Assembly (NCBI RefSeq): GCF_030384885.1
Contig: NZ_CP128613.1
Reading direction: 5' to 3' (one strand)
Source of the DNA: Escherichia coli
GTDB taxonomy: Bacteria; Pseudomonadota; Gammaproteobacteria; Enterobacterales; Enterobacteriaceae
DNA length: 64,000 bases
Made by a program: the position numbers and the translations under genes
Shown: one piece after another, positions 1-64,000 of the stretch
Position numbering within the stretch: position 1 is the first letter of the stretch
How the letters are laid out: the number at the start of each line of letters is the position of its first letter
The notes under the pieces: generated by a model
Told to the model about the DNA's origin: nothing
The model's database searches: none
Seen by the model: the letters and a program-made list of their open reading frames with translations, nothing else

Positions 1-262
1 AACATAAGGAACCCGCAAAGAGGCTACAGTTGCCTACTGGCTGACCAAAGGGGATAGCGTGGGTATAGCCTTCCAGCTGGCATGCGCGATCGGCGATCCC
101 GCGACTGACATAACGATCGGTACGGGCATGCTGCAAAAAAGCCTGATCATAAACCAACCGAACAATACCTGTTGCCGCGTCAACTTCGCCCACATGAGCC
201 TGGCGAGTAACTGTGCACCCCGCCAGCGTTATTAATGAAAGAGTCAGAATCAGAAGTCTCAT
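1..262 (-). CDS. yecR: Lipoprotein YecR, N-terminal part (gene runs off the window start)
   Basis: Reverse-complement translation from ATG (complement of 260-262) gives MRLLILTLSLITLAGCTVTRQAHV... with lipobox LAGC; no stop before the window edge, so it is absent from the ORF track; position beside azuC/yecJ/ftnB as in E. coli. Confidence 0.75.
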   Translation of the reverse strand, partial: MRLLILTLSLITLAGCTVTRQAHVGEVDAATGIVRLVYDQAFLQHARTDRYVSRGIADRACQLEGYTHAIPFGQPVGNCSLFAGSLC

Positions 263-426
263 GGTCCAGCCAGAAGAGTAAAAGAAAGCAGTATTTTACG
301 TGTTACAGCGCTGCGACAATGGCCGGAAAAGACGCCTGGCAGGCGCTATTTCTCGCCATCTGTATGTGTCAGAAATGGGGGTGCTGCCTTTTGATTATCA
401 TTTTTATAACATTAAAGGGGTATTTA

Positions 427-442
427 TGTGATTTGCATCACA
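427..442. promoter_or_regulatory. CRP-type palindrome TGTGATTTGCATCACA upstream of azuC
   Basis: Perfect match to CRP consensus TGTGA-N6-TCACA read directly in the sequence; azuC is reported to be catabolite-controlled. Confidence 0.6.
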
Positions 443-524
443 TAAAGATTGATTTTTGTGATGGTTGTCATATTATAAGTGCAAAGACAATAACACCTGC
501 ATAACAAATAGTCGGAGTGCCGCG

Positions 525-611
525 ATGAAACTGCGCAAGATCCTGAAAAGTATGTTCAATAACTATTGCAAGACGTTCAAAGACGTACCGCCAGGCAATA
601 TGTTCCGATAA
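525..611 (+). CDS. azuC: Small protein AzuC (28 aa), encoded on the dual-function AzuCR (IsrB) RNA
   Basis: ATG at 525; translation MKLRKILKSMFNNYCKTFKDVPPGNMFR then TAA matches my recollection of AzuC; too short for the ORF track; intrinsic terminator immediately downstream. Confidence 0.85.
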   Translation: MKLRKILKSMFNNYCKTFKDVPPGNMFR

Positions 612-612
612 C

Positions 613-641
613 AAAAAACCTGCTCCGGCAGGTTTTTTTGT
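613..641 (+). terminator. Rho-independent terminator of azuC/AzuCR
   Basis: Hairpin aaaaaacctgc-tccg-gcaggttttttt with U-tract read in sequence. Confidence 0.8.
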
Positions 642-725
642 GTCCTGATGACGGTGTATGTGACTATCGCTGAAGATGTGAAGCCGCTACTATAACGGCT
701 TTCAAAATGCTATCAGGAGTTTACG

Positions 726-977
726 ATGTCCCAGCCGCTGAATGCCGATCAGGAACTGGTTTCTGATGTGGTTGCTTGCCAGTTGGTTATCAAACAAATT
801 CTCGACGTTCTCGATGTGATCGCACCCGTTGAAGTTCGCGAAAAAATGTCCAGCCAGCTGAAGAATATCGACTTTACTCACCATCCCGCCGCCGCAGACC
901 CGGTCACCATGCGGGCAATCCAAAAAGCCATCGCGCTGATTGAACTCAAGTTTACCCCACAGGGCGAATCCCATTAA
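726..977 (+). CDS. yecJ: DUF2766 family protein YecJ (83 aa)
   Basis: ORF-track 83-aa [19 protein letters not shown]...; matches remembered YecJ; conserved neighbourhood. Confidence 0.85.
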
Positions 978-980
978 AAA

Positions 981-1050
981 ACCGCTGCTTCAAAAAGATG
1001 AGGCAGCGGTTTCTCAAAAACTTCATCGGCGCAATGCATTAGCGCCGATG
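981..1050 (-). terminator. Two hairpins between the convergent yecJ and ftnB; likely ftnB terminator(s), possibly bidirectional
   Basis: Stem accgctgc/gcagcggt (981-1010) and 9-bp stem catcggcgc/gcgccgatg (1024-1050); on the minus strand each is followed by a U-run. Confidence 0.5.
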
Positions 1051-1054
1051 ATGA

Positions 1055-1558
1055 TCAATGCAGCTGATGCGACACGACATTCAGAACATGTTGGTCGGTC
1101 TGCACAGGGCACATACCAGCAAGTTTCGCACTGCGCACTTCATCAAGAATGGTTTGCAGCAACAGGCCATCATGCTGCTGCTCTTTTTCCAGATCGCGCA
1201 GGAAATTGACGGTTGAATCATCATTCAGTTCTTTAGCTTCATCGGCTAACTGTGCCAGCGTGCTTGAACGTTGCTCGTATTCTTCCATCGTTTTTTGGAA
1301 AAGTTCTTCCAGTGAGTTCAGTTTTTCACCGGGAACATCAATGGCTTTAACGATGGGAGTAGCGCCGACACTCTTCATAAAGTTAAACATGCGCATCATT
1401 TGGGTCACGTTACTCTGTGCCTGGGCGCGAAGGAAAGTGGCGGTGCCGTTCAGACTCTGTTCAGAACACCAGTTACTCAGGTGAAGGTAGAGATTGGATG
1501 CGTAAAACTCGCGGTTCATTTGAGAGTTGAGTTTGAGAAGCATTCCAGCGGTTGCCAT
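1055..1558 (-). CDS. ftnB: Ferritin-like protein FtnB (167 aa)
   Basis: ORF-track 167-aa [34 protein letters not shown]...; ferritin-like; matches remembered FtnB (YecI). Confidence 0.9.
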
Positions 1559-2091
1559 ACCTAATATCCTTATATCCAGAAGTGGAGAGGTGCAAGATAA
1601 ATCAAAACACCATAATTACTGTTTGCAGAATAATTCCTTTCTGCCGGTCCGAAATGTGATCGTGGAGTCAATTCTGACGATGATCTGAAATAAGAATAAC
1701 GTCTGAACGGGTATAAGAAAATGCTTAAATCATCAAGTTTATATATTTTTACATTTCATTGATGAAATCAATGTAACTGCAATGAATTTTAATGATGATG
1801 CTTTTTGTATCTTGTTGATATTAATAGGGGGATTTGAATTCATGATGAAGCAATGATTTTTTAAAACGTTTTTTCATTTTTGCGATATGGCTCTCAGTAT
1901 ACGTGTTCTGTTAATTAATGAGCACGGTGATAATTAATGGCGAAATGAATGACGCTCATTTTCCACATCTTTGAGTTGCGGTTATTACACCATTTCAAAA
2001 ACTCAACGCCAGGTAATGCAGCCTATTGACTGGTTAAAAAGAAGACATCCCGCATGGGTACCAAAGACAACAAGGATTTCCAGGCTAATCT

Positions 2092-2230
2092 TATGGATTA
2101 ATCTGCTGCGTGCTCGGTGATTTGTCTGACAAATAAGCTTTTCCTTATGTCTTTTCCCGCTAAATTTATGCACGTTCTCACTGTAATTCTGCGATGTGAT
2201 ATTGCTCTCCTATGGAGAATTAATTTCTCG
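2092..2230. promoter_or_regulatory. Candidate araFGH control region with AraC half-site-like motifs
   Basis: TATGGATTAATCTGCTG at 2092-2108 fits the reverse complement of the AraC half-site pattern (nAGCn7TCCATA); a second TATGGA lies at 2211; exact operator positions not verified. Confidence 0.3.
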
Positions 2231-2354
2231 CTAAAACTATGTCAACACAGTCACTTATCTTTTAGTTAAAAGGTAATGCTTTGTTTTCCGATTAAATTAA
2301 CGAGAGTTATTCGTTTTTGCCCTACACAAAACGACACTAAAGCTGGAGAGAACC

Positions 2355-3344
2355 ATGCACAAATTTACTAAAGCCCTGGCAGCCATTGGTCTGGCAGCCG
2401 TTATGTCACAATCCGCTATGGCGGAGAACCTGAAGCTCGGTTTCCTGGTGAAGCAACCGGAAGAGCCGTGGTTCCAGACCGAATGGAAGTTTGCCGATAA
2501 AGCCGGGAAGGATTTAGGGTTTGAAGTTATTAAGATTGCCGTGCCGGATGGCGAAAAAACATTGAACGCTATCGACAGCCTGGCTGCCAGTGGCGCGAAA
2601 GGTTTCGTTATTTGTACTCCGGACCCGAAACTCGGCTCTGCCATCGTGGCGAAAGCGCGTGGCTACGATATGAAAGTCATTGCCGTGGATGACCAGTTTG
2701 TTAACGCCAAAGGCAAGCCAATGGATACCGTTCCGCTGGTGATGATGGCAGCGACCAAAATTGGCGAACGTCAGGGCCAGGAACTGTATAAAGAGATGCA
2801 GAAACGTGGCTGGGATGTCAAAGAAAGCGCGGTGATGGCGATTACCTCCAACGAACTGGATACGGCTCGTCGCCGTACTACGGGTTCTATGGATGCGCTG
2901 AAAGCTGCAGGATTCCCGGAAAAACAAATTTATCAGGTACCTACCAAATCTAACGACATCCCGGGGGCATTTGACGCTGCCAACTCAATGCTGGTTCAAC
3001 ATCCGGAAGTTAAACATTGGCTGATCGTCGGTATGAACGACAGCACCGTGCTGGGCGGCGTACGCGCGACGGAAGGTCAGGGCTTTAAAGCGGCCGATAT
3101 TATCGGTATCGGTATTAACGGTGTGGATGCGGTGAGCGAACTGTCTAAGGCACAGGCAACCGGCTTCTACGGATCACTGCTGCCAAGCCCGGATGTACAT
3201 GGTTATAAGTCCAGCGAAATGCTTTACAACTGGGTCGCAAAAGGTGTCGAACCGACCAAATTCACCGAAGTTACCGACGTGGTGCTGATCACGCGTGACA
3301 ACTTTAAAGAAGAACTGGAGAAAAAAGGGTTAGGCGGTAAGTAA
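2355..3344 (+). CDS. araF: L-arabinose ABC transporter periplasmic binding protein AraF
   Basis: 329-aa ORF MHKFTKALAAIGLAAVMSQSAMAENLKLGFLV... with signal peptide; matches remembered AraF; followed by araG and araH. Confidence 0.95.
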   Translation: MHKFTKALAAIGLAAVMSQSAMAENLKLGFLVKQPEEPWFQTEWKFADKAGKDLGFEVIKIAVPDGEKTLNAIDSLAASGAKGFVICTPDPKLGSAIVAKARGYDMKVIAVDDQFVNAKGKPMDTVPLVMMAATKIGERQGQELYKEMQKRGWDVKESAVMAITSNELDTARRRTTGSMDALKAAGFPEKQIYQVPTKSNDIPGAFDAANSMLVQHPEVKHWLIVGMNDSTVLGGVRATEGQGFKAADIIGIGINGVDAVSELSKAQATGFYGSLLPSPDVHGYKSSEMLYNWVAKGVEPTKFTEVTDVVLITRDNFKEELEKKGLGGK

Positions 3345-3413
3345 TCTGCCGAAAAAATTCCCCTCTGTATGATGCAGAGGGGGTGTGAACGACCAGTGAT
3401 TCTCGGAGACGTT

Positions 3414-4928
3414 ATGCAACAGTCTACCCCGTATCTCTCATTTCGCGGCATCGGTAAAACGTTTCCCGGCGTTAAGGCGCTGACGGATATTAGTTTTGAC
3501 TGCTATGCCGGTCAGGTTCATGCGTTGATGGGTGAAAATGGCGCAGGAAAATCAACTCTCTTAAAAATCCTCAGCGGCAACTATGCGCCAACCACGGGTT
3601 CTGTAGTGATTAATGGGCAGGAAATGTCCTTTTCCGACACAACCGCAGCACTTAACGCGCGTGTGGCGATTATTTACCAGGAACTGCATCTCGTGCCGGA
3701 AATGACCGTCGCGGAAAACATCTATCTCGGCCAGCTGCCGCATAAAGGCGGCATTGTGAATCGCTCATTGCTGAATTATGAGGCGGGTTTACAACTTAAA
3801 CATCTTGGTATGGATATTGACCCGGACACGCCGCTGAAATATCTCTCCATTGGTCAGTGGCAGATGGTTGAAATTGCCAAAGCGCTGGCGCGTAACGCCA
3901 AAATTATCGCCTTTGATGAGCCAACCAGCTCCCTCTCTGCCCGTGAAATCGACAATCTTTTCCGCGTTATTCGTGAACTGCGAAAAGAGGGGCGGGTGAT
4001 CTTATACGTTTCTCACCGTATGGAAGAAATATTTGCCCTCAGCGATGCCATCACCGTCTTTAAAGATGGGCGTTATGTCAAAACCTTTACTGATATGCAG
4101 CAGGTTGACCACGACGCCCTGGTGCAGGCGATGGTCGGGCGCGACATCGGCGATATCTACGGTTGGCAACCGCGTAGTTATGGCGAGGAGCGGCTGCGTC
4201 TTGATGCTGTGAAAGCACCAGGCGTGCGTACGCCAATAAGTCTGGCGGTTCGCAGTGGAGAAATTGTCGGTCTGTTTGGTCTGGTCGGGGCTGGGCGTAG
4301 CGAATTAATGAAAGGCATGTTTGGCGGTACGCAAATCACCGCCGGTCAGGTTTATATCGACCAACGGCCGATTGATATTCGTAAACCGAGCCACGCTATT
4401 GCCGCAGGCATGATGCTCTGCCCGGAAGATCGCAAAGCGGAAGGCATTATTCCTGTGCACTCCGTTCGCGACAATATCAACATCAGTGCCAGACGTAAAC
4501 ATGTGCTCGGCGGTTGTGTAATCAACAACGGTTGGGAAGAAAACAATGCGGATCACCATATTCGCTCGCTCAACATCAAAACGCCGGGCGCTGAGCAACT
4601 GATCATGAATCTCTCAGGCGGAAATCAGCAAAAAGCCATTCTGGGTCGCTGGTTATCGGAAGAGATGAAGGTCATTTTGCTGGATGAACCTACGCGCGGC
4701 ATTGATGTTGGTGCTAAGCATGAAATTTACAACGTGATTTATGCGCTGGCAGCGCAGGGCGTGGCGGTGCTGTTTGCCTCCAGCGACTTACCTGAAGTCC
4801 TCGGAGTTGCCGACCGGATTGTGGTGATGCGCGAAGGCGAAATCGCCGGTGAATTGTTACACGAGCAGGCAGATGAGCGTCAGGCATTAAGCCTTGCGAT
4901 GCCTAAAGTCAGCCAGGCAGTTGCCTGA
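3414..4928 (+). CDS. araG: L-arabinose ABC transporter ATP-binding protein AraG (504 aa)
   Basis: Track ORF 3369-4928 trimmed to the ATG at 3414 ([17 protein letters not shown]...) to give the 504-aa length of AraG; two ABC ATPase domains ([17 protein letters not shown]). Confidence 0.92.
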
Positions 4929-4942
4929 GTAAGGAGAGTATG

Positions 4943-8295
<3,353 letters not shown>

Positions 8296-8301
8296 GTGCG
8301 G

Positions 8302-8730
8302 TTAATCTCCCGTAAGTGGAACTAACAGCACATCGACCTCACTTGAGGCAATCACTCTTTTCGCCGAGCAGGATGCTCGCGAAAAGAAACTGTGATTGTG
8401 ATTACCGCAAATCACCAAATCGAAATGATGTTTGCGACAAACCTCCAGAATATGTTCGCTTAACTCACCGTAGGCAATAAACGTCTCGTCAACGGGATAC
8501 CCCGCATCCTGAATTAACTTATCAAGAAAGCTTTGCGTTTCTTCCTGCATCACGCTGCGTAAATCTTCAAGCATCGGCGCGGCTAATTGATTGTACATTT
8601 CCGGGTCGGAAGCGAGAGTAATTAAACTGATGTGTCCCTTTACTGGCCTGGCGATAGATACCGCTTTTGCTAGCAGTTGCTGACTTTCCGGTGTAACCGC
8701 AACGGCGACAAGAATATTGCTATAGCTCAT
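8302..8730 (-). CDS. uspC: Universal stress protein UspC (142 aa)
   Basis: 142-aa ORF MSYSNILVAVAVTPESQQLL...; Usp fold; matches remembered UspC (YecG). Confidence 0.92.
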   Translation of the reverse strand: MSYSNILVAVAVTPESQQLLAKAVSIARPVKGHISLITLASDPEMYNQLAAPMLEDLRSVMQEETQSFLDKLIQDAGYPVDETFIAYGELSEHILEVCRKHHFDLVICGNHNHSFFSRASCSAKRVIASSEVDVLLVPLTGD

Positions 8731-9232
8731 AACCTGTTCCTTATTCTGTGAACTTCAGGTGACATTAAAGCTTTACTCCTAATGGAGAATCGACGCAATC
8801 CCAACTCAGTCAAACAGGTAAATATTAGTGTGATTATTAGTAAATACAATTAATCAATCACTCTCGGTGATCATATGATTTCAACTGTAATTATAAGAAA
8901 ATATTGTACTGATTCTCCATATTAAACAAGTGGTTAATATATCTAAAACATTTTGTTAACATTAAGTGGGTTGTTGCCTGTCTTTGCCTTTAATCAGTTT
9001 ATTGTGTTGTAAGTGCCTGTTTGTAAATAGATTAACTGATTTTGGATTTGACCAATTATTTATAGCAGATGATTATTTACGGTGAGTTATTTTAACTGTG
9101 CGAAACATCTCATTTCGATTATTACGGTTTCACTTTTGCTTACCATCGGTGTGAAAAACTTTTTAACAGATTGAAATACACCCAAAACAAAAGTATGACT
9201 TATACATTTATGTTAAGTAATTGAGTATTTTA

Positions 9233-9248
9233 TGTGATCTGCATCACA
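9233..9248. promoter_or_regulatory. CRP site of the flhDC class I promoter (TGTGATCTGCATCACA)
   Basis: Perfect CRP consensus palindrome about 270 bp upstream of the flhD ATG, consistent with the known CRP activation site centred near -72 of the flhD promoter. Confidence 0.75.
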
Positions 9249-9314
9249 CATTATTGAAAATCGCAGTACCCCTCCGTTGTATGTGCGTGTAGTGACGAGT
9301 ACAGTTGCGTCGAT

Positions 9315-9512
9315 TTAGGAAAAATCTTAGATAAGTGTAAAGTACCCCCTCTATTTGTAAGGACCTATTAAACCCAATAAGGTGGGGGCTGTTTTATTGC
9401 AGCTTATCGCAACTATTCTAATGCTAATTACTTTTTACCGGGGCTTCCCGGCGACATCACGGGGTGCGGTGAGACCGCATAAAAATAAAGTTGGTTATTC
9501 TGGGTGGGAATA
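9315..9512 (+). promoter_or_regulatory. Long flhDC 5' untranslated leader (approximate)
   Basis: Established knowledge: the flhD transcript starts about 198 nt upstream of the ATG; the CRP site spacing here fits a start near 9312-9315; boundaries approximate. Confidence 0.45.
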
Positions 9513-9863
9513 ATGCATACCTCCGAGTTGCTGAAACACATTTATGACATCAACTTGTCATATTTACTACTTGCACAGCGTCTGATTGTTCAGGACAAAG
9601 CGTCCGCAATGTTTCGTCTCGGCATAAATGAAGAAATGGCGACAACGTTAGCGGCACTGACTCTTCCGCAAATGGTTAAGCTGGCAGAAACCAATCAACT
9701 GGTTTGTCACTTTCGTTTTGACAGCCACCAGACGATTACTCAGTTGACGCAAGATTCCCGCGTTGACGATCTCCAGCAAATTCATACCGGCATCATGCTC
9801 TCAACACGCTTGCTGAATGATGTTAATCAGCCTGAAGAATCGCTGCGCAAGAAAAGGGCGTGA
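9513..9863 (+). CDS. flhD: Flagellar master regulator subunit FlhD (116 aa; alternative GTG start at 9504 gives 119 aa)
   Basis: [29 protein letters not shown]... matches remembered FlhD; track ORF starts 3 codons earlier at a GTG. Confidence 0.93.
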
Positions 9864-9865
9864 TC

Positions 9866-10444
9866 ATGAGTGAAAAAAGCATTGTTCAGGAAGCGCGGGA
9901 TATTCAGCTGGCAATGGAATTGATCACCCTGGGCGCTCGTTTGCAGATGCTGGAAAGCGAAACACAGTTAAGTCGCGGACGCCTGATAAAACTCTATAAA
10001 GAACTGCGCGGAAGCCCACCGCCGAAAGGCATGCTGCCATTCTCAACCGACTGGTTTATGACCTGGGAACAAAACGTTCATGCTTCGATGTTCTGTAACG
10101 CATGGCAGTTTTTACTGAAAACCGGCTTGTGTAATGGCGTCGATGCGGTAATCAAAGCCTACCGTTTATACCTTGAACAGTGCCCGCAAGCAGAAGAAGG
10201 ACCGCTACTGGCATTAACCCGTGCCTGGACATTGGTACGGTTTGTTGAAAGTGGATTACTGCAACTTTCCAGCTGCAACTGCTGCGGCGGCAATTTTATT
10301 ACCCACGCTCACCAGCCTGTTGGCAGCTTTGCCTGCAGCTTATGTCAGCCGCCATCCCGGGCAGTAAAAAGACGTAAACTTTCCCAGAATCCTGCCGATA
10401 TTATCCCACAACTGCTGGATGAACAGAGAGTACAGGCTGTTTAA
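9866..10444 (+). CDS. flhC: Flagellar master regulator subunit FlhC (192 aa)
   Basis: [27 protein letters not shown]... with zinc-binding cysteines near the C-terminus; ATG at 9866. Confidence 0.93.
10375..10401 (+). promoter_or_regulatory. Sigma-28 (FliA) promoter TAAACTTT-N11-GCCGATAT inside the flhC 3' end (motA/MotR promoter)
   Basis: Close match to FliA consensus TAAAGTTT-N11-GCCGATAA read in sequence; position fits the known motA class III promoter. Confidence 0.7.
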
Positions 10445-10502
10445 CTGATACGGTGTGGCGAAACATTCCAGCAGCGGTAACGACGTACCGCTGCTTTTTT
10501 TT
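10409..10502 (+). ncRNA. motR: Probable MotR small RNA (motA 5'-leader-derived, sigma-28 dependent); boundaries approximate
   Basis: Sigma-28 promoter at 10375-10401 followed about 70 nt later by an intrinsic terminator gives a roughly 95-nt transcript, as reported for MotR. Confidence 0.45.
10471..10502 (+). terminator. Rho-independent terminator downstream of flhC (3' end of MotR)
   Basis: Stem gcagcggta/taccgctgc, loop acgacg, followed by T8. Confidence 0.8.
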
Positions 10503-10570
10503 GCCCCAATCGCGCGTTAACGTCTGACGACTGAACATCCTGTCATGGTCAACAGTGGAAGGATGATGTC

Positions 10571-11454
10571 GTGCTTATCTTATTAGGTTACCTGGTTGTT
10601 CTCGGTACAGTTTTCGGCGGTTATCTGATGACCGGTGGAAGCCTTGGAGCACTCTATCAACCCGCTGAACTGGTGATTATTGCCGGTGCAGGGATTGGGT
10701 CGTTTATCGTCGGCAATAATGGCAAAGCGATTAAAGGCACGCTGAAGGCGCTGCCGTTACTATTTCGTCGCTCCAAATATACCAAAGCAATGTATATGGA
10801 TCTGCTGGCTCTGCTTTATCGGTTGATGGCGAAATCGCGGCAGATGGGGATGTTTTCGCTGGAACGCGATATTGAAAATCCCCGTGAGAGCGAGATCTTC
10901 GCCAGCTACCCACGCATCCTTGCGGATAGCGTCATGCTTGATTTTATCGTCGATTATCTGCGCCTGATTATCAGCGGTCACATGAATACCTTCGAAATTG
11001 AAGCCCTGATGGATGAAGAGATTGAGACGCACGAAAGCGAAGCAGAAGTCCCAGCGAACAGTCTGGCATTGGTCGGGGACTCACTTCCGGCGTTTGGTAT
11101 TGTCGCGGCTGTGATGGGGGTCGTTCACGCGTTAGGTTCAGCCGATCGTCCTGCCGCCGAGCTGGGGGCGCTTATCGCACATGCGATGGTGGGGACTTTC
11201 CTCGGTATTTTATTGGCTTACGGATTTATTTCCCCATTAGCGAGTGTTTTACGTCAGAAAAGCGCCGAAACCAGCAAAATGATGCAATGCGTGAAAGTCA
11301 CACTGCTTTCTAATCTGAACGGTTACGCACCGCCTATCGCCGTTGAGTTTGGTCGCAAAACGCTCTATTCCAGCGAACGTCCGTCGTTTATTGAACTGGA
11401 AGAGCATGTGCGTGCGGTGAAAAATCCGCAACAACAGACGACAACCGAGGAAGC

Positions 11455-11458
<4 letters not shown>
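10571..11458 (+). CDS. motA: Flagellar motor stator protein MotA (295 aa, GTG start)
   Basis: (V)[22 protein letters not shown]...; four-helix membrane protein; matches remembered MotA. Confidence 0.95.
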
Positions 11459-14350
<2,892 letters not shown>

Positions 14351-14370
14351 ATGAGTAAAAAGGTAACAAT

Positions 14371-14874
14371 ATGACCGGTATGACGAATGTAACAAAGCTG
14401 GCCAGCGAGCCGTCAGGCCAGGAATTCCTGGTATTTACCCTTGGTGACGAAGAGTACGGTATTGATATTCTGAAAGTGCAGGAGATCCGTGGCTATGATC
14501 AGGTAACACGGATTGCGAACACGCCAGCGTTTATCAAAGGTGTCACTAATCTGCGCGGTGTTATTGTGCCGATTGTCGACTTACGAATTAAGTTCAGTCA
14601 GGTGGATGTGGACTATAACGACAACACAGTAGTTATCGTCCTGAATCTCGGGCAGCGGGTAGTCGGCATCGTGGTTGACGGCGTCTCAGATGTGCTTTCA
14701 TTGACGGCGGAGCAAATTCGTCCGGCACCGGAATTTGCCGTGACGCTTTCAACAGAATATCTCACTGGACTCGGCGCACTGGGCGACCGCATGTTGATTC
14801 TGGTGAACATTGAAAAACTGCTGAACAGTGAAGAGATGGCGCTGTTAGATAGCGCGGCGTCAGAAGTGGCGTAA
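14371..14874 (+). CDS. cheW: Chemotaxis coupling protein CheW (167 aa)
   Basis: [42 protein letters not shown]... matches remembered CheW. Confidence 0.95.
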
Positions 14875-14900
14875 TTATCCCGATTTCCTCAATTGAAATG

Positions 14901-14929
14901 AACCCGATGATCTGCGCATCGGGTTTTTT
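14901..14929 (+). terminator. Rho-independent terminator after cheW
   Basis: Stem aacccgatg/catcgggtt followed by a T-run. Confidence 0.8.
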
Positions 14930-14960
14930 ATGTCAATTTTGCGGTGGATGGCATCATTAA

Positions 14961-14987
14961 TAAAGTTTCCCTCCTTCTTGCCGATAA
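14961..14987 (+). promoter_or_regulatory. Sigma-28 (FliA) promoter of the tar-tap-cheRBYZ operon, TAAAGTTT-N11-GCCGATAA
   Basis: Exact match to the FliA consensus 32 nt upstream of the tar ATG. Confidence 0.85.
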
Positions 14988-15018
14988 CGAGATCAACTTG
15001 TTTTCAGGAAGGTGCCTT

Positions 15019-16680
15019 ATGATTAACCGTATCCGCGTAGTCACGCTGTTGGTAATGGTGCTGGGGGTATTCGCACTGTTACAACTTATTTCCGGCAGTC
15101 TGTTTTTTTCCTCCCTTCACCATAGCCAGAAGAGCTTTGTGGTTTCCAATCAATTACGGGAACAGCAGGGCGAGCTGACGTCAACCTGGGATTTAATGCT
15201 GCAAACGCGCATTAACCTGAGTCGATCAGCGGTGCGGATGATGATGGATTCCTCCAATCAACAAAGTAACGCCAAAGTTGAATTGCTCGATAGCGCCAGG
15301 AAAACTTTGGCCCAGGCCGCGACACATTATAAAAAATTCAAAAGCATGGCGCCGTTACCTGAAATGGTCGCTACCAGTCGTAATATTGATGAAAAATATA
15401 AAAACTATCACACAGCATTAACTGAACTGATTGATTATCTTGATTATGGCAATACTGGAGCTTATTTCGCTCAGCCAACCCAGGGAATGCAAAATGCAAT
15501 GGGCGAAGCGTTTGCTCAGTACGCCCTCAGCAGTGAAAAAATGTATCGCGATATCGTCACTGACAACGCAGATGATTATCGATTTGCCCAGTGGCAACTG
15601 GCGGTTATCGCGCTGGTGGTGGTAATGATTCTGCTGGTGGCGTGGTACGGCATTCGCCGTATGTTGCTTACACCGCTGGCAAAAATTATTGCTCATATTC
15701 GCGAAATCGCCGGTGGTAACCTGGCGAATACCCTGACCATTGATGGGCGCAGTGAAATGGGCGATCTGGCGCAGAGCGTCTCACATATGCAACGCTCTTT
15801 GACTGACACCGTCACTCATGTGCGCGAAGGCTCTGATGCCATCTATGCTGGCACCCGTGAAATTGCGGCGGGCAATACCGATCTTTCTTCCCGTACTGAA
15901 CAGCAAGCATCCGCGCTGGAAGAAACTGCCGCCAGCATGGAGCAGCTCACCGCGACAGTGAAGCAAAACGCCGATAACGCCCGCCAGGCCTCACAACTGG
16001 CGCAAAGTGCCTCCGACACCGCCCAGCATGGCGGCAAAGTGGTGGATGGTGTAGTGAAAACGATGCATGAGATCGCCGATAGTTCGAAGAAAATTGCCGA
16101 CATTATCAGCGTTATCGACGGTATTGCCTTCCAGACTAATATCCTCGCGCTGAATGCCGCTGTTGAAGCCGCGCGAGCGGGTGAACAAGGCCGTGGTTTT
16201 GCCGTGGTGGCGGGCGAAGTGCGTAATCTTGCCAGTCGCAGCGCCCAGGCGGCAAAAGAGATCAAAGCACTTATTGAAGACTCCGTTTCGCGCGTTGATA
16301 CCGGTTCGGTGCTGGTCGAAAGCGCCGGGGAAACAATGAACAATATCGTCAATGCTGTCACTCGCGTGACTGACATTATGGGCGAGATTGCATCGGCATC
16401 AGATGAACAGAGCCGCGGCATCGATCAAGTCGCATTGGCGGTTTCGGAAATGGATCGCGTCACGCAACAGAACGCATCGCTGGTGCAGGAATCAGCTGCT
16501 GCCGCCGCTGCGCTGGAAGAACAGGCCAGTCGTTTAACACAAGCGGTTTCTGCGTTCCATCTGGCAGCCAGCCCACTCACCAATAAAACGCAAACATCAT
16601 CTCGTCCTGCCAGTGAGCAACCACCGGCACAGCCACGACTGCGAATTGCTGAACAAGATCCAAACTGGGAAACATTTTAA
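15019..16680 (+). CDS. tar: Methyl-accepting chemotaxis protein II, Tar (aspartate/maltose; 553 aa)
   Basis: Track ORF trimmed to the ATG at 15019 ([22 protein letters not shown]...); HAMP and MCP signalling domains; C-terminal NWETF pentapeptide. Confidence 0.95.
15880..16480 (+). repeat. Paralogous MCP signalling-domain repeat, tar copy (approximate)
   Basis: Stretches of tar (e.g. from about 16090) are near-identical at nucleotide level to tap (from about 17790): aaaattgccgacattatcagcgttatcgacgg... Confidence 0.7.
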
Positions 16681-16725
16681 CGAGCATTGACTAACGCGGT
16701 CATTGCCGCCTGATGGGGAGCGTTG

Positions 16726-18327
16726 ATGTTTAATCGTATTCGAATTTCGACCACGCTGTTTTTAATTTTGATTCTCTGCGGGATCTTGCAGATTGGCAGT
16801 AACGGCATGTCTTTTTGGGCATTTCGCGATGATTTGCAACGATTGAATCAGGTCGAGCAGAGCAATCAGCAACGTGCGGCATTAGCGCAAACTCGGGCGG
16901 TGATGTTACAGGCCAGCACCGCGCTGAATAAAGCGGGCACTCTGACGGCGCTTAGCTATCCGGCAGATGACATTAAAACGTTGATGACGACGGCGCGCGC
17001 CAGTCTGACGCAATCCTCTACGTTATTTAAAAGTTTTATGGCGATGACTGCGGGCAACGAGCACGTCAGGGCGTTGCAAAAAGAGACGGAGAAAAGTTTT
17101 GCCCGCTGGCACAACGATCTCGAACATCAGGCGACCTGGCTTGAAAGTAATCAACTTTCGGATTTCCTCACTGCGCCGGTGCAGGAATCACAGAATGCGT
17201 TTGACGTTAACTTTGAGGCCTGGCAGCAGGAGATCAACCATGTGCTGGAAGCCGCCAGTGCGCAAAGCCAGCGTAACTATCAGATTTCGGCGCTGGTGTT
17301 TATCAGCATGATTATTGTTGCAGCGCTCTACATCAGCAGTGCGCTGTGGTGGACGCGCAAGATGATTGTTCAACCACTGGCCATCATCGGTAGCCATTTT
17401 GACAGCATTGCTGCGGGTAATCTGGCGCGTCCGATTGCGGTATATGGTCGCAATGAGATCACCGCCATTTTTGCCAGCCTGAAGACCATGCAGCAGGCTT
17501 TACGTGGGACGGTGAGTGATGTGCGTAAGGGAAGCCAGGAGATGCACATTGGTATCGCGGAGATTGTCGCAGGCAATAACGATCTCTCAAGTCGTACCGA
17601 ACAGCAGGCGGCATCGTTGTCACAAACGGCCGCCAGTATGGAGCAATTAACCGCCACGGTAGGGCAAAACGCCGATAACGCGCGACAGGCGTCGGAACTG
17701 GCAAAAAAAGCCGCCACAACGGCGCAGGCGGGGGGTGTCCAGGTCAGTACCATGACTCACACCATGCAGGAAATCGCCACCAGCTCGCAAAAAATTGGCG
17801 ACATTATCAGCGTTATCGACGGCATTGCTTTCCAGACCAATATTCTGGCGCTGAATGCGGCAGTGGAAGCGGCTCGCGCCGGAGAGCAGGGGCGTGGTTT
17901 TGCGGTAGTGGCAGGTGAAGTGCGCAATCTTGCCAGCCGTAGCGCCCAGGCGGCAAAAGAGATCAAAGGACTGATCGAAGAGTCTGTCAATCGTGTCCAG
18001 CAGGGTTCGAAACTGGTGAATAACGCCGCCGCGACCATGACCGATATTGTCAGTTCAGTAACCCGCGTGAACGACATTATGGGAGAAATTGCCTCGGCGT
18101 CGGAAGAACAACGGCGTGGGATTGAACAAGTTGCACAGGCTGTTAGCCAGATGGATCAGGTGACACAGCAGAACGCCTCGCTGGTAGAAGAAGCGGCGGC
18201 GGCAACGGAACAACTGGCGAACCAGGCTGACAATCTTTCGTCGCGCGTGGCGGCATTTACCCTTGAAGAACATGAAGTAGCAAGACATGAGTCGGCGCAG
18301 TTACAGATTGCGCCAGTGGTATCCTGA
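16726..18327 (+). CDS. tap: Methyl-accepting chemotaxis protein IV, Tap (dipeptide; 533 aa)
   Basis: MFNRIRISTTLFLILILCGILQIG...; MCP signalling domain; no NWETF tail; second of the tandem ATGs chosen. Confidence 0.93.
   Translation: MFNRIRISTTLFLILILCGILQIGSNGMSFWAFRDDLQRLNQVEQSNQQRAALAQTRAVMLQASTALNKAGTLTALSYPADDIKTLMTTARASLTQSSTLFKSFMAMTAGNEHVRALQKETEKSFARWHNDLEHQATWLESNQLSDFLTAPVQESQNAFDVNFEAWQQEINHVLEAASAQSQRNYQISALVFISMIIVAALYISSALWWTRKMIVQPLAIIGSHFDSIAAGNLARPIAVYGRNEITAIFASLKTMQQALRGTVSDVRKGSQEMHIGIAEIVAGNNDLSSRTEQQAASLSQTAASMEQLTATVGQNADNARQASELAKKAATTAQAGGVQVSTMTHTMQEIATSSQKIGDIISVIDGIAFQTNILALNAAVEAARAGEQGRGFAVVAGEVRNLASRSAQAAKEIKGLIEESVNRVQQGSKLVNNAAATMTDIVSSVTRVNDIMGEIASASEEQRRGIEQVAQAVSQMDQVTQQNASLVEEAAAATEQLANQADNLSSRVAAFTLEEHEVARHESAQLQIAPVVS
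17580..18190 (+). repeat. Paralogous MCP signalling-domain repeat, tap copy (approximate)
   Basis: See the tar copy; direct repeats about 1.7 kb apart. Confidence 0.7.
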
Positions 18328-18345
18328 AGTGATTGAGAAGGCGCT

Positions 18346-19206
18346 ATGACTTCATCTCTGCCCTGTGGGCAAACGTCTTTATTGTTACAGATGACCGAGC
18401 GCCTGGCGCTTTCCGACGCGCATTTTCGGCGGATAAGTCAATTGATCTATCAACGAGCCGGGATCGTCCTGGCCGACCATAAACGCGATATGGTCTACAA
18501 CCGATTAGTTCGTCGCTTGCGTTCGCTGGGACTGACAGATTTCGGCCATTACTTGAACTTGCTGGAATCTAATCAGCACAGCGGTGAGTGGCAGGCGTTT
18601 ATCAATTCGCTGACCACGAATCTGACAGCATTTTTCCGTGAGGCACACCATTTTCCTCTGCTCGCGGATCATGCCCGGCGTCGTTCTGGCGAGTATCGTG
18701 TATGGAGCGCGGCGGCTTCGACCGGCGAAGAACCGTACAGCATTGCGATGACACTGGCTGACACATTGGGCACCGCGCCCGGACGCTGGAAAGTGTTTGC
18801 CAGCGACATTGACACCGAAGTGCTGGAAAAAGCCAGAAGCGGTATTTATCGCCATGAAGAGTTGAAAAACCTGACGCCGCAGCAACTGCAGCGGTACTTC
18901 ATGCGGGGGACGGGACCGCATGAAGGATTGGTGCGTGTGCGTCAGGAGCTGGCGAACTATGTTGATTTTGCCCCGCTGAATTTACTGGCGAAACAATACA
19001 CCGTGCCGGGGCCGTTTGATGCGATCTTCTGTCGTAACGTCATGATCTACTTCGATCAAACTACCCAGCAGGAGATTTTGCGCCGCTTTGTTCCGCTCCT
19101 TAAACCCGACGGATTGCTGTTTGCGGGTCACTCTGAAAACTTTAGCCACCTTGAGCGCCGCTTCACGCTGCGTGGTCAGACGGTGTATGCGCTAAGTAAG
19201 GATTAA
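18346..19206 (+). CDS. cheR: Chemotaxis methyltransferase CheR (286 aa)
   Basis: [42 protein letters not shown]... matches remembered CheR. Confidence 0.95.
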
Positions 19207-19208
19207 CG

Positions 19209-20662
<1,454 letters not shown>

Positions 20663-20672
20663 GGATGCGACT

Positions 20673-21317
20673 ATGATGCAACCATCAATCAAACCTGCTG
20701 ACGAGCATTCAGCTGGCGATATCATTGCGCGCATCGGCAGCCTGACGCGTATGTTGCGCGACAGTTTGCGCGAGCTGGGGCTGGATCAGGCAATTGCCGA
20801 AGCGGCGGAAGCCATCCCCGATGCCCGCGATCGTTTGTACTATGTTGTGCAGATGACTGCCCAGGCTGCAGAGCGGGCGCTGAACAGTGTTGAAGCGTCA
20901 CAACCACATCAAGATCAAATGGAGAAATCAGCAAAAGCATTAACCCAACGTTGGGATGACTGGTTTGCCGATCCGATTGACCTTGCCGGTGCCCGTGAAC
21001 TGGTGACAGATACGCGGCAATTTCTGGCAGATGTCCCCGCGCATACCAGCTTTACTAACGCGCAACTGCTGGAAATCATGATGGCGCAGGATTTTCAGGA
21101 TCTCACCGGACAGGTCATTAAGCGGATGATGGATGTCATTCAGGAGATCGAACGTCAATTGCTGATGGTGCTGTTGGAAAACATCCCGGAACAGGAGTCG
21201 CGTCCAAAACGTGAAAACCAGAGTTTGCTTAATGGACCTCAGGTTGATACCAGCAAAGCCGGTGTGGTAGCCAGTCAGGATCAGGTGGACGATTTGTTGG
21301 ATAGTCTTGGATTTTGA
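20673..21317 (+). CDS. cheZ: CheY-P phosphatase CheZ (214 aa)
   Basis: Track ORF trimmed to the ATG at 20673 ([28 protein letters not shown]...). Confidence 0.93.
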
Positions 21318-21325
21318 TTTGTATT

Positions 21326-21380
21326 GCCTGATGTGGCGTAACCGCGTCATATCAGGCGATGACGCCGCATCCGACAAACG
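21326..21380. repeat. REP (repetitive extragenic palindrome) element between cheZ and flhB
   Basis: gcctgatgtggcgtaaccgcgtcatatcaggcgatgacgccgcatccgaca: typical REP core (gccgcatccg) and palindrome. Confidence 0.7.
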
Positions 21381-21504
21381 CACACCATGCTTGATGTGTG
21401 CAGCAAAAGCCCTAAATCCCCCCTGTTTTGCCCCTTACTCAGACCATTGAACGCTTTTCGCTCTGGCATCATTCACGCTTAATACTCTTTCCAGGATTGG
21501 CGAC

Positions 21505-22653
21505 GTGTCTGACGAGAGCGACGACAAAACAGAAGCCCCCACACCCCACCGACTTGAAAAAGCGCGGGAGGAGGGGCAGATCCCGCGTTCCCGTGAACTG
21601 ACCTCACTGCTGATTTTGTTGGTGGGCGTCTGTGTTATCTGGTTTGGCGGTGTGTCGCTGGCCCGTCGATTGTCGGGCATGCTCTCCGCTGGGCTGCATT
21701 TTGATCACAATATTATCAATGACCCGAATCTGATCCTCGGGCAGATTATTCTGCTGATCAGAGAAGCCATGTTGGGGCTGCTGCCGCTGATTAGCGGCGT
21801 GGTGCTGGTGGCGCTCATTTCTCCGGTCATGCTGGGGGGGCTGGTATTTAGCGGCAAATCCTTGCAGCCAAAGTTTTCCAAACTCAACCCGCTACCGGGA
21901 ATTAAACGGATGTTCTCGGCACAGACTGGCGCGGAGTTGCTTAAAGCGATTTTGAAAACCATCCTGGTTGGCAGCGTGACGGGGTTTTATCTCTGGCATC
22001 ACTGGCCGCAGATGATGCGCTTAATGGCTGAGTCTCCGATTACTGCCATGGGTAATGCGATGGATCTGGTTGGGCTATGCGCACTGCTGGTGGTGCTTGG
22101 TGTTATTCCGATGGTGGGATTTGACGTCTTTTTCCAAATCTTTAGCCACCTGAAAAAACTGCGTATGTCGCGGCAGGATATTCGTGATGAGTTTAAACAA
22201 AGCGAAGGCGACCCTCATGTTAAGGGGCGGATCCGTCAGATGCAGCGAGCTGCCGCACGGCGTCGGATGATGAACGATGTGCCGAAAGCGGATGTCATTG
22301 TCAATAACCCGACCCACTATTCGGTAGCGTTGCAGTATGACGAACACAAAATGAGCGCACCGAAAGTGGTCGCTAAAGGTGCAGGGCTGGTCGCACTGCG
22401 CATTCGTGAAATTGGCGCTGAAAATAACGTCCCTACGCTTGAAGCGCCGCCGCTGGCGCGAGCGCTGTATCGACATGCGGAGATCGGTCAACAAATCCCA
22501 GGCCAACTGTACGCCGCAGTGGCGGAAGTGCTGGCCTGGGTCTGGCAACTGAAACGCTGGCGTCTGGCTGGTGGACAGCGCCCTGTACAACCTACTCATC
22601 TTCCGGTGCCGGAAGCCCTGGATTTTATTAACGAGAAACCGACCCATGAGTAA
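21505..22653 (+). CDS. flhB: Flagellar export apparatus protein FlhB (382 aa, GTG start)
   Basis: (V)SDESDDKTEAPTPHRLEKAREEGQIPRSREL...; NPTH autocleavage motif present. Confidence 0.95.
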   Translation: MSDESDDKTEAPTPHRLEKAREEGQIPRSRELTSLLILLVGVCVIWFGGVSLARRLSGMLSAGLHFDHNIINDPNLILGQIILLIREAMLGLLPLISGVVLVALISPVMLGGLVFSGKSLQPKFSKLNPLPGIKRMFSAQTGAELLKAILKTILVGSVTGFYLWHHWPQMMRLMAESPITAMGNAMDLVGLCALLVVLGVIPMVGFDVFFQIFSHLKKLRMSRQDIRDEFKQSEGDPHVKGRIRQMQRAAARRRMMNDVPKADVIVNNPTHYSVALQYDEHKMSAPKVVAKGAGLVALRIREIGAENNVPTLEAPPLARALYRHAEIGQQIPGQLYAAVAEVLAWVWQLKRWRLAGGQRPVQPTHLPVPEALDFINEKPTHE

Positions 22654-24724
22654 TCTGGCCGCGATGCTGCGCCTGCCCGCAAACCTGAAATCGACACAAT
22701 GGCAGATCCTTGCCGGACCGATTTTGATCCTGTTGATCTTGTCGATGATGGTGCTGCCACTGCCCGCATTCATACTCGACCTGCTGTTCACCTTCAATAT
22801 TGCCTTGTCGATCATGGTGTTGCTGGTCGCGATGTTTACCCAGCGCACGCTCGAGTTTGCTGCGTTTCCGACCATTCTGTTGTTTACCACCCTGTTACGT
22901 CTGGCACTTAACGTGGCTTCAACCCGTATCATTTTGATGGAAGGGCATACTGGCGCGGCGGCGGCAGGGAAGGTGGTCGAAGCGTTCGGTCACTTCCTCG
23001 TTGGTGGCAATTTCGCTATCGGTATCGTGGTGTTCGTCATTCTCGTGATCATCAACTTTATGGTTATTACCAAAGGTGCCGGGCGTATCGCAGAAGTAGG
23101 CGCGCGCTTTGTTCTCGATGGTATGCCAGGAAAGCAGATGGCGATTGATGCCGACCTTAACGCCGGACTGATTGGTGAAGATGAGGCGAAAAAACGCCGC
23201 AGTGAAGTCACTCAGGAAGCCGATTTTTACGGCTCAATGGACGGAGCAAGTAAGTTTGTTCGCGGCGATGCCATCGCCGGGATCCTCATCATGGTCATTA
23301 ACGTTGTCGGCGGATTGCTGGTCGGTGTGCTGCAACATGGCATGAGCATGGGACATGCGGCGGAAAGTTATACGCTATTGACCATTGGTGACGGTCTGGT
23401 AGCACAAATCCCGGCGCTGGTGATTTCTACCGCCGCGGGGGTTATCGTTACGCGCGTCAGCACTGATCAGGATGTTGGCGAACAGATGGTGAATCAGCTT
23501 TTCAGTAACCCGAGCGTTATGTTGTTAAGCGCCGCCGTGCTCGGTTTACTCGGCCTGGTGCCTGGAATGCCGAACCTGGTATTTTTGCTGTTCACTGCCG
23601 GATTGCTGGGGCTGGCCTGGTGGATCCGCGGACGCGAACAAAAAGCGCCTGCCGAACCAAAACCGGTAAAAATGGCAGAGAATAATGCCGTTGTCGAAGC
23701 AACGTGGAACGATGTTCAACTGGAAGATTCTCTGGGAATGGAAGTGGGTTATCGACTGATCCCGATGGTCGATTTTCAGCAGGATGGTGAACTACTGGGT
23801 CGTATTCGCAGTATTCGCAAGAAATTTGCTCAGGAAATGGGCTTTCTGCCGCCGGTAGTACACATTCGCGACAATATGGATCTGCAACCTGCCCGCTACC
23901 GTATTTTGATGAAAGGCGTGGAGATAGGCAGTGGTGATGCATATCCGGGGCGCTGGTTGGCAATAAACCCAGGTACCGCAGCTGGAACGTTACCTGGAGA
24001 GGCGACCGTCGATCCGGCATTTGGTCTGAATGCTATCTGGATTGAAAGTGCGCTAAAAGAACAGGCGCAGATTCAAGGGTATACCGTGGTTGAGGCCAGC
24101 ACGGTGGTGGCTACGCATCTTAACCACCTCATAAGCCAGCATGCCGCAGAGCTGTTTGGTCGTCAGGAGGCGCAACAGTTGCTGGATCGTGTCGCTCAGG
24201 AGATGCCAAAGCTGACGGAAGATCTCGTGCCTGGCGTCGTCACGCTCACCACACTGCATAAAGTGCTGCAAAATCTGCTCGATGAAAAAGTCCCGATTCG
24301 CGATATGCGCACTATTCTCGAAACGCTGGCGGAACATGCGCCCATCCAAAGCGATCCACATGAATTAACCGCCGTCGTGCGCGTGGCGTTAGGACGGGCT
24401 ATAACCCAGCAGTGGTTTCCTGGCAAAGATGAAGTCCATGTTATTGGCCTCGATACACCGCTGGAACGTTTGTTACTACAGGCCTTGCAGGGTGGGGGCG
24501 GATTGGAGCCTGGGCTGGCGGATCGTTTACTGGCACAAACTCAGGAAGCGCTATCCCGTCAGGAGATGCTGGGTGCGCCGCCAGTATTATTGGTGAACCA
24601 CGCGCTGCGACCATTATTGTCTCGCTTCCTGCGTCGCAGCCTGCCGCAGTTAGTGGTGCTGTCGAATCTGGAACTATCAGATAACCGACATATCCGTATG
24701 ACGGCGACGATTGGCGGCAAATAA
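22646..24724 (+). CDS. flhA: Flagellar export apparatus protein FlhA (692 aa)
   Basis: Track ORF trimmed to the ATG at 22646 (MSNLAAMLRLPANLKSTQWQILAGPILILL...); 8-nt overlap with flhB. Confidence 0.95.
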   Translation: MSNLAAMLRLPANLKSTQWQILAGPILILLILSMMVLPLPAFILDLLFTFNIALSIMVLLVAMFTQRTLEFAAFPTILLFTTLLRLALNVASTRIILMEGHTGAAAAGKVVEAFGHFLVGGNFAIGIVVFVILVIINFMVITKGAGRIAEVGARFVLDGMPGKQMAIDADLNAGLIGEDEAKKRRSEVTQEADFYGSMDGASKFVRGDAIAGILIMVINVVGGLLVGVLQHGMSMGHAAESYTLLTIGDGLVAQIPALVISTAAGVIVTRVSTDQDVGEQMVNQLFSNPSVMLLSAAVLGLLGLVPGMPNLVFLLFTAGLLGLAWWIRGREQKAPAEPKPVKMAENNAVVEATWNDVQLEDSLGMEVGYRLIPMVDFQQDGELLGRIRSIRKKFAQEMGFLPPVVHIRDNMDLQPARYRILMKGVEIGSGDAYPGRWLAINPGTAAGTLPGEATVDPAFGLNAIWIESALKEQAQIQGYTVVEASTVVATHLNHLISQHAAELFGRQEAQQLLDRVAQEMPKLTEDLVPGVVTLTTLHKVLQNLLDEKVPIRDMRTILETLAEHAPIQSDPHELTAVVRVALGRAITQQWFPGKDEVHVIGLDTPLERLLLQALQGGGGLEPGLADRLLAQTQEALSRQEMLGAPPVLLVNHALRPLLSRFLRRSLPQLVVLSNLELSDNRHIRMTATIGGK

Positions 24725-25116
24725 TGAGAGCCTTATTAGCAATATTATTGTTTCCGCTGCTGGCGCAAGCCGCCGGGGAGGGGATGTGGCAGGCGAGCAG
24801 TGTGGGCGTTACGTTAAATCACCGTGGTGAATCGATGTCGTCAGCGCCTCTTTCTTCGCGACAACCTGCATCAGGATTGATGACGCTGGTTGCGTGGCGT
24901 TATCAGCTTATCGGCCCAACTCCCGTAGGGCTGCGGGTTCGCTTGTGTTCACAATCTCGTTGTGTCGAATTAGAGGGGCAGAGCGGAACCACCGTGGCCT
25001 TTTCCGGTATACCGGCGGCAGAACCGTTGCGATTTATCTGGGAAGTGCCTGGCGGCGGGCGGTTAACTCCGCCGCTAAAAGTACAACGTAATGAAGTGAT
25101 TGTGAATTATCGCTGA
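24724..25116 (+). CDS. flhE: Flagellar protein FlhE (130 aa, periplasmic)
   Basis: MRALLAILLFPLLAQAAGEGMWQASSVGVTL...; signal peptide; start overlaps the flhA stop (TAATGA). Confidence 0.92.
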   Translation: MRALLAILLFPLLAQAAGEGMWQASSVGVTLNHRGESMSSAPLSSRQPASGLMTLVAWRYQLIGPTPVGLRVRLCSQSRCVELEGQSGTTVAFSGIPAAEPLRFIWEVPGGGRLTPPLKVQRNEVIVNYR

Positions 25117-25164
25117 AGGACAAATAAAAATTACGCGCTCGCGGCATGTTTAATAACTCAGTGA

Positions 25165-25220
25165 AAAAGGCTCGATGTTTTGTTGCAATTATTTATCAGG
25201 AATAGCTTGCAACAAAACAT
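25165..25220. terminator. Perfect 14-bp inverted repeat (atgttttgttgcaa ... ttgcaacaaaacat) between the convergent flhE and yecT; likely bidirectional terminator
   Basis: Read directly in the sequence; arms separated by a 28-nt AT-rich loop; sits between two convergent stop codons. Confidence 0.55.
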
Positions 25221-25236
25221 GCCAAAAATATGTGAA

Positions 25237-25746
25237 TTATCCTCTTGTCAAAGGGCTTGGATAAAAATCTTCAGAGTTACGGTATAACTGCAACTGGCGA
25301 GTTCGCGTATTGGTCTGTATGATCATACATGAGAGCCATTCTGATTCAGAATAAGGGGCACTTAAATCCTGAACGTCTTCATTTGAAAGGATTAATTCAC
25401 ATTCTTTGTCCCTAAAATCCAGCCAGGCTCGTTGTGATTTTTTAAGCAAGTTAAGTTGTTCGGTATCAGGTTTTTTGACACCTGTGCGTGGTACTTGTTC
25501 TATATAACGATAAGCTTCACCATAAGCTTTATTTAATTGCGCATCGACGAGATTGTATTCTTGTCGCAGGCATGATTTGATCACGTTAATGTCAGTATCA
25601 TCATCTGAATTTTTTTGCCAACAATCTTTGATGGCTGAAATGTCATGGTCATTGACTATAACCGTATCTTCTGCGTAAGCCTGGCAAGAGATAATGCCTA
25701 ATGTTAATACAAGAAATTTAAACACTGCGGTATTCCTTAAATTCAA
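25237..25746 (-). CDS. yecT: DUF1311 (LprI-like) periplasmic protein YecT (169 aa)
   Basis: MNLRNTAVFKFLVLTLGIISCQAYAEDTVIV...; signal peptide; visibly AT-rich coding sequence; position between flhE and argS. Confidence 0.8.
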   Translation of the reverse strand: MNLRNTAVFKFLVLTLGIISCQAYAEDTVIVNDHDISAIKDCWQKNSDDDTDINVIKSCLRQEYNLVDAQLNKAYGEAYRYIEQVPRTGVKKPDTEQLNLLKKSQRAWLDFRDKECELILSNEDVQDLSAPYSESEWLSCMIIQTNTRTRQLQLYRNSEDFYPSPLTRG

Positions 25747-25844
25747 CCGTTATCGTTTCCCTGGGGCCGGATATTACGCTTCTGGCCTCTTATCCAATAG
25801 TGAGAAAACAGTGGCATGTCCATTTTCAGAATACATTTAGATGG

Positions 25845-25881
25845 CAATAAAAAAGCCTGATCAGGTAACCCTGATCAGGCT
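25845..25881 (-). terminator. Rho-independent terminator of argS
   Basis: Minus-strand hairpin gcctgatcagg/cctgatcaggc followed by a U-run (A-run on the plus strand at 25845-25855). Confidence 0.8.
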
Positions 25882-25901
25882 TCACTCTCACGAAAAATCG
25901 A

Positions 25902-27635
25902 TTACATACGCTCTACTGTCTCAATACCCAGCGTATCCAGGCCCAGCTTCAGCGTCTTCGCCGTCAGTTGTGCCAGTTTCAGACGACTGTTACGCACTTC
26001 TTCGTTTTCTGCGCTGAGGATCGGGCAGTGCTCGTAGAAGCCAGAGAACAGACCGGCCAGATCGTACAGGTAAGCACACATCACGTGCGGCGTGCCTTCA
26101 CGGGCAACCACAGTGAGGGTTTCTTCAAACTGCAGCAGGCGAGCTGCCAGTTGTGCCTCACGATCTTCACGGATGATTACCGGAGCTGCAGCCAGTTGCT
26201 CTTCGTCAATTTCTGCTTTACGGAACACGGACAATACACGCGTGTAAGCATACTGCATGTATGGCGCGGTATTACCCTCAAACGCCAGCATGTTGTCCCA
26301 GTCGAAGATGTAGTCAGTGGTACGGTTTTTGGAGAGATCTGCGTATTTAACCGCACCAATACCAACCGCATTAGCCAGTTTTTCCAGCTCATCGGCTGGC
26401 ATATCCGGGTTCTTCTCTGCCACCAGACGGCGTGCGCGTTCCAGGGCTTCATCCAGCAGATCGGCCAGTTTCACCGTACCGCCAGCACGCGTTTTGAACG
26501 GTTTGCCGTCTTTGCCCAGCATCATGCCGAACATATGATGTTCCAGCGGTACGGATTCCGGCACATAGCCTGCTTTACGGACGATAGCCCACGCCTGCAT
26601 CAGGTGTTGATGCTGGCGGGAGTCGATGTAATACAGCACGCGATCGGCATGCAATGTTTCATAACGATATTTTGCACAGGCGATATCAGTGGTGGTGTAG
26701 AGATAGCCGCCATCTTTCTTCTGAATGATCACGCCCATCGGTTCGCCTTCCTTGTTTTTGAACTCATCAAGGAATACGACGGTTGCGCCTTCGCTTTCTA
26801 CAGCCAGACCTTTGGCTTTGAGATCAGCCACGATACCCGGCAGCATCGGGTTGTACAGGCTTTCGCCCATCACGTCATCACGGGTCAGCGTCACGTTCAA
26901 ACGATCGTAGGTGATCTGGTTCTGCGTCATGGTGATGTCGACCAGTTTGCGCCACATCTCACGGAAGTATTCATCACCGCTTTGCAGTTTTACCACGTAG
27001 TTACGTGCACGCTCAGCGAACGCTTCATCTTCATCGTAATGCTTTTTCGCATCGCGGTAGAAACCTTCAAGATCAGCCAGCTCCATTTCACCGGCATTTT
27101 CCTGCTGCTGCTTTTCCAGCCATGCAATCAGCATACCGAACTGAGTGCCCCAGTCGCCGACGTGGTTTGCGCGAATCACTTTGTGACCGAGGAACTCCAG
27201 AGTACGCACTGCTGCGTCACCAATAATGGTAGAGCGCAGGTGACCGACGTGCATCTCTTTCGCCACGTTTGGCGCAGAGTAGTCAACCACAATGGTCTGT
27301 TTTTCTGGCGTAGCAACACCGAGACGATCGGACGCCAGCGCCTGCTGAACATGTTCAGCCAGGAATGCCGGATCAAGGAAAATGTTGATAAAGCCTGGTC
27401 CGGCGATCTCAACCTTGCTGGCGATACCGTTAAGATCCAGATGAGTCAGCACCTGCTCTGCTAATTGTCGCGGTGCCATACCCAGTTTTTTAGCAACTGC
27501 CATCATGCCGTTAGCCTGATAGTCGCCGAACTGAACTTTTGCTGACTGACGAACCTGCGGTTCGCAATCCGCAGGCGCGCCTGCCGCAATCATGGCCTGA
27601 CGGACTTTTTCTGAGAGAAGAGCCTGAATATTCAC
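25902..27635 (-). CDS. argS: Arginine--tRNA ligase ArgS (577 aa)
   Basis: [43 protein letters not shown]...; HVGH and KMSK-type class I motifs. Confidence 0.97.
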
Positions 27636-27850
27636 CGGAATACCTTACATTGATGAAGCGAGCAAAAATTACCCGCACCAGTTAAAGAAATTAGGGCGGG
27701 AGTATACTGCAAATGGCTGTTTTCGTCAGCAACGTGCGCGTGGCGTATTGCCGTTTTCACCATTGCATCAGAAGTGGCGTGAAATCAGCGGTTGGTTGGC
27801 GCAGGGCAACAGGGTAAATTAACGCTTTTACTGAAAGACGAAGAGTGATT

Positions 27851-28417
27851 ATGGCGAACTGGCAATCTATCGACGAGCTGCAGGATATTGCATCGGATTT
27901 ACCGCGATTTACCCACGCATTAGATGAACTTTCCCGCCGTCTGGGGTTGGATATCACTCCACTGACTGCCGATCACATTTCTTTGCGTTGCCATCAAAAC
28001 GTCACCGCTGAACGCTGGCGTCGCGGGTTTGAACAGTGCGGCGAGCTTTTGTCAGAAAATATGATCAATGGCAGGCCGATTTGTCTGTTTAAATTGCATG
28101 AACCGGTACAGGTTGCGCACTGGCAGTTTTCAATTGTAGAGCTACCGTGGCCTGGGGAAAAACGTTACCCGCACGAAGGTTGGGAACATATTGAAATCGT
28201 TCTGCCAGGTGATCCTGAAACGTTGAATGCCCGTGCGCTGGCATTGCTTTCTGATGAAGGACTCAGCCTTCCGGGGATCTCGGTTAAAACCAGTTCGCCA
28301 AAAGGTGAGCATGAGCGATTACCGAATCCGACACTGGCGGTCACCGATAGCAAAACGACGATTAAATTTCATCCGTGGTCCATTGAAGAGATCGTTGCCA
28401 GCGAGCAGCCGGCGTAA
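27851..28417 (+). CDS. yecM: Uncharacterised protein YecM (188 aa)
   Basis: Track ORF trimmed to the ATG at 27851 (MANWQSIDELQDIASDLPRFTHALDEL...). Confidence 0.88.
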   Translation: MANWQSIDELQDIASDLPRFTHALDELSRRLGLDITPLTADHISLRCHQNVTAERWRRGFEQCGELLSENMINGRPICLFKLHEPVQVAHWQFSIVELPWPGEKRYPHEGWEHIEIVLPGDPETLNARALALLSDEGLSLPGISVKTSSPKGEHERLPNPTLAVTDSKTTIKFHPWSIEEIVASEQPA

Positions 28418-28421
28418 TTAA

Positions 28422-29177
<756 letters not shown>

Positions 29178-29223
29178 TTTTTACCGTTGCATCATGTCGC
29201 CCAATATGATGCTTGCTCGTACC

Positions 29224-29257
29224 AGGCCCCTGCAATTTCAACAGGGGCCTTTTTTTA
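29224..29257 (+). terminator. Rho-independent terminator after cutC
   Basis: Stem aggcccctg/caggggcct, loop caatttcaa, followed by T7. Confidence 0.8.
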
Positions 29258-29562
29258 TCCCCGAGAAGTATAAAAAACGAACGATTTCTGTGATCAGTTG
29301 AGCGCGTGACAGTGCGCATAGCGTTGTGCTAAAAATTTTTATATATTCATATTAATTATGTAATTTAAATTACTAAAACTGACAAATATATATTCTAAAT
29401 AACAACTGGGTTATTCCTTAGCAATTAATGATTACATTGTAATAAATCATATTCTTTATCGATTATTTCAGGCAGTGTTGTGCCGAATTATGCAAGCGGT
29501 CAATTCGTTGTGTATTTAATTATACAATGATTTCGGTGTTCTGGAATTAATTAGAGGAATCT

Positions 29563-30663
29563 ATGCGAGGGAAAAAACGCATTGGGTTATTATTTTTGCT
29601 GATAACGGTTGTGGTTGGTGGCGGCGGGTTATTACTGGCGCAAAAAGCCTTACATAAAACGTCGGATACCGCATTTTGCCTTTCCTGCCACTCGATGAGT
29701 AAACCTTTTGAGGAATATCAGGGAACTGTCCACTTTTCTAACCAGAAAGGGATACGTGCGGAATGTGCCGATTGCCATATTCCAAAGTCAGGGGTGGATT
29801 ATTTATTTGCTAAATTAAAAGCTTCTAAAGATATTTATCATGAATTTGTTAGCGGCAAAATAGACAGTGACGATAAGTTCGAAGCGCATCGTCAGGAAAT
29901 GGCCGAAACAGTATGGAAAGAATTAAAAGCAACTGATTCTGCAACGTGTCGTAGTTGCCATTCTTTTGATGCCATGGATATTGCCTCGCAAAGTGAATCT
30001 GCGCAGAAAATGCATAACAAAGCGCAAAAGGACGGCGAAACCTGCATCGATTGTCATAAAGGCATTGCCCATTTTCCACCAGAAATAAAAATGGATGACA
30101 ACGCGGCGCATGAGCTGGAAAGTCAGGCCGCTACTTCAGTTACCAATGGCGCACATATTTATCCTTTCAAAACTTCTCGCATAGGCGAGCTGGCTACCGT
30201 GAATCCTGGTACCGATCTCACCGTCGTTGATGCCAGTGGCAAACAGCCGATCGTTCTGTTGCAGGGTTATCAAATGCAGGGCAGTGAAAACACGCTCTAC
30301 CTGTCGGCAGGTCAACGGCTGGCGCTAGCCACATTAAGTGAAGAAGGTATCAAGGCGTTAACGGTAAACGGGGAATGGCAGGCTGACGAATACGGCAATC
30401 AATGGCGTCAGGCGTCTTTACAGGGTGTGCTTACCGATCCCGCATTAGCGGACCGTAAACCGCTATGGCAATACGCTGAAAAACTTGACGATACCTATTG
30501 CGCTGGTTGCCATGCCCCTATTGCCTCCGACCATTACACCGTCAATGCATGGCCGTCCATTGCCAAAGGAATGGGTGCGCGAACCAGCATGAGCGAAAAC
30601 GAACTGGACATTTTGACGCGGTACTTCCAGTACAACGCCAAAGATATTACCGAGAAACAGTGA
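29563..30663 (+). CDS. torY: Pentahaem c-type cytochrome TorY (NapC/NirT family; 366 aa)
   Basis: [27 protein letters not shown]...; multiple CxxCH haem motifs; AT-rich promoter region upstream. Confidence 0.93.
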
Positions 30664-30687
30664 TCCTCGTTGATCAGGGAGGAAGTT

Positions 30688-33117
30688 ATGACATTAACAA
30701 GACGTGAATTTATTAAACACAGCGGTATTGCCGCTGGGGCGCTGGTGGTGACATCGGCTGCACCGCTACCCGCATGGGCAGAAGAGAAGGGGGGCAAAAT
30801 CCTCACCGCGGGCCGTTGGGGAGCGATGAACGTAGAAGTGAAGGACGGGAAGATTGTTTCTTCGACAGGCGCGCTGGCGAAAACCATACCGAACTCCTTA
30901 CAGTCTACGGCGGCGGATCAGGTACATACAACGGCGCGTATTCAGCATCCGATGGTGAGAAAAAGCTATCTCGATAATCCACTACAACCGGCGAAAGGTC
31001 GTGGCGAAGATACTTATGTACAGGTGAGCTGGGAACAAGCATTAAAACTTATTCATGAGCAACACGATCGCATTCGCAAAGCTAACGGACCATCGGCCAT
31101 TTTTGCCGGATCTTACGGCTGGCGCTCTTCTGGCGTGTTACATAAAGCGCAAACCTTACTGCAACGTTATATGAATCTTGCGGGCGGTTATTCAGGGCAT
31201 AGCGGCGATTATTCAACCGGGGCGGCACAGGTAATCATGCCGCACGTGGTGGGTTCCGTGGAGGTGTATGAACAGCAGACCTCCTGGCCACTGATTCTGG
31301 AAAACAGTCAGGTGGTGGTGTTGTGGGGGATGAACCCGCTGAATACCTTAAAAATTGCCTGGAGCAGTACCGATGAGCAAGGGCTGGAATACTTCCATCA
31401 GCTGAAAAAATCTGGCAAACCAGTGATTGCCATTGATCCTATCCGCTCCGAAACCATCGAATTCTTTGGCGACAATGCTACCTGGATCGCGCCAAATATG
31501 GGCACCGACGTGGCGCTGATGTTGGGGATTGCACATACCCTGATGACACTAGGCAAACACGATAAAGTGTTCCTTGAAAAATACACCACCGGGTATCCGC
31601 AGTTTGAAGAGTATCTGACAGGTAAGAGCGATAATACGCCGAAGAGCGCGGCCTGGGCGGCGGAAATTACTGGCGTAGCGGAAGCGCAGATAGTCAAACT
31701 CGCTGAACTGATGGCGGCAAATCGCACAATGCTGATGGCAGGCTGGGGAATTCAGCGCCAGCAATATGGTGAACAGAAACACTGGATGCTGGTGACGCTG
31801 GCGGCGATGTTAGGGCAGATTGGTACACCGGGCGGCGGGTTTGGTTTCTCTTATCATTACTCAAACGGTGGCAACCCGACGCGTGTTGGCGGAGTGCTGC
31901 CGGAAATGTCTGCGGCGATTGCCGGACAGGCCAGCGAGGCCGCTGATGATGGCGGAATGACGGCGATTCCTGTTGCCCGTATCGTCGATGCGCTGGAAAA
32001 TCCTGGCGGCAAATATCAGCATAACGGTAAAGAACAAACGTATCCGAATATCAAAATGATCTGGTGGGCGGGTGGCGGTAACTTTACCCATCACCAGGAT
32101 ACTAATCGTCTGATTAAAGCATGGCAGAAACCGGAGATGATCGTCGTTTCTGAATGCTACTGGACCGCAGCTGCTAAACATGCAGATATCGTATTACCGA
32201 TCACCACATCGTTTGAGCGCAATGACTTGACGATGACCGGTGATTACAGCAACCAGCATATTGTACCGATGAAGCAGGCTGTCGCTCCGCAATTTGAAGC
32301 GCGTAACGATTTTGATGTGTTTGCCGATCTTGCTGAATTACTCAAACCTGGCGGAAAAGAGATCTATACCGAAGGTAGAGATGAAATGGCGTGGCTGAAA
32401 TTTTTCTATGATGCCGCTCAGAAAGGTGCGCGTGCGCAACGCGTGACTATGCCGATGTTTAATGCTTTCTGGCAGCAAAATAAACTGATCGAAATGCGCC
32501 GCAGCGAGAAGAACGAACAGTACGTTCGTTATGCTGATTTCCGCGCCGATCCGGTGAAAAATGCGCTGGGTACGCCAAGCGGCAAAATTGAGATTTACTC
32601 CAAAACGCTGGAAAAATTTGGCTATAAGGATTGCCCGGCACACCCAACCTGGCTTGCGCCTGATGAGTGGAAAGGTTCCGCCGACGAGAAGCAGTTGCAG
32701 CTTCTGACCGCACATCCGGCACACCGTTTACACAGTCAGCTTAACTATGCGGAACTGCGTAAAAAATATGCGGTTGCCGATCGTGAACCGATCACTATTC
32801 ACACCGAAGATGCTGCTCGCTTTGGTATTGCGAATGGCGATCTGGTGCGTGTCTGGAACAAACGTGGTCAGATTCTGACAGGCGCGGTGGTGACTGACGG
32901 GATCAAAAAAGGCGTGGTATGCGTGCATGAAGGTGCATGGCCAGATCTGGAAAATGGCTTGTGTAAAAACGGCAGTGCGAACGTGTTAACGGCGGATATC
33001 CCCAGCTCTCAGCTGGCAAATGCCTGTGCCGGTAACTCTGCGCTGGTGTATATCGAAAAATATACGGGCAATGCACCGAAGTTAACGGCGTTTGATCAGC
33101 CAGCTGTTCAGGCATAA
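30688..33117 (+). CDS. torZ: Trimethylamine-N-oxide reductase 2, TorZ (molybdoenzyme; 809 aa)
   Basis: Track ORF trimmed to the ATG at 30688 with RBS GGGAGGAAG; twin-arginine signal [21 protein letters not shown]. Confidence 0.93.
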
Positions 33118-33126
33118 GACGTGAAA

Positions 33127-33146
33127 AGCGCCCGGAAACGGGCGCT
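33127..33146. terminator. GC-rich hairpin after torZ (agcgcccg-gaaa-cgggcgct); putative terminator
   Basis: Perfect 8-bp stem; weak U-run on either strand. Confidence 0.4.
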
Positions 33147-33167
33147 GAGGTTATGCAAACGTAAAAC

Positions 33168-33272
33168 TGCCTGATGCGCTATGCTTATCAGACCTACATA
33201 GTCCCTGCAACATATTGAATTAAAAAGGCTTTGTAGGCCGGATAAGGCGTTCACGCCGCATCCGGCAGTAAT
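33168..33272. repeat. REP/BIME elements between torZ and cmoB
   Basis: gcctgatgcgctatgcttatcagacctac ... gtaggccggataaggcgttcacgccgcatccggca: canonical REP units. Confidence 0.75.
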
Positions 33273-33281
33273 ACCAGACCT

Positions 33282-35429
<2,148 letters not shown>

Positions 35430-35481
35430 ACAAACTCCCTTTAAAATGGCCGATGGCACCTGTCTATGATAGGTGGCAAAT

Positions 35482-36300
35482 TCAGAAAAGAGAAGATTGC
35501 TGTGGAATAGCCGGAACTGCTCCGATCTCTGGAAGTGTTTTACGTAAGCCTTCCCACAGGGTATGTACCAGTTCCGGTGCCTGGGCAATATCTGGCGTAT
35601 GTAAAAAAAGATAAGGCGTAGTGGTCTGATGCCACTGCGCTAATTTTTGTAACCAAACCTGAAACAACTCTCGGTTTTGCGTCATATCATCACTACCGAT
35701 AAAACGGATCAGCGGATTTGTCGCCGTCAGCACAGCATGTACGGGAACTTTAGGTTTTTTCCGTTGAGCGTCGCGAATAGCTTCACTGTGTGGGCGTGCT
35801 GCATGAACCGGGCGGCTGTCTAAAATCACCCGATTAACGCCGCGCTGATGTAAACCGCGATTAAGCGTTTGTTCCTCTTCCCCTTTGGCGAAAAACTGTG
35901 GATGGCGGACTTCCACACCATAATTAAACTCGCCGGGAAGAGAGTCGAGAAAATGCCAAAGCGCAGGCAGATCCCGTGGGCCAAATGTGGCAGGCAGTTG
36001 CAGCCAGTATTGCCCAATGCGCGGCGCTAACGGTGACAAGCGAGTCAAAAATTCAGTTACTAAATCATCGCAATGCCGTAATGCTGCCTGATGCGAAATG
36101 GTCGCCGGAAACTTAAAACAGAAGCGAAAATTATCTGTGGTCTGCTCACGCCAGCGCAGGACAACCTCGGATTTTGGCAGGGCGTAAAGCGTGGTGTTGC
36201 CCTCCACACAGTTAAAGTGGCGGGCATACTCTTCAAGGCTGGTGATCCCCAACCGCACCCATTTAGGATGCGACCATTGCGGCAGACCGATGTAAATCAT
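35482..36300 (-). CDS. yecE: DUF72 family protein YecE (272 aa)
   Basis: [37 protein letters not shown]... matches remembered YecE. Confidence 0.9.
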
Positions 36301-36863
36301 AATGCGTTGAGGATCTCTTCCACACTGCGCACACGGGCGATGCGTGGGTAGATATGGTTGATGCTGTTATTGTGCTGCTCGGCGCTGGCGGCGCTGCAGG
36401 CGTCTTCGGCAATCACCAGATTAAAACCGAGTTCCCAGGCATTGCGGGCGGTGGATTCAACACCGATATTGGTCGAGATCCCACATAACACTATTGTATC
36501 GATACCCCGGCGGCGTAACTGCAACTCCAGATCCGTACCGTAAAACGCACCCCATTGACGTTTGATGATTTCGATGTCGCTGTCGGTTGCACCTAATGCA
36601 GCAGGATGTTGCCACCAGTTTTCGGGCAACACTTTAGCGGGGGAGGGGGCATCAACCGGCTGTTTTAATGCTTCGGCGTAATCGGTAGACCAACCAACGC
36701 GCACCAGAAACACGGGCTGACCGTTCGCGCGAAATTTCGCCGTCAGCTTCCCTGCTCGATTAACCACCTCATCGGCAGTATGAGGACCACCGGCAAAAGG
36801 TAAGATGCCTTCTTGTAAGTCAATTACCACCAGCGCAGTGGTTTTAGCATTCAGTTCAAGCAT
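36297..36863 (-). CDS. yecD: Isochorismatase-family hydrolase YecD (188 aa)
   Basis: Track ORF trimmed to [26 protein letters not shown]...; 4-nt overlap with yecE. Confidence 0.9.
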
Positions 36864-37172
36864 GATGACTCCTGACAAAACAAAATCGTGCCTCTCACCT
36901 TAATGCGATTAGCCGATGGCGGAACGACAAATTTTGTTAATTTTTATGAGTTCGGGCAACACCTTTATAGCAAACTGGCGTAGAGTCTGATTTCAGGCCC
37001 GATATAAAGTGGTAACGAGGCGTTCCAGCGCGGGCCAGGCTCTTACGGTGCGGCAGAATTTCCAGTATAATAGCCGCCTTTTTTCATTCAGTTGTGACAT
37101 ACAGCTAACGCTGCGACTTGGTCACCTGCGCAGCAGGGGGCATCCGCCGGCAGCTAAGTTAAGGGATATCTC

Positions 37173-38945
37173 ATGCGTACAGAATATTGTGGACAGCTCC
37201 GTTTGTCCCACGTGGGGCAGCAGGTGACTCTGTGTGGTTGGGTCAACCGTCGTCGTGATCTTGGTAGCCTGATCTTCATCGATATGCGCGACCGCGAAGG
37301 TATCGTGCAGGTATTTTTCGATCCGGATCGTGCGGACGCGTTAAAGCTGGCCTCTGAACTGCGTAATGAGTTCTGCATTCAGGTCACGGGCACCGTACGT
37401 GCGCGTGACGAAAAAAATATCAACCGCGATATGGCGACCGGCGAAATCGAAGTGCTGGCCTCCTCGCTGACCATCATCAACCGCGCAGACGTTCTGCCGC
37501 TTGACTCTAACCACGTCAACACCGAAGAAGCGCGTCTGAAATACCGCTACCTCGACCTGCGTCGTCCGGAAATGGCTCAGCGCCTGAAAACCCGCGCTAA
37601 AATCACCAGCCTGGTGCGCCGTTTTATGGATGACCACGGCTTCCTCGACATCGAAACTCCGATGCTGACCAAAGCCACGCCGGAAGGCGCGCGTGACTAC
37701 CTGGTGCCTTCTCGTGTGCACAAAGGGAAATTCTACGCACTGCCGCAGTCTCCGCAGTTGTTCAAACAGCTGCTGATGATGTCTGGTTTTGACCGCTACT
37801 ATCAGATTGTAAAATGCTTCCGTGACGAAGACCTGCGTGCTGATCGTCAGCCTGAATTCACCCAGATCGATGTGGAAACCTCTTTCATGACCGCGCCGCA
37901 AGTGCGTGAAGTGATGGAAGCGCTGGTACGCCATTTGTGGCTGGAAGTGAAGGGCGTGGATCTCGGTGATTTCCCTGTAATGACCTTTGCGGAAGCAGAA
38001 CGCCGTTATGGTTCTGATAAACCGGATCTGCGTAACCCGATGGAACTGACTGACGTTGCTGATCTGCTGAAATCCGTTGAGTTCGCGGTATTCGCAGGTC
38101 CGGCGAACGATCCGAAAGGCCGCGTTGCTGCTCTGCGTGTTCCGGGTGGCGCATCGCTGACCCGTAAGCAGATCGACGAATACGGTAACTTCGTTAAAAT
38201 CTACGGCGCGAAAGGTCTGGCGTACATCAAAGTTAACGAACGTGCGAAAGGTCTGGAAGGTATCAACAGCCCGGTAGCGAAGTTCCTCAACGCTGAAATC
38301 ATCGAAGCCATCCTGGATCGTACTGCCGCGCAAGATGGCGATATGATTTTCTTCGGTGCTGATAACAAGAAAATTGTTGCCGACGCGATGGGCGCATTGC
38401 GTCTGAAAGTGGGTAAAGACCTTGGTCTGACCGACGAAAGCAAATGGGCACCGCTGTGGGTTATCGACTTCCCGATGTTTGAAGACGACGGTGAAGGCGG
38501 CCTGACGGCAATGCACCATCCGTTCACCTCACCGAAAGACATGACGGCGGCAGAGTTGAAAGCTGCACCGGAAAATGCGGTGGCGAACGCTTACGATATG
38601 GTCATCAATGGTTACGAAGTGGGCGGTGGTTCTGTGCGTATCCATAATGGTGATATGCAGCAGACGGTGTTTGGCATTCTGGGGATCAACGAAGAGGAAC
38701 AGCGCGAGAAATTCGGCTTCCTGCTCGATGCCCTGAAATACGGTACTCCGCCGCACGCAGGTCTGGCATTCGGTCTTGACCGTCTGACCATGCTGCTGAC
38801 CGGTACCGACAACATCCGTGACGTTATCGCCTTCCCGAAAACCACGGCGGCAGCATGTCTGATGACCGAAGCGCCAAGCTTTGCTAACCCGACTGCCCTG
38901 TCCGAGCTGAGCATTCAGGTTGTGAAGAAGGCAGAGAATAATTGA
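37173..38945 (+). CDS. aspS: Aspartate--tRNA ligase AspS (590 aa)
   Basis: [49 protein letters not shown]...; class II aaRS motifs. Confidence 0.97.
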
Positions 38946-38946
38946 T

Positions 38947-39390
38947 ATGACTTATAAGCGTCCCGTTTCTATTCTGGTGGTTATTTATGCGCAAGATACG
39001 AAACGGGTGCTGATGTTACAGCGGCGTGATGATCCCGATTTCTGGCAGTCGGTAACCGGCAGTGTGGAAGAGGGGGAAACCGCGCCGCAAGCCGCCATGC
39101 GCGAAGTAAAGGAAGAGGTCACCATTGATGTTGTCGCTGAACAACTGACCTTAATTGACTGTCAGCGCACGGTGGAGTTTGAAATTTTTTCACATTTACG
39201 TCATCGCTATGCGCCGGGCGTAACGCGTAATACGGAATCTTGGTTCTGTCTTGCACTCCCGCACGAGCGCCAGATCGTTTTCACTGAACATCTGGCCTAC
39301 AAGTGGCTTGATGCGCATGCTGCGGCGGCGCTCACAAAGTCATGGAGCAACCGGCAGGCGATTGAACAGTTTGTAATTAACGCTGCCTGA
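38947..39390 (+). CDS. nudB: Dihydroneopterin triphosphate pyrophosphatase NudB (Nudix; 147 aa here)
   Basis: [58 protein letters not shown] (Nudix box); start 1 nt after the aspS stop; N-terminus appears 3 codons shorter than the K-12 protein as I remember it. Confidence 0.88.
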
Positions 39391-39418
39391 ACAGGCAGGG
39401 CTACCTGGAGATATTTTT

Positions 39419-40159
39419 ATGGCAGGTCATAGTAAATGGGCCAACACCAGACATCGTAAAGCTGCGCAGGATGCTAAGCGCGGTAAAATCTTCACTAAAA
39501 TCATTCGTGAACTGGTAACCGCGGCGAAGCTGGGCGGTGGAGATCCGGATGCTAACCCGCGTCTGCGAGCAGCCATTGACAAAGCACTGTCTAACAACAT
39601 GACCCGTGACACCCTGAACCGCGCAATTGCACGTGGTGTGGGCGGTGATGATGATGCAAACATGGAAACCATCATCTACGAAGGTTACGGTCCTGGCGGC
39701 ACGGCAATCATGATTGAATGTCTGTCTGATAACCGCAACCGTACGGTTGCTGAAGTGCGTCACGCATTCAGCAAATGTGGCGGTAACCTCGGTACTGATG
39801 GTTCCGTAGCCTATCTGTTCAGCAAAAAAGGCGTGATCTCCTTCGAGAAAGGCGATGAAGACACCATCATGGAAGCAGCTCTGGAAGCTGGTGCTGAAGA
39901 TGTTGTGACCTATGATGATGGCGCGATTGACGTCTACACTGCATGGGAGGAAATGGGCAAAGTACGCGACGCTCTGGAAGCGGCAGGTCTGAAAGCAGAC
40001 AGCGCGGAAGTTTCCATGATCCCGTCCACCAAAGCTGATATGGATGCAGAAACCGCACCGAAACTGATGCGTCTGATCGATATGCTGGAAGATTGCGACG
40101 ACGTGCAGGAAGTCTACCATAACGGTGAAATCTCTGATGAGGTTGCAGCGACTCTCTGA
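39419..40159 (+). CDS. yebC: YebC/PmpR-family transcriptional regulator YebC (246 aa)
   Basis: [40 protein letters not shown]... matches remembered YebC. Confidence 0.95.
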
Positions 40160-40193
40160 TGAGGCCTGCTAAACAGCAAAACGGAGACGCGTG

Positions 40194-40715
40194 ATGGCTA
40201 TTATTCTCGGCATTGACCCGGGTTCGCGCGTGACCGGCTATGGCGTCATCCGCCAGGTGGGCAGGCAGCTGTCCTACCTGGGTAGCGGATGTATACGCAC
40301 CAAAGTAGATGATTTACCGTCTCGTCTTAAGCTCATCTATGCGGGCGTGACGGAAATCATCACCCAGTTCCAGCCTGATTATTTCGCCATTGAACAAGTC
40401 TTTATGGCTAAAAATGCCGACTCGGCCCTGAAGCTGGGGCAGGCGCGTGGCGTGGCGATTGTGGCGGCGGTGAATCAGGAATTACCGGTATTTGAATACG
40501 CGGCACGTCAGGTAAAGCAAACGGTGGTAGGTATTGGTAGTGCCGAAAAAAGCCAGGTGCAGCATATGGTTCGCACCTTGCTGAAACTCCCCGCTAATCC
40601 TCAGGCGGATGCCGCTGATGCGCTGGCAATTGCCATCACCCACTGCCACGTTAGTCAGAATGCGATGCAGATGAGCGAATCGCGGCTGAACCTGGCGAGA
40701 GGGCGACTGCGTTAA
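40194..40715 (+). CDS. ruvC: Holliday junction resolvase RuvC (173 aa)
   Basis: [31 protein letters not shown]...; ATG at 40194 (track ORF starts one codon earlier at a GTG). Confidence 0.95.
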
Positions 40716-40716
40716 G

Positions 40717-41319
40717 TTATACCGCCTCAGTCAATTCAGGCTGAGGCGTTTCTACTCCCTCCGCATGAATCAACACCAAACCCGGATGATGCCACAAACT
40801 GGCTGGTGTTACGGTTTTACGCTCCCACGGAATCGAACCTAAAAACCAGAATTTCCAGAAAGTGAGTTTTGCGTTCGGATTGCTATTTAGCAGTTCTCCA
40901 AACGTCTCTATTTCACCCACCGGAATACATAACGCCTCTTTATAAATATCAAAAACGAATTTTGAGCAGAACTGGCGGGAAGATTCGTATTTAAAGCCGG
41001 TGTGGTAGAGCTTATGCAACCGTCCGGGGACCTTTTCGACCAGAGCAAGTTTTTGCTCTGCGGTTAAACCTCCTGCGAGGCGGCGAACACCGTAGCGTTG
41101 ATCGGTCGACCGTTCAATAAATCGTGACAAAGTTGTGATTGTGGAGAGCGGAACTCGACTCTCCGCAACCAGGTAATCATCACCGTCATGTCCGATGATT
41201 ATCCCCACATGGTTGCTCCAGCATTTCGAGGCTGCAGAGATTTGCCCAAACAGGCGAGCACCGATGCAGGTAAAAACAATATCACCGGTTTCATATTTAG
41301 CTGGGTAATTTATTTTCAC
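40717..41319 (-). CDS. yebB: Uncharacterised protein YebB (200 aa)
   Basis: [46 protein letters not shown]...; convergent with ruvC with 1 nt between the stop codons. Confidence 0.88.
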
Positions 41320-41412
41320 TATATCAATCCATTATTTATATATAAAACAGCATCTATCTTTCGTGATGGTAAAGCATTAGCATTGTATTATAATAATGAC
41401 AAGGAATGTTTT

Positions 41413-42237
41413 ATGCGGTTATTTATTAATGTGATAATTATAGTTTCGATCAGTCAATGCGTGAATGTATTTGCTCAAGATAATGTCATCCGCTATCCCT
41501 GGCGATATGGACGTATTTCTTTAAATGAGAATAATGAGTTTGTGCCTCAAATTATTCATATGCGTGATGATATCTACGGCGTGGGTGAAGCTGGTGCAAG
41601 CCTTAACGATGCGAGAATGGCGCAAAGTGGTGTCGCCGTGAGGCTTAGCGTTATACAGCAGGGGCAGGTGGTGAATGCTTTACTGGATTTCTACAATAGC
41701 AATAATCAACCTGCTTATATCTTTGAAGGTGGTTTGATGCCTTGCAATAAAGCCTTTGACATCACAACAAGCAACATTGTCCTTGATGGGATGTGTGGAA
41801 TTTATGATGGGGTCGATGGCTGGCAAGTTATTCCTGCGGGTGATCATTATAAAGAATCATTTTCACTCACTCAGGCTTTTGAATTTCTGCCGGGAAAACA
41901 TCATTATAAAATTAATGCCGGAAGTTTTATCATCAGAGTCGGGGATGATATTTTTGCAAGAGAGGACGCCGAAAGCATTCTTTTTGATTTGATTAACTGG
42001 CGATATGGCTATGTGCTAAAAAGTTATGAAAGGGTGTCGAAGTGGGATTTAATGGCAGGGACTTATGTACTGCCTGAATACTCGGGGGATAAAAGAATGG
42101 ATGAGTATCGAATTTACTCAAACCAGGTGTCGATTGATCTTAATGGTGACGAGTTAGCACATACGGAGTCCTATCAGTGGCGAATTGATAGCGGAATGAT
42201 CCCGGAAAAATTCAGCGTTCAGGAACTCGCTGAATGA
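41413..42237 (+). CDS. Hypothetical secreted/periplasmic protein (274 aa), function unknown; first gene of an AT-rich islet
   Basis: Track ORF 41188-42237 trimmed to the ATG at 41413 because the upstream part overlaps yebB on the opposite strand and 41413 has an RBS (AAGGAA); N-terminus MRLFINVIIIVSISQCVNVFA|QDN looks like a Sec signal peptide; hand-counted G+C about 38-40%; no recognised family. Confidence 0.65.
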   Translation: MRLFINVIIIVSISQCVNVFAQDNVIRYPWRYGRISLNENNEFVPQIIHMRDDIYGVGEAGASLNDARMAQSGVAVRLSVIQQGQVVNALLDFYNSNNQPAYIFEGGLMPCNKAFDITTSNIVLDGMCGIYDGVDGWQVIPAGDHYKESFSLTQAFEFLPGKHHYKINAGSFIIRVGDDIFAREDAESILFDLINWRYGYVLKSYERVSKWDLMAGTYVLPEYSGDKRMDEYRIYSNQVSIDLNGDELAHTESYQWRIDSGMIPEKFSVQELAE

Positions 42238-42274
42238 ATCGTCCTCTACCTGCTTGCCAGATACAGAGGCGCGG

Positions 42275-54277: not shown

Positions 54278-54398
54278 TTACACTGACTGAAACGTTTTTG
54301 CCCTATGAGCTCCGGTTACAGGCGTTTCAGTCATAAATCCTCTGAATGAAACGCGTTGTGAATCATCCTGCTCTGACAACTCAATTTCAGGAGCCTTT

Positions 54399-56210
54399 AT
54401 GAATCCACAATTGTTACGCGTAACAAATCGAATCATTGAACGTTCGCGCGAGACTCGCTCTGCTTACCTCGCCCGGATAGAACAAGCGAAAACTTCGACC
54501 GTTCATCGTTCGCAGTTGGCATGTGGTAACCTGGCACACGGTTTCGCTGCCTGCCAGCCAGAAGACAAAGCCTCTTTGAAAAGCATGTTGCGTAACAATA
54601 TCGCCATCATCACTTCCTATAACGACATGCTCTCCGCACACCAGCCTTATGAACACTATCCAGAAATCATTCGTAAAGCCCTGCATGAAGCGAATGCGGT
54701 TGGTCAGGTTGCGGGCGGTGTTCCGGCGATGTGTGATGGTGTCACCCAGGGGCAGGATGGAATGGAATTGTCGCTGTTAAGCCGCGAAGTGATTGCGATG
54801 TCTGCGGCGGTGGGGCTGTCCCATAACATGTTTGATGGTGCGCTGTTCCTCGGTGTGTGCGACAAGATTGTCCCCGGGCTGACGATGGCAGCCCTGTCGT
54901 TTGGGCATTTGCCTGCGGTGTTTGTGCCGTCAGGTCCGATGGCAAGCGGTTTGCCAAATAAAGAAAAAGTGCGGATTCGCCAGCTTTATGCTGAAGGTAA
55001 AGTGGACCGCATGGCGCTGCTGGAGTCAGAAGCTGCGTCTTATCATGCTCCAGGGACATGTACTTTCTACGGTACCGCCAATACGAATCAGATGGTGGTG
55101 GAGTTTATGGGGATGCAGTTGCCGGGCTCTTCTTTTGTTCATCCGGACTCCCCGCTGCGCGATGCTTTGACCGCTGCCGCTGCGCGCCAGGTTACACGCA
55201 TGACCGGCAATGGTAATGAATGGATGCCGATCGGTAAGATGATCGATGAGAAAGTGGTGGTGAACGGTATCGTTGCACTGCTGGCGACCGGTGGTTCCAC
55301 TAACCACACCATGCACCTGGTGGCGATGGCGCGCGCAGCCGGTATTCAGATTAACTGGGATGACTTCTCTGACCTTTCTGATGTTGTACCGCTGATGGCA
55401 CGTCTCTACCCGAACGGTCCGGCCGATATTAACCACTTCCAGGCGGCAGGTGGCGTACCGGTTCTGGTGCGTGAACTGCTCAAAGCAGGCCTGCTGCATG
55501 AAGATGTCAATACGGTGGCAGGCTTTGGTCTGTCTCGTTATACCCTTGAACCATGGCTGAATAATGGTGAACTGGACTGGCGGGAAGGGGCAGAAAAATC
55601 ACTCGACAACAATGTGATCGCTTCCTTCGAACAACCTTTCTCTCATCATGGCGGGACAAAAGTGTTAAGCGGTAACCTGGGCCGAGCGGTTATGAAAACC
55701 TCTGCCGTGCCGGTAGAGAACCAGGTGATTGAAGCGCCTGCGGTTGTTTTTGAAAGCCAGCATGACGTTATGCCGGCCTTTGAAGCGGGTTTGCTGGACC
55801 GCGATTGTGTCGTTGTTGTCCGTCATCAGGGGCCAAAAGCGAACGGAATGCCAGAATTACATAAACTCATGCCGCCACTTGGTGTATTATTGGACCGGTG
55901 TTTCAAAATTGCGTTAGTTACCGATGGACGACTCTCCGGCGCTTCAGGTAAAGTGCCGTCAGCTATCCACGTAACACCAGAAGCCTACGATGGCGGGCTG
56001 CTGGCAAAAGTGCGCGACGGGGACATCATTCGTGTGAATGGACAGACAGGCGAACTGACGCTGCTGGTAGACGAAGCGGAACTGGCTGCTCGCGAACCAC
56101 ACATTCCTGACCTGAGCGCGTCACGCGTGGGAACAGGACGTGAATTATTCAGCGCCTTGCGCGAAAAACTGTCCGGTGCCGAACAGGGCGCAACCTGTAT
56201 CACTTTTTAA
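54399..56210 (+). CDS. edd: Phosphogluconate dehydratase Edd (603 aa)
   Basis: [52 protein letters not shown]... Confidence 0.97.
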
Positions 56211-56246
56211 GACGACAAATTTGTAATCAGGCGAGAGAAAACTCTG

Positions 56247-56888
56247 ATGAAAAACTGGAAAACAAGTGCAGAATCAATCCTCACCACCGGCCCGGTTGTA
56301 CCGGTTATCGTGGTAAAAAAACTGGAACACGCGGTGCCGATGGCAAAAGCGTTGGTTGCTGGTGGGGTGCGCGTTCTGGAAGTGACTCTGCGTACCGAGT
56401 GTGCAGTTGACGCTATCCGTGCTATCGCCAAAGAAGTGCCTGAAGCGATTGTGGGTGCCGGTACGGTGCTGAATCCACAGCAGCTGGCAGAAGTCACCGA
56501 AGCGGGTGCACAGTTCGCAATTAGCCCGGGTCTGACCGAGCCGCTGCTGAAAGCTGCTACCGAAGGGACTATTCCTCTGATTCCGGGGATCAGCACTGTT
56601 TCCGAACTGATGCTGGGTATGGACTACGGTTTGAAAGAGTTCAAATTCTTCCCGGCTGAAGCTAACGGCGGCGTGAAAGCCCTGCAGGCTATCGCGGGTC
56701 CGTTCTCCCAGGTCCGTTTCTGCCCGACTGGTGGTATTTCTCCGGCTAACTACCGTGACTACCTGGCGCTGAAAAGCGTGCTCTGCATCGGTGGTTCCTG
56801 GCTGGTTCCGGCAGATGCGCTGGAAGCGGGCGATTACGACCGCATTACTAAGCTGGCGCGTGAAGCTGTAGAAGGCGCTAAGCTATAA
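56247..56888 (+). CDS. eda: KDPG aldolase Eda (213 aa)
   Basis: [51 protein letters not shown]... Confidence 0.97.
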
Positions 56889-56896
56889 AAGTCAAA

Positions 56897-56924
56897 ATGC
56901 CCGATCGTGAATCGGGCATTTTTG
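56897..56924 (+). terminator. Rho-independent terminator after eda
   Basis: Stem atgcccgat/atcgggcat followed by TTTTG. Confidence 0.8.
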
Positions 56925-56942
56925 TAGCGTTTTTCGCCGGGG

Positions 56943-58121
56943 TTAAGCTTGTACTTTTACCTGTGCTGCGGCGTGCTTTGCGCGCTCAATCGCTTCATCA
57001 ACACTCTCAGCGGTCGCCAGCGCTACACCCAGACGACGGCTGCCATCAATTTCCGGCTTACCAAATAAACGAATCTGCAAACCTGCGCCTACGGCATTCT
57101 GCACATTATCAAACGTGACATTCTGACTGGTCAGTTGTGGCAGGATAACGGCAGAAGCTGCAGGGCCATACTGGCGGATCCCGCCAACCGGAAGTCCGAG
57201 GAAAGCACGCACATGCAGGGCAAATTCCGAGAGATCCTGAGAAATTAACGTCACCATCCCGGTGTCATGCGGGCGAGGGGAGACCTCACTGAAAATCACC
57301 TCATCACCACAGACAAACAGCTCGACACCAAACAGACCATAACCGCCCAGTGCCAGTACTACTTTGCGGGCAATCTCCTGCGCACGTTTCAGAGCCAGCT
57401 GACTCATTTGCTGCGGTTGCCAGGATTCACGATAGTCGCCATCTTCCTGGCGATGACCTACCGGTGCACAGAAATGGACGCCATCCACTGCGCTGACGGT
57501 TAGCAGGGTAATTTCGAAGTCAAACTTAACGACGCCTTCAACAATCACGCGGCCCGCTCCGGCGCGTCCACCTTGCTGAGCGTATTCCCACGCATGTGTA
57601 AGCTGCTCGGCGGAACGAATAAACGTCTGCCCTTTGCCGGAAGAGCTCATTACCGGTTTAACTATGCAGGGATAGCCAATAGCGGCAACTGCTTCGCGGA
57701 AAAGACTTTCACTATCGGCAAAACGATAAGTTGAAGTGGGTAGCTGCAGTTCTTCTGCCGCCAGGCGACGGATACCCTCGCGATTCATCGTTAATTTCGT
57801 TGCGCGAGCGCAGGGGACAACATTCCGTCCTTCCTTTTCAAGCTGAATCAGCATATCGGTGGCAATAGCTTCGATCTCCGGCACGATATAATGTGGTTTT
57901 TCCAGTTCAACCACACGGCGTAATGCATCACCATCAAGCATATTAATGACATGGGAGCGATGCGCGACATGCATGGCTGGTGCGTCGGCATAGCGATCGA
58001 CGGCAATCACCTCTACGCCGAGACGCTGACACTCGATTGCCGCTTCTTTACCCAGTTCACCGGAGCCTAATAACATCACGCGAGTTGCTGCCGGACGCAG
58101 CGCAGTGCCTAATAACGTCAT
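56943..58121 (-). CDS. purT: Formate-dependent GAR transformylase PurT (392 aa)
   Basis: [44 protein letters not shown]...; ATP-grasp. Confidence 0.95.
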
Positions 58122-58157
58122 AACGAATATCCCCTGATTAATTCCGCGCGCAGTATA

Positions 58158-58173
58158 AACGAAAACGTTTGCG
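58158..58173 (-). promoter_or_regulatory. PurR box upstream of purT (acgaaaacgtttgcgc on the plus strand)
   Basis: Reverse complement matches the PurR operator consensus ACGCAAACGTTTTCNT at 15 of 16 positions. Confidence 0.7.
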
Positions 58174-58219
58174 CGTGTCTTTATTGTTGATGTTGATTTC
58201 CCAATCGAGAAGAAATATA

Positions 58220-58235
58220 CTGTATAAAATCACAG
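58220..58235. promoter_or_regulatory. LexA (SOS) box CTGTATAAAATCACAG upstream of yebG
   Basis: Exact CTGT-N8-ACAG consensus; yebG is a known SOS gene. Confidence 0.8.
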
Positions 58236-58254
58236 TTATTATGAGAGGCTGCAA

Positions 58255-58545
58255 ATGGCGGTTGAAGTTAAATACGTAGTCATTCGTGAGGGCGAAGAGA
58301 AAATGTCGTTTACCAGCAAAAAGGAAGCCGATGCTTATGACAAAATGCTTGATACGGCGGATCTGCTTGACACCTGGCTGACAAATTCTCCAGTGCAAAT
58401 GGAAGACGAGCAACGTGAAGCCCTTTCGCTATGGCTGGCAGAACAAAAAGATGTGCTGAGCACCATTCTGAAAACCGGCAAATTACCGTCCCCACAGGTC
58501 GTCGGTGCTGAATCCGAAGAGGAAGATGCCTCACACGCGGCCTGA
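58255..58545 (+). CDS. yebG: SOS-inducible protein YebG (96 aa)
   Basis: MAVEVKYVVIREGEEKMSFTSKKEADAYDKMLDTADLLDTWL... Confidence 0.93.
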   Translation: MAVEVKYVVIREGEEKMSFTSKKEADAYDKMLDTADLLDTWLTNSPVQMEDEQREALSLWLAEQKDVLSTILKTGKLPSPQVVGAESEEEDASHAA

Positions 58546-58563
58546 AGCAACTTGCGCTCCTGA

Positions 58564-58968
<405 letters not shown>

Positions 58969-59294
58969 TGGCCTCTGATAATTCGATTGACCGTCGGCGG
59001 ATGCGGCGCGAGTGCCTGGTCCGCCCTACAAGGCACCTCAATTGTAGGCCTGAGAAGACGCAACAGCGTCGCATCGGGCAATCAGCATCAAACAATGCCA
59101 CTCAAAACGTCAAATTACGTTCACCTAAAATACCCTTATCACCTGATATACAGTGAACACCTTACCTGGCGCGAATTTCTTTGAATAACGGCCTGCCGAC
59201 CCGCTTATTTGCGCATCTTTTGTCTCGATATACATTTTCTGACATCCTCATCCGCTATGCTACAGGCACTAAAAATGGTTATTGAGGAGCAAAT

Positions 59295-59954
59295 ATGGCT
59301 AACTGGTTAAATCAACTGCAATCCCTGCTTGGGCAAAGCAGTTCTTCTACCTCCTCGTCTGCGGATCAGGGATTGGGCAAACTTTTAGTGCCTGGCGCAT
59401 TAGGCGGACTGGCTGGGCTGCTGGTCGCAAATAAATCAGCACGTAAACTTCTTACGAAATATGGCACCAACGCGTTGCTGCTTGGCGGCGGAGCGGTAGC
59501 GGGTACGGTGCTGTGGAATAAATACAAAGATAAAATTCGCGCGGCGCATCAGGACGAACCGCAGTTTGGCGCGCAAAGTACGCCGCTGGATGAGCGTACG
59601 GCACGTTTGATCCTTGCGCTGGTCTTTGCCGCTAAAAGTGATGGTCATATTGATGCCAGAGAACGTGCGGTAATCGACCAGCAATTGCGTGAAGCCGGCG
59701 TGGAAGAGCAGGGGCGTTTACTCATTGAGCAGGCAATCGAACAACCGCTGGATCCACAACGCCTGGCTACCGGGGTCCGCAATGAAGAAGAGGCGCTGGA
59801 AATCTATTTCCTGAGCTGCGCGGCTATTGATATTGACCATTTTATGGAACGCAGTTACCTGAATGCCCTGGGTGACGCGCTGAAAATCCCCCAGGATGTT
59901 CGTGAAGGTATTGAACGCGATCTCGAACAGCAAAAACGTACTTTGGCGGAATAA
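59295..59954 (+). CDS. yebE: Inner membrane protein YebE (DUF533; 219 aa)
   Basis: [44 protein letters not shown]... Confidence 0.9.
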
Positions 59955-60135
59955 TTCCGCTCTCTGGATAGCCTGAAGTTGACTATTTCGGGCTATCCAG
60001 AACCGCACAGCCATTTGAACAGGCTGATCTTCTCTGTCTGCATAACATTCGAAATCCGCGCCATTACCTGTCATCATCTAAGCAATGACTCCCCTGTTTC
60101 GCTTGCATCCCCGGTGAGTTTTGCCACCCTTATAA

Positions 60136-62882
<2,747 letters not shown>

Positions 62883-62905
62883 GGCATGCTCCAGGCCGAA
62901 AAAGC

Positions 62906-63562
62906 CTAGCGTAATGGAATGATATCGCCTTGCCAACCCTGTGATGAACGCTGACCGACTAACAATAATGAACCACGATCGGCGCGAACGATGAGACGAC
63001 CATGTTCATCCCATAGTGCACTGTTACCACGGGCATTTGCCATCAGCACGGCAATTGAGTACTGATGTGAAAAAAATTGTAAGCGGCGGGTCGACGCCAG
63101 CAGGTCGGGTTCCCCCAGACATTGCCCTGTCGTAAATAGTGAACAGGTCGGATCCATATCCATACCTTGCGGTTGTTCATCGACCACCGTGATGGTTCTG
63201 GAACGACGGCCCAGACATGCACCATGACTCTGATGGTAGATCCCTGGCGTTTTTCGCCACGGTGCGAACACCGCAATTCCACGAATAAAGCGATCATTAT
63301 ATTCAACGGGAAGGCCGGCAATGATGGTCATTCGCCAGGTCGTTGCAGCATAACAAAGCGGGTCTAACAGCGAGAGATCGGGTGGGGCAGGAAGGGCACG
63401 TCGCGAATAATCACACCCCAGTAAAGAAAGCGATGGAAAAACTAACAGCTGACATTGTTGCCTGGCAGCGGCCCTCACAAACTCCAGATGATGAGCTACC
63501 TGTTCGGTCAGTGAGGTTTTACGAGGCTCATATTGCGCTGCTGCAACTTTCCAGAACGACAT
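62906..63562 (-). CDS. yobB: C-N hydrolase (nitrilase superfamily) protein YobB (218 aa)
   Basis: MSFWKVAAAQYEPRKTSLTEQVAHHLEFVRAAARQQCQLLVFPSLSL... Confidence 0.88.
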   Translation of the reverse strand: MSFWKVAAAQYEPRKTSLTEQVAHHLEFVRAAARQQCQLLVFPSLSLLGCDYSRRALPAPPDLSLLDPLCYAATTWRMTIIAGLPVEYNDRFIRGIAVFAPWRKTPGIYHQSHGACLGRRSRTITVVDEQPQGMDMDPTCSLFTTGQCLGEPDLLASTRRLQFFSHQYSIAVLMANARGNSALWDEHGRLIVRADRGSLLLVGQRSSQGWQGDIIPLR

Positions 63563-63663
63563 AATGACTTCCTTTTCAAAATGACTGCAAATTATGGGTG
63601 CGGTTTAGAAAATACTCATAATTTAGCAGGCGTTATGTAAGAAAGTGTAACTCTGTATAAGTT

Positions 63664-63894
63664 TTATTTAAGTTTGGGCTCGTAAGGTAAACGTGACAGA
63701 TTGACCGAAGCCAAACGGTGGGCGATAAGCCGCTCGCGAAACCAGCTGCGCAAATGTTCAGGCTGTTCACGTTCAACCGCTTCAGCGATCACCGGCATAT
63801 TGTAGCGTTCTTTAAATGCCACCCCGGCTGCCGCCAAATCGACATTCACTTTATCCATTTCTGTTTGATCCAGTTTAGCCAGATTCTTCAGCAT
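63664..63894 (-). CDS. holE: DNA polymerase III theta subunit HolE (76 aa)
   Basis: Track ORF 63664-63981 trimmed to the ATG at complement 63894 with RBS GGAG: [52 protein letters not shown]... Confidence 0.9.
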
Positions 63895-64000
63895 TCTTAA
63901 TCTCCTCATCATTCGCGGGCAAAAGTTACTAAGAGTGAGCCTGGATGGCAAGCCGGAATTGATGATCCTCGACTCAGACATTAGACAAGGTTATGCTCTG

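Follow-up and report, generated by a model that had tools for sequence, protein, structure and literature searches.

The promoter of azuCR (isrB) in Escherichia coli carries two CRP sites, one a perfect palindrome at positions 427-442 (site 1) and the other a near-perfect one at 457-472 (site 2) of the 64-kb stretch of DNA analysed here, which is referred to below as the window. Both are very probably real, functional promoter sites through which CRP represses azuCR. Control of azuCR by CRP is already published and is ordinary regulation; what had been noticed from the sequence is a correct rediscovery. Site 2 was missing from the original prediction.

The azuCR locus and its transcript

The window is a piece of the E. 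coli chromosome in which azuCR occupies 420-641. The region from 300 to 720 was 96-99.8% identical in 5,419 of 5,426 complete E. coli genomes, where azuC is annotated, and the RefSeq annotation of the open reading frame as azuC is found in at least 5,410 E. coli genomes. A comparison of the yecR/ftnA-azuC-yecJ synteny revealed the same gene order as in K-12 and in strain 2013C-4282. yecR lies on the minus strand with its start codon at 262, yecJ (726-977) is on the plus strand, and ftnB, araFGH, otsBA and uspC are located downstream of yecJ and upstream of flhDC, whose ATG is at 9514 on the plus strand. In an alignment with K-12 the azuCR region showed 98% identity and zero indels, so that K-12 coordinates can be transferred directly to the window. 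The K-12 locus (azuCR, isrB or IS092) holds the same gene between yecR and yecJ, and K-12 and the window have identical AzuC proteins, promoter hexamers (-35 and -10), terminators and copies of site 2. The sole difference within site 1 is a T in K-12 at the spacer position where the window has C436. The exact 61-mer surrounding site 1 in the window is common to 815 of 5,414 E. coli genomes. The spacer between yecR and azuC also contains a G+C-rich hairpin at 333-345 (CGCCTGGCAGGCG), identical in K-12; with respect to yecR, which is read from the other strand, it lies ahead of the start codon.

A promoter scan of the plus strand assigned to azuCR a sigma-70 promoter composed of a -35 hexamer TTGATT (449-454), a spacer of 16 bp and a -10 hexamer TATTAT (471-476), the latter ending 7 nt short of the mapped start. 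In 59 species sequences the columns of the -35 hexamer were 92-100% conserved and those of the -10 hexamer 93-100%. In vitro, the sigma-70 holoenzyme is preferred for transcription of isrB (PMC3141248). The AzuCR RNA (also IsrB or AzuR) occupies 483-641 on the plus strand, corresponding to the RefSeq azuR feature at K-12 1988001 to 1987843. It is a transcript of about 160 nt whose start was transferred from K-12, with its own sigma-70 promoter and an intrinsic terminator. The start was published as K-12 1988001 (Raina 2022, PMC8915982). In the same paper this start puts the ATG at +43, yet the coding sequence is numbered 40-126, which implies a start 3 nt further downstream and leaves a 3-nt ambiguity.

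A Shine-Dalgarno sequence, GGAG, can be read at 514-517, ending 7 nt before the ATG. The azuC open reading frame that follows on the same plus strand (525-611; ATG at 525, TAA at 609-611) comprises 28 codons and a stop, and its product, MKLRKILKSMFNNYCKTFKDVPPGNMFR, is 100% identical to AzuC of K-12. RNA folding recovered an intrinsic terminator at 612-639, composed of a stem of CCTGC/GCAGG extended by A/U pairs, a TCCG loop and a run of seven U. It was not detected by a simple terminator scan, the likely reason being that the A-run and the T-run pair with each other. The original prediction had described an AzuC small protein/AzuCR RNA locus with a 28-codon frame at 525-611 and a terminator of its own. 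The identity of the locus is confirmed by RefSeq annotation, synteny, the K-12 alignment and the literature (PMC8915982), the frame by the ORF itself, its identity with K-12 and RefSeq, and the terminator by the folded hairpin and U-run.

In K-12, AzuCR base-pairs to repress cadA and galE, and AzuC activates GlpD (Raina 2022, PMC8915982). The RNA encoded in the window differs from that of K-12 at only 4 positions. It is a sigma-70 transcript that starts at 483, codes for the 28-aa AzuC and very probably also acts by base-pairing. A scan of positions 1-12000 against Rfam at gathering thresholds gave zero families, leaving the AzuCR region without a match to a described family; this result says nothing against the AzuCR RNA.

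The 5' untranslated region of AzuCR contains the motif CACCUGC (494-500, plus strand), complementary to nucleotides 1-7 of FnrS (GCAGGUG). Duplex prediction on restricted regions gave -13.9 kcal/mol for this pairing, and 41 of 58 species have the motif. The published pairing of FnrS with AzuCR probably has this motif at its core. Prediction with both RNAs at full length returned one long spurious duplex, and 18 of 300 shuffles were equally good. In seven loci of Enterobacter and Lelliottia (L019, L032, L038-L041 and L044) the motif in the 5' untranslated region is ATAAAGTTGTATAACA instead of ATAACACCTGCATAACA, so that the complement of the FnrS 5' end is lost. The azuC homologue in the same seven loci starts with GTG (VKLRKILKSMW...) and not with ATG.

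Antisense features were seen as well. A sigma-70-like promoter (CTGATA, 16 bp, TATAGT) at 716-689 on the minus strand lies in the azuC-yecJ spacer and is directed antisense into azuC, and the minus strand holds a 48-aa open reading frame at 468-614. A transcript designated 'c2317, antisense of azuC' was sigma-S-preferred in vitro, and the locus has been called a 'complex locus' (PMC3141248).

Two CRP sites and their conservation

Site 1 (TGTGATTTGCATCACA, 427-442) matches the TGTGA-N6-TCACA core at 10 of 10 positions. The perfect CRP palindrome predicted here is thus present, and it corresponds to a published CRP box (Shimada 2011, PMC3105977). Only two perfect cores were found in the whole 64-kb window, site 1 and TGTGATCTGCATCACA at 9233-9248 in front of flhDC, against an expectation of 0.05, and none of 100 shuffles reached two. 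When one mismatch was allowed, a single further core appeared in the 64 kb. This is TGTGATGGTTGTCATA at 457-472, site 2, which begins exactly 30 bp downstream of site 1 and matches at 9 of 10 positions. Site 2 takes up the spacer between the two promoter hexamers and reaches into the -10 element, whose first two bases, T471 and A472, are also part of the right half-site TCATA.

With the start at 483, the centre of site 1 is at -48.5, just ahead of the -35 element, and that of site 2 at -18.5; under the other numbering of Raina 2022 (PMC8915982) site 1 would be centred at -51.5. The computed K-12 counterparts are 1988042-1988057 for site 1 and 1988012-27 for site 2. It had been asked whether the mapped start might make site 1 irrelevant, and a centre at -48.5 shows that it does not. 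This value is not among the classical CRP positions. A role of site 1 as a Class II activator site was rejected, both because its centre is at -48.5 and not at -41.5 and because the regulation is repression.

Published experiments agree with these assignments. Hemm 2010, as cited in Raina 2022 (PMC8915982), is the source for repression of azuC/AzuCR by CRP. According to the same citation, glucose gives high levels of AzuC-SPA and AzuCR and glycerol low ones, and deletion of crp raises the levels. isrB levels are likewise up in a crp mutant, and predicted CRP sites are drawn in the figure of the azuCR promoter in Raina 2022 (PMC8915982). In genomic SELEX with CRP the spacer between isrB (azuC) and yecR (yecJ/yecR) was the top clone, recovered 59 times, and it was also obtained by SELEX-chip (Shimada 2011, PMC3105977). 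Two CRP boxes are given for isrB (azuC) in Table S3 of that study, TGTGATACAAATCACA and TATGACAACCATCACA; reverse-complemented, they are sites 1 and 2 of K-12. In Table 1 of Shimada 2011 (PMC3105977) isrB is entered both as a target found by SELEX and as one not found.

For the analysis of conservation 80 species-representative loci were anchored on yecJ; 58 of them had azuC just upstream of yecJ, and column conservation was computed on 59 distinct species-level sequences. The carriers belong to more than ten genera and include Escherichia, the Citrobacter amalonaticus group, Enterobacter, Lelliottia, Leclercia, Kosakonia, Silvania, Pseudescherichia, Pseudocitrobacter and Huaxiibacter. In 22 of the 80 loci azuC was absent upstream of yecJ. 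Taxa lacking it include Salmonella enterica subsp. arizonae and diarizonae, C. koseri, the C. freundii complex and Buttiauxella, and L010, L017, L024, L026, L036, L042, L045-L049, L051, L053, L054, L065, L070 and L076-L080 are among the azuC-less loci. A loss can be recognised in Escherichia sp. MOD1-EC7003 (L003, 1240-1500), where yecR is gone together with the promoter and reading frame of azuC, the counterpart of about 262-611. Here ftnA lies directly against what is left of the azuC terminator, acaaaaaaactgttccggctggtttttt, homology resumes at window position 611 and the YecJ protein is 100% identical to that of the window.

All 58 azuC-positive loci retained site 2 together with both promoter hexamers, and site 2 occurred in all 59 sequences. 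Site 1, with up to 2 mismatches, was present exactly 30 bp from site 2 in 57 of the 58 loci and in 58 of the 59 sequences, the spacing being invariant wherever both sites occur. Both half-sites of site 1, GTGA and TCAC, were kept in 56 of 59 species sequences. GTGA (428-431), T438, C439 and C441 were invariant, and A440 and A442 were kept in 95% and 97%, respectively. The half-site columns reached 1.7-2.0 bits, against 0.2-0.5 bits for the almost random spacer columns 433-436. The first T of the core was kept in only 49% of the sequences, and since CGTGA is common the perfect palindrome is not itself the conserved feature. In site 2, TGTGA (457-461), T468, C469 and A470 were conserved although they lie outside the promoter elements, which points to a bound factor. 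Conserved half-sites on either side of a freely varying spacer are the footprint that a dimeric factor would leave, and this pattern, read from the alignment columns, was found at the CRP site.

Alternative readings of site 1 and its likeness to the flhDC site

It has to be considered whether the DNA of site 1 serves primarily another regulator. Ekdahl 2025 (PMC12266141) reported two FNR motifs (K-12 1988039-55 and 1988042-58) as well as one for PhoP (1988046-63), and by their coordinates these motifs coincide with site 1. In that study motif mutation or deletion of the factor led to derepression, the main changes in protein occupancy fell outside annotated CRP sites, and an earlier FNR ChIP-seq signal near isrB is cited. 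From this, 427-442 could be taken as primarily an operator of FNR, overlapped by one of PhoP, for shutting azuCR off under anaerobic or low-cation conditions, with CRP playing a secondary part. We regard this as unlikely. The mutants of Ekdahl 2025 were assayed at stationary phase in glucose medium, when cAMP-CRP would presumably be active, and destroying the FNR motif would also destroy CRP site 1. Moreover, the same DNA was the top CRP clone in SELEX (PMC3105977). The conservation pattern also argues against it. FNR has the core TTGAT-N4-ATCAA, which site 1, reading GTGAT-N4-ATCAC, does not match. Positions G428 and C441 are established discriminators between CRP and FNR sites; both are invariant in 59 of 59 sequences, the half-sites are of the CRP type (GTGA...TCAC), and an FNR-type half, TTGA or TCAA, occurred in 0 of 59. 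Columns 419-426, which a PhoP box would need, are poorly conserved. FNR may bind here, and other regulators may use the DNA of site 1 too, but from these columns selection appears to act on the CRP site.

Ekdahl 2025 (PMC12266141) further described a NarP motif at 1988060-76 (about 408-424 in the window) whose mutation led to derepression. Inside its coordinates we noted AGGGGTA at 416-422, the reverse complement of TACCCCT. The columns of 416-422 are not conserved outside Escherichia. TACCCCT is presumably a match to the NarL/NarP heptamer.

Very unlikely, in our judgement, is that site 1 is a CRP activator site of the divergent yecR and lies next to azuC incidentally. In Escherichia the yecR start codon is about 155-166 bp from site 1, and CRP sites in divergent spacers often control both genes (Shimada 2011, PMC3105977). 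However, in most azuC-positive species yecR was not found within 1.2 kb upstream and site 1 is still kept, which assigns it to the azuC promoter. In the species without yecR its distance to site 2 stays at 30 bp and that to the downstream -35 element at 6 bp, whereas the distance to yecR, where this gene is present, varies from 129 to 166 bp or is about 1 kb. The promoter scan found no minus-strand sigma-70-like promoter near site 1.

The other perfect core in the window, TGTGATCTGCATCACA (9233-9248), belongs to flhDC. With the flhD transcription start at 9312, as inferred from the alignment in which this region is colinear with K-12, it is centred at -71.5. The RegulonDB entry for flhDC, reproduced in Table S4 of Shimada 2011 (PMC3105977), gives an activator site at -71.5 with the sequence TGTGATCTGCATCACG, and the centre of the K-12 site recomputed from coordinates was also -71.5. 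The site of the window thus has the geometry of the RegulonDB promoter, with a core nearly the same as that of azuCR site 1, and it is an independent, classical Class I CRP activator site. In contrast to the azuCR arrangement, this site stands alone at a long distance upstream of its core promoter and mediates activation instead of repression. Carbon-source control of the two loci, 8.8 kb apart, had been proposed on the strength of these sites. Both are indeed published CRP targets, with the qualification that the sign is opposite, azuCR being repressed and flhDC activated.

The likeness of the two sites was described correctly: the 16-mers differ by one base, in the spacer, and the extended 19-mers (atgtgatttgcatcacata and atgtgatctgcatcacaca) by two, which leaves 17 of 19 positions in agreement. 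Since these are also the sole perfect cores in 64 kb, one might think of a duplication or of a functional pairing by looping or coordinated affinity tuning. Such shared ancestry or pairing is effectively refuted, and we give it next to no credence. Outside the 16-mers the flanks are unrelated, with 15 of 40 positions in agreement (shuffle p = 0.34), and the regulation is of opposite sign. In K-12 there are three differences between the sites (TGTGATTTGTATCACA at azuC and TGTGATCTGCATCACG at flhD), and the exact 44-mer of the window at flhD is found in only 4 of 5,387 E. coli genomes. The spacer of site 1 drifts, with TTTGCA, TTTGTA, TTCATA and TTTAAA all occurring in E. coli strains, and across species it matches the flhD spacer at anything from 0 to 6 of 6 positions. 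The one-base likeness is uninformative; it is lineage-specific, and the spacer is the freely varying part. It is a coincidence of two sites that are both merely near the CRP consensus, and it should not be over-interpreted.

Some further differences from K-12 were seen in the flhDC region. The K-12 CRP site (1978459-1978474) is imperfect, with TCACG in its right half, where the window, like most E. coli, has TCACA; the same TCACA was present in three other sampled strains. The IS1 insertion upstream of flhD in MG1655 is absent from the window. At about 9343-9385, in the 5' untranslated region of flhD, substitutions are clustered together with a 3-nt indel relative to K-12 (ACCCCCTC...GGTGGGGGCTG versus ACCCATTTC...GGTGGTTCTG). 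Folding of this divergent patch gave no structure beyond that of shuffles (z = +0.35 and -0.32).

Possible mechanism of repression

The positions of the two CRP sites suggest how repression could work. In the absence of glucose, when cAMP is high, CRP would occupy sites 1 and 2 and shut the azuCR promoter; in its presence both sites would be empty and the strong promoter would fire. Judged from its position, site 2 probably does the actual occlusion. Although the weaker of the two, it would let CRP compete with sigma-70 for the spacer and the bases at -12 and -11, and so exclude RNA polymerase sterically. Its single mismatch, TCATA in place of TCACA, may be explained by the need of the -10 hexamer for a T at -12. 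Site 1, of consensus strength and high affinity, would help to load site 2, either cooperatively or by joint bending, since 30 bp correspond to about three helical turns and place the two sites on roughly the same face of the DNA. It may in addition block contacts at the alpha C-terminal domain and the -35 element. Repression, binding in vitro and the start are published; for occlusion and cooperativity of CRP we infer the steps from the layout.

Comparable regulation is known from other genes. Spot 42 (spf) of E. coli and VcdRP of Vibrio cholerae are small dual-function RNAs that, like azuCR, are repressed by cAMP-CRP and relieved by glucose (PMC12612679, PMC8916003). They are unrelated to azuCR in sequence and in site geometry, the repressor site of spf being at -84.5 compared with the tandem at -48.5 and -18.5. 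Site 2 resembles the CRP repressor sites in RegulonDB of lpd (-18.5), trxA (-23.5) and cyaA (-2), which overlap the core promoter with a dimer centred in the -35/-10 region and are presumed to act by occlusion. Unlike these, azuCR pairs the overlapping site with one of consensus strength exactly 30 bp upstream, and this pairing is conserved across genera. The tandem might therefore be a dedicated module for cooperative CRP-CRP repression, conserved in more than ten enterobacterial genera, and the derepression ascribed to FNR and PhoP by Ekdahl 2025 might in part be lost CRP repression. We put this double proposal, drawn from site spacing and conservation, forward only tentatively and think it rather less probable than its converse.

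The conservation across genera provides new support, at the level of sequence, for both CRP boxes of the azuCR promoter and for their fixed spacing. The CRP-type footprint at site 1 also bears on how the promoter-mutation experiment of Ekdahl 2025 is to be read.

Follow-up and report, generated by a model that had tools for sequence, protein, structure and literature searches.

The 796 bp between ftnB and araF very probably form the shared divergent control region of ftnB (left) and araFGH (right), with no additional gene and with an unconstrained AT-rich spacer at the centre. The locus is already known: two characterised divergent promoters with long regulated leaders share it, so that a classic arabinose-regulon promoter lies back to back with the promoter of a characterised ferritin-like gene. 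The useful outcome is negative because the long gap needs no hidden gene, and the discovery value of the region is small.

ftnB (1055-1558, minus strand) and araF (2355-3344, plus strand) are transcribed divergently from a gap at 1559-2354 of the window, which is the whole stretch of 64,000 nucleotides of Escherichia coli DNA that was analysed. The window is an exact match to E. coli strain 2013C-4282 (NZ_CP027579.1). Annotation is empty in this gap both in the RefSeq record of the source strain and in K-12 MG1655 (NC_000913.3 1986129-1986924). The gap sequence was matched in 5,417 of 5,426 complete E. coli genomes, in single copy and with no gene annotated under the match. An initial annotation had described an unusually long, AT-rich interval with no convincing ORF and no terminator-bounded unit, and this description is borne out. 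Its coordinates are exact, and 796 bp is the longest spacing that annotated genes leave within the window's first 50 kb, with uspC-flhD (782 bp) as the runner-up. GC content is 35.4% compared to 50.4% for the window and falls to its lowest value, 27.5%, at 1701-1900; of all 796-bp segments of the window, just 0.4% have a GC content as low as that of the gap. The longest ORFs encode just 56 and 50 aa, and the sole terminator-like match is a 5-bp stem at 2206-2218 inside the araF promoter. Conserved regulatory DNA (promoter, operator and leader) covers ~490 of the 796 bp and leaves ~300 bp (1765-2068). The source strain and K-12 are 96.1% identical over the gap. Their 31 differing positions cluster in the centre and in the spacer between the AraC sites (2109-2142), and AraC half-sites and the CRP box are unchanged.

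The two promoters and their leaders

The features that occupy the gap are as follows.

1559-1686, minus strand: ftnB 5' UTR, 127-128 nt, from the mapped transcription start site (TSS) and the published CsrA leader
1693-1698, minus strand: ftnB -10 hexamer TATTCT, positions -7 to -12 relative to the mapped TSS (1686), conserved across genera
1714-1729, minus strand: conserved block TTTAAGCATTTTCTTA in the ftnB -30 to -45 region
1738-1752, minus strand: CpxR-type box GTAAAAATATATAAA, pattern GTAAA-N5-GTAAA with one mismatch, ~60 bp upstream of the ftnB TSS
1765-2068, no strand: AT-rich, fast-evolving spacer, GC 34.9%, the only part of the gap without conserved elements
2071-2108, plus strand: putative distal AraC site, araFG2 by position, with half-sites CAAGGATTTCCAGGCTA and TATGGATTAATCTGCTG as a direct repeat 21 bp apart
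2120-2134, no strand: palindrome ATTTGTCTGACAAAT between the two AraC sites, moderately conserved
2146-2183, plus strand: putative proximal AraC site, araFG1 by position, with half-sites TATGTCTTTTCCCGCTA (2146-2162) and TATGCACGTTCTCACTG (2167-2183), 21 bp apart
2195-2210, plus strand: putative CRP site TGTGATATTGCTCTCC, a pattern match centred at 2202.5 that overlaps the -35 region
2230-2245, plus strand: putative weak extended -10-like element G-C-TAAAAC and predicted araFGH start
2244-2354, plus strand: araF 5' leader, ~110 nt, with a predicted start
2274-2287, plus strand: conserved leader block TAATGCTTTGTTTT
2287-2294, plus strand: leader stretch UCCGAUUA, an 8-bp complement of Spot 42 nt 50-57
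2318-2325, plus strand: conserved leader block UGCCCUAC, complementary to Spot 42 nt 1-8
2345-2348, plus strand: araF Shine-Dalgarno (SD) sequence GGAG, read from the sequence

The ftnB side is anchored by published mapping. Kim 2012 placed the ftnB TSS at v2 coordinate 1984821(+), which is window position 1686 (124 reads, 128-nt UTR), and the upstream 50-mer given there agrees with the sequence here. Pourciau 2019 described a 127-nt ftnB 5' UTR with four GGA motifs, three of which are footprinted by CsrA with BS3 on the SD, and reported that CsrA represses ftnB translation. The four GGA motifs occur at the expected places on the minus strand at 1567-1569 (overlapping the SD), 1575-1577, 1635-1637 (in a hairpin loop) and 1648-1650, and the published footprints are on identical K-12 sequence. 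The 238 bp adjoining ftnB are identical to K-12 even though the flanking genes diverge by 2.6-3.5%. Across the entire gap, the Term-seq data of Adams 2021 contain just two RNA 3' ends, at window positions 1627 and 1584; each is of low abundance and falls in the ftnB leader.

Conservation extends from this leader into the promoter. The ftnB-proximal ~200 bp are conserved in Citrobacter, and a cross-genus alignment retains the leader hairpin that presents GGA. Most relatives carry TATGCT as the ftnB -10 hexamer, and TTAAG..TTTTCTTA is near-invariant over the ftnB -35 region in 23 sequences from ~9 genera. The CpxR-type box is kept as GTAAN-N5-(G/A)TAAA in Citrobacter, Enterobacter (for example, GTAATGTATGGTAAA), Lelliottia and Klebsiella, and ftnB has been published as a CpxR-activated member of the Cpx regulon. 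A Fur box scan gave a best match of 12/19, which is chance level, and a sigma-70 consensus scan found no promoter; no real terminator was found either.

An FNR box lies farther upstream. FNR has been reported to bind the E. coli ftnB promoter unusually far upstream, which agrees with K-12, where the positions equivalent to 1814-1827, ~135 bp upstream of the ftnB TSS, hold a perfect FNR box, TTGATATTAATCAA. The box is degenerate in the source strain, which has TTGATATTAATAGG at 1814-1827 (ATCAA -> ATAGG). At least 4,323 of 5,426 genomes have the K-12 form of a 52-nt segment at this box; 23 of 5,426 have the source-strain form. Destruction of the far-upstream ftnB FNR box by a rare allele of this strain is a by-product of the analysis for specialists. 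Taken as a whole, ftnB is transcribed leftward from a TSS at ~1686, and its weak promoter would need upstream activators. Their sites would be the CpxR-type box near -60 and, in most E. coli, also the FNR box near -135. CsrA bound to the leader GGA motifs, including the SD, represses translation.

The araF side has the architecture of a published promoter. In the araFGH literature, the CRP site overlaps the -35 region, AraC binds upstream of CRP, and every known element is placed downstream of a primer whose window position is 1980. Matches to the 17-bp AraC pattern with at most two mismatches fall at 2071, 2092 and 2146, all on the plus strand; the three lie within 92 bp and two are exactly 21 bp apart. 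Over the 64 kb of the window, the pattern occurs at chance frequency (38 matches compared to 40.7 expected), and the local cluster is far above local expectation. The half-site TATGGATTAATCTGCTG at 2092 has one mismatch and its partner lies 21 bp away at 2071. The second araFG1 half-site, at 2167, was read from the sequence and is weaker, with three mismatches; both araFG1 half-sites are conserved across genera. The gap thus holds two pairs of 17-bp half-sites with a 21-bp start-to-start spacing (2071/2092 and 2146/2167), as in araFGH-type promoters. The araFG2 half-sites are oriented opposite to araI. Directly downstream of araFG1, TGTGATATTGCTCTCC takes the place expected of CRP in this promoter type, between AraC and RNA polymerase and over the -35 region, and it is near-invariant among 82 enterobacterial sequences.

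Cross-genus conservation on this side begins at 2069-2071, and the last 285 bp before araF are colinear across genera. In the 82 upstream regions, the invariant columns fall in the cores of the half-sites, in the CRP box and TCCTATGGA..AATTAATTTC.CGCTAAAACTA next to it, in a leader block and in the SD, and conservation collapses directly past 2241. The motif order and this conservation fit the published layout with CRP over the -35 region and AraC upstream, which supports a provisional assignment, by position and motif, of araFG2 to 2071-2108, araFG1 to 2146-2183, CRP to 2195-2210 and the -10 element to 2232-2237, after G2230. A mutational study from 1992 reportedly found that the araFGH promoter needs only a weak -10 element, no -35 element and a guanosine just upstream of the -10. 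With CRP at -41.5, and with the collapse of conservation after 2241, we infer an araFGH TSS at ~2241-2245 and a leader of ~110 nt. Arabinose-bound AraC would occupy the direct-repeat half-sites of the proximal (2146-2183) and distal (2071-2108) sites, and cAMP-CRP at 2195-2210, over the -35 region, would together with AraC recruit RNA polymerase to the weak -10 at ~2232.

TATGGA at 2092 and 2211 had been described in the initial annotation as compatible with AraC half-sites. The gap has these two occurrences compared to ~0.39 expected at the window-wide rate, and the reading as a half-site holds for one of them. TATGGA at 2092 lies within TATGGATTAATCTGCTG of araFG2. That at 2211 has three mismatches by eye and is not among the matches with two mismatches or fewer; it abuts or enters the CRP right arm and belongs to the -35 region. 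The promoter-proximal AraC site, araFG1, had been missed. A first promoter model had taken GGTGATTTGTCTGACA (2116-2131) as the CRP site and put the TSS near 2170. This sequence is strain-specific, with K-12 differing at 7 of 11 bases, and the model was dropped because the invariant TGTGAT box at 2195 suits the conservation pattern much better.

Genome-wide mapping by Kim 2012 assigned a sole TSS to araF, a 3-read signal at window position 2097. This position does not coincide with the predicted start at 2241-2245. The cultures mapped were reportedly not induced with arabinose. A second araF promoter has also been reported from sigma-S in vitro transcription assays.

The araF leader may in turn be controlled by a small RNA. 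Chen & Gottesman 2017 report that Spot 42 represses the AraFGH transporter. A duplex of Spot 42 region I with the araF leader has an energy of -14.8 kcal/mol; of 1000 shuffles, 22 did as well. In 72 of the 82 sequences, UGCCCUAC retains 7-8 of its 8 pairs with Spot 42. The complementarity of UCCGAUUA to Spot 42 nt 50-57 is not significant by itself. An unconstrained duplex of the full-length Spot 42 with the leader was no better than shuffles and was replaced by the region-wise tests. A consensus fold of the araF leader gave no shared secondary structure and no covariation. A Spot 42 pairing site is predicted at UGCCCUAC, through which the ~110-nt leader would be repressed post-transcriptionally.

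Origin of the gap length

The length of the gap is most probably due to loss of an ancestral DJ-1-family glyoxalase gene, which fused the two intergenic regions that flanked it. We compared 80 araF loci, with one genome per species. ftnB and araF lie ~790-800 bp apart in Escherichia; in most Citrobacter, Enterobacter, Leclercia and others the distance is ~1,380-1,400 bp. The extra DNA in these relatives is a 185-aa gene on the araF strand that ends ~318 bp before araF. Its product belongs to DJ-1/PfpI (PF01965) and matches the DJ-1-family glyoxalase III model TIGR01383. The gene lies between ftnB and araF in 50 of the 80 loci, which is the synteny expected for a gene lost from this position. 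The flanks of the gene in relatives (~490-520 bp and ~316 bp) sum to about the ~796 bp of E. coli and have a similar AT content.

Decay of this gene can be seen at several stages. It is frameshifted in Leclercia adecarboxylata NCTC13032 and internally deleted in a Citrobacter MAG; in Citrobacter sp. R56, a 442-bp deletion has left only codons ~138-184. Five Enterobacter species lack it cleanly. Their gap of 788 bp is as long as two pieces of a gene-bearing congener put together, its 504-bp ftnB-DJ-1 spacer and the final 284 bp upstream of araF; the 590 bp that they lack comprise the ORF and 32 bp. The conservation junction of E. coli at 2069-2070 is essentially the same point as the Enterobacter deletion junction. 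The 510 bp to its left correspond to the ftnB-DJ-1 spacer of relatives (~490-520 bp, 33-39% GC), the distal ~300 bp of which hardly align even from one Citrobacter species to another. The arrangement in Escherichia is the one without the gene, and its long gap therefore looks like two fused intergenic regions.

No remnant of the gene was detected in Escherichia by a profile HMM on six-frame translations, a search that found remnants in two other loci (L014 and L021) and weakly in two more (L070 and L012). The best tblastn hit in Escherichia (E 0.09) was not colinear, and the Escherichia gap has no residual similarity to DJ-1/PfpI of the kind that a pseudogene would retain. The case for loss, as opposed to gain elsewhere, therefore rests on gene distribution and on the independent decay events; loss in the Escherichia lineage is the parsimonious reading, with its direction deduced from these two lines of evidence. 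Recurrent loss of a DJ-1-family glyoxalase from the ftnB-araF interval of Enterobacteriaceae, which best explains the gap length, is a second by-product of specialist interest.

The central spacer

The spacer at 1765-2068 evolves quickly. Sequences from E. albertii, E. whittamii and further GTDB species representatives of Escherichia align poorly over it, with many substitutions and indels, and both of its flanks are near-invariant across the same set. An nhmmer DNA profile of the spacer found no homolog in 75 non-Escherichia loci.

We favour an unconstrained spacer; the strongest competing reading, which we regard as possible but distinctly less probable, is that the spacer is kept for a function, as an H-NS/Fis/IHF platform or as a topological insulator that allows the divergent promoters to work independently. 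The length of ~790-800 bp is held across Escherichia despite sequence turnover, and the gene-less Enterobacter likewise keep 788 bp. The gap has the low GC content (35.4% compared to 50.4% for the window) that is expected of an H-NS-silenced region. H-NS has been reported to bind and repress ftnB in Salmonella and, by this analogy, H-NS binding of the E. coli spacer is likely; FNR, in addition, acts on ftnB from about -135 in K-12. Against a retained function, equal length may simply reflect recent common ancestry, and the sequence itself is free to vary.

A further reading is, in our view, improbable. The centre could be what survives, as a fossil, of the ancestral ftnB-DJ-1 intergenic region and could retain a vestigial rightward promoter, possibly the second araF promoter seen with sigma-S in vitro. 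The 3-read TSS at 2097 may be a related AraC-independent start, though it lies downstream of the centre. If such a promoter exists, stationary phase or stress would produce a long AraC-independent transcript that runs through the AraC and CRP sites into araFGH, or an Escherichia-specific short RNA.

A small RNA or small protein encoded in the spacer, for which the initial annotation had seen room, is very improbable. The suggestion has some basis: ~300 bp lie outside any known element, several ORFs of 10-34 aa occur there, AT-rich DNA often has cryptic promoters, and a weak 3-read TSS at 2097 as well as a second araF promoter from in vitro transcription assays are on record. Regulatory DNA, however, takes up ~490 of the 796 bp. 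In the centre, conservation is poor within the genus and none is detected outside it; the centre has no genus-wide ORF and no structure signal: its RNA folds no better than shuffles on either strand (z +1.0 and +0.7). The ORFs of the centre are not intact past E. coli sensu stricto or the nearest clade (each in 3 of 7 Escherichia sequences at most), and all lack a good SD. Nowhere in the gap did an ORF combine an intact frame in relatives, coding-type substitutions and a ribosome-binding site. Transcript data point the same way, with no TSS listed for the centre in Kim 2012 and no 3' end in the Term-seq data of Adams 2021. Cappable-seq and SMRT-Cappable-seq gave no entry for the locus among the matches listed. 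A permissive E-value Rfam search of positions 1-4000 had no match inside the gap, so that an RNA family is missing in the centre along with a sigma-70 consensus promoter, a real terminator, mapped ends and conservation, which are the marks by which a small regulatory RNA would be recognised. The curated K-12 annotation is empty here, yet it includes tiny proteins elsewhere in the window such as AzuC.

It is slightly less probable still that the AT-rich centre is horizontally acquired or mobile-element DNA that was inserted between the promoters. A low-GC sequence that is confined to the genus and has no homolog in its sister genera would suit such an origin, but the spacer had no match in 50,697 phage records and its only matches in a plasmid database were E. 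coli chromosomes mislabelled as plasmids. Neither terminal repeats, inverted or direct, nor tandem repeats of note occur in the centre, related genera have an equally AT-rich and fast-evolving ~300 bp at the same position, and the sequence is present in one copy in 5,417 of 5,426 E. coli genomes.

Least probable of all, to the point of being negligible, is that a 40-aa ORF at 2147-2269 (MSFPAKFMHVLTVILRCDIALLWRINFSLKL...), outside the centre, is a genuine gene for a small protein: Citrobacter and Enterobacter have similar predicted peptides at the corresponding position and the ATG is present in 79 of 82 sequences, but it was rejected as coding because it lacks codon periodicity (column entropy of 0.74/0.71/0.70 at positions 1/2/3 compared to 0.02/0.02/0.31 for the first araF codons) and because the frame stops after 2-15 codons in 15 sequences. 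This ORF overlaps araFG1, the CRP site and the -10 element and begins ~95 nt upstream of the predicted TSS, so constraint at the DNA level explains its conservation.

Comparison with known systems

The preferred reading, a shared divergent control region with no additional gene, places each half of the gap in a known system. Control of ftnB (yecI) as known from Pourciau 2019, the CpxR regulon studies and Partridge 2007 involves the same 127-128-nt leader with four GGA motifs; this strain differs from the known promoter in its degenerate far-upstream FNR box. The araF half is the same locus as the K-12 araFGH promoter (Hendrickson, Stoner & Schleif 1990; Hendrickson, Flaherty & Molz 1992; Lu, Flaherty & Hendrickson 1992; Johnson & Schleif 2000), with which it shares two AraC sites upstream of a CRP site that overlaps the -35 region and a weak -10 element. 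Citrobacter, Enterobacter, Leclercia, Klebsiella and other genera have the same ftnB-proximal and araF-proximal blocks and an AT-rich distal ftnB upstream region of similar size, but they carry the 185-aa DJ-1/PfpI gene, whereas Escherichia has neither the gene nor a detectable remnant. Within the same window, the uspC-flhDC region (8731-9512) resembles the ftnB-araF gap in being long (782 bp), AT-rich (34.7% GC) and densely regulated, with a perfect CRP box, but it responds to another set of regulators.

The araF leader and the sequence between the AraC sites

Two stretches of the araF leader are complementary to the small RNA Spot 42, which reportedly represses AraFGH; pairing at either stretch is predicted from sequence. 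Complementarity to Spot 42 nt 1-8 is retained at 7-8 of 8 positions in 72 of 82 enterobacterial sequences. A leader block upstream is nearly invariant among genera (consensus CTAATGCCTTGTTTTA); the leader from the inferred transcription start site to ~2272, just 5' of this block, is strongly variable. A palindrome between the AraC sites has moderate cross-genus conservation (consensus TATTTGTCTGACAAATA).

2120-2134: palindrome ATTTGTCTGACAAAT, between both AraC sites
2274-2287: leader block TAATGCTTTGTTTT (~+31 to +44)
2287-2294: UCCGAUUA, 8-nt complement of Spot 42 nt 50-57
2318-2325: UGCCCUAC, 8-nt complement of Spot 42 nt 1-8

RNA 3' ends in the ftnB leader and gene content of the gap

K-12 Term-seq data place two low-abundance RNA 3' ends within the ftnB 5' UTR, at window 1584 and 1627 on the minus strand (Adams 2021). 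The end at 1627 (-), classed as not Rho-dependent (Adams 2021), comes after the GGA-loop hairpin of the ftnB leader, and this position suggests possible premature termination or a ~60-nt leader fragment. Among related enterobacteria, the space between ftnB and araF holds a DJ-1-family glyoxalase III gene in 50 of 80 species (one genome per species; araF loci within L010-L082, e.g., L019, 3125-3682; also L014, L021, L012 and L017), with independent frameshift, partial-deletion and clean-deletion alleles across Leclercia, Citrobacter and Enterobacter.

Other sites in the window

The window has one other very long, very AT-rich gap, between uspC and flhDC, within which a perfect CRP box lies; a further perfect CRP box is found upstream of azuC. 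Rfam matches to STnc370 and rsmX at 561-671 are sub-threshold (27-33 bits versus gathering scores of 54-56), cover the azuC 3' end and terminator, and are most likely chance similarity to the terminator hairpin. Between ruvC and ruvA, a low-GC stretch (~41158-42165) lies inside 40717-42859, where a “hypothetical protein” CDS overlaps a YebB-family gene and another such CDS follows; relative to K-12, this arrangement may reflect insertion or mis-annotation.

427-442: perfect CRP box, upstream of azuC
8731-9512: uspC-flhDC intergenic region, 782 bp, 34.7% GC
9233-9248: perfect CRP box in the uspC-flhDC intergenic region

Strain divergence and the ftnB FNR box

Identity to K-12 is only 96-97% across the whole neighbourhood (window 1-6000), and the 796-bp ftnB-araF gap is matched at ≥99% identity in only 3 of 5,417 genomes; among GTDB representatives, the closest is “Escherichia sp. 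MOD1-EC7003” (90% over the gap). The window strain, or its 1-6000 segment, is of a divergent lineage. The gap's centre carries a rare allele generally across 1797-1956, FNR box included. The far-upstream ftnB FNR box is perfect in K-12 (TTGATATTAATCAA, equivalent of window 1814-1827), and this allele type occurs in at least 4,323 of 5,426 genomes; the window strain has TTGATATTAATAGG, an allele found in 23 of them, and ftnB induction under anaerobiosis might be altered in the lineage that carries it.

Follow-up and report, generated by a model that had tools for sequence, protein, structure and literature searches.

A rare, divergent and most probably imported allele within an uninterrupted flhDC control region of Escherichia coli

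The closest described relatives of the locus reported here are the flhDC control regions of Escherichia coli K-12 strains. In K-12, the DNA upstream of flhDC hosts repressor and silencer sites and is a hot spot for insertion sequences (PMC5493358), as also reported elsewhere for the uspC-flhD spacer (PMC4183435, PMC5007776). MG1655 lacking an insertion is poorly motile, and insertions in the spacer raise flhDC expression (PMC4183435, PMC11237407, PMC5493358). Even a thyA cassette placed in the spacer can activate flhDC, the likely mechanism being the displacement of upstream repressors (PMC4183435; see also PMC11237407, PMC5493358). Insertion of IS30 in the spacer has been found in wastewater strains only, with none among 845 host isolates (Zhi et al., PMC5007776), and, given suitable conditions, motility is seen in many natural isolates that lack an IS (PMC11836070). 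A second class for comparison is that of ‘switched’ intergenic regions, which are highly divergent between conserved genes in E. coli and have been linked to expression differences (PMC5890482); horizontal regulatory switching is attributed there to Oren et al. 2014, whose work we take as cited in PMC5890482.

We analysed a 64,000-nucleotide stretch of E. coli DNA (the window), in which the gene order is otsBA, uspC, flhD, flhC, motA and motB. The gene for uspC (8302–8730, minus strand, an ORF of 142 aa) is transcribed divergently from flhD (9513–9863, plus strand, ATG at 9513), which is followed by flhC (9866–10444, plus strand). These assignments rest on the ORFs and on the matching annotations of NZ_CP027579.1 (E. 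coli 2013C-4282, human stool, USA), which is 99.9% identical to the window over the spacer and flhDC-motAB. The initial annotation had described a uspC-flhD interval of about 780 bp at 8731–9512, and our measurement agrees, giving a spacer of 782 bp without IS elements and the same gene coordinates. It lies between divergent uspC and flhD and upstream of flhDC-motAB-cheAW, the position of the class I control region. Near its uspC end is a candidate uspC promoter (8890–8919, minus strand), a sigma-70-like TGGAGA-18-TATAAT with 10 of 12 consensus positions that points towards uspC; the number of sigma-70-like sites found in the region by the consensus scan is not above shuffle expectation. An Rfam scan of 8000–10600 at E ≤ 1 matched zero families, and MotR and AsflhD are evidently absent from Rfam or fall below its scoring. 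Within the coding region, FlhD carries the substitution A110S (codon 110, window position 9840), which sets it apart from K-12 FlhD and from the usual E. coli protein alike. The exact A110S protein bears the NCBI name ‘MULTISPECIES ... [Escherichia]’ and is recorded on 601 contigs.

We read this locus, with a probability of roughly 85%, as a native, uninterrupted flhDC class I control region in which 8955–9431 is a rare allele, most probably imported by recombination. The control system itself and its freedom from IS elements are already known and ordinary. Positions below are given relative to a start site placed at 9312 by aligning the window and K-12 leaders; the start site, the promoter hexamers and the binding-site assignments in the window are all transferred from K-12 by alignment.

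The spacer is 90.4% identical to that of MG1655 with its IS removed (75 differing columns in a global alignment), while the flanking genes are 96–97% identical. The divergence is concentrated in a patch of about 480 bp (477 bp; 8955–9431, -357 to +120 of flhDC), whose sequence we call W-type. When the window was compared over 4,201 bp with 2020CK-00188, the nearest ordinary background, 56 of the 67 differences fell within the patch, corresponding to a divergence of 11.7% inside it against 0.30% outside (binomial P ∼4e-42). The alignments reveal a block-wise mosaic, in which 8731 to about 8945 equals common alleles, about 8955–9431 is W-type, and the alleles are nearly identical beyond. The heavy divergence is confined to AT-rich DNA between conserved elements, and the constrained core at 9161–9342, holding the CRP site, promoter, start site and RcsAB box, has only 5–7 differences from ordinary alleles.

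A survey of 5,426 complete genomes demonstrated how rare this sequence is. The block at 8946–9160 (215 bp, -366 to -152) is at least 97.7% identical in five genomes and at most 85.6% identical in 5,372, with none between 85.6 and 97.7%, so that the distribution is sharply bimodal. Across the whole spacer, identity is at least 99% in one genome, 95–99% in six and 90–95% in 5,322; by contrast, flhDC-motAB is at least 99% identical in 29. A 451-bp core (8860–9310) is 80–90% identical in 4,689 genomes. W-type sequence is common to the window, MFDS1019527, MFDS1022581, N96 and 2017-02-2CC, and the carriers come from a human in the USA, cattle and food in Korea, a pig in Tibet and a human in Vietnam. 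They differ from one another by about 1% in the flanks, and in two of them the divergent sequence reaches further left, to about 8859. The same spacer with one difference (at 8991) occurs in at least two draft assemblies, and 23 other contigs were counted as carrying similar places. Given this recurrence in drafts and the number of contigs that record FlhD A110S, the patch lineage is rarer among complete genomes than among drafts. The spacer is thus not K-12-like, nor is it ancestral to the K-12 sequence, a feature overlooked in the initial annotation.

A smaller cluster of differences is present downstream, in motB, where 12000–12105 holds 8–9 synonymous differences in about 105 bp relative to the three nearest relatives; 2013C-4282 has the cluster as well. 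The MotB protein is unchanged relative to 2020CK-00188, the sole relative of the three for which the translation was compared. The cluster represents a further small patch of recombination.

The sharp boundaries of the flhDC patch, its bimodal distribution, the boundaries that vary between strains and the near-identical flanks together form a signature of recombination, which leads us to regard the patch as most probably a recombinational import from a divergent Escherichia lineage. Homologous recombination would have brought in 8955–9431 in exchange for the resident silencer DNA upstream and the leader's first third, and would have left the CRP site, the -35 and -10 hexamers and the RcsAB box nearly unchanged. 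For scale, in the block at 8946–9160 the patch is about 15% divergent from ordinary E. coli, and a divergent Escherichia representative (L014), which is about 8% divergent from E. coli throughout, is 12–13% divergent from ordinary E. coli in the same block. Several candidate donors were considered. L014 was ruled out, as it differs from the patch by 18.6% in the block (40 of 215 positions), no less than ordinary E. coli, and both E. fergusonii, at 78–82% identity even in genes, and two divergent metagenome FlhD lineages are far too distant. Neither a patch-specific 24-mer nor a leader 26-mer gave any match in scans of metagenomes. A genome-contig scan with a conserved 26-mer recovered 14 species representatives, none with the patch sequence; these comprise Citrobacter, Salmonella and one divergent ‘E. 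coli’ (L014), with other Escherichia species missing.

The E. fergusonii locus has features of its own. In strain ATCC 35469 (CU928158.2, 1168310–1173768), otsA/uspC and flhDC are 78–82% identical to their E. coli counterparts, and the spacer aligns in two short pieces only. The locus is much more divergent than the genome-wide similarity between E. fergusonii and E. coli would lead one to expect.

The alternative that survives best holds that the patch is an old polymorphism within E. coli, with two long-lived flhDC regulatory alleles, rather than an interspecies import. The patch and L014 agree at positions where common E. coli differ (e.g. 9050–9054, 9103, 9110 and the 3' arm of the leader), which suggests that the patch retains ancestral states. 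Several carriers also differ in flanks and boundaries, and the donor species was not found among those compared (L014, E. fergusonii and the two metagenome lineages). However, a polymorphism under long-term maintenance would be odd at so low a frequency (five of 5,426 complete genomes, without intermediates), and a block about 15% divergent, equal to or above the interspecies value of 12–13%, sits between flanks that are 99.7% identical. We consider long-term maintenance within the species unlikely, if by no means negligible.

A further explanation is that the patch arose in place in one lineage by accelerated local evolution, through relaxed or positive selection or hypermutation. The whole spacer does evolve faster than its flanks in all comparisons, and the leader segment at 9343–9394 has at least six alleles in 13 sequences. 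Nevertheless, to accumulate 56 changes in 477 bp while the flanks diverged by 0.3%, the local rate would have to rise about 40-fold, and finding the same allele in strains whose flanks are about 1% apart, with different left boundaries, is a signature of transfer and not of descent. The sharply bimodal block identities also oppose it, and we regard such an origin as very improbable.

Import by recombination concerns the sequence of the spacer; its integrity was assessed separately. The initial annotation had reported an interval without a transposase ORF or IS-like repeats, and each of our comparisons bears this out. The longest ORFs touching the spacer are of 40 and 43 aa, and no direct or inverted repeats of at least 12 bp are present in 8600–9650. 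A sensitive blastn search of the spacer against 72,556 plasmid records returned 20 records and no IS. Records with matches over most of the spacer hold this chromosomal uspC-flhD locus itself, filed as plasmid, and what remains are short, weak matches (E about 0.2 in those listed). Any IS fragment in the spacer would have matched thousands of records in this IS-saturated collection. Local blastn with IS1H (from MG1655) and IS5 (from W3110) gave only chance matches to the spacer (≤18 nt, E ≥0.7), and zero matches at E ≤1e-5 across the whole 64-kb window. An IS fragment overlooked by eye had been named beforehand as the observation that would overturn the claim, and the similarity searches turned up none. 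An unrecognised degraded or novel IS, or a remnant of one, for which we can cite only the general fact that the spacer is an IS hot spot (PMC4183435, PMC5007776), is effectively refuted by a length (782 bp) equal to that of IS-free alleles, by the alignment of each column and by the lack of repeats, plasmid-database matches, IS1/IS5 similarity or any ORF above 43 aa.

Alignment to the MG1655 and W3110 sequences upstream of flhD located the insertions in those strains and confirmed that the window is uninterrupted. All spacer columns align with IS-free alleles, which are 777–782 bp in length, while the MG1655 spacer is 1,555 bp owing to IS1H (768 bp). The 8-bp target duplication of IS1H in MG1655, CATTTATG, corresponds to window 9205–9212, and in W3110 and K-12 HMS174 the IS5 junction is at window-equivalent ∼9213–9220. 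The window therefore holds both K-12 insertion targets intact (9205–9220). They occupy -107 to -92 relative to the start site, a short distance upstream of the CRP site, and the window sequence is unbroken across both insertion points. The spacer has no IS with a target-site duplication, the mark of an IS-activated allele. The statement that an IS element in the MG1655 lineage occupies this interval and raises flhDC expression is thus borne out, its position by our alignment of IS1H and its effect by published work (PMC4183435, PMC11237407).

One GenBank entry preserves a W3110-type junction in an unexpected setting. HM037272.1 (B. thuringiensis CT-43 plasmid pBMB0558) contains, at 2075–3094, a K-12-like uspC and spacer up to the window-equivalent of 9217, followed by 105 bp of the end of IS5. 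This E. coli segment probably entered the deposited sequence from the cloning host.

To place the IS-free state in the species, we used the 451-bp core (8860–9310) as a query, which is short enough that even an IS1 splits the match. It matched in one piece in 5,268 of 5,414 matching complete E. coli genomes and in two places in 141. The split cases listed are K-12 derivatives, and one that was inspected, HMS174, carries IS5 between uspC and flhD. The IS-free share of complete genomes is therefore about 97%, and an IS-free flhDC spacer is the species norm, ordinary for natural E. coli. The ‘ancestral arrangement’ ascribed to this strain accordingly holds for the IS-free state, which is this norm; it does not hold for the sequence, which, at 90.4% identity and with its divergent patch, is not the K-12 ancestor. 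For the same reason, to call the region ‘more tightly regulated’ is to extrapolate from K-12.

We then examined the CRP site. The palindrome reported at 9233–9248 is exactly there (TGTGATCTGCATCACA), with a perfect TGTGA-N6-TCACA core centred at 9240.5. This places it 71.5 bp upstream of the start site (-71.5), the class I distance, a value that relies on the start at 9312 transferred from K-12 by alignment. The K-12 flhDC CRP site is likewise said to be centred at -71.5. The pattern TGTGA-N6-TCACA, with 0.05 occurrences expected in the window, is present twice, a number that none of 100 shuffles reached. Compared with K-12, the window has TCACA in place of TCACG and A in place of G just 5' of TGTGA, and it matches the 22-bp CRP consensus at 16 of 22 positions as against 14 of 22. 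This is no speciality of the strain. The window CRP 34-mer (with TCACA) is identical in 4,466 of 5,426 complete E. coli genomes, while the K-12 variant (TCACG) is found in 413, many of them laboratory strains. In a set of 31 sequences that includes Salmonella enterica subspecies, ten Citrobacter species, divergent Escherichia and three K-12 strains, the perfect core stands at an invariant distance from the RcsAB-box anchor in all 28 non-K-12 members, and the three K-12 strains are the only deviants. The ‘consensus CRP site’ of the initial annotation is thus real as a perfect core and is also the commonest state in E. coli. On this distribution, the perfect TCACA core is both common and ancestral, and the K-12 TCACG a derived deviant. 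For users of the K-12 reference, this means that its TCACG is a derived, weaker-looking CRP site and the window type the ancestral one.

The other perfect CRP core in the window, and the only one besides that of flhDC, is TGTGATTTGCATCACA at 427–442. Some 85 bp downstream of it is a 28-codon ORF (526–612) that matches NCBIfam NF033642 (stress response protein AzuC; E = 1.3e-21). The azuC gene is under carbon-source control, which the CRP core at 427–442 fits.

The flhDC promoter (9277–9305, plus strand) consists of a -35 hexamer, TTGTAT (9277–9282), a 17-bp spacer and a -10 hexamer, TACAGT (9300–9305), which were read off the sequence and placed relative to the start site. A simple sigma-70 consensus scan missed it, as expected for a weak promoter dependent on an activator such as CRP. 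By extrapolation from K-12, this weak sigma-70 promoter (TTGTAT-17-TACAGT, start 9312) would depend on cAMP-CRP bound at -71.5. The segment at 9269–9342, which includes the promoter core, start site, RcsAB box and first GGA, is identical to K-12. A polymorphism of the -10 hexamer is present at 9302, where the window and K-12 have TACAGT and 06-00048, 2020CK-00188 and Z0117EC0005 have TAAAGT.

Further upstream, the AT-rich DNA may hold repressor and silencer sites like those that IS insertion would displace in K-12 laboratory strains. One conserved island stands out, the 29-bp TTACGGTGAGTTATTTTAACTGTGCGAAA at 9077–9105, centred 221 bp upstream of the start site. It is largely conserved, with few substitutions, in two contigs that are 82–87% identical (L037 and L038). 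The island is a candidate PapX/FocX site, and would match the published site sequence. It lies where this site has been placed in uropathogenic E. coli, at -220 (PMC6246914).

The flhDC 5' leader, aligned to that of K-12, spans 9312–9512 (plus strand) and is 201 nt long. The K-12 leader is reportedly 198 nt, and the AsflhD annotation of MG1655 ends exactly 198 nt upstream of the ATG, consistent with this length. At its 5' end, the RcsAB-box-like TAGGAAAAATCTTA (9316–9329, plus strand) includes the first CsrA-type GGA (9318–9320) and is invariant across Escherichia, Salmonella and Citrobacter; on the basis of the literature, 9316–9329 is a putative RcsAB box and the GGA a putative CsrA motif. 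A second GGA lies at 9361–9363. The 3' part of the leader (9395–9512, plus strand) is conserved, with only two differences from K-12 in its 118 nt (at 9431 and 9473), and ends in the Shine-Dalgarno region, with GGGTGGGA at 9502–9509. The window thus contains each feature that characterises the ∼198-nt leader, namely the 5' RcsAB box, two GGA motifs and a conserved region adjacent to the Shine-Dalgarno sequence. In K-12, ArcZ, OmrA/B and OxyS pair next to the Shine-Dalgarno region (PMC3634460). The earlier description of a long leader targeted by sRNAs and CsrA agrees with the 201-nt length, the two GGA motifs and the conserved Shine-Dalgarno-adjacent region, with the sRNA pairing resting on that study. 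As in K-12, the leader would combine an RcsAB box, two CsrA-type GGA motifs and an sRNA-pairing region next to the Shine-Dalgarno sequence.

Around the second GGA, the leader is far more variable. The segment at 9343–9394 (+32 to +83) has 13 differences from K-12 and is the allelic hot spot introduced above, its six or more alleles being drawn from 13 Escherichia sequences. What distinguishes the alleles is mainly the length of two homopolymer runs, one of C and one of G, whose predicted pairing encloses this GGA. A long hairpin (9330–9408, plus strand, +19 to +97), with the second GGA near its top, is predicted for each allele, at -22.8 kcal/mol for the window, which has the stronger predicted stem (C5/G5), and -16.1 kcal/mol for K-12. 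RNAalifold applied to the hairpin gave a covariation term of 0, with double changes in two of 26 pairs, and the leader does not fold more stably than shuffled sequences (z-scores -0.3 to -2.0). Given the covariation term and these weak z-scores, we dropped the idea of compensatory evolution or a proven structure, and the hairpin stands as a weakly supported prediction of the folding model.

The IS-free spacer with a perfect CRP site is found in almost all natural E. coli, so it matters little in itself. [quoted passage not shown] The patch offers a clean natural example of promoter-only recombination at a master regulator, and could be used to gauge what share of flhDC control belongs to the -360 to -150 region and the 5' leader. 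A bolder proposal is that the patch is a cross-species import that exchanged the upstream silencer DNA together with the leader's 5' third, which is sensitive to CsrA and RNase E, and spared the CRP-promoter core. The lineage with the patch (five of 5,426 complete genomes, and 601 or more contigs bearing the linked FlhD A110S) would then control its flagella differently. We hold this to be doubtful; if true, it would show a way in which the motility master switch can be rewired in nature independently of IS elements.

Set against the known systems, the window shares with the IS-activated flhDC alleles (IS1H in MG1655, IS5 in W3110 and BW25113 derivatives, and IS30 in wastewater strains) the locus and the IS1H and IS5 target sequences, and differs from them in having no insertion. 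It resembles the K-12 flhDC class I region in its flanking genes, spacer length class and CRP-to-start distance, but is unlike it in the divergence of about 15% across -366 to -152 and in a leader that is 3 nt longer with 13 differences in +32 to +83. With switched intergenic regions, it has in common a divergent allele between nearly identical flanking genes, sharp boundaries and a patchy distribution across strains; unlike them, the window allele is still alignable, at 85–88% in its most divergent block, and is not unrelated sequence. The Piggy/Oren threshold for switching is <90% identity (PMC5890482), and at about 90–93% to most E. coli the whole spacer is just above it. Judged by sequence identity, the whole spacer (90.4% to K-12, and 90–95% by BLAST to most genomes) would be a borderline member of this class, and the spacer core, with a 215-bp block at most 85.6% identical in all but five genomes, a clear one.

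Follow-up and report, generated by a model that had tools for sequence, protein, structure and literature searches.

The motR locus of an Escherichia coli genome: a sigma-28 promoter inside flhC, a terminated leader RNA and a natural seed polymorphism

Introduction

In Escherichia coli K-12, the small RNA MotR originates in the motA 5′ UTR, from a promoter within the flhC coding sequence that also serves motAB-cheAW (Melamed et al. 2023, eLife 12:RP87151, PMC10578931). Northern blots show a band of about 95 nt that is strongly reduced upon fliA deletion, together with longer bands attributed to terminator read-through, and the RNA co-immunoprecipitates with Hfq (PMC10578931). K-12 MotR forms RIL-seq chimeras with its targets, pairs inside the coding sequences of rpsJ (S10) and fliC, elevates the levels of S10 and flagellin and increases the number of flagella (Melamed 2023, PMC10578931). 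A chromosomal 3-nt seed mutation that leaves the neighbouring genes undisturbed, motR-M1 (nt 46–48), results in fewer flagella and lower flagellar promoter activity in K-12 (Melamed 2023, PMC10578931). Proof of the pairing model is incomplete, because a compensatory rpsJ mutation failed to restore MotR binding in K-12 (Melamed 2023, PMC10578931). S10/NusB-dependent read-through is a further published idea, and a speculative one (PMC10578931).

The promoter is also represented in a FliA ChIP-seq dataset, in which the motif TAAACTTTCCCAGAATCCTGCCGATATT was assigned to '(flhC)motAB-cheAW' and motA RNA fell from 302 to 1 upon fliA deletion (Fitzgerald et al. 2014, PMC4183435). RefSeq places the ncRNA motR (b4828) of MG1655 at 1977208..1977302 on the minus strand of NC_000913.3, with a length of 95 nt and an overlap with the end of flhC.

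Here we compare the corresponding locus of a 64,000-nt stretch of E. coli DNA (the window) with K-12 MotR, with Enterobacterales relatives and with other complete E. coli genomes. Coordinates are positions in the window, on its plus strand unless stated otherwise. The locus is E. coli motR, which is already known, annotated and published; the natural polymorphism in its seed is the sole item of some value that we find there.

Results

The genes of the region run in the order uspC (minus strand), flhD (9513–9863), flhC, motA, motB, cheA, cheW and tar. The flhC coding sequence spans 9866–10444, as given by the open reading frame list and by the RefSeq annotation of CP027579.1, which is identical over this stretch, and a sigma-28 (FliA) promoter lies entirely within it, at 10375–10401. 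The −35 element TAAACTTT (10375–10382) and the −10 element GCCGATAT (10394–10401) were identified by sequence reading, by motif search and from the published FliA ChIP-seq motif, and direct reading gives the 11-nt spacer between them as cccagaatcct (10383–10393). Measured against the sigma-28 consensus TAAAGTTT-N11-GCCGATAA, the pair TAAACTTT-N11-GCCGATAT scores 14 matches out of 16. Window bases 10375–10402 are identical to the ChIP-seq motif TAAACTTTCCCAGAATCCTGCCGATATT.

Allowing at most two mismatches, a search of the 64-kb window on both strands gave the sigma-28 motif twice where 0.03 occurrences are expected, and none of the shuffled sequences attained two matches; at most three mismatches gave four matches against 0.47 expected. 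The second of the two closer matches is a perfect TAAAGTTT-N11-GCCGATAA at 14961–14987, 32 nt upstream of tar (15019). This is the tar promoter, a classic FliA promoter; its spacer is unlike that of the K-12 tar promoter in Fitzgerald 2014 (PMC4183435). A sigma-28-like motif with three mismatches, TGAAATTGCACCAGATCGAGCCGATAA, is found within otsA (7140–7166, minus strand); the same sequence is the '(otsA)' entry of the FliA ChIP-seq list, a weak intragenic site that carries a score of 2 and is without associated regulation (PMC4183435).

Alignment of b4828 to the window identifies the 95-nt MotR at 10408–10502, with 93 of 95 positions identical, no gaps and two substitutions (T for A at 10456, nt 49 of the RNA; A for C at 10461, nt 54). 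The promoter, the first 48 nt of MotR, the terminator and the U8 tail are identical to those of K-12. Identity with the K-12 ends places the putative transcription start on the A at 10408, 7 nt past the −10 element. The published 5′-phosphorylated cloning primer ACAACTGCTGG... fixes +1 at the same base, and the 3′ end of the published T7 template corresponds to 10502 (Melamed 2023, PMC10578931); the MotR* change of TGC at positions 6–8 also agrees with a start at 10408. The first 37 nt of MotR (10408–10444) are flhC coding sequence. Folding of the 95-nt RNA gave a minimum free energy of −28.7 kcal/mol (z = −2.4) and a centroid structure dominated by the terminator hairpin.

That hairpin (10470–10495), detected by a terminator scan and by folding, has a 10-bp stem with arms AGCAGCGGTA/TACCGCTGCT, in which 6 of 10 pairs are G-C, and a 6-nt loop. 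It begins 69 nt past the −10 element and 26 nt past the flhC stop codon, and so is also positioned as the terminator of the flhDC operon. The T8 tract at 10495–10502 contains the termination point, as judged from the sequence and from the 3′ end of b4828, and by analogy with K-12 it is likely to form the Hfq proximal-face binding site. The initial annotation, made from the sequence of the window, had proposed a sigma-28 −35/−10 pair at 10375–10401 inside flhC and, about 70 nt later, an intrinsic terminator at 10471–10502, still upstream of motA. The promoter has held up and so has the position relative to the motA GTG at 10571, and the terminator was placed correctly to within 1 nt. The same annotation had likened the arrangement to that published for MotR and had named alignment with annotated MotR as a check beforehand; the coordinates coincide rather than falling elsewhere. 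Its phrase that the RNA is made from the motA leader is the published wording and gives one possible description of the geometry, because nt 1–37 of MotR belong to the flhC coding sequence and the hairpin lies where it could end flhDC transcripts.

The rest of the motA 5′ leader (10503–10570) would be transcribed only by read-through of the terminator, and a motif search at up to three mismatches turned up no further sigma-28 motif in the interval from the terminator to motA. The motA gene (10571–11458, GTG start; open reading frame list and annotation) is the first of motAB-cheAW and shares the promoter. Within the leader, a hairpin predicted at 10526–10573 pairs CAUCCU (10536–10541) with AGGAUG (10560–10565) and GACGA with the surroundings of the motA GUG start, and it would occlude the motA ribosome-binding site. 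We set this candidate aside: its fold z-score of −0.84 is not significant and RNAalifold returned no consensus structure across 45 species. The 45 nt preceding motA are invariant within Escherichia. A 45-aa open reading frame on the minus strand (10401–10538), which overlaps the terminator and is without supporting evidence, was considered spurious. On the other side of flhDC, the uspC–flhD spacer (8731–9512, 782 bp) is without an insertion of IS size; in MG1655, IS1H sits 306 bp upstream of flhD, and an antisense RNA, AsflhD, is annotated across the 5′ end of flhD.

Of 5426 complete E. coli genomes, 5376 hold MotR, and 5368 match bases 10300–10600 of the window across 80% or more of that length. 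Two of 5378 MotR matches in the genome collection fall on plasmid-labelled records. Strain 2013C-4282 is among those 100% identical over bases 10300–10600, and its gene coordinates coincide with those of the window over at least 50 kb. PGAP lists zero RNA genes in a 50-kb stretch of CP027579.1, where motR is unannotated; PGAP-annotated E. coli genomes such as this one miss motR. Rfam 15 has no MotR family, hence a scan of 9000–11000 gave no covariance-model match to it. The only hit in the same interval, a minus-strand match to a group II intron model that falls below the gathering score (17.9 bits versus 36, E = 0.95), was rejected as chance.

Elsewhere in the window, a low-GC islet at about 41100–43100, between yebB and ruvA, has 38–46% GC versus about 53% in its flanks. 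Two open reading frames in it (41188–42237 and 42275–42859) encode hypothetical proteins of 349 and 194 aa, for which neither Pfam nor PADLOC gave a match. Just 19 of the 5426 complete E. coli genomes carry a 1.9-kb stretch of the islet, and only that of 2013C-4282 matches it with 100% identity.

To compare the locus across Enterobacterales, 80 loci were retrieved through FlhC. All 80 have the promoter TAAACTT(T/A)-N11-GCCGATAn over the same flhC codons, and in 79 it is followed by (A/T)CAACTGCTGGA, with a variant in one Serratia locus (L082). Among 70 ungapped flhC genes from 70 species, a set that excludes the Serratia loci, the synonymous sites of the codons CGT-AAA-CTT and GCC-GAT are invariant and the 11-nt spacer varies, even in amino acid. 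Mean entropy at the third codon position is 0.25 bit in the promoter codons, compared with 1.20 across the remaining flhC codons (Mann-Whitney p = 9e-4). It is lower still, at 0.09 bit versus 1.20, in codons 182–187, which correspond to MotR nt 2–19 (10409–10426). The synonymous sites of these codons (CAA-CTG-CTG-GAT-GAA-CAG) are near-invariant also in the Pectobacterium and Brenneria loci that are negative for the terminator, and the constraint therefore bears on the leader or early transcribed part rather than on the sRNA alone. Codons 182–187 also contain the published site of MotR*, an up-mutation at nt 6–8.

The terminator has a narrower distribution. A core GCAGCG...CGCTGC, usually GCAGCGG...CCGCTGC, followed by six to nine T (usually T8) is present in 71 loci, all from Enterobacteriaceae or Erwiniaceae, and lies 58–65 nt past +1 in 70 of them and at 86 nt in the other (L068). 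In a set of 64 non-identical sequences, each of the seven core stem pairs (GCAGCGG/CCGCUGC) reaches at least 90% conservation, five being invariant, and the inner three pairs covary through compensatory changes. The terminator scan found no such element in eight of nine Serratia, Pectobacterium and Brenneria loci; the Brenneria roseae locus (L075) instead shows an A/T-rich hairpin of another kind with five T's after it, and this was not counted as a terminator. A separate scan of one Pectobacterium and one Serratia locus likewise found no terminator before motA. Escherichia, Citrobacter, Salmonella and related genera retain the seed core GGUGUGG.

Both differences from K-12 fall in the seed. 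The stretch predicted by RNAduplex to pair with rpsJ, ACGGUGUGGCGA (MotR nt 43–54, 10450–10461), contains the two substituted positions as well as the M1 site (nt 46–48, 10453–10455). For K-12 MotR, nt 43–54 are predicted to form 12 contiguous pairs with rpsJ CDS 141–152 at −22.4 kcal/mol, a site that matches the published '~+150' footprint in rpsJ. The window allele, U49/A54, is predicted to form 6 + 4 pairs around a U-U mismatch at −15.1 kcal/mol. Predicted energies for U49/C54, for the A49/A54 combination and for the M1 mutant are −18.7, −18.8 and −10.3 kcal/mol, respectively. Since the rpsJ site (CDS 117–176) is identical in 5405 of 5425 genomes, nothing in rpsJ compensates for the window seed. 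In the corresponding calculation for fliC (−70 to +220) against MotR nt 31–62, each allele, and even M1, chose another site at a similar energy (−17 to −21 kcal/mol), which leaves fliC pairing without a favoured site.

The seed is polymorphic within E. coli. Over MotR nt 36–66, 1135 genomes (21%) match the window exactly, 588 (11%) depart from it at one position and 3651 (68%) do so at two; 2897 genomes carry the K-12 allele unchanged over all 95 nt, and the O157:H7 allele is U49/C54. GGUGUGG is the sequence in E. albertii, Citrobacter and Salmonella, and also in L004, a divergent representative labelled E. coli. The full U49/A54 allele is common to the window, E. albertii and L004, and Citrobacter and Salmonella share U49. 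Because these outgroups carry GGUGUGG, their sequences indicate that the window allele is ancestral and that the experimentally studied K-12 allele, A49/C54, is derived. Along the series from U49/A54 through U49/C54 (O157:H7-type) to A49/C54 (K-12-type) the predicted energies are −15.1, −18.7 and −22.4 kcal/mol, each derived substitution increasing the predicted complementarity to the rpsJ site.

Discussion

The geometry of the locus and its identity with MotR can be read directly from the window. We are highly confident that it comprises a sigma-28 promoter in flhC, a terminated MotR sRNA and read-through into motAB-cheAW. By analogy with K-12, RNA polymerase carrying sigma-28 (FliA) would recognise TAAACTTT-N11-GCCGATAT in the last 70 nt of flhC and begin transcription at A10408. 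Some transcripts would end at the hairpin and U8 tract (10470–10502) as the 95-nt, Hfq-binding MotR, and the remainder would pass the terminator to give motAB-cheAW mRNA. In K-12, nt ~43–54 of the sRNA pair within the rpsJ and fliC coding sequences, and S10, flagellin and the number of flagella rise. Sigma-28 dependence, Hfq binding, read-through and function in trans in the window strain are thus carried over from K-12, and we expect them to apply there.

Retention of the GGUGUGG core across genera would be needless if promoter and terminator acted purely in cis, with the hairpin serving as flhDC terminator and motA attenuator and the 95-nt RNA being a by-product in the window strain. A cis-acting role of that kind would account for a terminator 26 nt past the flhC stop, the spot expected of an flhDC terminator. 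It would also accord with a promoter older than the terminator, given that Pectobacterium and Serratia keep the former and show no intrinsic terminator, and with the poorer predicted pairing of the window-strain seed with rpsJ. In K-12, however, MotR binds Hfq and forms RIL-seq chimeras, and motR-M1 lowers flagella number and flagellar promoter activity. We therefore regard a purely cis-acting locus as very improbable and favour a terminated sRNA that acts in trans in addition to read-through. Chance co-occurrence of a sigma-28-like motif with a hairpin and T run can be dismissed: terminator-like hairpins are generally frequent (10 versus 3.4 expected in a scan of 3 kb), but 0.03 motif matches are expected at up to two mismatches, the promoter's synonymous sites are invariant in 70 species, and the sequence is identical both to a FliA site mapped by experiment and to RNA that is already annotated.

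The distribution of the two elements bears on how the locus was assembled. From the presence of the promoter in all 80 loci and of the terminator in a subset, we infer that the oldest role of the promoter was probably transcription of motA, and that the terminated sRNA was a later addition in Enterobacteriaceae and Erwiniaceae.

The order of the seed alleles raises the further possibility, which we put forward tentatively and consider on balance rather doubtful, that the rpsJ (S10)-activating arm of K-12 MotR is a recent, lineage-specific gain. Were this true, MotR in the window strain and in about one-fifth to one-third of E. coli would target more weakly or differently than in the model strain. 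The set of targets known from K-12 may not carry over unchanged to the window strain, and conclusions on MotR and rpsJ drawn from K-12 may fail for B2, O157 and other lineages, and for other Enterobacteriaceae. Within-species variation in MotR is absent from the main text of Melamed 2023, nor did a search of the literature turn up any account of it. The EPEC RIL-seq supplements (PMC8550237) contain no MotR–rpsJ chimera among the rows listed; motR is annotated in that dataset and barely expressed, with a mean count of about 0.7, so these data are uninformative on the allele question.

Small RNAs derived from 5′ leaders by premature termination form a general class, which includes the riboswitch-derived SreA and SreB of Listeria. 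As in MotR, a short terminated leader acts in trans and read-through gives the mRNA. Fold analysis of the motR locus detected no ligand-sensing element or alternative antiterminator structure, unlike in the riboswitch-derived SreA and SreB. Within E. coli, the sigma-28-dependent, Hfq-binding sRNA UhpU likewise has its FliA promoter within a coding sequence (uhpT) and likewise ends at the terminator of its host gene (PMC10578931). Unlike MotR, UhpU is a 3′-UTR sRNA without a downstream operon for read-through, and its promoter is poorly conserved, in contrast to that of motR (PMC10578931). The locus in the window agrees with motR of K-12 MG1655 (b4828) in position, from the flhC 3′ end to upstream of motA, and in promoter, +1, terminator and 95-nt length, and it is set apart from it by the two seed substitutions, U for A at nt 49 and A for C at nt 54.

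Follow-up and report, generated by a model that had tools for sequence, protein, structure and literature searches.

The chemoreceptor genes tar and tap of Escherichia coli are very probably old tandem paralogues which are held alike by constraint on the encoded proteins, which do not homogenise each other and which only very rarely undergo deletions of 1701 nt at short runs of identical DNA. The locus was analysed in a stretch of 64,000 nt of an E. coli genome (contig NZ_CP128613.1 of assembly GCF_030384885.1), called the window in the following, and all positions refer to this stretch. A sequence-only reading of this DNA had regarded the two genes as a substrate for gene conversion or for unequal recombination, with tar-tap hybrids or the loss of tap as outcomes. 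A survey of complete genomes bears out unequal recombination as a rare event, and speaks against gene conversion and against the repeat as the main route of tap loss. The repeat itself is a real, ordinary and long-known paralogy.

Organization of the tar/tap locus

Open reading frames together with the RefSeq annotation of an identical record identified the region as cheA-cheW-tar-tap-cheRBYZ. Over the 3.4 kb around tar and tap the sequence agrees at 100% with that of Escherichia coli strain 2013C-4282 (NZ_CP027579.1), against about 97% for other E. coli. A divergence of about 3% at this locus sets the window strain apart from nearly all complete genomes of the species. The genes cheA (12332-14350) and cheW (14371-14874) are followed by tar (15019-16680, plus strand), which encodes methyl-accepting chemotaxis protein II with 553 amino acids, and after an intergenic gap of only 45 nt by tap (16726-18327, plus strand), which encodes methyl-accepting chemotaxis protein IV with 533 amino acids. 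The gene cheR (18346-19206) and then cheB, cheY and cheZ are located downstream. For tar and tap these boundaries, taken from the open reading frames and the annotation, are the same as those read earlier from the sequence.

Both receptors pass their NCBIfam equivalog models, Tar NF011622 with 1191 bits (cut-off 900, residues 1-553) and Tap NF007309 with 1169 bits (cut-off 903, residues 1-533). Each protein contains TarH (PF02203), HAMP (PF00672) and MCPsignal (PF00015) in this order, all above the Pfam cut-offs. Tar ends with QDPNWETF and thus has the NWETF pentapeptide, whereas the C-terminus of Tap, QIAPVVS, is without this tail. NWETF is the tether for CheR and CheB in high-abundance receptors, and its absence marks the low-abundance receptor type. 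In the window itself both tar and tap are intact. Gene order, protein lengths and domains are the same as in the meche operon of K-12 (tar-tap-cheR-cheB-cheY-cheZ), and the signalling blocks of window and K-12 are 97.6% identical for tar and 96.1% for tap.

Upstream of tar, direct reading of the plus strand revealed at positions 14961-14987 a match to TAAAGTTT-N11-GCCGATAA, which we take to be the consensus of sigma-28 (FliA) promoters; such a promoter would drive tar-tap-cheRBYZ. On the minus strand long open reading frames extend over both signalling domains (15843-16421 and 17757-18077). These were rejected as genes and attributed to the alanine-rich, G+C-rich character of the coding strand.

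Extent and degree of the direct repeat

The homologous signalling-domain blocks of tar (15859-16502, plus strand) and tap (17560-18203, plus strand) form direct repeats that are offset by 1701 nt throughout. The copies were delimited by BLAST, by an ungapped comparison and by a repeat search. BLAST aligned the blocks with 73.9% identity over 652 columns (E 2e-111), the repeat search returned two tar/tap blocks with 77% and 73% identity, and the ungapped comparison gave 470 matches in 644 positions (73.0%). A repeat in direct orientation at this place, about 1.7 kb apart and similar over about 600 nt, had been described from the sequence, and this part of the description is correct. It had further called the copies almost identical over roughly 200 nt from about 16090 and 17790, which overstates the nucleotide identity. 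Positions 16090-16289 and 17791-17990 agree in 168 of 200 nt (84%, 32 mismatches), and the windows of highest identity within the block reach 85% over 200 nt and 86% over 100 nt. Third codon positions account for 111 of the 174 mismatches in the block.

It is the protein that is identical. A core of 56 consecutive residues at the hairpin tip (DIISVIDG...AAKEIK), identified by comparison of the paralogues, does not differ between Tar and Tap and is almost unchanged in Tsr and Trg. Its tar copy is located at 16099-16266 and its tap copy at 17800-17967, both on the plus strand, and the 168 nt of DNA are 86.3% identical with synonymous differences only. The similarity of the two genes is thus far beyond chance, yet it is that of paralogues under constraint at the protein level.

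Exact identity between the copies is confined to short runs. The longest run in the window strain, visible in the BLAST alignment, has 28 nt (16240-16267, with its tap partner at 17941-17968; plus strand), followed by a run of 24 nt (16098-16121, partner 17799-17822; plus strand); all others have at most 18 nt. A run of 18 nt is located at 15963-15980 on the plus strand (partner 17664-17681). The longest runs in K-12 tar and tap are 24, 18 and 16 nt, and the 28-nt run of the window strain is shorter in K-12.

Divergence of the signalling domains

Gene conversion between the tandem copies, which would maintain or refresh their similarity in the manner of concerted evolution, was the alternative with the best prospects, and we nevertheless consider it very unlikely. 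The copies lie in tandem and direct orientation only 1.7 kb apart, an arrangement that favours such exchange. The divergence was determined in a codon alignment of the window tar and tap genes with K-12 tar, tap, tsr and trg, in which the signalling block comprises 615 nt. Over this block tar and tap are 72.8% identical with a dS of 1.49 and a dN of 0.17, and in the invariant core dN is 0 and dS 0.98. For comparison, the dS values of orthologues between window and K-12 are only 0.11-0.15. In two strains 3% apart the dS between tar and tap is about 1-1.5, and synonymous sites are saturated. The unlinked gene tsr resembles tar more closely than tap does, with 76.9% identity, a dS of 1.57 and likewise an exact run of 28 nt. 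Together with the saturation this indicates that being neighbours has not kept tar and tap alike.

Three details of the alignment could be read in favour of conversion. The proportion of synonymous differences (pS) is with 0.55 somewhat lower in the core than in the whole block (0.65). The 28-nt run is longer than the longest run in 98% of codon shuffles of the whole block (P = 0.02); when codons were shuffled inside the invariant core, however, its length was unremarkable (P = 0.12). Finally, two neighbouring tap variants of the window strain, equivalent to positions 16245 and 16251, match tar, but no tract-like clustering toward the paralogue was seen among the variants by which the window strain differs from K-12 and a B2 strain.

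The same picture was obtained in the collection of 5,426 complete E. coli genomes. Since the window tap block seeds on tar in most genomes, counts of second places with this query were unsuitable, and bands of identity were used instead. The tap block gave 4,321 genomes with at least 95% identity and exactly three with 80-95%; for the tar block, 5,379 genomes reached at least 95%, the 90-95% band was empty and two genomes fell into the 80-90% band. The tar-tap hybrids described in the next section are 91.8% and 85.6% identical to the tap block and 76.1% and 82.8% identical to the tar block, so that these three genomes account for every intermediate record. Apart from them, the 80-95% bands contain no allele with a long conversion tract among 4,321 tap and 5,379 tar alleles, where the test registers tracts that lower the identity by more than about 1-2%, which in the diverged parts means a length of at least about 50 nt, and is blind to tracts shorter than about 50 nt or within the 86% identical core. 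The saturated dS, the closer relationship of tsr to tar and the lack of intermediate alleles other than the hybrids thus give no support to gene conversion, and protein-level constraint on old paralogues is the preferred explanation of the similarity.

Natural tar-tap hybrids

Unequal recombination between the copies was detected with a fusion query of 600 nt, in which the tar-specific segment 15550-15849 was joined to the segment 18200-18499 from the 3' end of tap and cheR. The two pieces merge into one hit only when about 1.55-2.35 kb are missing between them. An in-register fusion was present in three of 5,386 complete E. coli genomes, each time with a span of exactly 1249 nt compared with about 2950 nt in the normal arrangement, which is the span predicted for an in-register deletion of 1701 nt. 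The carriers are ETEC4088 (pig, Belgium), ET474 (frog, China) and PEC389 (pig, Korea). Each of them contains between cheW and cheR a single in-frame gene of 1608 nt, annotated as 'tar', with exactly 1701 nt missing. The hybrids carry the C-terminus of Tap and are consequently without NWETF.

To locate the junctions all 205 sites that separate K-12 tar from tap were scored, and each hybrid showed one clean switch from tar-type to tap-type. In ETEC4088 the switch occurs between nt 944 and 963 of the hybrid gene, equivalent to 15962-15981 of the window tar gene, and falls into the 18-nt run at 15963-15980. In ET474 and PEC389, whose hybrid loci are identical, it occurs between nt 1079 and 1104 (window 16097-16122) and falls into the 24-nt run. 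The three hybrids therefore represent two independent crossovers, the second of which maps to the segment around 16090 and 17790 that had been singled out from the sequence. In genes of the K-12 type the junction of ETEC4088 occupies the second-longest and that of ET474 and PEC389 the longest interval of identity; for uniformly distributed crossovers the probability of both junctions being located there is about 0.002-0.005. This is suggestive but not conclusive of a preference of the crossovers for the longest identity runs, as a hotspot cannot be claimed firmly from only two events.

Exact copies of the two hybrid proteins are encoded on 28 and 71 contigs, and the index lists them in 58 and 140 blocks. 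Every hybrid contig that was inspected had the order cheW-hybrid-cheR. Against the Tar equivalog model the hybrids score 1004 and 1049 bits, above the cut-off of 900, and for this reason they are annotated as plain 'tar' and have remained unnoticed in genome annotation. Repeats can collapse during assembly, and the plain 'tar' annotation might be taken as a sign of such a collapse of two similar genes, but an artefact is hardly conceivable here, since copies with about 74% identity are far too diverged to collapse, the same hybrid locus occurs in two complete genomes whose hosts and countries of origin differ, the exact proteins recur on many contigs with conserved neighbours, and the junctions are clean and in frame. 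The hybrids are inherited alleles.

The reciprocal product, a duplication with a second tap sensing domain, was not found among 4,323 places with the tap sensing-domain region in 4,321 genomes; the two extra places are one split gene and one plasmid copy. A lack of this product is expected if such duplications are unstable, and it gives no positive support.

Loss of tap

The region of the tap sensing domain is present in 4,321 of the 5,426 genomes and absent in 1,105, about a fifth of the collection. These frequent losses, the existence of hybrids that remove tap and the documented absence of Tap from uropathogenic and B2 strains would agree with the repeat as the main route of tap loss in E. 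coli lineages. A query specific for one junction revealed, however, a shared tap-internal deletion of 1374 nt in 1,059 of these 1,105 genomes. This deletion joins window position of about 16852 to about 18226 at an imperfect microhomology GAAYCAGG, and it leaves tar at full length together with remnants of both ends of tap. ST131 is among its carriers. Its mechanism is independent of the tar/tap repeat. Among the other losses are an IS1-associated deletion that starts in tar and a deletion from motA to tap, and only three genomes contain tar-tap fusions. In this collection the numbers of the different junctions thus refute the repeat as the main route of tap loss, and for E. coli lineages in general we see next to no chance that it holds.

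The loss of Tap (and Trg) in uropathogenic or phylogroup B2 E. coli was documented by Lane 2006 and Borziak 2013, according to the passages of PMC3559539 and PMC12623472 that cite them. The 1,059 genomes of our survey are affected at the same locus and with the same outcome for dipeptide sensing. The difference is that here the loss can be assigned to a single tap-internal deletion of 1374 nt, in which the tar/tap repeat is not involved.

Discussion

The homology of tar and tap has been described since the 1980s and entered the textbooks once the genes had been sequenced. Laboratory tar-tap fusion transducers were reportedly described by Slocum, Halden and Parkinson in 1987 (J Bacteriol 169:2938) and by Weerasuriya, Schneider and Manson in 1998 (J Bacteriol 180:914). 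Both papers appear in the reference list of PMC2229510. The natural hybrids have the same architecture as these fusions, with the 5' part of tar in frame with the 3' part of tap and with tap lost. Unlike the laboratory fusions they come from wild isolates (pig, frog), in which they would persist as lineages. In the full-text literature that was searched, whose coverage misses most of the relevant journals, no published report of natural tar-tap hybrids was found.

Taken together, the results are best explained by the following scheme. The two genes, members of the four-helix-bundle family of chemoreceptors, would have arisen as a tandem pair long ago, and the conserved domain for kinase control (signalling) is encoded in the 3' half of each. 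Purifying selection on this part of the protein would keep the DNA about 73% identical, and 86% identical in the invariant core, although synonymous sites have become saturated. The direct repeats contain a few exact runs with lengths of 18-28 nt, which just reach or slightly miss the minimum of identity for recombination in E. coli. In a run of this kind a very rare crossover or a slip during replication would delete exactly 1701 nt, and the product would be an in-frame gene with the sensing half of Tar and the signalling half and C-terminus of Tap.

Homologous recombination in E. coli is stated in PMC3758752 to need 23-90 bp of exact identity, depending on the pathway, and a passage in PMC8918686 gives the minimal identity as at most about 30 bp. 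Direct repeats with runs of 28 and 24 nt reach the minimum of about 23 bp, though only just. According to the same two sources mismatch repair rejects or aborts exchange between diverged partners. It is plausible that the runs of 24-28 nt are just long enough for exchange and that their mismatched flanks hold the rate very low. The limit which a minimal identity segment sets to the recombination of diverged repeats is ascribed to Shen & Huang 1986 where the subject is described in PMC3758752 and PMC8918686. Likewise, the junctions of the hybrids are located in the longest exact runs of a repeat with 73-86% identity; a difference to recombination of this type is that the run at one of the junctions has only 18 nt. 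A RecA-dependent exchange at a segment of minimal identity could produce the deletion, as could a RecA-independent slippage. As 18 nt is less than the usual 23-27 nt, slippage or a relaxed pathway fits the junction of ETEC4088 better than a classical RecBCD/RecA exchange, and slippage without RecA between direct repeats so close together may be a further contributor.

Judged from the domains that were joined, cells with a hybrid receptor would sense aspartate and maltose, would show no dipeptide taxis and would have lost the NWETF tether for CheR and CheB. Adaptation of the hybrid would then probably depend on another receptor which bears NWETF.

The survey puts numbers on a poor recombination substrate, in which a repeat with 73-86% identity has led to two fusion events in more than 5,000 genomes, and it traces the widespread loss of tap in B2 and ST131 to one unrelated, tap-internal deletion. 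The hybrid receptors lie above the threshold at which the name Tar is given, hence they were overlooked by annotation. We tentatively suggest, as a possibility that still falls short of a likely one, that the hybrids are stable lineages in animal-associated E. coli, which arose by crossovers in runs of 18 and 24 nt and have been masked by the name 'tar'. If this is true, the hybrid junctions would provide a field measure of the minimal identity for chromosomal deletion in the wild. If the hybrids are indeed unreported and the lineages real, they would represent a natural experiment with a receptor without the NWETF tether, in cells without dipeptide taxis.

Natural Tar-Tap hybrid genes

In-frame hybrid genes that join the 5' part of tar to the 3' part of tap were found to occur naturally in three complete genomes and in dozens of further contigs. 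In the loci retrieved from the strains ETEC4088, ET474 and PEC389 (L008, L009 and L010) the hybrid gene lies at positions 1970-3577 in each case and corresponds to window 15019-18327 minus 1701 nt. The hybrids score above the NCBIfam cut-off for Tar and are annotated plainly as 'tar', and the C-terminal pentapeptide NWETF of Tar is missing from them.

The signalling block of tar (window 15880-16494) was also compared with the unlinked tsr gene of K-12 (L005, 1658-3313). Both share 76.9% identity and an exact run of 28 nt, and tsr is therefore as good a partner for ectopic recombination as tap. Recombination between tar and tsr could lead to inversions or large rearrangements, not to small deletions. 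Among the 5,426 complete E. coli genomes, plasmid-borne tar/tap-like places numbered one with the tap sensing domain as query and four with the tar block.

Sequence context of tar and tap

Directly after cheW a hairpin followed by a T-run (window 14903-14930) resembles an intrinsic terminator. It is followed by a putative sigma-28 promoter upstream of tar, predicted from a consensus match (TAAAGTTT-N11-GCCGATAA, window 14961-14987). Long antisense ORFs on the minus strand extend across the signalling domains of tar (192 aa, window 15843-16421) and tap (106 aa, window 17757-18077); the most likely explanation is that they arise incidentally from the alanine-rich coding strand.

The tar-tap region of this strain (window 14944-18345) diverges by about 3% from that of almost all remaining complete E. 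coli, and an identity of at least 99% was reached only by its own record. For part of tar, MFDS1022581 and MFDS1019527 are relatives at 99.3%, a hint that the history of the locus is mosaic.

Deletions at the locus

Individual strains carry other deletions. In PI24 (L016, 2661-4100) an in-frame internal deletion of 222 nt in the signalling domain shortens tar from 1662 to 1440 nt, and the adjoining tap is intact. In EC2001 (L015, 3840-4580) a deletion fused the beginning of motA to the final third of tap, with motB, cheA, cheW and tar gone. In 23CRST038 (L003, 5071-5974) tar is reduced to a stump that adjoins an IS1 element; the strain lacks tap, cheRBYZ and the flhBAE side, and its flhC contains an internal stop.

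One common tap-internal deletion of 1374 nt (window about 16852 to 18226; L001 and L002, two retrieved loci, at 4281-4525) was detected in 1,059 of the 5,426 complete genomes, ST131 among them. An imperfect microhomology, GAAYCAGG, marks its junction. These genomes retain both ends of tap, so in terms of DNA Tap has not been 'completely lost'.

Follow-up and report, generated by a model that had tools for sequence, protein, structure and literature searches.

YecT as a candidate orphan T6SS immunity protein, encoded in an AT-rich islet between flhE and argS of Escherichia coli next to a putative terminator of its own

That DUF1311/LprI proteins can act as T6SS immunity proteins has been published, as have the control of E. 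coli yecT by BglJ-RcsB and H-NS and a Rho site in the same region. The validated case of immunity is Etsi4 (Z0245) of EHEC O157:H7, a DUF1311 protein that rescues the toxicity of Etse4, protects against a cell-wall effector acting in the periplasm, and is encoded by a gene that was kept after the effector had been inactivated (PMC12981562). YecT resembles Etsi4 in Pfam family, in size (149 aa for Etsi4 versus 162 aa for YecT) and in having an export signal. The two nevertheless differ in that they are 21% identical, and in that Etsi4 adjoins its effector inside a T6SS cluster and has been validated, whereas YecT stands alone and its role is predicted. In the T6SS1 hcp island of Pantoea agglomerans pv. 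betae, signal-peptide LprI proteins without an adjacent effector are encoded in AT-rich, variable islands, and their genes have been read as orphan immunity genes (PMC9796082, which also cites Kirchberger 2017 for orphan immunity arrays in Vibrio cholerae). Genes of the YecT clade outside Escherichia sit in arrays that look like these orphan LprI islands. The Pantoea orphans, though, stay inside T6SS clusters, while yecT of E. coli lies far from any such cluster, with its own promoter and a putative terminator. To our knowledge, E. coli K-12, which carries yecT, has no T6SS.

Furthermore, DUF1311 proteins flank WHIX effectors (PMC12135965), and in Salmonella SPI-19 a LysM/transglycosylase effector is paired with an LprI protein (PMC8867033). 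Other members of the family have been described with different activities. ScwA of Salmonella Typhimurium is periplasmic, as YecT is predicted to be, has an LprI domain with conserved cysteines, which form disulfides in ScwA, and was horizontally acquired (PMC7933661). It is larger, however (275 aa, with the LprI domain at the C-terminus), it affects the levels of the endogenous MltD, and it gives no protection against lysozyme. LprI of M. tuberculosis, the founding member of the Pfam family to which YecT belongs, is by contrast a lipoprotein with an extra MliC domain that is absent from YecT, and its lysozyme inhibition has been attributed to that MliC domain (PMC7933661). UmoC (NF041434), finally, has weak profile similarity to YecT over the whole LprI domain and a flagellar link in its family name.

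Here we compare the yecT locus with these systems. We lean towards an account in which the spacer between flhE and argS is an acquired islet, YecT is an orphan T6SS immunity protein, and the inverted repeat next to the gene is the yecT terminator. The statement of a first-pass annotation of this DNA that the role of YecT in E. coli is unassigned still stands, no function having been demonstrated experimentally. That is, yecT is a remaining y-gene of E. coli K-12 without an assigned function, which the account, if true, would provide with a concrete role.

The flhE-argS spacer

The window, i.e. the whole stretch of 64,000 nucleotides of DNA that was analysed, is collinear with E. coli 2013C-4282 (100% identity), the coordinates corresponding 1:1, and genes were taken from the RefSeq annotation (Table 1). 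The gene order flhA-flhE (+), yecT (-), argS (-) verified the convergent flhE/yecT junction that had been proposed. An AAGGA Shine-Dalgarno motif is located at 25734-25738, at a proper distance from the GTG start of yecT; the annotation does not use the TTG at 25746 as a start. A GC scan likewise bore out the earlier remark that yecT is more AT-rich than its flagellar and argS neighbours (38.0% versus 53-55%). The GC content and GC3 of the coding sequence are 0.380 and 0.319, respectively, as compared to 0.538 and 0.579 for flhA, 0.547 and 0.511 for flhE, and 0.531 and 0.573 for argS, and yecT falls within the lowest 2.6% of all 489-bp windows of the 64-kb window (mean 0.504, sd 0.043).

Table 1. 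Features of the yecT region, in positions of the window
Feature	Position	Strand	Basis
flhA	22646-24724	+	RefSeq annotation
flhE	24724-25116	+	RefSeq annotation
AT-rich dimorphic flhE-argS spacer ('yecT islet'), 785 bp, GC 0.386	25117-25901	.	composition and presence/absence
Relic of conserved enterobacterial sequence following flhE in other genera	25146-25164	+	match to CTGTTTTATAAATCAGTGA
Putative intrinsic terminator of yecT	25164-25223	-	fold, U-tract, allele comparison, single copy
Terminator tail, A5 (U5 in yecT RNA)	25164-25168		
Terminator left side, GGC (+ coordinates)	25169-25171		
Terminator left side, 3-nt bulge (+ coordinates)	25172-25174		
Terminator left arm (+ coordinates)	25175-25188		
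Terminator loop, 18 nt (+ coordinates)	25189-25206		
Terminator right arm (+ coordinates)	25207-25220		
Terminator right side, GCC (+ coordinates)	25221-25223		
yecT CDS, 162 aa, GTG start at 25725	25237-25725	-	RefSeq annotation
Rho-dependent termination region (approximate), flhBAE read-through, antisense to yecT	25296	+	PMC7815308, mapped via K-12 annotation
yecT promoter and 5' region	25726-25851	-	PMC3950696; motif placed from the sequence
yecV, 14-aa small protein gene, divergent from yecT, overlaps argS terminator	25816-25860	+	RefSeq annotation, this strain and K-12
argS canonical intrinsic terminator (13-14 bp stem, 4-nt loop, U6)	25852-25883	-	terminator scan, inverted repeat list
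argS	25902-27635	-	RefSeq annotation

Comparison among genomes showed that the flhE-argS interval is not universally conserved. Of the complete E. coli genomes surveyed (5,426), 3,640 (67%) have the 785-bp spacer that contains yecT, and 1,783 (33%, including O25b:H4-ST131) have a compact spacer of 52 bp, which has a different hairpin and no yecT; the two forms together account for 5,423 of the genomes. Rare derivatives comprised a spacer of 189 bp in which 69 bp of yecT remain, IS1 insertions and deletions, and frameshifted yecT copies. Other species and genera were compared through the FlhE-anchored loci of species genomes. E. whittamii and Escherichia sp. E1V33 likewise have the islet form, whereas E. 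albertii and the genome representing the species E. coli have the compact one. After flhE, Citrobacter, Salmonella, Enterobacter, Leclercia and further genera have instead ~3 kb of DNA of normal GC content that encodes a GH88 hydrolase and a PBP2-like transpeptidase, unrelated to yecT. A 19-nt outgroup consensus, CTGTTTTATAAATCAGTGA, has a single match in the window, with 3 mismatches (none of 100 shuffles matched), and this relic is missing from the compact allele. Since the relic is kept in the islet form and absent from the compact one, the islet form would descend from the ancestral arrangement, and the compact spacer is probably a later deletion. The stem of the argS terminator shows compensatory differences among alleles; the argS terminators of either E. 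coli spacer form have no evident homology to those of the outgroups.

Intact yecT is under purifying selection (dN/dS of 0.06-0.22, including comparisons with E. whittamii at a dS of 0.16-0.27), which rules out that the gene is a non-functional remnant. The spacer would then be a small, old and horizontally acquired islet carrying one functional gene, yecT. A recombination breakpoint at the flhE/yecT junction was also considered, prompted by a dS of 0.24 for flhE versus 0.08 for yecT. However, a 300-bp divergence profile against K-12 showed the whole region to be 2-5% diverged, with a local peak at the flhA 3' end and flhE and no sharp break, and the idea of a breakpoint was therefore dropped.

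YecT and the surroundings of its relatives

The placement of YecT in the DUF1311/LprI family, already made by the first-pass annotation, was upheld by a match to PF07007 at 64.5 bits (cutoff 22; E = 1.4e-17, positions 1-106 of the 106 of the profile). LprI was the only domain found with Pfam, which detected no MliC domain (PF09864). The signal peptide proposed at the same time is visible by inspection: the N-terminus is signal-peptide-like (MFKFLVLTLGIISCQAYA, followed by ED), and a hydrophobic N-terminal segment ending in A-x-A (AYA before ED) is kept across the alignment of the YecT clade. YecT is thus predicted to be exported to the periplasm via a Sec-type signal peptide. In the same alignment C35, C109 and C133 are invariant and C52 is nearly so, and conservation of cysteines across the whole LprI family has been described (PMC7933661). 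The AF2 model of YecT is an all-helical bundle of moderate confidence (pLDDT 70.5, pTM 0.68), for which the top PDB match in Foldseek was another DUF1311 protein, 3gi7, with weak scores (probability 0.96, E 0.29, TM 0.42/0.61, rmsd 4.5); none of the 155 Foldseek matches had an E-value of 0.001 or lower. A sequence search of the PDB with YecT returned no significant relative, and PADLOC gave no match.

The family is named after lysozyme inhibition, and the description of YecT as 'lysozyme-inhibitor-like' holds for that name but not for the activity. Inhibition of host (animal) lysozyme would agree with the match to PF07007 ('Lysozyme inhibitor LprI'), with the predicted periplasmic location, and with the lysozyme inhibition by M. 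tuberculosis LprI as cited in PMC7933661 and PMC12135965. Yet YecT lacks the MliC domain, the source of the LprI activity according to PMC7933661, and ScwA, which has the LprI domain only, was not protective against lysozyme (PMC7933661). Moreover, E. coli already has dedicated inhibitors, e.g. ivy, and the context of the YecT relatives is the T6SS and not host interaction, so that this role appears very improbable.

Relatives of YecT were sought by word-indexed searches, for which the YecT sequence alone and a profile of its clade served as queries. Copies with at least 83% identity were found in E. coli, Shigella and other Escherichia. Outside Escherichia there were about ten YecT-clade clusters at 53-62% identity, the next sequences lying at ~32%, and genomic context was taken from the contigs of eight of these 53-62% relatives. 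In five of the eight (L063, L064, L068, L070 and L071) the YecT-like gene directly precedes a small gene for PAAR. In contigs that extend far enough, the PAAR gene is followed by the gene for a 386-aa protein and then by that for TssM, and the island spans from VgrG to PAAR-TssM, with the YecT-like gene inside. A sixth contig, L072, probably represents another T6SS context, because it has gene types in common with L063. Upstream of the YecT-like gene in L063, L064, L068 and L070 there are peptidoglycan-hydrolase effector modules, and one to four genes for small signal-peptide proteins precede it. The effectors of L068 and L070 end in GH19 chitinase-like domains, and that of L063 is a CHAP-domain protein followed by four small signal-peptide proteins. 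In L064, VgrG is followed by a 764-aa effector that fits the class of the WHIX effectors (PMC12135965), with their WHxxxH signature, a C-terminal pesticin-lysozyme domain and a coupled LprI gene. The translationally coupled partner, however, is a 124-aa LprI protein (27% identical to YecT) and not the YecT-like gene, which comes next, 160 bp further on. In none of the loci did the YecT-clade gene immediately follow the effector. That is, it was always the last gene before PAAR, with 1-4 small genes in between.

The composition of these islands is also informative. In the T6SS loci, the core genes have a GC content of 55-61%, as opposed to 33-39% for the ends of the toxin genes, the small genes and the YecT-like gene, the last being at 37-38%, as is yecT of E. 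coli. The AT-richness of yecT thus matches that of the island genes and is a property of this pool of mobile cargo. L064 encodes a TssM that shares 93% identity with a cluster annotated as Pantoea agglomerans. In loci of the same T6SS type (TssM 91-93% identical) from P. agglomerans and Shimwellia, the slot before PAAR is occupied by other genes. In the island of the P. agglomerans genome (L077) there is an orphaned fragment of a pesticin, together with the same 124-aa LprI gene, and the Shimwellia island has no LprI gene. Given its absence from this slot in closely related loci, the YecT-like gene is variable island cargo rather than part of the T6SS core.

The genomic context of the nearest relatives therefore favours immunity against T6SS cell-wall effectors over lysozyme inhibition. 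YecT would, in that case, protect the cell by binding, and thereby neutralising, an effector that degrades peptidoglycan and is injected by rival Enterobacterales. That YecT is an orphan immunity protein of the DUF1311/LprI family is, judged from sequence and context and with no cognate effector found, a finely balanced proposition. The neighbours of yecT in E. coli are flhE, yecV and argS, with no effector gene beside it, and none of 19 papers in which yecT is mentioned links it to the T6SS. Counting against immunity, E. coli K-12 carries yecT and is readily killed by T6SS attackers, e.g. Aeromonas (PMC12135965). On the other side, yecT is silent in laboratory conditions, and immunity is effector-specific. 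The low identity to Etsi4, the one validated immunity protein in the comparison, likewise weighs against immunity, and at 21% it also rules out Etsi4 as a close paralogue of YecT. The different activities reported for other LprI-fold proteins (ScwA, UmoC) count in the same direction.

Two of the relatives, L065 and L067, are located outside any visible T6SS locus, which also speaks against immunity. They belong to a uniformly low-GC genome (35-38%), in which the YecT-like gene lies between a peptidase gene and the gene for a 257-aa signal-peptide protein, and the L065 locus adjoins flgE/flgD. Together with the position of yecT next to flhBAE, this raises the question of whether YecT, in the manner of ScwA or UmoC, regulates or inhibits peptidoglycan hydrolases of its own cell or envelope signalling, possibly in flagellum building or the control of flhDC. 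In agreement with such a role, which we nevertheless regard as unlikely, the UmoC family of flagellar biogenesis regulators is the sole NCBIfam match of YecT, the yecT promoter answers to the Rcs partner BglJ-RcsB (PMC3950696), and in Salmonella the levels of MltD are raised by ScwA, which has an LprI domain (PMC7933661). YecT, however, scores 36.6 bits with UmoC (NF041434), for which the cutoff is 120, and scores of 22-40 bits were obtained for every LprI protein tested, including Etsi4 (23-40 bits for the YecT relatives), so that the match reflects generic fold similarity. UmoC membership was for the same reason rejected for L065 and L067 as well as for YecT (23-37 bits versus the cutoff of 120). 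Furthermore, flhBAE is kept without yecT in a third of E. coli and in E. albertii, yecT is compositionally foreign, the majority of its relatives are cargo of T6SS islands, and the adjacency to flagellar genes amounts to two observations.

Returning to the immunity reading, if it is true, yecT would exemplify how immunity genes spread and persist outside T6SS clusters, in strains that do not have the matching weapon, and differences in susceptibility to the T6SS of neighbouring Enterobacterales would be predicted between lineages with yecT (A/B1/E-type) and without it (ST131-type). More specifically, stand-alone yecT could give two-thirds of E. coli, including K-12, resistance to a specific peptidoglycan-hydrolase effector of the Pantoea/Enterobacter-type T6SS, the dimorphism across Escherichia being kept by competition in the gut or the environment; we offer this as a speculation with a small chance of being right. 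In a still bolder variant, the YecT clade may inhibit the own-wall hydrolases of trans-envelope machines (flagellum and T6SS), which would explain the recurrent place of its genes beside flagellar and T6SS genes.

Transcription of yecT and the inverted repeat beside it

A promoter-lacZ fusion of the yecT intergenic region is activated by BglJ-RcsB, the yecT mRNA is moderately increased in an hns stpA mutant, and expression is low unless BglJ is made constitutively (PMC3950696). We place a candidate BglJ-RcsB site at 25826-25833, where TATTCTGA matches the core wwTTCykA. Normally, yecT is held low by H-NS/StpA and can be switched on by BglJ-RcsB, a mode of regulation typical of silenced foreign genes.

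On the other side of the gene there is a perfect 14-nt inverted repeat (ATGTTTTGTTGCAA/TTGCAACAAAACAT), the only perfect one in the window with arms of at least 14 nt and a loop of 3-40 nt (0.005 expected per dinucleotide shuffle). The loop had been given as 28 nt in the first-pass annotation, which was incorrect (Table 1). Its description as a perfect 14-bp repeat is true of the present allele, whereas one arm has a substitution in the K-12 type, the most common allele in E. coli. It had also been called longer than a typical terminator; it is longer than the textbook form, yet it shows the features of a terminator on the yecT strand. On that strand the 14-bp stem is extended by GGC/GCC over a 3-nt bulge and is then directly followed by UUUUU, and the yecT 3' region (96 nt) has a folding energy of -27.6 kcal/mol (z = -4.3). 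In the direction of flhE, CAAAAAUAUG comes after the hairpin, without a U-tract. The main stem is AU-rich, with G-C pairs at 4 of 14 positions, and the loop of 18 nt contrasts with the 3-8 nt and the G+C-rich stem that are typical; a consensus terminator scan did not call the yecT hairpin. In each of 3,522 genomes the hairpin is found at a single place, and the window does not contain it twice. The YecT-like genes of other organisms are not followed by it, and the comparison of alleles is confined to Escherichia.

Five hairpin alleles were compared (the window, K-12, O157, E1V33 and E. whittamii). All five agree in the right arm and the GGC/GCC pairing, and the sole difference in the left arm is the change in K-12; variation is seen in the loop, in the bulge and in the flank upstream. 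The K-12-type allele is the majority one, with 2,477 genomes within 99% of the K-12 77-mer. Its T to C change in the arm produces a C·A mismatch in the flhE-strand RNA but a G·U wobble in the yecT RNA. As a consequence, the stability of the hairpin is unchanged on the yecT strand (-17.3 kcal/mol in K-12 versus -17.2 in the window) and weaker on the flhE strand (-16.5 versus -20.2 kcal/mol). A strand-specific G·U substitution of this kind can indicate which of two convergent genes owns an inverted repeat that looks shared.

The flhE strand has a termination region elsewhere. A Rho-dependent termination region at K-12 coordinate 1962401 (-), labelled 'antisense yecT', is given in PMC7815308 (Supplementary file 2). 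It corresponds to ~25296 in the window and lies 76 nt past the hairpin in the direction of flhE transcription. Neither yecT nor flhE has a 3' end in the curated Term-seq tables of that paper, and yecT was essentially silent under the conditions profiled. Taken together, the U5 tract, the G·U variant, the conservation among alleles and the Rho site beyond the hairpin argue for a terminator owned by yecT, and we consider it likely that the repeat is the gene's own, atypical intrinsic terminator, AU-rich and with a large loop. Transcripts of yecT would stop at the hairpin independently of Rho, after a 14+3-bp stem and U5, and those of flhBAE would pass through the repeat and then be stopped further on by Rho.

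The repeat does not look like a terminator shared by flhE and yecT or like a DNA-binding palindrome. Its position at a convergent junction and the stable fold of the flhE strand in the window allele (-20.2 kcal/mol) would suit a bidirectional terminator shared with flhBAE, and the repeat might act as an exonuclease barrier for the flhBAE mRNA. The missing U-tract and the Rho-dependent termination 76 nt further on speak against such sharing, and the majority K-12 allele breaks the symmetry of the DNA, with a C·A mismatch in the flhE-strand RNA but a G·U pair in that of yecT. An 11-nt direct repeat, TGTGAATTATC, that brackets the flhE-argS spacer could in turn hint at a mobile-element relic. The inverted repeat is, however, single copy in each genome and its arms are not adjacent to the direct repeats but internal to them, and an origin from a MITE or IS remnant was rejected on these grounds. 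The repeat has no Rfam match either: a scan of 24600-26200 (E <= 1) gave a sole match, a chance-level one to isrA within argS. A shared terminator, a protein-binding palindrome or a mobile-element relic is thus, taken as a group, quite improbable, and we retain the reading of the repeat as the yecT terminator. Among the five alleles, a change in the bulge of E1V33 and E. whittamii adds a fifteenth pair to the stem, and the E. whittamii hairpin has a degraded U-tract.

Decay intermediates and the edges of the yecT islet

Several loci carry incomplete versions of the AT-rich flhE-argS spacer. In E. coli HH45 (contig L066) the spacer is only 189 bp long and yecT has been reduced to 69 bp of its 5′ end. 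Other events (L003; hit H40) comprise an IS1-mediated deletion, in which the sequence from flhE through the end of yecT was lost, and an IS1 insertion dividing yecT. The remnant spacer and the two IS1 events are intermediates in the decay of the islet. Large yecT-flhD deletions have been described in K-12 derivatives (bioRxiv 10.1101/2025.03.19.644130; bioRxiv 10.1101/2020.12.04.412072).

In Citrobacter, Salmonella, Enterobacter, Leclercia and other genera (L009-L062), flhE is followed, about 85-110 nt past its end, by a strongly conserved motif of ~27 nt, AGAAACGCTGTTTTATAAATCAGTGAC, and then by genes for a GH88 hydrolase and a PBP2-like transpeptidase. The motif may be an operator or an RNA element. 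The E. coli islet retains a degraded remnant of this motif. Furthermore, two copies of a perfect 11-nt direct repeat, TGTGAATTATC, bracket the spacer containing the hairpin (the putative yecT terminator). About 0.1 such repeats would be expected by chance in this region, and the repeat may represent either a microhomology junction or a chance occurrence. At the other side of the islet, the 14-aa gene yecV overlaps two other elements, namely the stem of the argS terminator and, in the yecT promoter, the putative BglJ-RcsB core; O157-type alleles encode an altered version of yecV annotated merely as 'hypothetical protein'.

The flanking region diverges from K-12 by 2-5% throughout window positions 23700-25199, reaching 7-10% in flhE and the 3′-terminal part of flhA (dS of flhE, 0.24). 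Only 18 of 5,426 genomes are at least 99% identical over positions 24900-26100, indicating that the flhA/flhE allele in this strain is rare.

Coordinates of the features described
Feature	Sequence	Position	Strand
TGTGAATTATC, copy at flhE 3′ end	window	25101-25111	
AGAAACGCTGTTTTATAAATCAGTGAC remnant	window	25146-25164	
TGTGAATTATC, copy across yecT 3′ end	window	25231-25241	
yecV	window	25816-25860	+
Low-GC gene pair	window	41188-42859	+
Low-GC patch, uspC-flhD regulatory region	window	8411-9690	
Low-GC patch, cutC 3′ end to torY spacer	window	28971-30060	
AGAAACGCTGTTTTATAAATCAGTGAC, example	L014	4470-4500	
189-bp spacer	L066	3481-3669	
Truncated pesticin-domain ORF and LprI gene	L077	4714-5993	
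257-aa protein gene	L065	4595-5368	
257-aa protein gene	L067	4337-5110	

LprI genes within and outside T6SS loci

In a Pantoea agglomerans T6SS island (L077), a truncated pesticin-domain ORF of 302 aa is followed by a 124-aa LprI gene, the same gene that in the T6SS locus L064 is coupled to a pesticin effector of full length. The island clearly documents that an effector was replaced while a fragment of the toxin stayed behind together with its immunity gene.

In two contexts outside any visible T6SS locus (L065 and L067), a gene for a conserved 257-aa signal-peptide protein without any Pfam match begins 10-13 nt downstream of the YecT-like gene. The YecT-like ORF is annotated with an N-terminal extension that starts with MQGII, as in PAAR proteins.

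Other low-GC patches in the window

Two low-GC genes annotated as 'hypothetical protein' (349 and 194 aa) lie between yebB/ruvC on one side and ruvA on the other. Neither had a Pfam or PADLOC match, and the pair may constitute another small acquired islet. Two further low-GC patches were observed (see table), the second of which includes the cutC 3′ end, which is the MicL region in K-12.

Follow-up and report, generated by a model that had tools for sequence, protein, structure and literature searches.

The torYZ operon of Escherichia coli, encoding a pentahaem c-type cytochrome (TorY) and a periplasmic S-/N-oxide reductase (TorZ), is preceded by a spacer very rich in A and T, and this locus raises the question of what the AT-rich DNA does: is it a promoter region silenced by nucleoid proteins, as the original prediction held, an intrinsically weak promoter, the target of a dedicated activator, or a sequence of no function? 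The question was addressed in a stretch of 64,000 nucleotides of the E. coli chromosome (referred to as the window), whose coordinates are used throughout unless stated otherwise.

Genomic setting of the torY upstream spacer

E. coli strain 2013C-4282 differed from the first 50 kb of the window by only 9 mismatches, and the RefSeq annotation of that strain could therefore be transferred one-to-one to window coordinates. The corresponding spacer of K-12 MG1655 shared 97% identity with that of the window; thus, data obtained with K-12 are directly applicable here. By the transferred annotation, the upstream neighbour is cutC (nt 28431-29177, + strand). The gene for the small RNA MicL (nt 28949-29256, + strand) starts within cutC and has its 3' end and terminator in the cutC 3' UTR. 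MicL was identified by a match to Rfam family RF02654 (365.8 bits, full model 1-308), and micL is annotated at the homologous position in K-12. The intrinsic terminator common to MicL and cutC, as read from the sequence, occupies nt 29224-29256 (+ strand) and consists of the stem AGGCCCCTG...CAGGGGCCT followed by a run of 7 T residues.

The region of nt 29258-29562 begins 2 nt past this terminator and runs to the ATG of torY at nt 29563; it is the control region of the torYZ operon, in which torY (nt 29563-30663, + strand) is followed by torZ (nt 30688-33117, + strand). Downstream of the operon, cmoB (nt 33282-34253) lies on the - strand. The segment between torZ and cmoB (nt 33118-33281) contains a terminator hairpin and REP-type elements, adjoins the cmoB stop codon, and forms the right end of an indel of about 4 kb described below. 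The hairpin, GCGCCCGGAAACGGGCGC, is GC-rich and located 3' of torZ; the sequences between it and the cmoB stop, for example GCCGGATAAGGCGTTCACGCCGCATCCGGCA, are presumably REP-type, judged by the REP consensus.

Of 5426 complete E. coli genomes, 5424 matched the 601 bases around nt 29258-29562, in every case in the interval from cutC to torY, indicating that the locus is core and not accessory. About 25 of the 5424 records covered less than 80% of the cutC-torY region. In the one examined, strain E400634, an element of the IS200/IS605 family, approximately 705 bp in length, was inserted exactly after the T-run of the MicL terminator (29256/29257), where the torYZ indel has its left boundary, with the AT-rich core downstream of the element.

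Base composition

That about 300 bp upstream of torYZ are strongly AT-rich, as originally predicted, was confirmed: the GC content was 30.5% for nt 29258-29562 versus 50.4% for the window, and a value as low as this was found in just 0.5% of the 305-bp segments of the 64 kb. The tract contained twelve runs of at least 6 nt consisting only of A and T, the longest being 18 nt; the A/T-run sequence quoted with the prediction was located at nt 29331-29400. TpA density was 0.115 in the tract versus 0.043 in the window, a 2.7-fold difference. The AT-richness was unevenly distributed, with an ordinary GC content of 48.6% for nt 29258-29329 versus 24.9% for the core (nt 29330-29562). The core was the segment of lowest GC content among all 233-bp segments in the 64 kb, and the sole one at or below 27%; within it, nt 29330-29400 had a GC content of 9.9%. 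The first 500 bp of torY had 42.4% GC.

Among the 21 annotated spacers of at least 60 bp in the first 50 kb, the cutC-torY spacer (33.8% GC) ranked as the second most AT-rich and was comparable in GC content to the spacers uspC-flhD (nt 8731-9512, 34.9%) and ftnB-araF (nt 1559-2354, 35.4%), two other AT-rich stretches of the window. Further AT-rich stretches were the short znuC-znuA spacer (nt 46342-46419, 30.8% GC) and a segment at the yebB end (nt 41167-41631), where this strain has two hypothetical genes (nt 41188-42859) between ruvC and ruvA.

Occupancy by H-NS and RNA polymerase

Binding of H-NS to this part of the chromosome has been recorded by ChIP-chip in MG1655, with regions at 1955116-1956791 under anaerobic and 1954944-1958210 under aerobic conditions in U00096.2 coordinates (Myers 2013, PMC3688515, Table S3). 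For conversion, an offset of 1976 from U00096.2 to U00096.3 was derived from the annotations of K-12 and the window; it was checked with the sigma70 peak assigned to aspS/yecD in the same study (1948653), which falls in its own spacer only after 1976 is added. The converted H-NS regions correspond to approximately nt 28928-30603 (anaerobic) and 27509-30775 (aerobic) of the window, and under both growth conditions they take in micL, the entire spacer, and nearly all of torY. The torY-cutC spacer is also a genomic-SELEX site of the RpoD holoenzyme, marked together with an H-NS SELEX site (Shimada 2014, PMC3946193), and a genomic-SELEX site of the RpoS (sigmaS) holoenzyme lies in the same spacer (Shimada 2017, PMC5493296). 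H-NS occupancy, whose lack would have spoken against the original prediction, is thus present over the spacer both as ChIP-chip regions and as a SELEX site.

The tract had been described as typical of promoters silenced by H-NS or Fis. The H-NS part of this description agrees with the published occupancy; the Fis part is supported by no more than a single core-like Fis match in the spacer (at nt 29381). The sequence TCGATAAATT, reportedly the motif at which H-NS nucleates with high affinity, had two overlapping matches with 2 mismatches each, at nt 29453 (- strand) and 29459 (+ strand); the best of its matches was TCGATTATTT (nt 29459-29468, + strand, 2 mismatches). Since the density of such matches was not above the background of the window, they are weak evidence. 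For IHF, a ChIP-chip region corresponding to approximately nt 28242-29270 touches only the first 13 nt or so of nt 29258-29562 (Myers 2013, PMC3688515).

In the anaerobic sigma70 ChIP-seq table (Myers 2013, PMC3688515), no peak is listed for the torY upstream spacer; the nearest peaks of this table lie at the torY 3' end (about nt 30600) and within the yecM/argS spacer. Selection of the spacer by the holoenzyme in vitro, together with the lack of a listed anaerobic sigma70 peak where H-NS is bound, suggests occlusion of RNA polymerase and not a lack of affinity. The peak at about nt 30600 (1955119 in U00096.2) is labelled torZ in the same table (PMC3688515) and is 88 nt upstream of the torZ ATG; it coincides with an edge of the anaerobic H-NS region, and a consensus scan around this position gave no promoter-like site. 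It may represent an internal torZ promoter or a spurious one.

Promoter-like sequences and other elements of the spacer

The left part of the spacer (nt 29257-29329, 48.6% GC) holds the -35 hexamer of the promoter GTGACA-18-TAAAAA (nt 29306-29335, + strand), which was predicted to be the best sigma70 promoter of this spacer for the RpoD holoenzyme SELEX site (Shimada 2014, PMC3946193). Its -10 hexamer TAAAAA was invariant among the Escherichia species, whereas the -35 hexamer GTGACA was not conserved. Near the other end of the spacer, a -10-like hexamer, TACAAT (nt 29523-29528, + strand), is situated 35 nt upstream of the ATG and lacks a good -35 partner; two other Escherichia lineages have TATAAT at this place in the alignment. 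No + strand site was found in a consensus promoter scan of the spacer. With a sigma70 position weight matrix, promoter-like sites scoring above the 99.9th percentile numbered 11 on the + strand and 10 on the - strand versus 2.1 expected, which for the AT-rich core is about five times the background density; the matrix scores are indicative only. Judged from these scans, the spacer appears to carry many weak, overlapping promoter candidates and no single strong one, the best matrix candidates all being weak, and any position assigned to the true torYZ promoter is putative.

The AT-rich core (nt 29330-29562) is the torYZ regulatory region and lies within the published H-NS ChIP-chip regions. It starts with a hyper-AT block (nt 29330-29400) containing a perfect palindrome of 14 bp, GTAATTTAAATTAC, at nt 29360-29373. 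Further downstream, an island richer in GC, TTTCAGGCAGTGTTGTGCC (nt 29466-29484, 52.6% GC), is embedded in the core and may serve as the binding site of a specific protein.

Elements other than promoters were also sought. No open reading frame of at least 20 amino acids was present in nt 29320-29560, the folding z-score of the AT core as RNA was not unusual (-0.02), and the Rfam matches within the 3 kb scanned, namely MicL and a sub-threshold match over the terminator, ended at nt 29256 with none past the terminator. A structured RNA leader, a small RNA, and a small ORF in the spacer were rejected on these grounds. Three short direct repeats, each with two copies, were observed within the spacer; the first copy of the pair AGYGTTGTGC was not conserved, and this pair was therefore treated as a chance occurrence.

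Insertion between cutC and cmoB

When species-representative genomes were scanned with TorY, torYZ was found beside cutC/cmoB only in Escherichia, namely in the E. coli-like clades, E. whittamii, E. sp. E1V33, and E. albertii; of the last, a short contig shows the cmoB side only. In E. fergusonii, Salmonella enterica, and Citrobacter koseri, the convergent cmoB follows cutC directly, at a distance of 80-235 bp. The MicL terminator was identical through the T-run in these three species and the sequences diverged immediately after it, indicating that the AT-rich tract is the left end of an indel of about 4.0 kb (about nt 29260-33284). With the right boundary set by comparison with E. fergusonii, the indel comprises the spacer, torY, torZ, the terminator, and the REP-type elements.

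Neither direct nor inverted repeats of more than 8 nt were found to link the two ends of the indel, and the 8-mers shared by them were at chance; a mobile-element signature was therefore rejected. The next relatives of torYZ, with TorY about 60% and TorZ about 78% identical, are located in other genomic contexts. Acquisition of the operon looks old, since the GC content of torYZ is near normal apart from the 5' part of torY.

In E. fergusonii, the cutC-cmoB spacer is 80 bp in length (L037, 5748-5827) and the cmoB stop lies a few bases from the T-run of the MicL terminator, so that a single hairpin probably terminates both convergent transcripts, cutC/MicL and cmoB. Among the sequences carrying torYZ, contig NZ_JAATUR010000018.1, a GTDB representative labelled E. 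coli SCPM-O-B-8794, shared with the window approximately 90-92% nucleotide identity across torYZ and 0.66-0.73 at 4-fold degenerate sites; being far more divergent than K-12, this strain probably belongs to a cryptic Escherichia clade and not to E. coli proper.

Sequence conservation within Escherichia

Conservation was assessed by comparison of five sequences, with the 4-fold degenerate sites of torY and torZ, at which identity to the other Escherichia species was 0.50-0.77, serving as the neutral reference. The left block of the spacer (nt 29257-29329) evolved at about this neutral rate, with identities of 0.52-0.68. The hyper-AT block (nt 29330-29400) was conserved above neutral, at 0.83-0.93 across Escherichia; for E. 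albertii, the binomial p against the pooled 4-fold rate of 0.56 was about 1e-6. Identities of 0.84-1.00 were observed for the island TTTCAGGCAGTGTTGTGCC, with no difference among four Escherichia lineages and 84% identity in E. albertii. Conservation of the core thus exceeds what H-NS binding or AT-richness would need, which suggests that it contains real promoter or operator elements.

Regulatory sites in Escherichia and other genera

In Citrobacter, Trabulsiella, and Entomohabitans, each of the 15 loci had an FNR box with 0-1 mismatch upstream of torY. The box was about 80 nt from the ATG in 14 loci, and in 14 of the 15 it was followed, 43 nt downstream, by a NarL/P 7-2-7 site with 0-2 mismatches. 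Within the 300 nt upstream of torY in the window and four other Escherichia sequences, the best match to the FNR box TTGAT-N4-ATCAA had 3 mismatches, and the best matches to the NarL/NarP 7-2-7 site (TACYYMT-NN-AKRRGTA) had 3-4 mismatches in all five sequences. A promoter of the FNR/NarL-NarP type was therefore rejected for Escherichia, both boxes being missing in 5 of 5 sequences.

The tor boxes (CTGTTCATAT) were represented in the spacer by a single decamer with 2 mismatches at nt 29343; across the window, 60 such decamers were found versus 50 expected by chance. A TorR-dependent promoter of the torCAD type was rejected because these matches are at chance level. Motifs of CRP and IHF and an ArcA-like repeat were absent from the spacer or at chance level, and no IHF core with 1 mismatch or fewer was found in it. 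A weak GalR site has been reported for the spacer from in-silico work in the literature; its score is far below those of true operators.

AT-richness upstream of torY proved to be common across the Enterobacterales genera sampled, with approximately 22-39% GC over 300 nt in differing contexts. Homology of the Citrobacter-type upstream regions to the Escherichia spacer was also rejected, just short, non-colinear AT-rich matches having been found between them.

Expression of torYZ and explanations for the AT-rich tract

The claim that torYZ is poorly expressed is in accord with the literature, expression being low and constant according to Gon et al. 2000 as cited by Ravcheev 2007. When hns and stpA were both mutated, a new FNR peak appeared within torZ and torZ expression was 2-fold higher anaerobically, a borderline rise that was confined to the double mutant and linked to the FNR peak inside torZ; torZ was grouped by Myers et al. 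with temperature-responsive genes unmasked in hns stpA, such as hlyE (PMC3688515). Both the H-NS occupancy and the low expression of torYZ were already contained in published genome-wide tables, and an AT-rich, H-NS-bound tract is an ordinary feature of a very common kind.

An H-NS-silenced control region of torYZ is probably the best explanation of the tract. Several weak, overlapping promoter-like sequences in the spacer, which can be bound in vitro by sigma70 and sigmaS RNA polymerase, lie in vivo under an extended H-NS region that takes in the AT-rich core and the first 500 bp of torY, which are also fairly AT-rich. H-NS, probably with StpA, coats this region in the cell and would thereby keep RNA polymerase off. 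The Escherichia spacer also lacks the FNR and NarL/NarP sites that precede torYZ in related genera, and the H-NS coating and the missing FNR/Nar inputs would together result in the constant, very low expression. The Escherichia-specific insertion of about 4 kb is the kind of lineage-specific DNA that is usually targeted by H-NS. The low expression is likely to be a consequence of H-NS occupancy. Points against silencing are that TCGATAAATT was matched only at 2 mismatches and was not enriched, that the sole expression datum is the borderline 2-fold rise, for torZ and not torY, in hns stpA, and, for H-NS acting alone, that the core is more conserved than its binding requires.

Part of this evidence bears on a simpler possibility, that the promoter is intrinsically weak and without an activator and that H-NS binding is a passive result of AT-richness. 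This is partly compatible with silencing, and it would account for the lack of a + strand consensus site, the weak matrix candidates, the unconserved -35 hexamer of the SELEX-predicted promoter, and the absence from all Escherichia sequences of the FNR/Nar boxes present in the Citrobacter group, as well as for a change of only 2-fold, seen for torZ, in hns stpA. The holoenzyme alone nevertheless selects the spacer in vitro, yet the anaerobic table lists no sigma70 peak there in vivo under H-NS, and weakness of the promoter by itself is rather unlikely to be the explanation. It is very improbable that Fis or IHF, rather than H-NS, dominates control: the Fis core-like match at nt 29381 and the first 13 nt or so touched by the IHF ChIP-chip region could be cited for them, but an IHF core with 1 mismatch or fewer is lacking and the IHF region lies over cutC and micL, off the AT-rich core.

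Conservation of the core bears on two other possibilities. The conserved blocks, nt 29330-29400 with GTAATTTAAATTAC and the island TTTCAGGCAGTGTTGTGCC, might be operators of a dedicated activator or anti-silencer, by which torYZ would be switched on under oxidative or copper stress with H-NS setting only a low baseline. In uropathogenic E. coli, torZ transcript levels rose 4-fold with HOCl, 6-fold with copper, and 3-fold with paraquat (2025 study, PMC12096835), indicating that the promoter is not simply shut, and identities of 0.83-1.00 in the blocks versus about 0.5-0.77 at neutral sites fit such operators. Against them, boxes for FNR, NarL/P, CRP, IHF, ArcA-like regulators, and TorR are absent or at chance, the GalR site is weak, the sequences compared number five, and the induction concerns transcript levels. 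A stress-responsive promoter of this kind, which would be partly complementary to silencing, is conceivable but tentative, for the proposed operators and for the proposed stress switch alike. The same conservation makes it most improbable that the tract is a functionless relic, either a remnant of foreign DNA or the integration scar left by the arrival of torYZ. Its exact coincidence with the left edge of the Escherichia-specific indel would suit a scar, but conservation well above neutral is seen in the core and not in the adjacent nt 29257-29329, the indel ends share no direct or inverted repeat above 8 nt, and AT-rich regions (about 22-39% GC) occur upstream of torY across genera in different contexts. 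Silencing by H-NS is retained as the preferred reading. A more speculative extension, at present doubtful, is that an ancestral torYZ promoter of the FNR/NarL type was replaced in Escherichia by an H-NS-coated hyper-AT region with an anti-silencing switch, comprising the conserved block of nt 29330-29400 with GTAATTTAAATTAC and the invariant island TTTCAGGCAGTGTTGTGCC, that responds to oxidative, chlorine, or copper stress and not to anaerobiosis.

Comparison with known systems

The torYZ control region resembles the H-NS-covered, lineage-specific promoters of hlyE and bgl, and the uspC-flhD region of the window, in being strongly AT-rich and TpA-dense, in having an extended H-NS ChIP region that spreads into adjoining coding DNA, and in combining weak promoter-like sequences on both strands with a lineage-specific insertion and low basal expression. 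It differs from the hlyE/bgl class in that torYZ itself has a near-normal GC content apart from the 5' part of torY and the locus is core in E. coli. We know of no anti-silencer of the SlyA, LeuO, or BglJ type for torY.

The E. coli torCAD promoter drives the paralogous TMAO reductase system, but it is TorR-dependent and induced by TMAO via four tor boxes (CTGTTCATAT), in contrast to the one 2-mismatch decamer of the torYZ spacer; torYZ is reportedly not induced by TMAO. The operons of Citrobacter, Trabulsiella, and Entomohabitans are the same as that of Escherichia (TorY about 60%, TorZ about 78% identity) and likewise have AT-rich upstream regions (about 29-39% GC over 300 nt). However, their promoters possess a canonical FNR box and a NarL/P 7-2-7 site, mostly at about 80 nt and about 37 nt upstream of the ATG, whereas the Escherichia upstream region lacks both, has no detectable homology to theirs, and occupies another genomic location. 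Regulation of torYZ by FNR, ArcA, and NarP has been predicted in Pasteurellaceae and Vibrionaceae (Ravcheev 2007).

The present comparison adds details and not a new phenomenon: the indel has its edge right at the MicL terminator, FNR/Nar boxes are missing, and blocks of the core are conserved above neutral. The tract offers targets for asking why E. coli keeps a near-silent third TMAO/methionine-sulfoxide reductase and what activates it; beyond a tidy annotation, the significance is small. Outside Escherichia, one genome of Leminorella grimontii carried two separate torYZ loci on different scaffolds, and copy b had a perfect match to the NarL/P 7-2-7 site about 270 nt upstream of torY.

Follow-up and report, generated by a model that had tools for sequence, protein, structure and literature searches.

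An Escherichia coli aspS-nudB junction free of the ERIC repeat that encodes the annotated start of NudB in K-12

The window, by which we mean the whole 64-kb stretch of E. coli DNA analysed here, carries a repeat-free aspS-nudB junction that is very probably of ancestral type, and the nudB start annotated in K-12 lies in the right arm of an ERIC element inserted at that junction. The three codons that the window gene appears to lack at its 5' end, compared with K-12, are with equally little doubt to be read as the absence of an N-terminus derived from a mobile element, and not as a deletion in the window strain. The window allele is itself ordinary, common and repeat-free.

The features of the window that concern this junction are:

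37173-38945, + strand: aspS (aspartate--tRNA ligase), 590 aa; from the list of open reading frames and the RefSeq annotation of the near-identical strain 2013C-4282
38923-38925, + strand: in-frame TGA of the nudB frame, 8 codons upstream of the ATG, which closes the frame
38946-38946, + strand: single nucleotide, T, that separates the aspS stop from the start of nudB (TGA-T-ATG); same geometry in 67 of 80 species representatives
38947-39390, + strand: nudB (dihydroneopterin triphosphate diphosphatase) of 147 aa, starting at ATG; the repeat-free form, of ancestral type
38950-38956, + strand: empty ERIC insertion site ACT/TATA; from alignment A1, the junctions in other genera and the TA-flanked terminal inverted repeats TACAC...GTGTA (alignments A2 and A3)
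39419-40159, + strand: yebC, the next gene of the aspS-nudB-yebC-ruvC cluster; from the list of open reading frames and RefSeq annotation

Direct reading showed that aspS ends in AAT AAT TGA, with the stop codon at 38943-38945. The sequence across the junction is AAG AAG GCA GAG AAT AAT TGA T ATG ACT TAT AAG CGT CCC GTT TCT ATT CTG, in which the last ten triplets are the first ten codons of nudB. The first-pass annotation of this DNA had placed the nudB ATG 1 nt after the aspS stop and an in-frame TGA 8 codons further upstream; both the letters and the list of open reading frames bear this out. The seven codons that separate this TGA (38923-38925) from ATG 38947 are AGA AGG CAG AGA ATA ATT GAT, and direct reading in the nudB frame found no ATG, GTG or TTG among them. 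The nudB frame is therefore closed by the TGA, and a canonical upstream start is impossible in the window. The gene neighbourhood aspS-nudB-yebC-ruvC is conserved, according to the list of open reading frames and RefSeq annotation, and the spacer between nudB and yebC, 28 nt long, is identical in the window and in K-12.

Of 5,426 complete E. coli genomes, 5,425 had a match to a 751-nt query that crosses the junction. In many of these, among them K-12 derivatives, W, B and O157:H7, the match came in two pieces that span 876 nt. Alignment A1 showed that K-12-type DNA consists of the window-type sequence plus 125 bp, placed exactly between ACT (codon 2) and TAT (codon 3), the flanks being otherwise collinear in the two types. 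In the window the insertion point falls between 38952 and 38953, and the TATA at 38953-38956 holds the presumed TA target. The filled K-12-type junction reads TGATATGACT[CAAATACACGAAATC...GGCAGCGTGAAGGATAAAGTG]TATAAGCG, where the inner bracket encloses the inserted 125 bp. According to RefSeq annotation the aspS-nudB spacer is 117 bp in the K-12-lineage strain J53 and in W3110, and 1 nt in the window.

The annotated nudB start of K-12 is a GTG located 15 nt from the right end of the insert, and MKDKV is therefore encoded by inserted DNA. The K-12-lineage sequence GTG AAG GAT AAA GTG TAT AAG encodes MKDKVYK; five repeat-derived codons (GTG AAG GAT AAA GTG) stand for the ancestral ATG ACT, which gives MKDKV against MT and a net gain of three codons. 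Insertion between codons 2 and 3 separated the original ATG from the rest of nudB, and in filled strains the gene is annotated from the GTG in the right arm of the repeat, MKDKV replacing MT.

Several statements of the first-pass annotation can be placed against these results. It had given the K-12 protein as one of 150 aa beginning MKDKVYKRP, correctly, since the PDB chains are 150 aa long and K-12-lineage DNA encodes MKDKVYK, and its remark that the window protein is three codons shorter at the N-terminus holds for the annotated starts (147 vs 150 aa). It had proposed, as one of two possibilities, a strain polymorphism of 9 bp: a polymorphism it is, the allele being found in many genomes, but its size is that of the 125-bp insert. 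A reference NudB that also begins MTYKRP, a case which it had raised against its own claim, does not exist in K-12 and is encoded at the DNA level in about 31% of complete E. coli genomes.

The exact three-residue difference in protein length (147 vs 150) is what a simple 9-bp, or three-codon, deletion or substitution at the 5' end of nudB would produce, yet such a change is refuted by alignment A1, with its 125 bp between codons 2 and 3 and spacers of 1 nt and 117 bp, and we give it almost no credence. Even less can be said for a sequencing or assembly artefact in the window, in favour of which no supporting point was found. Up to 1,672 complete genomes and 72 of 80 other species share the junction, and the window is collinear with E. 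coli 2013C-4282 (NZ_CP027579.1), from which it differs by one synonymous substitution in 3.75 kb; an artefact is thereby refuted. Chance was considered irrelevant, since the allele is common to many genomes.

The 125-bp block of K-12 is, by its sequence, a member of the ERIC/IRU family, and we interpret it as a 123-bp element together with a TA duplication. It aligned end to end with intergenic copies at queA-acpH, pepB-iscX, pmbA-cybC and yjbE-yjbF and with copies located elsewhere in Pseudenterobacter and Enterobacter, six independent ERIC copies being taken in by alignments A2 and A3. The core of the block agreed with primers ERIC1R and ERIC2 at 17/22 and 18/22 positions, as counted by eye on the alignment; the primer sequences used are those printed in 233 papers. 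The 125 nt were predicted to fold into a hairpin of -44.8 kcal/mol (z = -5.8), which none of 200 shuffles matched, and double-sided compensatory changes were seen at 19 of the 42 consensus pairs in a comparison of ten ERIC copies. At the sensitivity of blastn, E. coli genomes contained a median of 4 detectable ERIC copies, and up to 7; the same program, run with word size 7, detected no copy in the whole of the window.

Insertion of ERIC elements duplicates a TA target. The ends of the element read TA-TACAC...GTGTA-TA, and comparison of the empty site, GCN-TA-TA-AGCG, with the filled site, GCN-TA-[TA]-element-[TA]-AGCG, fits a 123-bp element with duplication of TA. This arrangement is seen best in Pseudenterobacter timonensis (GCA-TA-[TA]-TACAC...GTGTA-[TA]-AGCG); in K-12 decay has turned the left copy into CAAA.

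ERIC/IRU elements (RU-1) are 127-bp enterobacterial repeats in the description of Sharples & Lloyd 1990 and Hulton et al. 1991, as these are cited in PMC2759123. The K-12 block has in common with the family the length class, the long imperfect palindrome, the conserved core with the ERIC-PCR primer sites, the dispersed copies in transcribed intergenic DNA and the TA-flanked inverted termini. The nudB copy differs in that it sits inside coding sequence, after nudB codon 2, and not between genes, and in that private substitutions have made an ATGA stop/start overlap. The only Rfam hit of the K-12 copy was RF02818 V_AS5 (Vibrio RNA AS5), matched on the same strand over all 129 model positions with 44.5 bits (E = 4.6e-8). 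This lies below the gathering threshold of 96 bits, so that the copy matches the whole model and yet is not a member by the Rfam criterion; the aspS-nudB junction of the window had no Rfam match.

Fusions of ERIC/RU-1 sequences to open reading frames were described by Delihas 2007 (PMC2759123), where nudB, ntpA and aspS are not mentioned. K-12 NudB resembles these fusions in that a mobile repeat gives codons to an annotated protein, the repeat-derived part being the start codon and residues 1-5, or 24 residues in the 169-aa gene calls considered below. It is unlike them in that the host is a characterised enzyme with solved structures and in that fused and unfused alleles segregate within one species. 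The origin of the K-12 NudB start codon and first five residues in an ERIC element, as a further repeat-ORF fusion, is modestly new: the literature search found no relevant description of ERIC at aspS-nudB, two earlier papers on ERIC/IRU loci being outside its reach. IRU was first seen near the ruv region, and the nudB copy may therefore have been known earlier.

Presence of the insert was scored with a query composed of the insert and its flanks, at a threshold of at least 80% coverage. The insert was found in 3,753 of 5,425 complete E. coli genomes (69%), and coverage of the query was below 80% in the other 1,672 (31%), which include E2348/69 and 'Seattle 1946'. In the rows sampled from this second group the two 50-bp flanks were directly adjacent, except that the most divergent lineages matched one flank only.

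Among 80 representatives of Enterobacteriaceae species, 72 had a compact junction: stop, 1 nt and ATG in 67, a TAATG overlap in 4 and a 5-nt spacer in 1. Among these were the most distant genera in the sample, for instance Kluyvera, Kosakonia, Cedecea, Buttiauxella and Pluralibacter. This distribution identifies the compact junction as the ancestral architecture and the ATG of the window as the conserved start. Eight representatives were filled at the same site. The same 125 bp occurred in E. albertii, three Citrobacter spp. and P. timonensis; Salmonella arizonae and diarizonae had the same ends with a replaced centre; and Intestinirhabdus alba was filled by a different, 80-nt element lying between intact TATA repeats. 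All three Escherichia representatives other than E. albertii were empty.

The repeat-free state of the window could also be explained by secondary loss. An ancestor of the window lineage would have carried the ERIC insert; with the hairpin as a stimulus, recombination between the TA/TATA target duplications would have excised it precisely and so restored the ancestral frame. E. coli, E. albertii, Citrobacter spp. and Pseudenterobacter carry orthologous copies of the nudB-linked ERIC, and the private substitutions that these share (AGGAGC to ATGAGC with a compensating change, GATAAAGTG) indicate that the element is old. E. albertii, the sister species, is filled, filled alleles are scattered on the tree of the flanks, so that a single origin requires losses, and P. 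timonensis retains intact TATA repeats on both sides of the element, all of which would suit this explanation. However, the end points of the K-12 allele share no microhomology (ACT/CAAA...GTG/TATA), and slippage therefore cannot yield alleles of the window type or of the R6 type. In addition, the window shows no footprint, the other Escherichia representatives are empty as described above, and many independent precise losses would be needed. We consider loss unlikely and favour a window lineage that never had the repeat.

The history of the filled allele was addressed with the same comparisons. Over the 121-nt ERIC body, K-12, Citrobacter spp. and P. timonensis share 93-95% identity, and the genes flanking it in these organisms are 81-86% identical, with about 61-67% identity at third codon positions. 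The E. albertii copy forms a long branch (85-89%) in which the pairing is kept. The old left duplication, four bases long, varies freely: CAAA, AAAG, TATA, GCTG and AATG. We reject horizontal transfer of a DNA segment carrying the filled allele, since the flanks beside ERIC are native in each genus; those of P. timonensis show identities of 92-100% to empty Enterobacter and of 80-90% to K-12, and those of K-12 are 100% identical to the empty R6. Repeated insertion from a resident master copy is unlikely, as in E. coli genomes free of the nudB copy no other copy exceeds about 81% identity. A single old insertion combined with strong selection and many precise losses, reinsertion at a hot spot, and very short conversion tracts are possible explanations.

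Public annotation of the repeat-free allele uses a start different from the ATG given above:

38938-38940, + strand: ATA codon used as the nudB start by RefSeq/PGAP in repeat-free strains; from RefSeq annotation and translation

In 2013C-4282 and in R6 the RefSeq nudB is a 453-nt gene starting at ATA (in 2013C-4282, locus 1739-2191, which corresponds to 38938-39390 of the window). This codon lies 9 nt upstream of the ATG and gives a 150-aa protein beginning MIDMTYKRP, with an 8-nt overlap with aspS; at least 1,000 contigs in public databases encode this protein. In spite of the RefSeq coordinates and of the wide occurrence of the sequence in databases, it is very improbable that this ATA is the true start in repeat-free strains. 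In 72 of 80 species the ATG three codons later keeps a constant spacing to the aspS stop, the codons upstream of it are aspS coding sequence, the best anti-Shine-Dalgarno duplex upstream of the ATA ends just 2 nt from it, and the length of 150 aa looks like a fit to a K-12-based family model. ATA is, moreover, an extremely rare initiator codon. The ATA start is probably an artefact of matching the K-12 length, and the 150-aa, aspS-overlapping NudB of RefSeq/PGAP in repeat-free E. coli looks wrong.

Some gene callers place the start on K-12-type DNA at an ATG within ERIC and report a 169-aa MSIDNYVNGMSEGSQRRGS-VKDKVYKRP protein. The 19-codon extension inside ERIC gave no support for coding when its translations were compared by eye, the changes being mostly non-synonymous, and because RNA pairing explains its conservation, that conservation does not support coding either. 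Four NudB N-termini (147, 150, 150 and 169 aa) are thus in circulation for two DNA alleles.

The best anti-Shine-Dalgarno duplex upstream of ATG 38947 has a calculated energy of -5.0 kcal/mol and ends 11 nt from the start, being both weak and badly spaced, and the local RNA structure at the nudB start of the window is weak. Translationally coupled gene pairs are known in which stop and start codons overlap or abut, as in trpB-trpA. The aspS-nudB pair shares with these its TGA-T-ATG geometry, a weak Shine-Dalgarno sequence, a common operon and a conserved spacing; in the case of aspS-nudB we infer the coupling from sequence. The aspS-nudB-yebC-ruvC cluster has been described as one operon with differentially translated genes (PMC4378010). 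Taken together, the weak Shine-Dalgarno match, the conserved TGA-N-ATG geometry and the operon membership suggest that nudB of the window is probably translated mainly by termination-reinitiation coupling to aspS, in which ribosomes terminating at the aspS TGA would restart at the adjacent ATG 38947. The literature search returned no experimental start-site data for either nudB allele: PMC4378010 names the operon only, and nudB and b1865 are not mentioned in the TetRP start-site paper.

Filled alleles of the E. coli type retain the ancestral ATG, which opens a 20-codon ORF of conserved length. The TGA of this leader overlaps, in the form ATGA, an in-frame ATG of the nudB frame. When ten ERIC copies were compared, the G-to-T change that creates ATGA (AGGAGC to ATGAGC) was found only in the four nudB-linked copies, and these also carry a compensating C-to-A change in the opposite arm, so that pair 58-80, which is GC in the other six copies, is UA in these four. 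In the basal 10-bp stem, leader codons 7-10 are paired with the annotated GTG and its GAGG. Related arrangements were observed in the other filled species: the leader stop overlaps GTG (GTGA) in S. diarizonae, is followed by 1 nt and a second GTG in S. arizonae (where it is TAA), and lies just beyond a new in-frame ATG in Intestinirhabdus.

This recurring geometry of leader stop and new start suggests a translational relay, and the identity of 93-95% in the element body, set against about 61-67% at synonymous sites across genera, would imply selection on the element. We put forward only tentatively that the nudB-linked ERIC is a domesticated relay leading from aspS through the leader to nudB, and not a passive insertion; on present evidence this is doubtful. 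In such a relay, translation of the leader would melt the 5' arm of the ERIC hairpin, the 3' arm of which would sequester the Shine-Dalgarno sequence and GTG of nudB, and the ATG in the ATGA overlap may yield the 169-aa NudB isoform. If the relay were true, the repeat-free allele of the window would be the natural control with direct coupling.

For the window alone these results have little consequence: it has a normal nudB with the ancestral start. The MKDKV N-terminus of K-12, in turn, is derived from a mobile repeat and is unsuitable as a length standard for NudB. The split of about 69/31 within one species constitutes a natural experiment on an ERIC hairpin placed between a highly and a weakly translated gene, and bears on the expression of NudB, an enzyme of the folate pathway.

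The protein encoded by the window ORF is NudB in its normal, repeat-free form, and activity on dihydroneopterin triphosphate is predicted for it. It scored 247 bits against the NCBIfam equivalog NF006961 (Nudix superfamily; cut-off 103), residues 1-146 matching profile positions 3-149 of 151. Residues T2 to A147 aligned with V5 to A150 of PDB 2o1c_A over 146 residues with two differences, T2 vs V5, a pair that stands at the start of the alignment, and H124 vs P127:

39316-39318, + strand: CAT (His124), Pro127 in K-12, the sole internal amino-acid difference from K-12 NudB; from the 2o1c alignment and the sequence

The 23-residue Nudix segment is identical to that of 2o1c_A. Structures of E. 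coli NudB are available in 2o1c and four other PDB entries, and the exact 147-aa sequence of the window is already present in public databases. The N-terminal residues that differ vary within the family, as judged from the 80 species representatives, and are not conserved.

The window and 2013C-4282 are collinear, their coordinates always differing by 567,608; over two 4-kb segments that lie far apart the identity is 100%, and the single synonymous difference is at 38756 in aspS. Between 4 and 19 of the 5,426 complete E. coli genomes were at least 99% identical to the window segments tested, which identifies the window as part of a rare, divergent E. coli lineage. Local import as the cause of the divergent flanks was rejected, because both of the distant 4-kb segments are rare in E. 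coli to the same degree, with 4 and 12 genomes reaching at least 99% identity. By these sequence comparisons, the identity of about 95% between the aspS-nudB region and most E. coli is lineage-wide and not local.

In repeat-free E. coli, where aspS and nudB adjoin without an ERIC repeat as they do in the window, the RefSeq/PGAP annotation initiates nudB at an ATA codon, yielding a 150-aa protein which begins MIDMTYKRP and whose coding sequence overlaps aspS by 8 nt. A conserved ATG is located 3 codons downstream from this ATA, which is probably a start-site artefact arising from fitting the K-12 length. The 150-aa sequence has been propagated widely through databases.

Window 38938-39390 (NZ_CP027579.1 606546-606998; strain R6 locus L003 1739-2191): nudB coding sequence with ATA start, RefSeq/PGAP
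Window 39316-39318: NudB His124 codon (CAT), Pro127 in K-12

The His124/Pro127 replacement is the sole internal amino-acid difference between the NudB of the window and the structurally characterised enzyme; the exact window protein was already present in public databases. E. coli 2013C-4282 (NZ_CP027579.1) is collinear with the window at an offset of 567,608, and over the 3.75 kb compared a single synonymous C/T difference was found, in aspS at window position 38756. Judged by sequence identity, the source of the window is a rare, divergent E. coli lineage, because at 99% identity or above the tested segments match only 4 to 19 of the 5,426 complete genomes of this species.

In the filled, K-12-type allele, two coding stretches were noted in the ERIC copy, both absent from the window:

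L002 (K-12-lineage locus) 1748-1810: 20-codon leader ORF from the ancestral nudB ATG
L002 1807-1866: nudB-frame stretch from an in-frame ATG

The leader ORF, which starts at the ancestral nudB ATG, is conserved, and its TGA overlaps the in-frame nudB ATG as ATGA, 19 codons upstream from the annotated GTG. The choice of this ATG by some gene callers accounts for the 169-aa NudB entries. In the predicted fold, the ERIC stem holds the annotated GTG, together with its GAGG, in base pairs.

The nudB-linked ERIC body was compared between L002 1758-1878 and L016, L042, L053 and L059 1380-1500, loci of further genomes. Identity was 93-95% among Escherichia, Citrobacter and Pseudenterobacter, compared with only about 61-67% at the third positions of codons in the flanking genes. 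The flanking sequence is native to each genus, and the filled allele is patchily distributed.

Other occupants were found at the junction:

L048 1417-1500: different 80-nt element after nudB codon 2, Intestinirhabdus alba
L030 1384-1500: filled allele, Salmonella diarizonae
L081 1385-1500: filled allele, Salmonella arizonae

Since Intestinirhabdus alba holds a different element at the same TATA site, with intact TATA direct repeats on either side, the data suggest that small palindromic elements insert preferentially here, making it a hot spot. Both Salmonella alleles retain the two ERIC ends, including the GTG AAG/AAA GAT AAA GTG start region, with unrelated sequence in place of the central core; the leader ORF extends to a stop overlapping or abutting a nudB GTG.

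Two ERIC copies in further E. coli genomes were also noted:

L084 401-530: copy between queA and acpH, E. coli SF-166
L088 652-775: copy matching Rfam RF02818 (Vibrio RNA AS5), K-12 W3110

The SF-166 copy ends directly at the acpH start codon (GTGTAT|ATG), and therefore nudB may not be the only gene with an ERIC copy right up against its start codon. The W3110 copy matched the full length of the RF02818 model, with a score below the gathering score; RF02818 may itself have been built on an ERIC-type repeat.

What the first reader, a model, noticed from the sequence alone, without database searches (positions are those of the whole stretch)
40713..40719. Convergent genes with essentially no 3' spacer (ruvC/yebB and ptrB/exoX)
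The ruvC (+) and yebB (-) stop codons are 1 nt apart, and the ptrB (+) and exoX (-) stops overlap within a shared TTAA (62220-62223). Neither junction has room for a terminator, implying mutual 3'-UTR antisense overlap and possible transcriptional interference.
Basis: seen in the sequence. Interest (0 to 1): 0.2.

Follow-up and report, generated by a model that had tools for sequence, protein, structure and literature searches.

The report
Back-to-back E. coli genes, no spacer
Two pairs of E. coli genes that face each other really do end within one base of each other or share four bases, but this is a common, already-documented arrangement: one gene's transcription stop signal sits inside the last codons of its neighbour, and the other pair relies on the Rho termination factor and has published overlapping transcripts.

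Summary
ruvC(+) stops at 40713-40715 and yebB(-) at 40717-40719, 1 nt apart. ptrB(+) and exoX(-) share TTAA at 62220-62223. Both geometries match K-12 and are present in 5,425 of 5,426 complete E. coli genomes.

It is not unusual. Three of the window's 10 convergent junctions have spacers of 6 nt or less. The literature counts 58 convergent overlaps in E. coli, with a known 4-nt peak that includes TTAA.

"No room for a terminator" is true only of the intergenic DNA. A 10-bp hairpin plus UUUCU (40723-40753) lies in the last 12 yebB codons. Published Term-seq maps the ruvC 3' end exactly there in K-12, with a Rho-dependent region about 75 nt further on. Wherever yebB abuts ruvC, a hairpin is present, and it is always stronger in the ruvC-sense RNA.

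ptrB/exoX has no hairpin. exoX transcripts are Rho-terminated about 470 nt into ptrB, and exoX-ptrB is already published as a convergent "excludon". Overlap is documented for ruvC into yebB and for exoX/ptrB. yebB reading into ruvC is not seen, because yebB is nearly silent.

Verdict: real, ordinary and already known. Low interest.

The parts
40194..40715 (+). ruvC CDS (stop TAA at 40713-40715)
   Evidence: ORF list; RefSeq annotation; 100% identical RuvC protein in E. albertii and E. coli loci
40716..40716 (.). the single spacer base (G) between the two stop codons
   Evidence: sequence
40717..41319 (-). yebB CDS (permuted papain-like enzyme, Pfam PF05708). The stop is at 40717-40719. The 200-aa K-12-type start is at 41319; PGAP calls a shorter start at 41280.
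40723..40748 (+). 10-bp hairpin (CGCCTCAGTC-AATTCA-GGCTGAGGCG) of the ruvC intrinsic terminator. It is encoded on the opposite strand by yebB codons 190-199 (...TPQPELTEA).
   Evidence: terminator scan; fold about -18 to -19 kcal/mol, z -3.05; 95.8% of cells paired and 4 of 10 pairs with compensatory changes across 12 taxa; stronger in ruvC sense in 11 of 11 abutting junctions
40749..40753 (+). short U-tract (TTTCT). 40753 corresponds to the Term-seq 3' end of ruvC mRNA mapped in K-12 (1946817, minus strand).
   Evidence: PMC7815308 Supp. file 1, transferred to the window through the 98% identical alignment
40790..40870 (+). approximate equivalent of the Rho termination region downstream of the ruvC hairpin, antisense to yebB (K-12 1946742, about window 40828). 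The RNA here is C-rich.
   Evidence: PMC7815308 Supp. file 2: Rho score 7.8, p 1.2e-29; C/G 1.4-1.8 over +1..+140
60163..62223 (+). ptrB CDS (oligopeptidase B), stop TAA at 62221-62223
62220..62882 (-). exoX CDS (exonuclease X), stop (TTA) at 62220-62222
62220..62223 (.). shared TTAA: 4-nt overlap of the two CDSs
   Evidence: one of the four tetramers (CTAA/TTAA/CTAG/TTAG) behind the 4-nt peak of convergent overlaps (PMC2174442)
61540..61820 (-). C-rich stretch of the exoX read-through RNA inside ptrB (C/G 1.5-2.1). It includes the equivalent (about 61749) of the Rho termination region mapped in K-12 at 1927253(+), 471 nt past the exoX stop.
   Evidence: PMC7815308 Supp. file 2: Rho score 6.3, p 3.4e-10; skew profile

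Best explanation
Both junctions are ordinary tail-to-tail gene pairs whose transcription stop signals lie inside the partner gene rather than in intergenic DNA. They use two different solutions.

(1) ruvC/yebB. The ruvC transcript (nudB-yebC-ruvC direction) ends at a hairpin plus short U-tract written into the last 12 codons of yebB. This tail lies beyond the conserved YebB domain and is variable across the family. The U-tract is weak (UUUCU). Some polymerases therefore read through, and Rho stops them about 75 nt further on, because that RNA is untranslated, C-rich antisense. Shown: the geometry, the hairpin, its conservation and strand bias, the 3' end in K-12 and the Rho-sensitive region in K-12. 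Inferred: that the same holds in this strain, that the hairpin causes the 3' end, and that it replaced the ancestral ruvC terminator when yebB was inserted between ruvC and ruvA. That ancestral terminator is the LexA-box palindrome plus T-run found in front of ruvA.

(2) ptrB/exoX. There is no hairpin on either strand. exoX transcripts run several hundred nucleotides antisense into ptrB until Rho terminates them. ptrB transcripts presumably do the reverse into exoX. The result is complementary 3' ends that can form RNase III substrates, which is the published 'convergent excludon' exoX-ptrB. The TTAA overlap itself is just the compact way for two stop codons to sit on opposite strands.
For: Geometry.

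Hairpin: terminator scan; fold -18.9 kcal/mol, z -3.05.

Experimental 3' end: it falls exactly after the hairpin plus UUUCC in K-12 and is classed 'primary (ruvC), antisense (yebB)' (PMC7815308 Supp. file 1). The position within the 61-mer was checked against the thrL entry.

Rho regions: antisense to yebB (score 7.8, p 1e-29) and antisense to ptrB (score 6.3, p 3e-10). C/G skew matches both.

Comparative data:
- In the 11 junctions where yebB abuts ruvC (13 yebB-ruvC junctions were examined in all; Escherichia, Pseudocitrobacter, Citrobacter, Klebsiella, Salmonella), the spacer is always -4, 0 or +1.
- In each of these a hairpin starts 3-8 nt after the ruvC stop.
- All 11 hairpins are more stable in ruvC sense, with 1-3 G-U pairs in that sense and 0 in the other. 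K-12 gives -17.2 vs -9.0 kcal/mol.
- 4 of 10 stem pairs show compensatory changes.
- K. oxytoca has lost yebB but kept, and strengthened, the hairpin plus UUUU.
- The YebB C-terminal tail is unconserved in the family.

ptrB/exoX: no terminator-like sites at the junction and fold z about 0. exoX-ptrB is in the MG1655 excludome (PMC12288877). Antisense reads are roughly 12-40% of sense for exoX and ptrB, and p19-captured dsRNAs are present (PMC7373196).
Against: All transcript data come from K-12 MG1655 or related lab strains, not from this strain, whose hairpin differs at 4 positions. Only one Term-seq dataset, in one condition (LB, OD 0.4), reports the ruvC 3' end, and its read count is close to the lowest values listed for that strand. 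The TERMITe and SMRT-Cappable-seq supplements do not list it. A 3' end after a hairpin could also arise from exonuclease trimming of a longer Rho-terminated RNA. The covariation rests on 12 related sequences inside a coding region. No 3' ends were found for yebB or ptrB, so their termination is inferred only from C/G skew. The ruvC-yebB pair is not in the published excludon list.
Confidence: 0.8

Rival explanations
1. The hairpin at 40723-40748 is a collision-type bidirectional terminator (Ju et al. 2019; Wang et al.). It would pause polymerases coming from both ruvC and yebB, and head-on plus trailing collisions would release them, setting the 3' ends of both genes.
For: It is a stem-loop placed exactly at the boundary of a convergent pair, and its U-tract is poor, as described for such elements. 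The hairpin can still fold in yebB sense (-9 to -14 kcal/mol in Escherichia).
Against: The G-U pairs make it consistently weaker in yebB sense (11 of 11). yebB is almost silent (sense 1-3 RPM), so head-on collisions would be rare. The model works best for highly expressed genes. The ruvC 3' end sits at the canonical distance after the stem within a U-run. No yebB 3' end is reported. The Ju et al. tables could not be read.
Confidence: 0.1
2. The hairpin is a by-product of YebB protein coding, or a chance palindrome, with no role in transcription. ruvC transcripts are terminated only by Rho inside yebB, and the mapped 3' end is an exonuclease stop at a stable stem.
For: A strong Rho-dependent region lies 75 nt downstream. 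Rho-terminated RNAs are typically trimmed back to stable structures (PMC7815308 text). The U-tract has only three U's followed by C.
Against: The tail is not conserved as protein across the family, yet the stem is kept with compensatory and strand-biased changes. K. oxytoca retains and strengthens the hairpin plus UUUU with no yebB left to code. C. amalonaticus and Salmonella have different tail sequences but still have a ruvC-sense hairpin at the same place. Even in this scenario the element would still define the ruvC 3' end.
Confidence: 0.1
3. The abutting or overlapping stops are selected regulatory devices (excludons). Transcription of one gene would repress its partner by interference or RNase III cleavage, for example ruvC expression silencing yebB, or reciprocal control of exoX and ptrB.
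For: exoX-ptrB is called an excludon in at least 50% of 58 RNA-seq samples. dsRNAs are captured from exoX and ptrB. yebB antisense reads exceed sense reads in all three strains. The abutting geometry is conserved across genera.
Against: No experiment shows reciprocal expression for either pair. Overlapping 3' ends occur at 276 of 370 convergent operons (PMC4161252), so overlap alone does not indicate regulation. There is no obvious functional link between a protease and an exonuclease. ruvC-yebB is not in the excludon list.
Confidence: 0.15

Closest known systems
Short convergent (tail-to-tail) gene overlaps in prokaryotes, including the 4-nt class CTAA/TTAA/CTAG/TTAG (Lillo & Krakauer 2007, PMC2174442)
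   Same: ptrB/exoX is exactly the TTAA case. That paper also notes that terminators of such genes must lie in the partner's coding sequence, and finds them in 21 of 58 E. coli convergent overlaps.
   Different: ruvC/yebB does not formally overlap (1-nt spacer), but it behaves the same way.
Convergent excludons / overlapping 3' UTRs in E. coli (ExcludonFinder, PMC12288877; Conway 2014, PMC4161252)
   Same: exoX-ptrB, and the window's uspC-otsA, are named members of the published MG1655 list. 146 of 165 such pairs have terminators predicted inside the neighbour's transcription unit.
   Different: ruvC-yebB is not on the list. Its overlap is short (37 nt plus leak) and one-sided, because yebB is barely expressed.
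Canonical intrinsic (Rho-independent) terminators
   Same: GC-rich 10-bp stem, 6-nt loop, a 3' end 5 nt after the stem within a U-run, and a position 8 nt after the stop codon.
   Different: The U-tract is only UUUCU/UUUCC, against U6-7 in the ancestral ruvC terminator of other Enterobacterales. It lies wholly inside a coding sequence on the other strand and is backed up by Rho.
Collision-driven bidirectional terminators (Ju et al. 2019; Wang et al., bioRxiv 10.1101/2022.10.23.513370)
   Same: A stem-loop at the boundary of a convergent gene pair, with a weak U-tract.
   Different: The stem stability is strand-asymmetric, the partner gene is nearly silent, and no 3' end is mapped for the partner.

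Membership tests
4-nt convergent CDS overlap (TTAA class) | Two stop codons on opposite strands sharing a tetramer CTAA/TTAA/CTAG/TTAG | tested here: met
   TTAA at 62220-62223: ptrB TAA at 62221-62223, exoX TTA at 62220-62222
Intrinsic terminator (ruvC element 40723-40753) | GC-rich stem-loop directly followed by a U-rich tract on the transcribed strand | tested here: met
   10 pairs, 7 of them G-C, loop of 6, then TTTCTACT. The U-tract is short: the scan's 5-of-8 T criterion is only just met.
Intrinsic terminator (ruvC element 40723-40753) | An RNA 3' end mapped in vivo within the U-tract | tested here: met
   K-12 Term-seq 3' end at 1946817(-) = ...GGCGUUUCC-3' (PMC7815308). This comes from the literature and from K-12, not from this strain.
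Intrinsic terminator (ruvC element 40723-40753) | Factor-independent termination in vitro, or insensitivity to Rho inhibition | not testable with these tools
   Needs in vitro transcription or bicyclomycin Term-seq at this position
Convergent excludon (exoX-ptrB) | Transcription units of the two convergent genes overlap in RNA-seq coverage | tested here: met
   Listed in Table 1 of PMC12288877. Rho region 471 nt into ptrB. Antisense reads of 3-9 RPM on both genes. Evidence is from the literature and from K-12.
Convergent excludon (exoX-ptrB) | Mutually exclusive or reciprocal expression through interference or RNase III | not tested
   No pair-specific data found. p19-captured dsRNAs exist in exoX, but sense levels are similar in WT and rnc strains.
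Convergent excludon (ruvC-yebB) | Both transcription units overlap | tested here: inconclusive
   ruvC into yebB is shown. yebB into ruvC gives about 1 RPM antisense. The pair is absent from the published list.
Collision-type bidirectional terminator | Defined 3' ends of both convergent transcripts flanking one stem-loop, independent of Rho and of a U-tract | tested here: not met
   Only the ruvC 3' end is reported, and the stem is weaker in yebB sense in 11 of 11 taxa.

The most novel reading that the evidence does not exclude
After yebB was inserted between ruvC and ruvA, ruvC was separated from its ancestral terminator, the LexA-box palindrome plus T-run that still sits in front of ruvA. 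The dispensable C-terminal tail of YebB was then overprinted with a replacement terminator that is selected on the opposite (ruvC-sense) strand. This would be a clean natural example of a protein tail and an antisense-strand terminator sharing the same 36 nt. The hairpin survives even where yebB has since been deleted (K. oxytoca).
Probability: 0.5. Interest if true: 0.3.

Novelty: already known. Interest (0 to 1): 0.12.

Why it matters
It matters little beyond good annotation practice. A missing intergenic spacer does not mean a missing terminator, so 3' UTRs and terminators should also be looked for inside the convergent partner's coding sequence. For people engineering or deleting yebB, removing its last 12 codons would also remove the ruvC terminator. 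For ptrB/exoX the overlap is already catalogued as an excludon whose regulatory consequence is untested.

Tried and rejected
Supplements of other 3'-end datasets gave nothing for these four genes:
- TERMITe (PMC12207403) and SMRT-Cappable-seq (PMC6131387) had no entries.
- Dar & Sorek 2018, Choe 2022, Conway 2014 and ExcludonFinder have no supplements held as text.
- Ju et al. 2019 (PMC6814526) is not held.

No paper in the library mentions yebB together with ruvC.

Rfam gave no family at the ruvC/yebB junction at E<=1. Across the whole window only MicL and C0465 pass gathering thresholds.

A hairpin at ptrB/exoX or otsA/uspC was looked for and not found.

I considered that the yebB stop might be misannotated. 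I rejected this because the frame is fixed by the conserved domain and the stop is the first in frame.

I did not run a cross-species survey of ptrB/exoX.

Full report
**Where the window comes from.** A 1.3-kb query spanning the finding is 100% identical to the E. coli 2013C-4282 chromosome (NZ_CP027579.1); window position = record position - 567,608. RefSeq annotation of the record was fetched for the whole window.

**Check of the observation.** The sequence reads ...CTG CGT TAA G TTA TAC CGC.... The ruvC stop is at 40713-40715, one G sits at 40716, and the yebB stop (TTA on the + strand) is at 40717-40719. At the second site the sequence reads ...GTA GAT TAA GTA TTT.... The ptrB stop is at 62221-62223 and the exoX stop at 62220-62222, so the two CDSs share TTAA at 62220-62223. 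ORF lists and the annotation agree.

K-12 MG1655 has identical geometry: yebB 1946251-1946853(+) with ruvC 1946855-1947376(-), and exoX 1926120-1926782(+) with ptrB 1926779-1928839(-). Both junctions are found in 5,425 of 5,426 complete E. coli genomes.

**Is it more than chance?** No.
- The annotation gives 10 convergent junctions in the window, with spacers of -4, 1, 6, 41, 54, 77, 120, 131, 146 and 164 nt.
- Lillo & Krakauer (PMC2174442) count 58 convergent overlaps in E. coli. [quoted passage not shown] They also note that in 21 of these overlaps at least one gene has a Rho-independent terminator inside its partner.
- Scaling the window's density (10 junctions per 64 kb) to the genome gives roughly 700 convergent pairs, so about 8% overlap. 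This is my own rough inference.
- In the Term-seq study of Adams et al., 99 curated 3' ends are both "primary" for one gene and "antisense" to another.
- Conway et al. found that 276 of 370 convergent operons have overlapping 3' ends, by 286 nt on average (PMC4161252).

**ruvC/yebB: the terminator is inside yebB.**

Hairpin. A consensus scan finds one terminator-like site next to the junction: CGCCTCAGTC-AATTCA-GGCTGAGGCG at 40723-40748, followed by TTTCTACT (10 pairs, 7 of them G-C). It folds at about -18 to -19 kcal/mol (z = -3.05 for the 66-nt context). On the other strand these bases are yebB codons 190-199 (T-P-Q-P-E-L-T-E-A), plus V200 and the stop.

Published 3' end. Term-seq for K-12 (PMC7815308, Supp. 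file 1, LB OD 0.4) lists a 3' end at 1946817(-), classed "primary: ruvC; antisense: yebB", with flanking sequence ...CCGCCTCGGTCAGTTCCGGCTGAGGCGTTTCC|ACTCC. I checked the position of the 3' end within the printed 61-mer using the thrL entry. The RNA therefore ends 5 nt after the stem, 38 nt after the ruvC stop. By the 98% identical alignment, this corresponds to window 40753.

Rho back-up. Supp. file 2 of the same paper lists a Rho termination region at 1946742(-), antisense to yebB (Rho score 7.8, p = 1.2e-29). That is 75 nt further downstream, about window 40828, where the read-through RNA is C-rich (C/G 1.4-1.8). The picture is a leaky embedded intrinsic terminator with a Rho back-up.

Expression. 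Huang et al. (PMC7373196, Table S1c) give yebB sense reads of 3.3/1.3/1.7 RPM and antisense reads of 98/4.0/7.2 RPM (WT/rnc-14/rnc-38). ruvC has 15-17 RPM sense and 0.7-1.2 RPM antisense. The overlap is therefore one-sided in practice.

**Comparative evidence.** I fetched 80 RuvC loci from Enterobacterales genomes.

Ancestral arrangement. In 68 of 79 usable loci, ruvA follows ruvC directly (70-223 nt). In 65 of these, a CTG-N10-CAG palindrome plus T-run (GGCTGGATATnnATCCAGCC TTTTTT) lies within 120 nt of the ruvC stop. This is the LexA-box-type palindrome that in E. coli sits in front of ruvA (window 42959-42976 plus T7). It looks like the ancestral ruvC terminator. Eleven loci carry 0.76-2.4 kb insertions between ruvC and ruvA.

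Where yebB abuts ruvC:
- This is seen in Escherichia, Pseudocitrobacter, Citrobacter sp. FP75, C. amalonaticus, Klebsiella sp., K. spallanzanii and Salmonella Uppsala.
- The spacer is always -4, 0 or +1 nt, and a hairpin starts 3-8 nt after the ruvC stop.
- In all 11 such junctions the hairpin is more stable in the ruvC-sense RNA than in the yebB-sense RNA. It has 1-3 G-U pairs in the ruvC sense, which become A-C mismatches in the yebB sense. Examples: K-12 -17.2 vs -9.0 kcal/mol; C. amalonaticus -14.8 vs -6.3 kcal/mol.
- On a 12-sequence alignment, 95.8% of cells pair and 4 of 10 pairs show compensatory double changes. None of 500 shuffles reached the covariation score. This is suggestive only, given how few and how related the sequences are.
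- K. oxytoca has lost yebB but keeps the last ~40 nt, with a stronger stem and UUUU.

The YebB tail. After the conserved ...[13 protein letters not shown] motif, the tail varies in length and sequence across the family. yebB copies at other loci (Providencia, Proteus, Budvicia, E. cloacae) have ordinary spacers of 63-300 nt. Scandinavium and P. vulneris have a 195-aa YebB, a 28-nt spacer and a different hairpin that favours the yebB sense.

Together these results support a hairpin selected for the ruvC transcript and written into a dispensable protein tail.

**ptrB/exoX: no hairpin, Rho and long overlap.**
- No terminator-like site lies near the TTAA, and neither strand folds better than shuffles (z = 0.97 and 0.00).
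- The K-12 Rho map lists a region at 1927253(+), antisense to ptrB (Rho score 6.3, p = 3.4e-10). It lies 471 nt past the exoX stop, about window 61749, inside a C-rich stretch of the read-through RNA (C/G 1.5-2.1 at +400..+680).
- ExcludonFinder (PMC12288877, Table 1) lists exoX-ptrB, and uspC-otsA, among the 165 convergent excludons seen in at least 50% of 58 MG1655 RNA-seq samples.
- Huang et al. report antisense reads at roughly 12-40% of sense for both genes. They also report p19-captured dsRNAs in exoX and ptrB.
- I found no 3' end for ptrB. The ptrB read-through RNA becomes C-rich only at +300-400 and +560-680, so its termination is inferred.

**Interpretation.** It is already published for exoX/ptrB, and it is right in one direction for ruvC/yebB. 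"No room for a terminator" confuses intergenic space with terminator space. Transcriptional interference remains untested for both pairs. The collision-type bidirectional terminator model is a possible alternative for the ruvC/yebB hairpin. It is disfavoured by the strand asymmetry and by the near-silence of yebB. No Rfam family matches the junction.

**Verdict.** This is a real but ordinary feature of E. coli genome organisation, already covered by published genome-wide work. The only mildly new point is evolutionary: the terminator in the yebB tail appears to replace the ancestral LexA-box terminator of ruvC. Interest 0.12.

Noticed in passing
window 42959-42984: The LexA/SOS-box-type palindrome GCTGGATATCTATCCAGC plus T7 upstream of ruvA folds as a hairpin plus U-tract (z -3.1). 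In 65 of 68 Enterobacterales loci where ruvA directly follows ruvC, this palindrome plus T-run lies within 120 nt of the ruvC stop. The ruvAB operator therefore appears to double as the ancestral ruvC intrinsic terminator. No Term-seq 3' end is listed there for K-12.
   Followed up: partly
window 40716-43026; loci L007, L008, L017, L020, L021, L025, L032, L040-L042, L068: The ruvC-ruvA interval is an insertion hot spot. 11 of 79 Enterobacterales loci carry 0.76-2.4 kb there. Contents include yebB, a small membrane protein homologous to window 42254-42859, and, in Kosakonia sp. S29, an XRE-like regulator whose CDS overlaps ruvC by 29 nt.
   Followed up: partly
window 40976-42859: The yebB allele is mosaic. 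Its 3' ~260 nt are about 95% identical to K-12, while the 5' half drops to 50-78%. It is followed by two lower-GC hypothetical genes (41188-42237, 40% GC, overlapping the yebB 5' end; 42254-42859, 45% GC) in place of K-12 yobI. Only 48 of 5,425 E. coli genomes match this region at 90% identity or more.
   Followed up: partly
Neither strand has a hairpin. It is published as the excludon uspC-otsA, with Rho regions antisense to otsA and otsB in K-12.
   Followed up: partly
window 40717-41319 (K-12 data): In Huang et al. 2020 Table S1c, antisense reads over yebB are 98 RPM in wild type but only 4-7 RPM in two rnc mutants. ruvC sense stays at 15-17 RPM. The wild-type excess is unexplained; possibilities are a stable ruvC 3' fragment, an antisense promoter, or sample noise.
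   Followed up: no
window 28949-29256 (+) and 14894-14971 (-): Rfam gathering-score matches to the sRNAs MicL (within or after cutC) and C0465.
   Followed up: no
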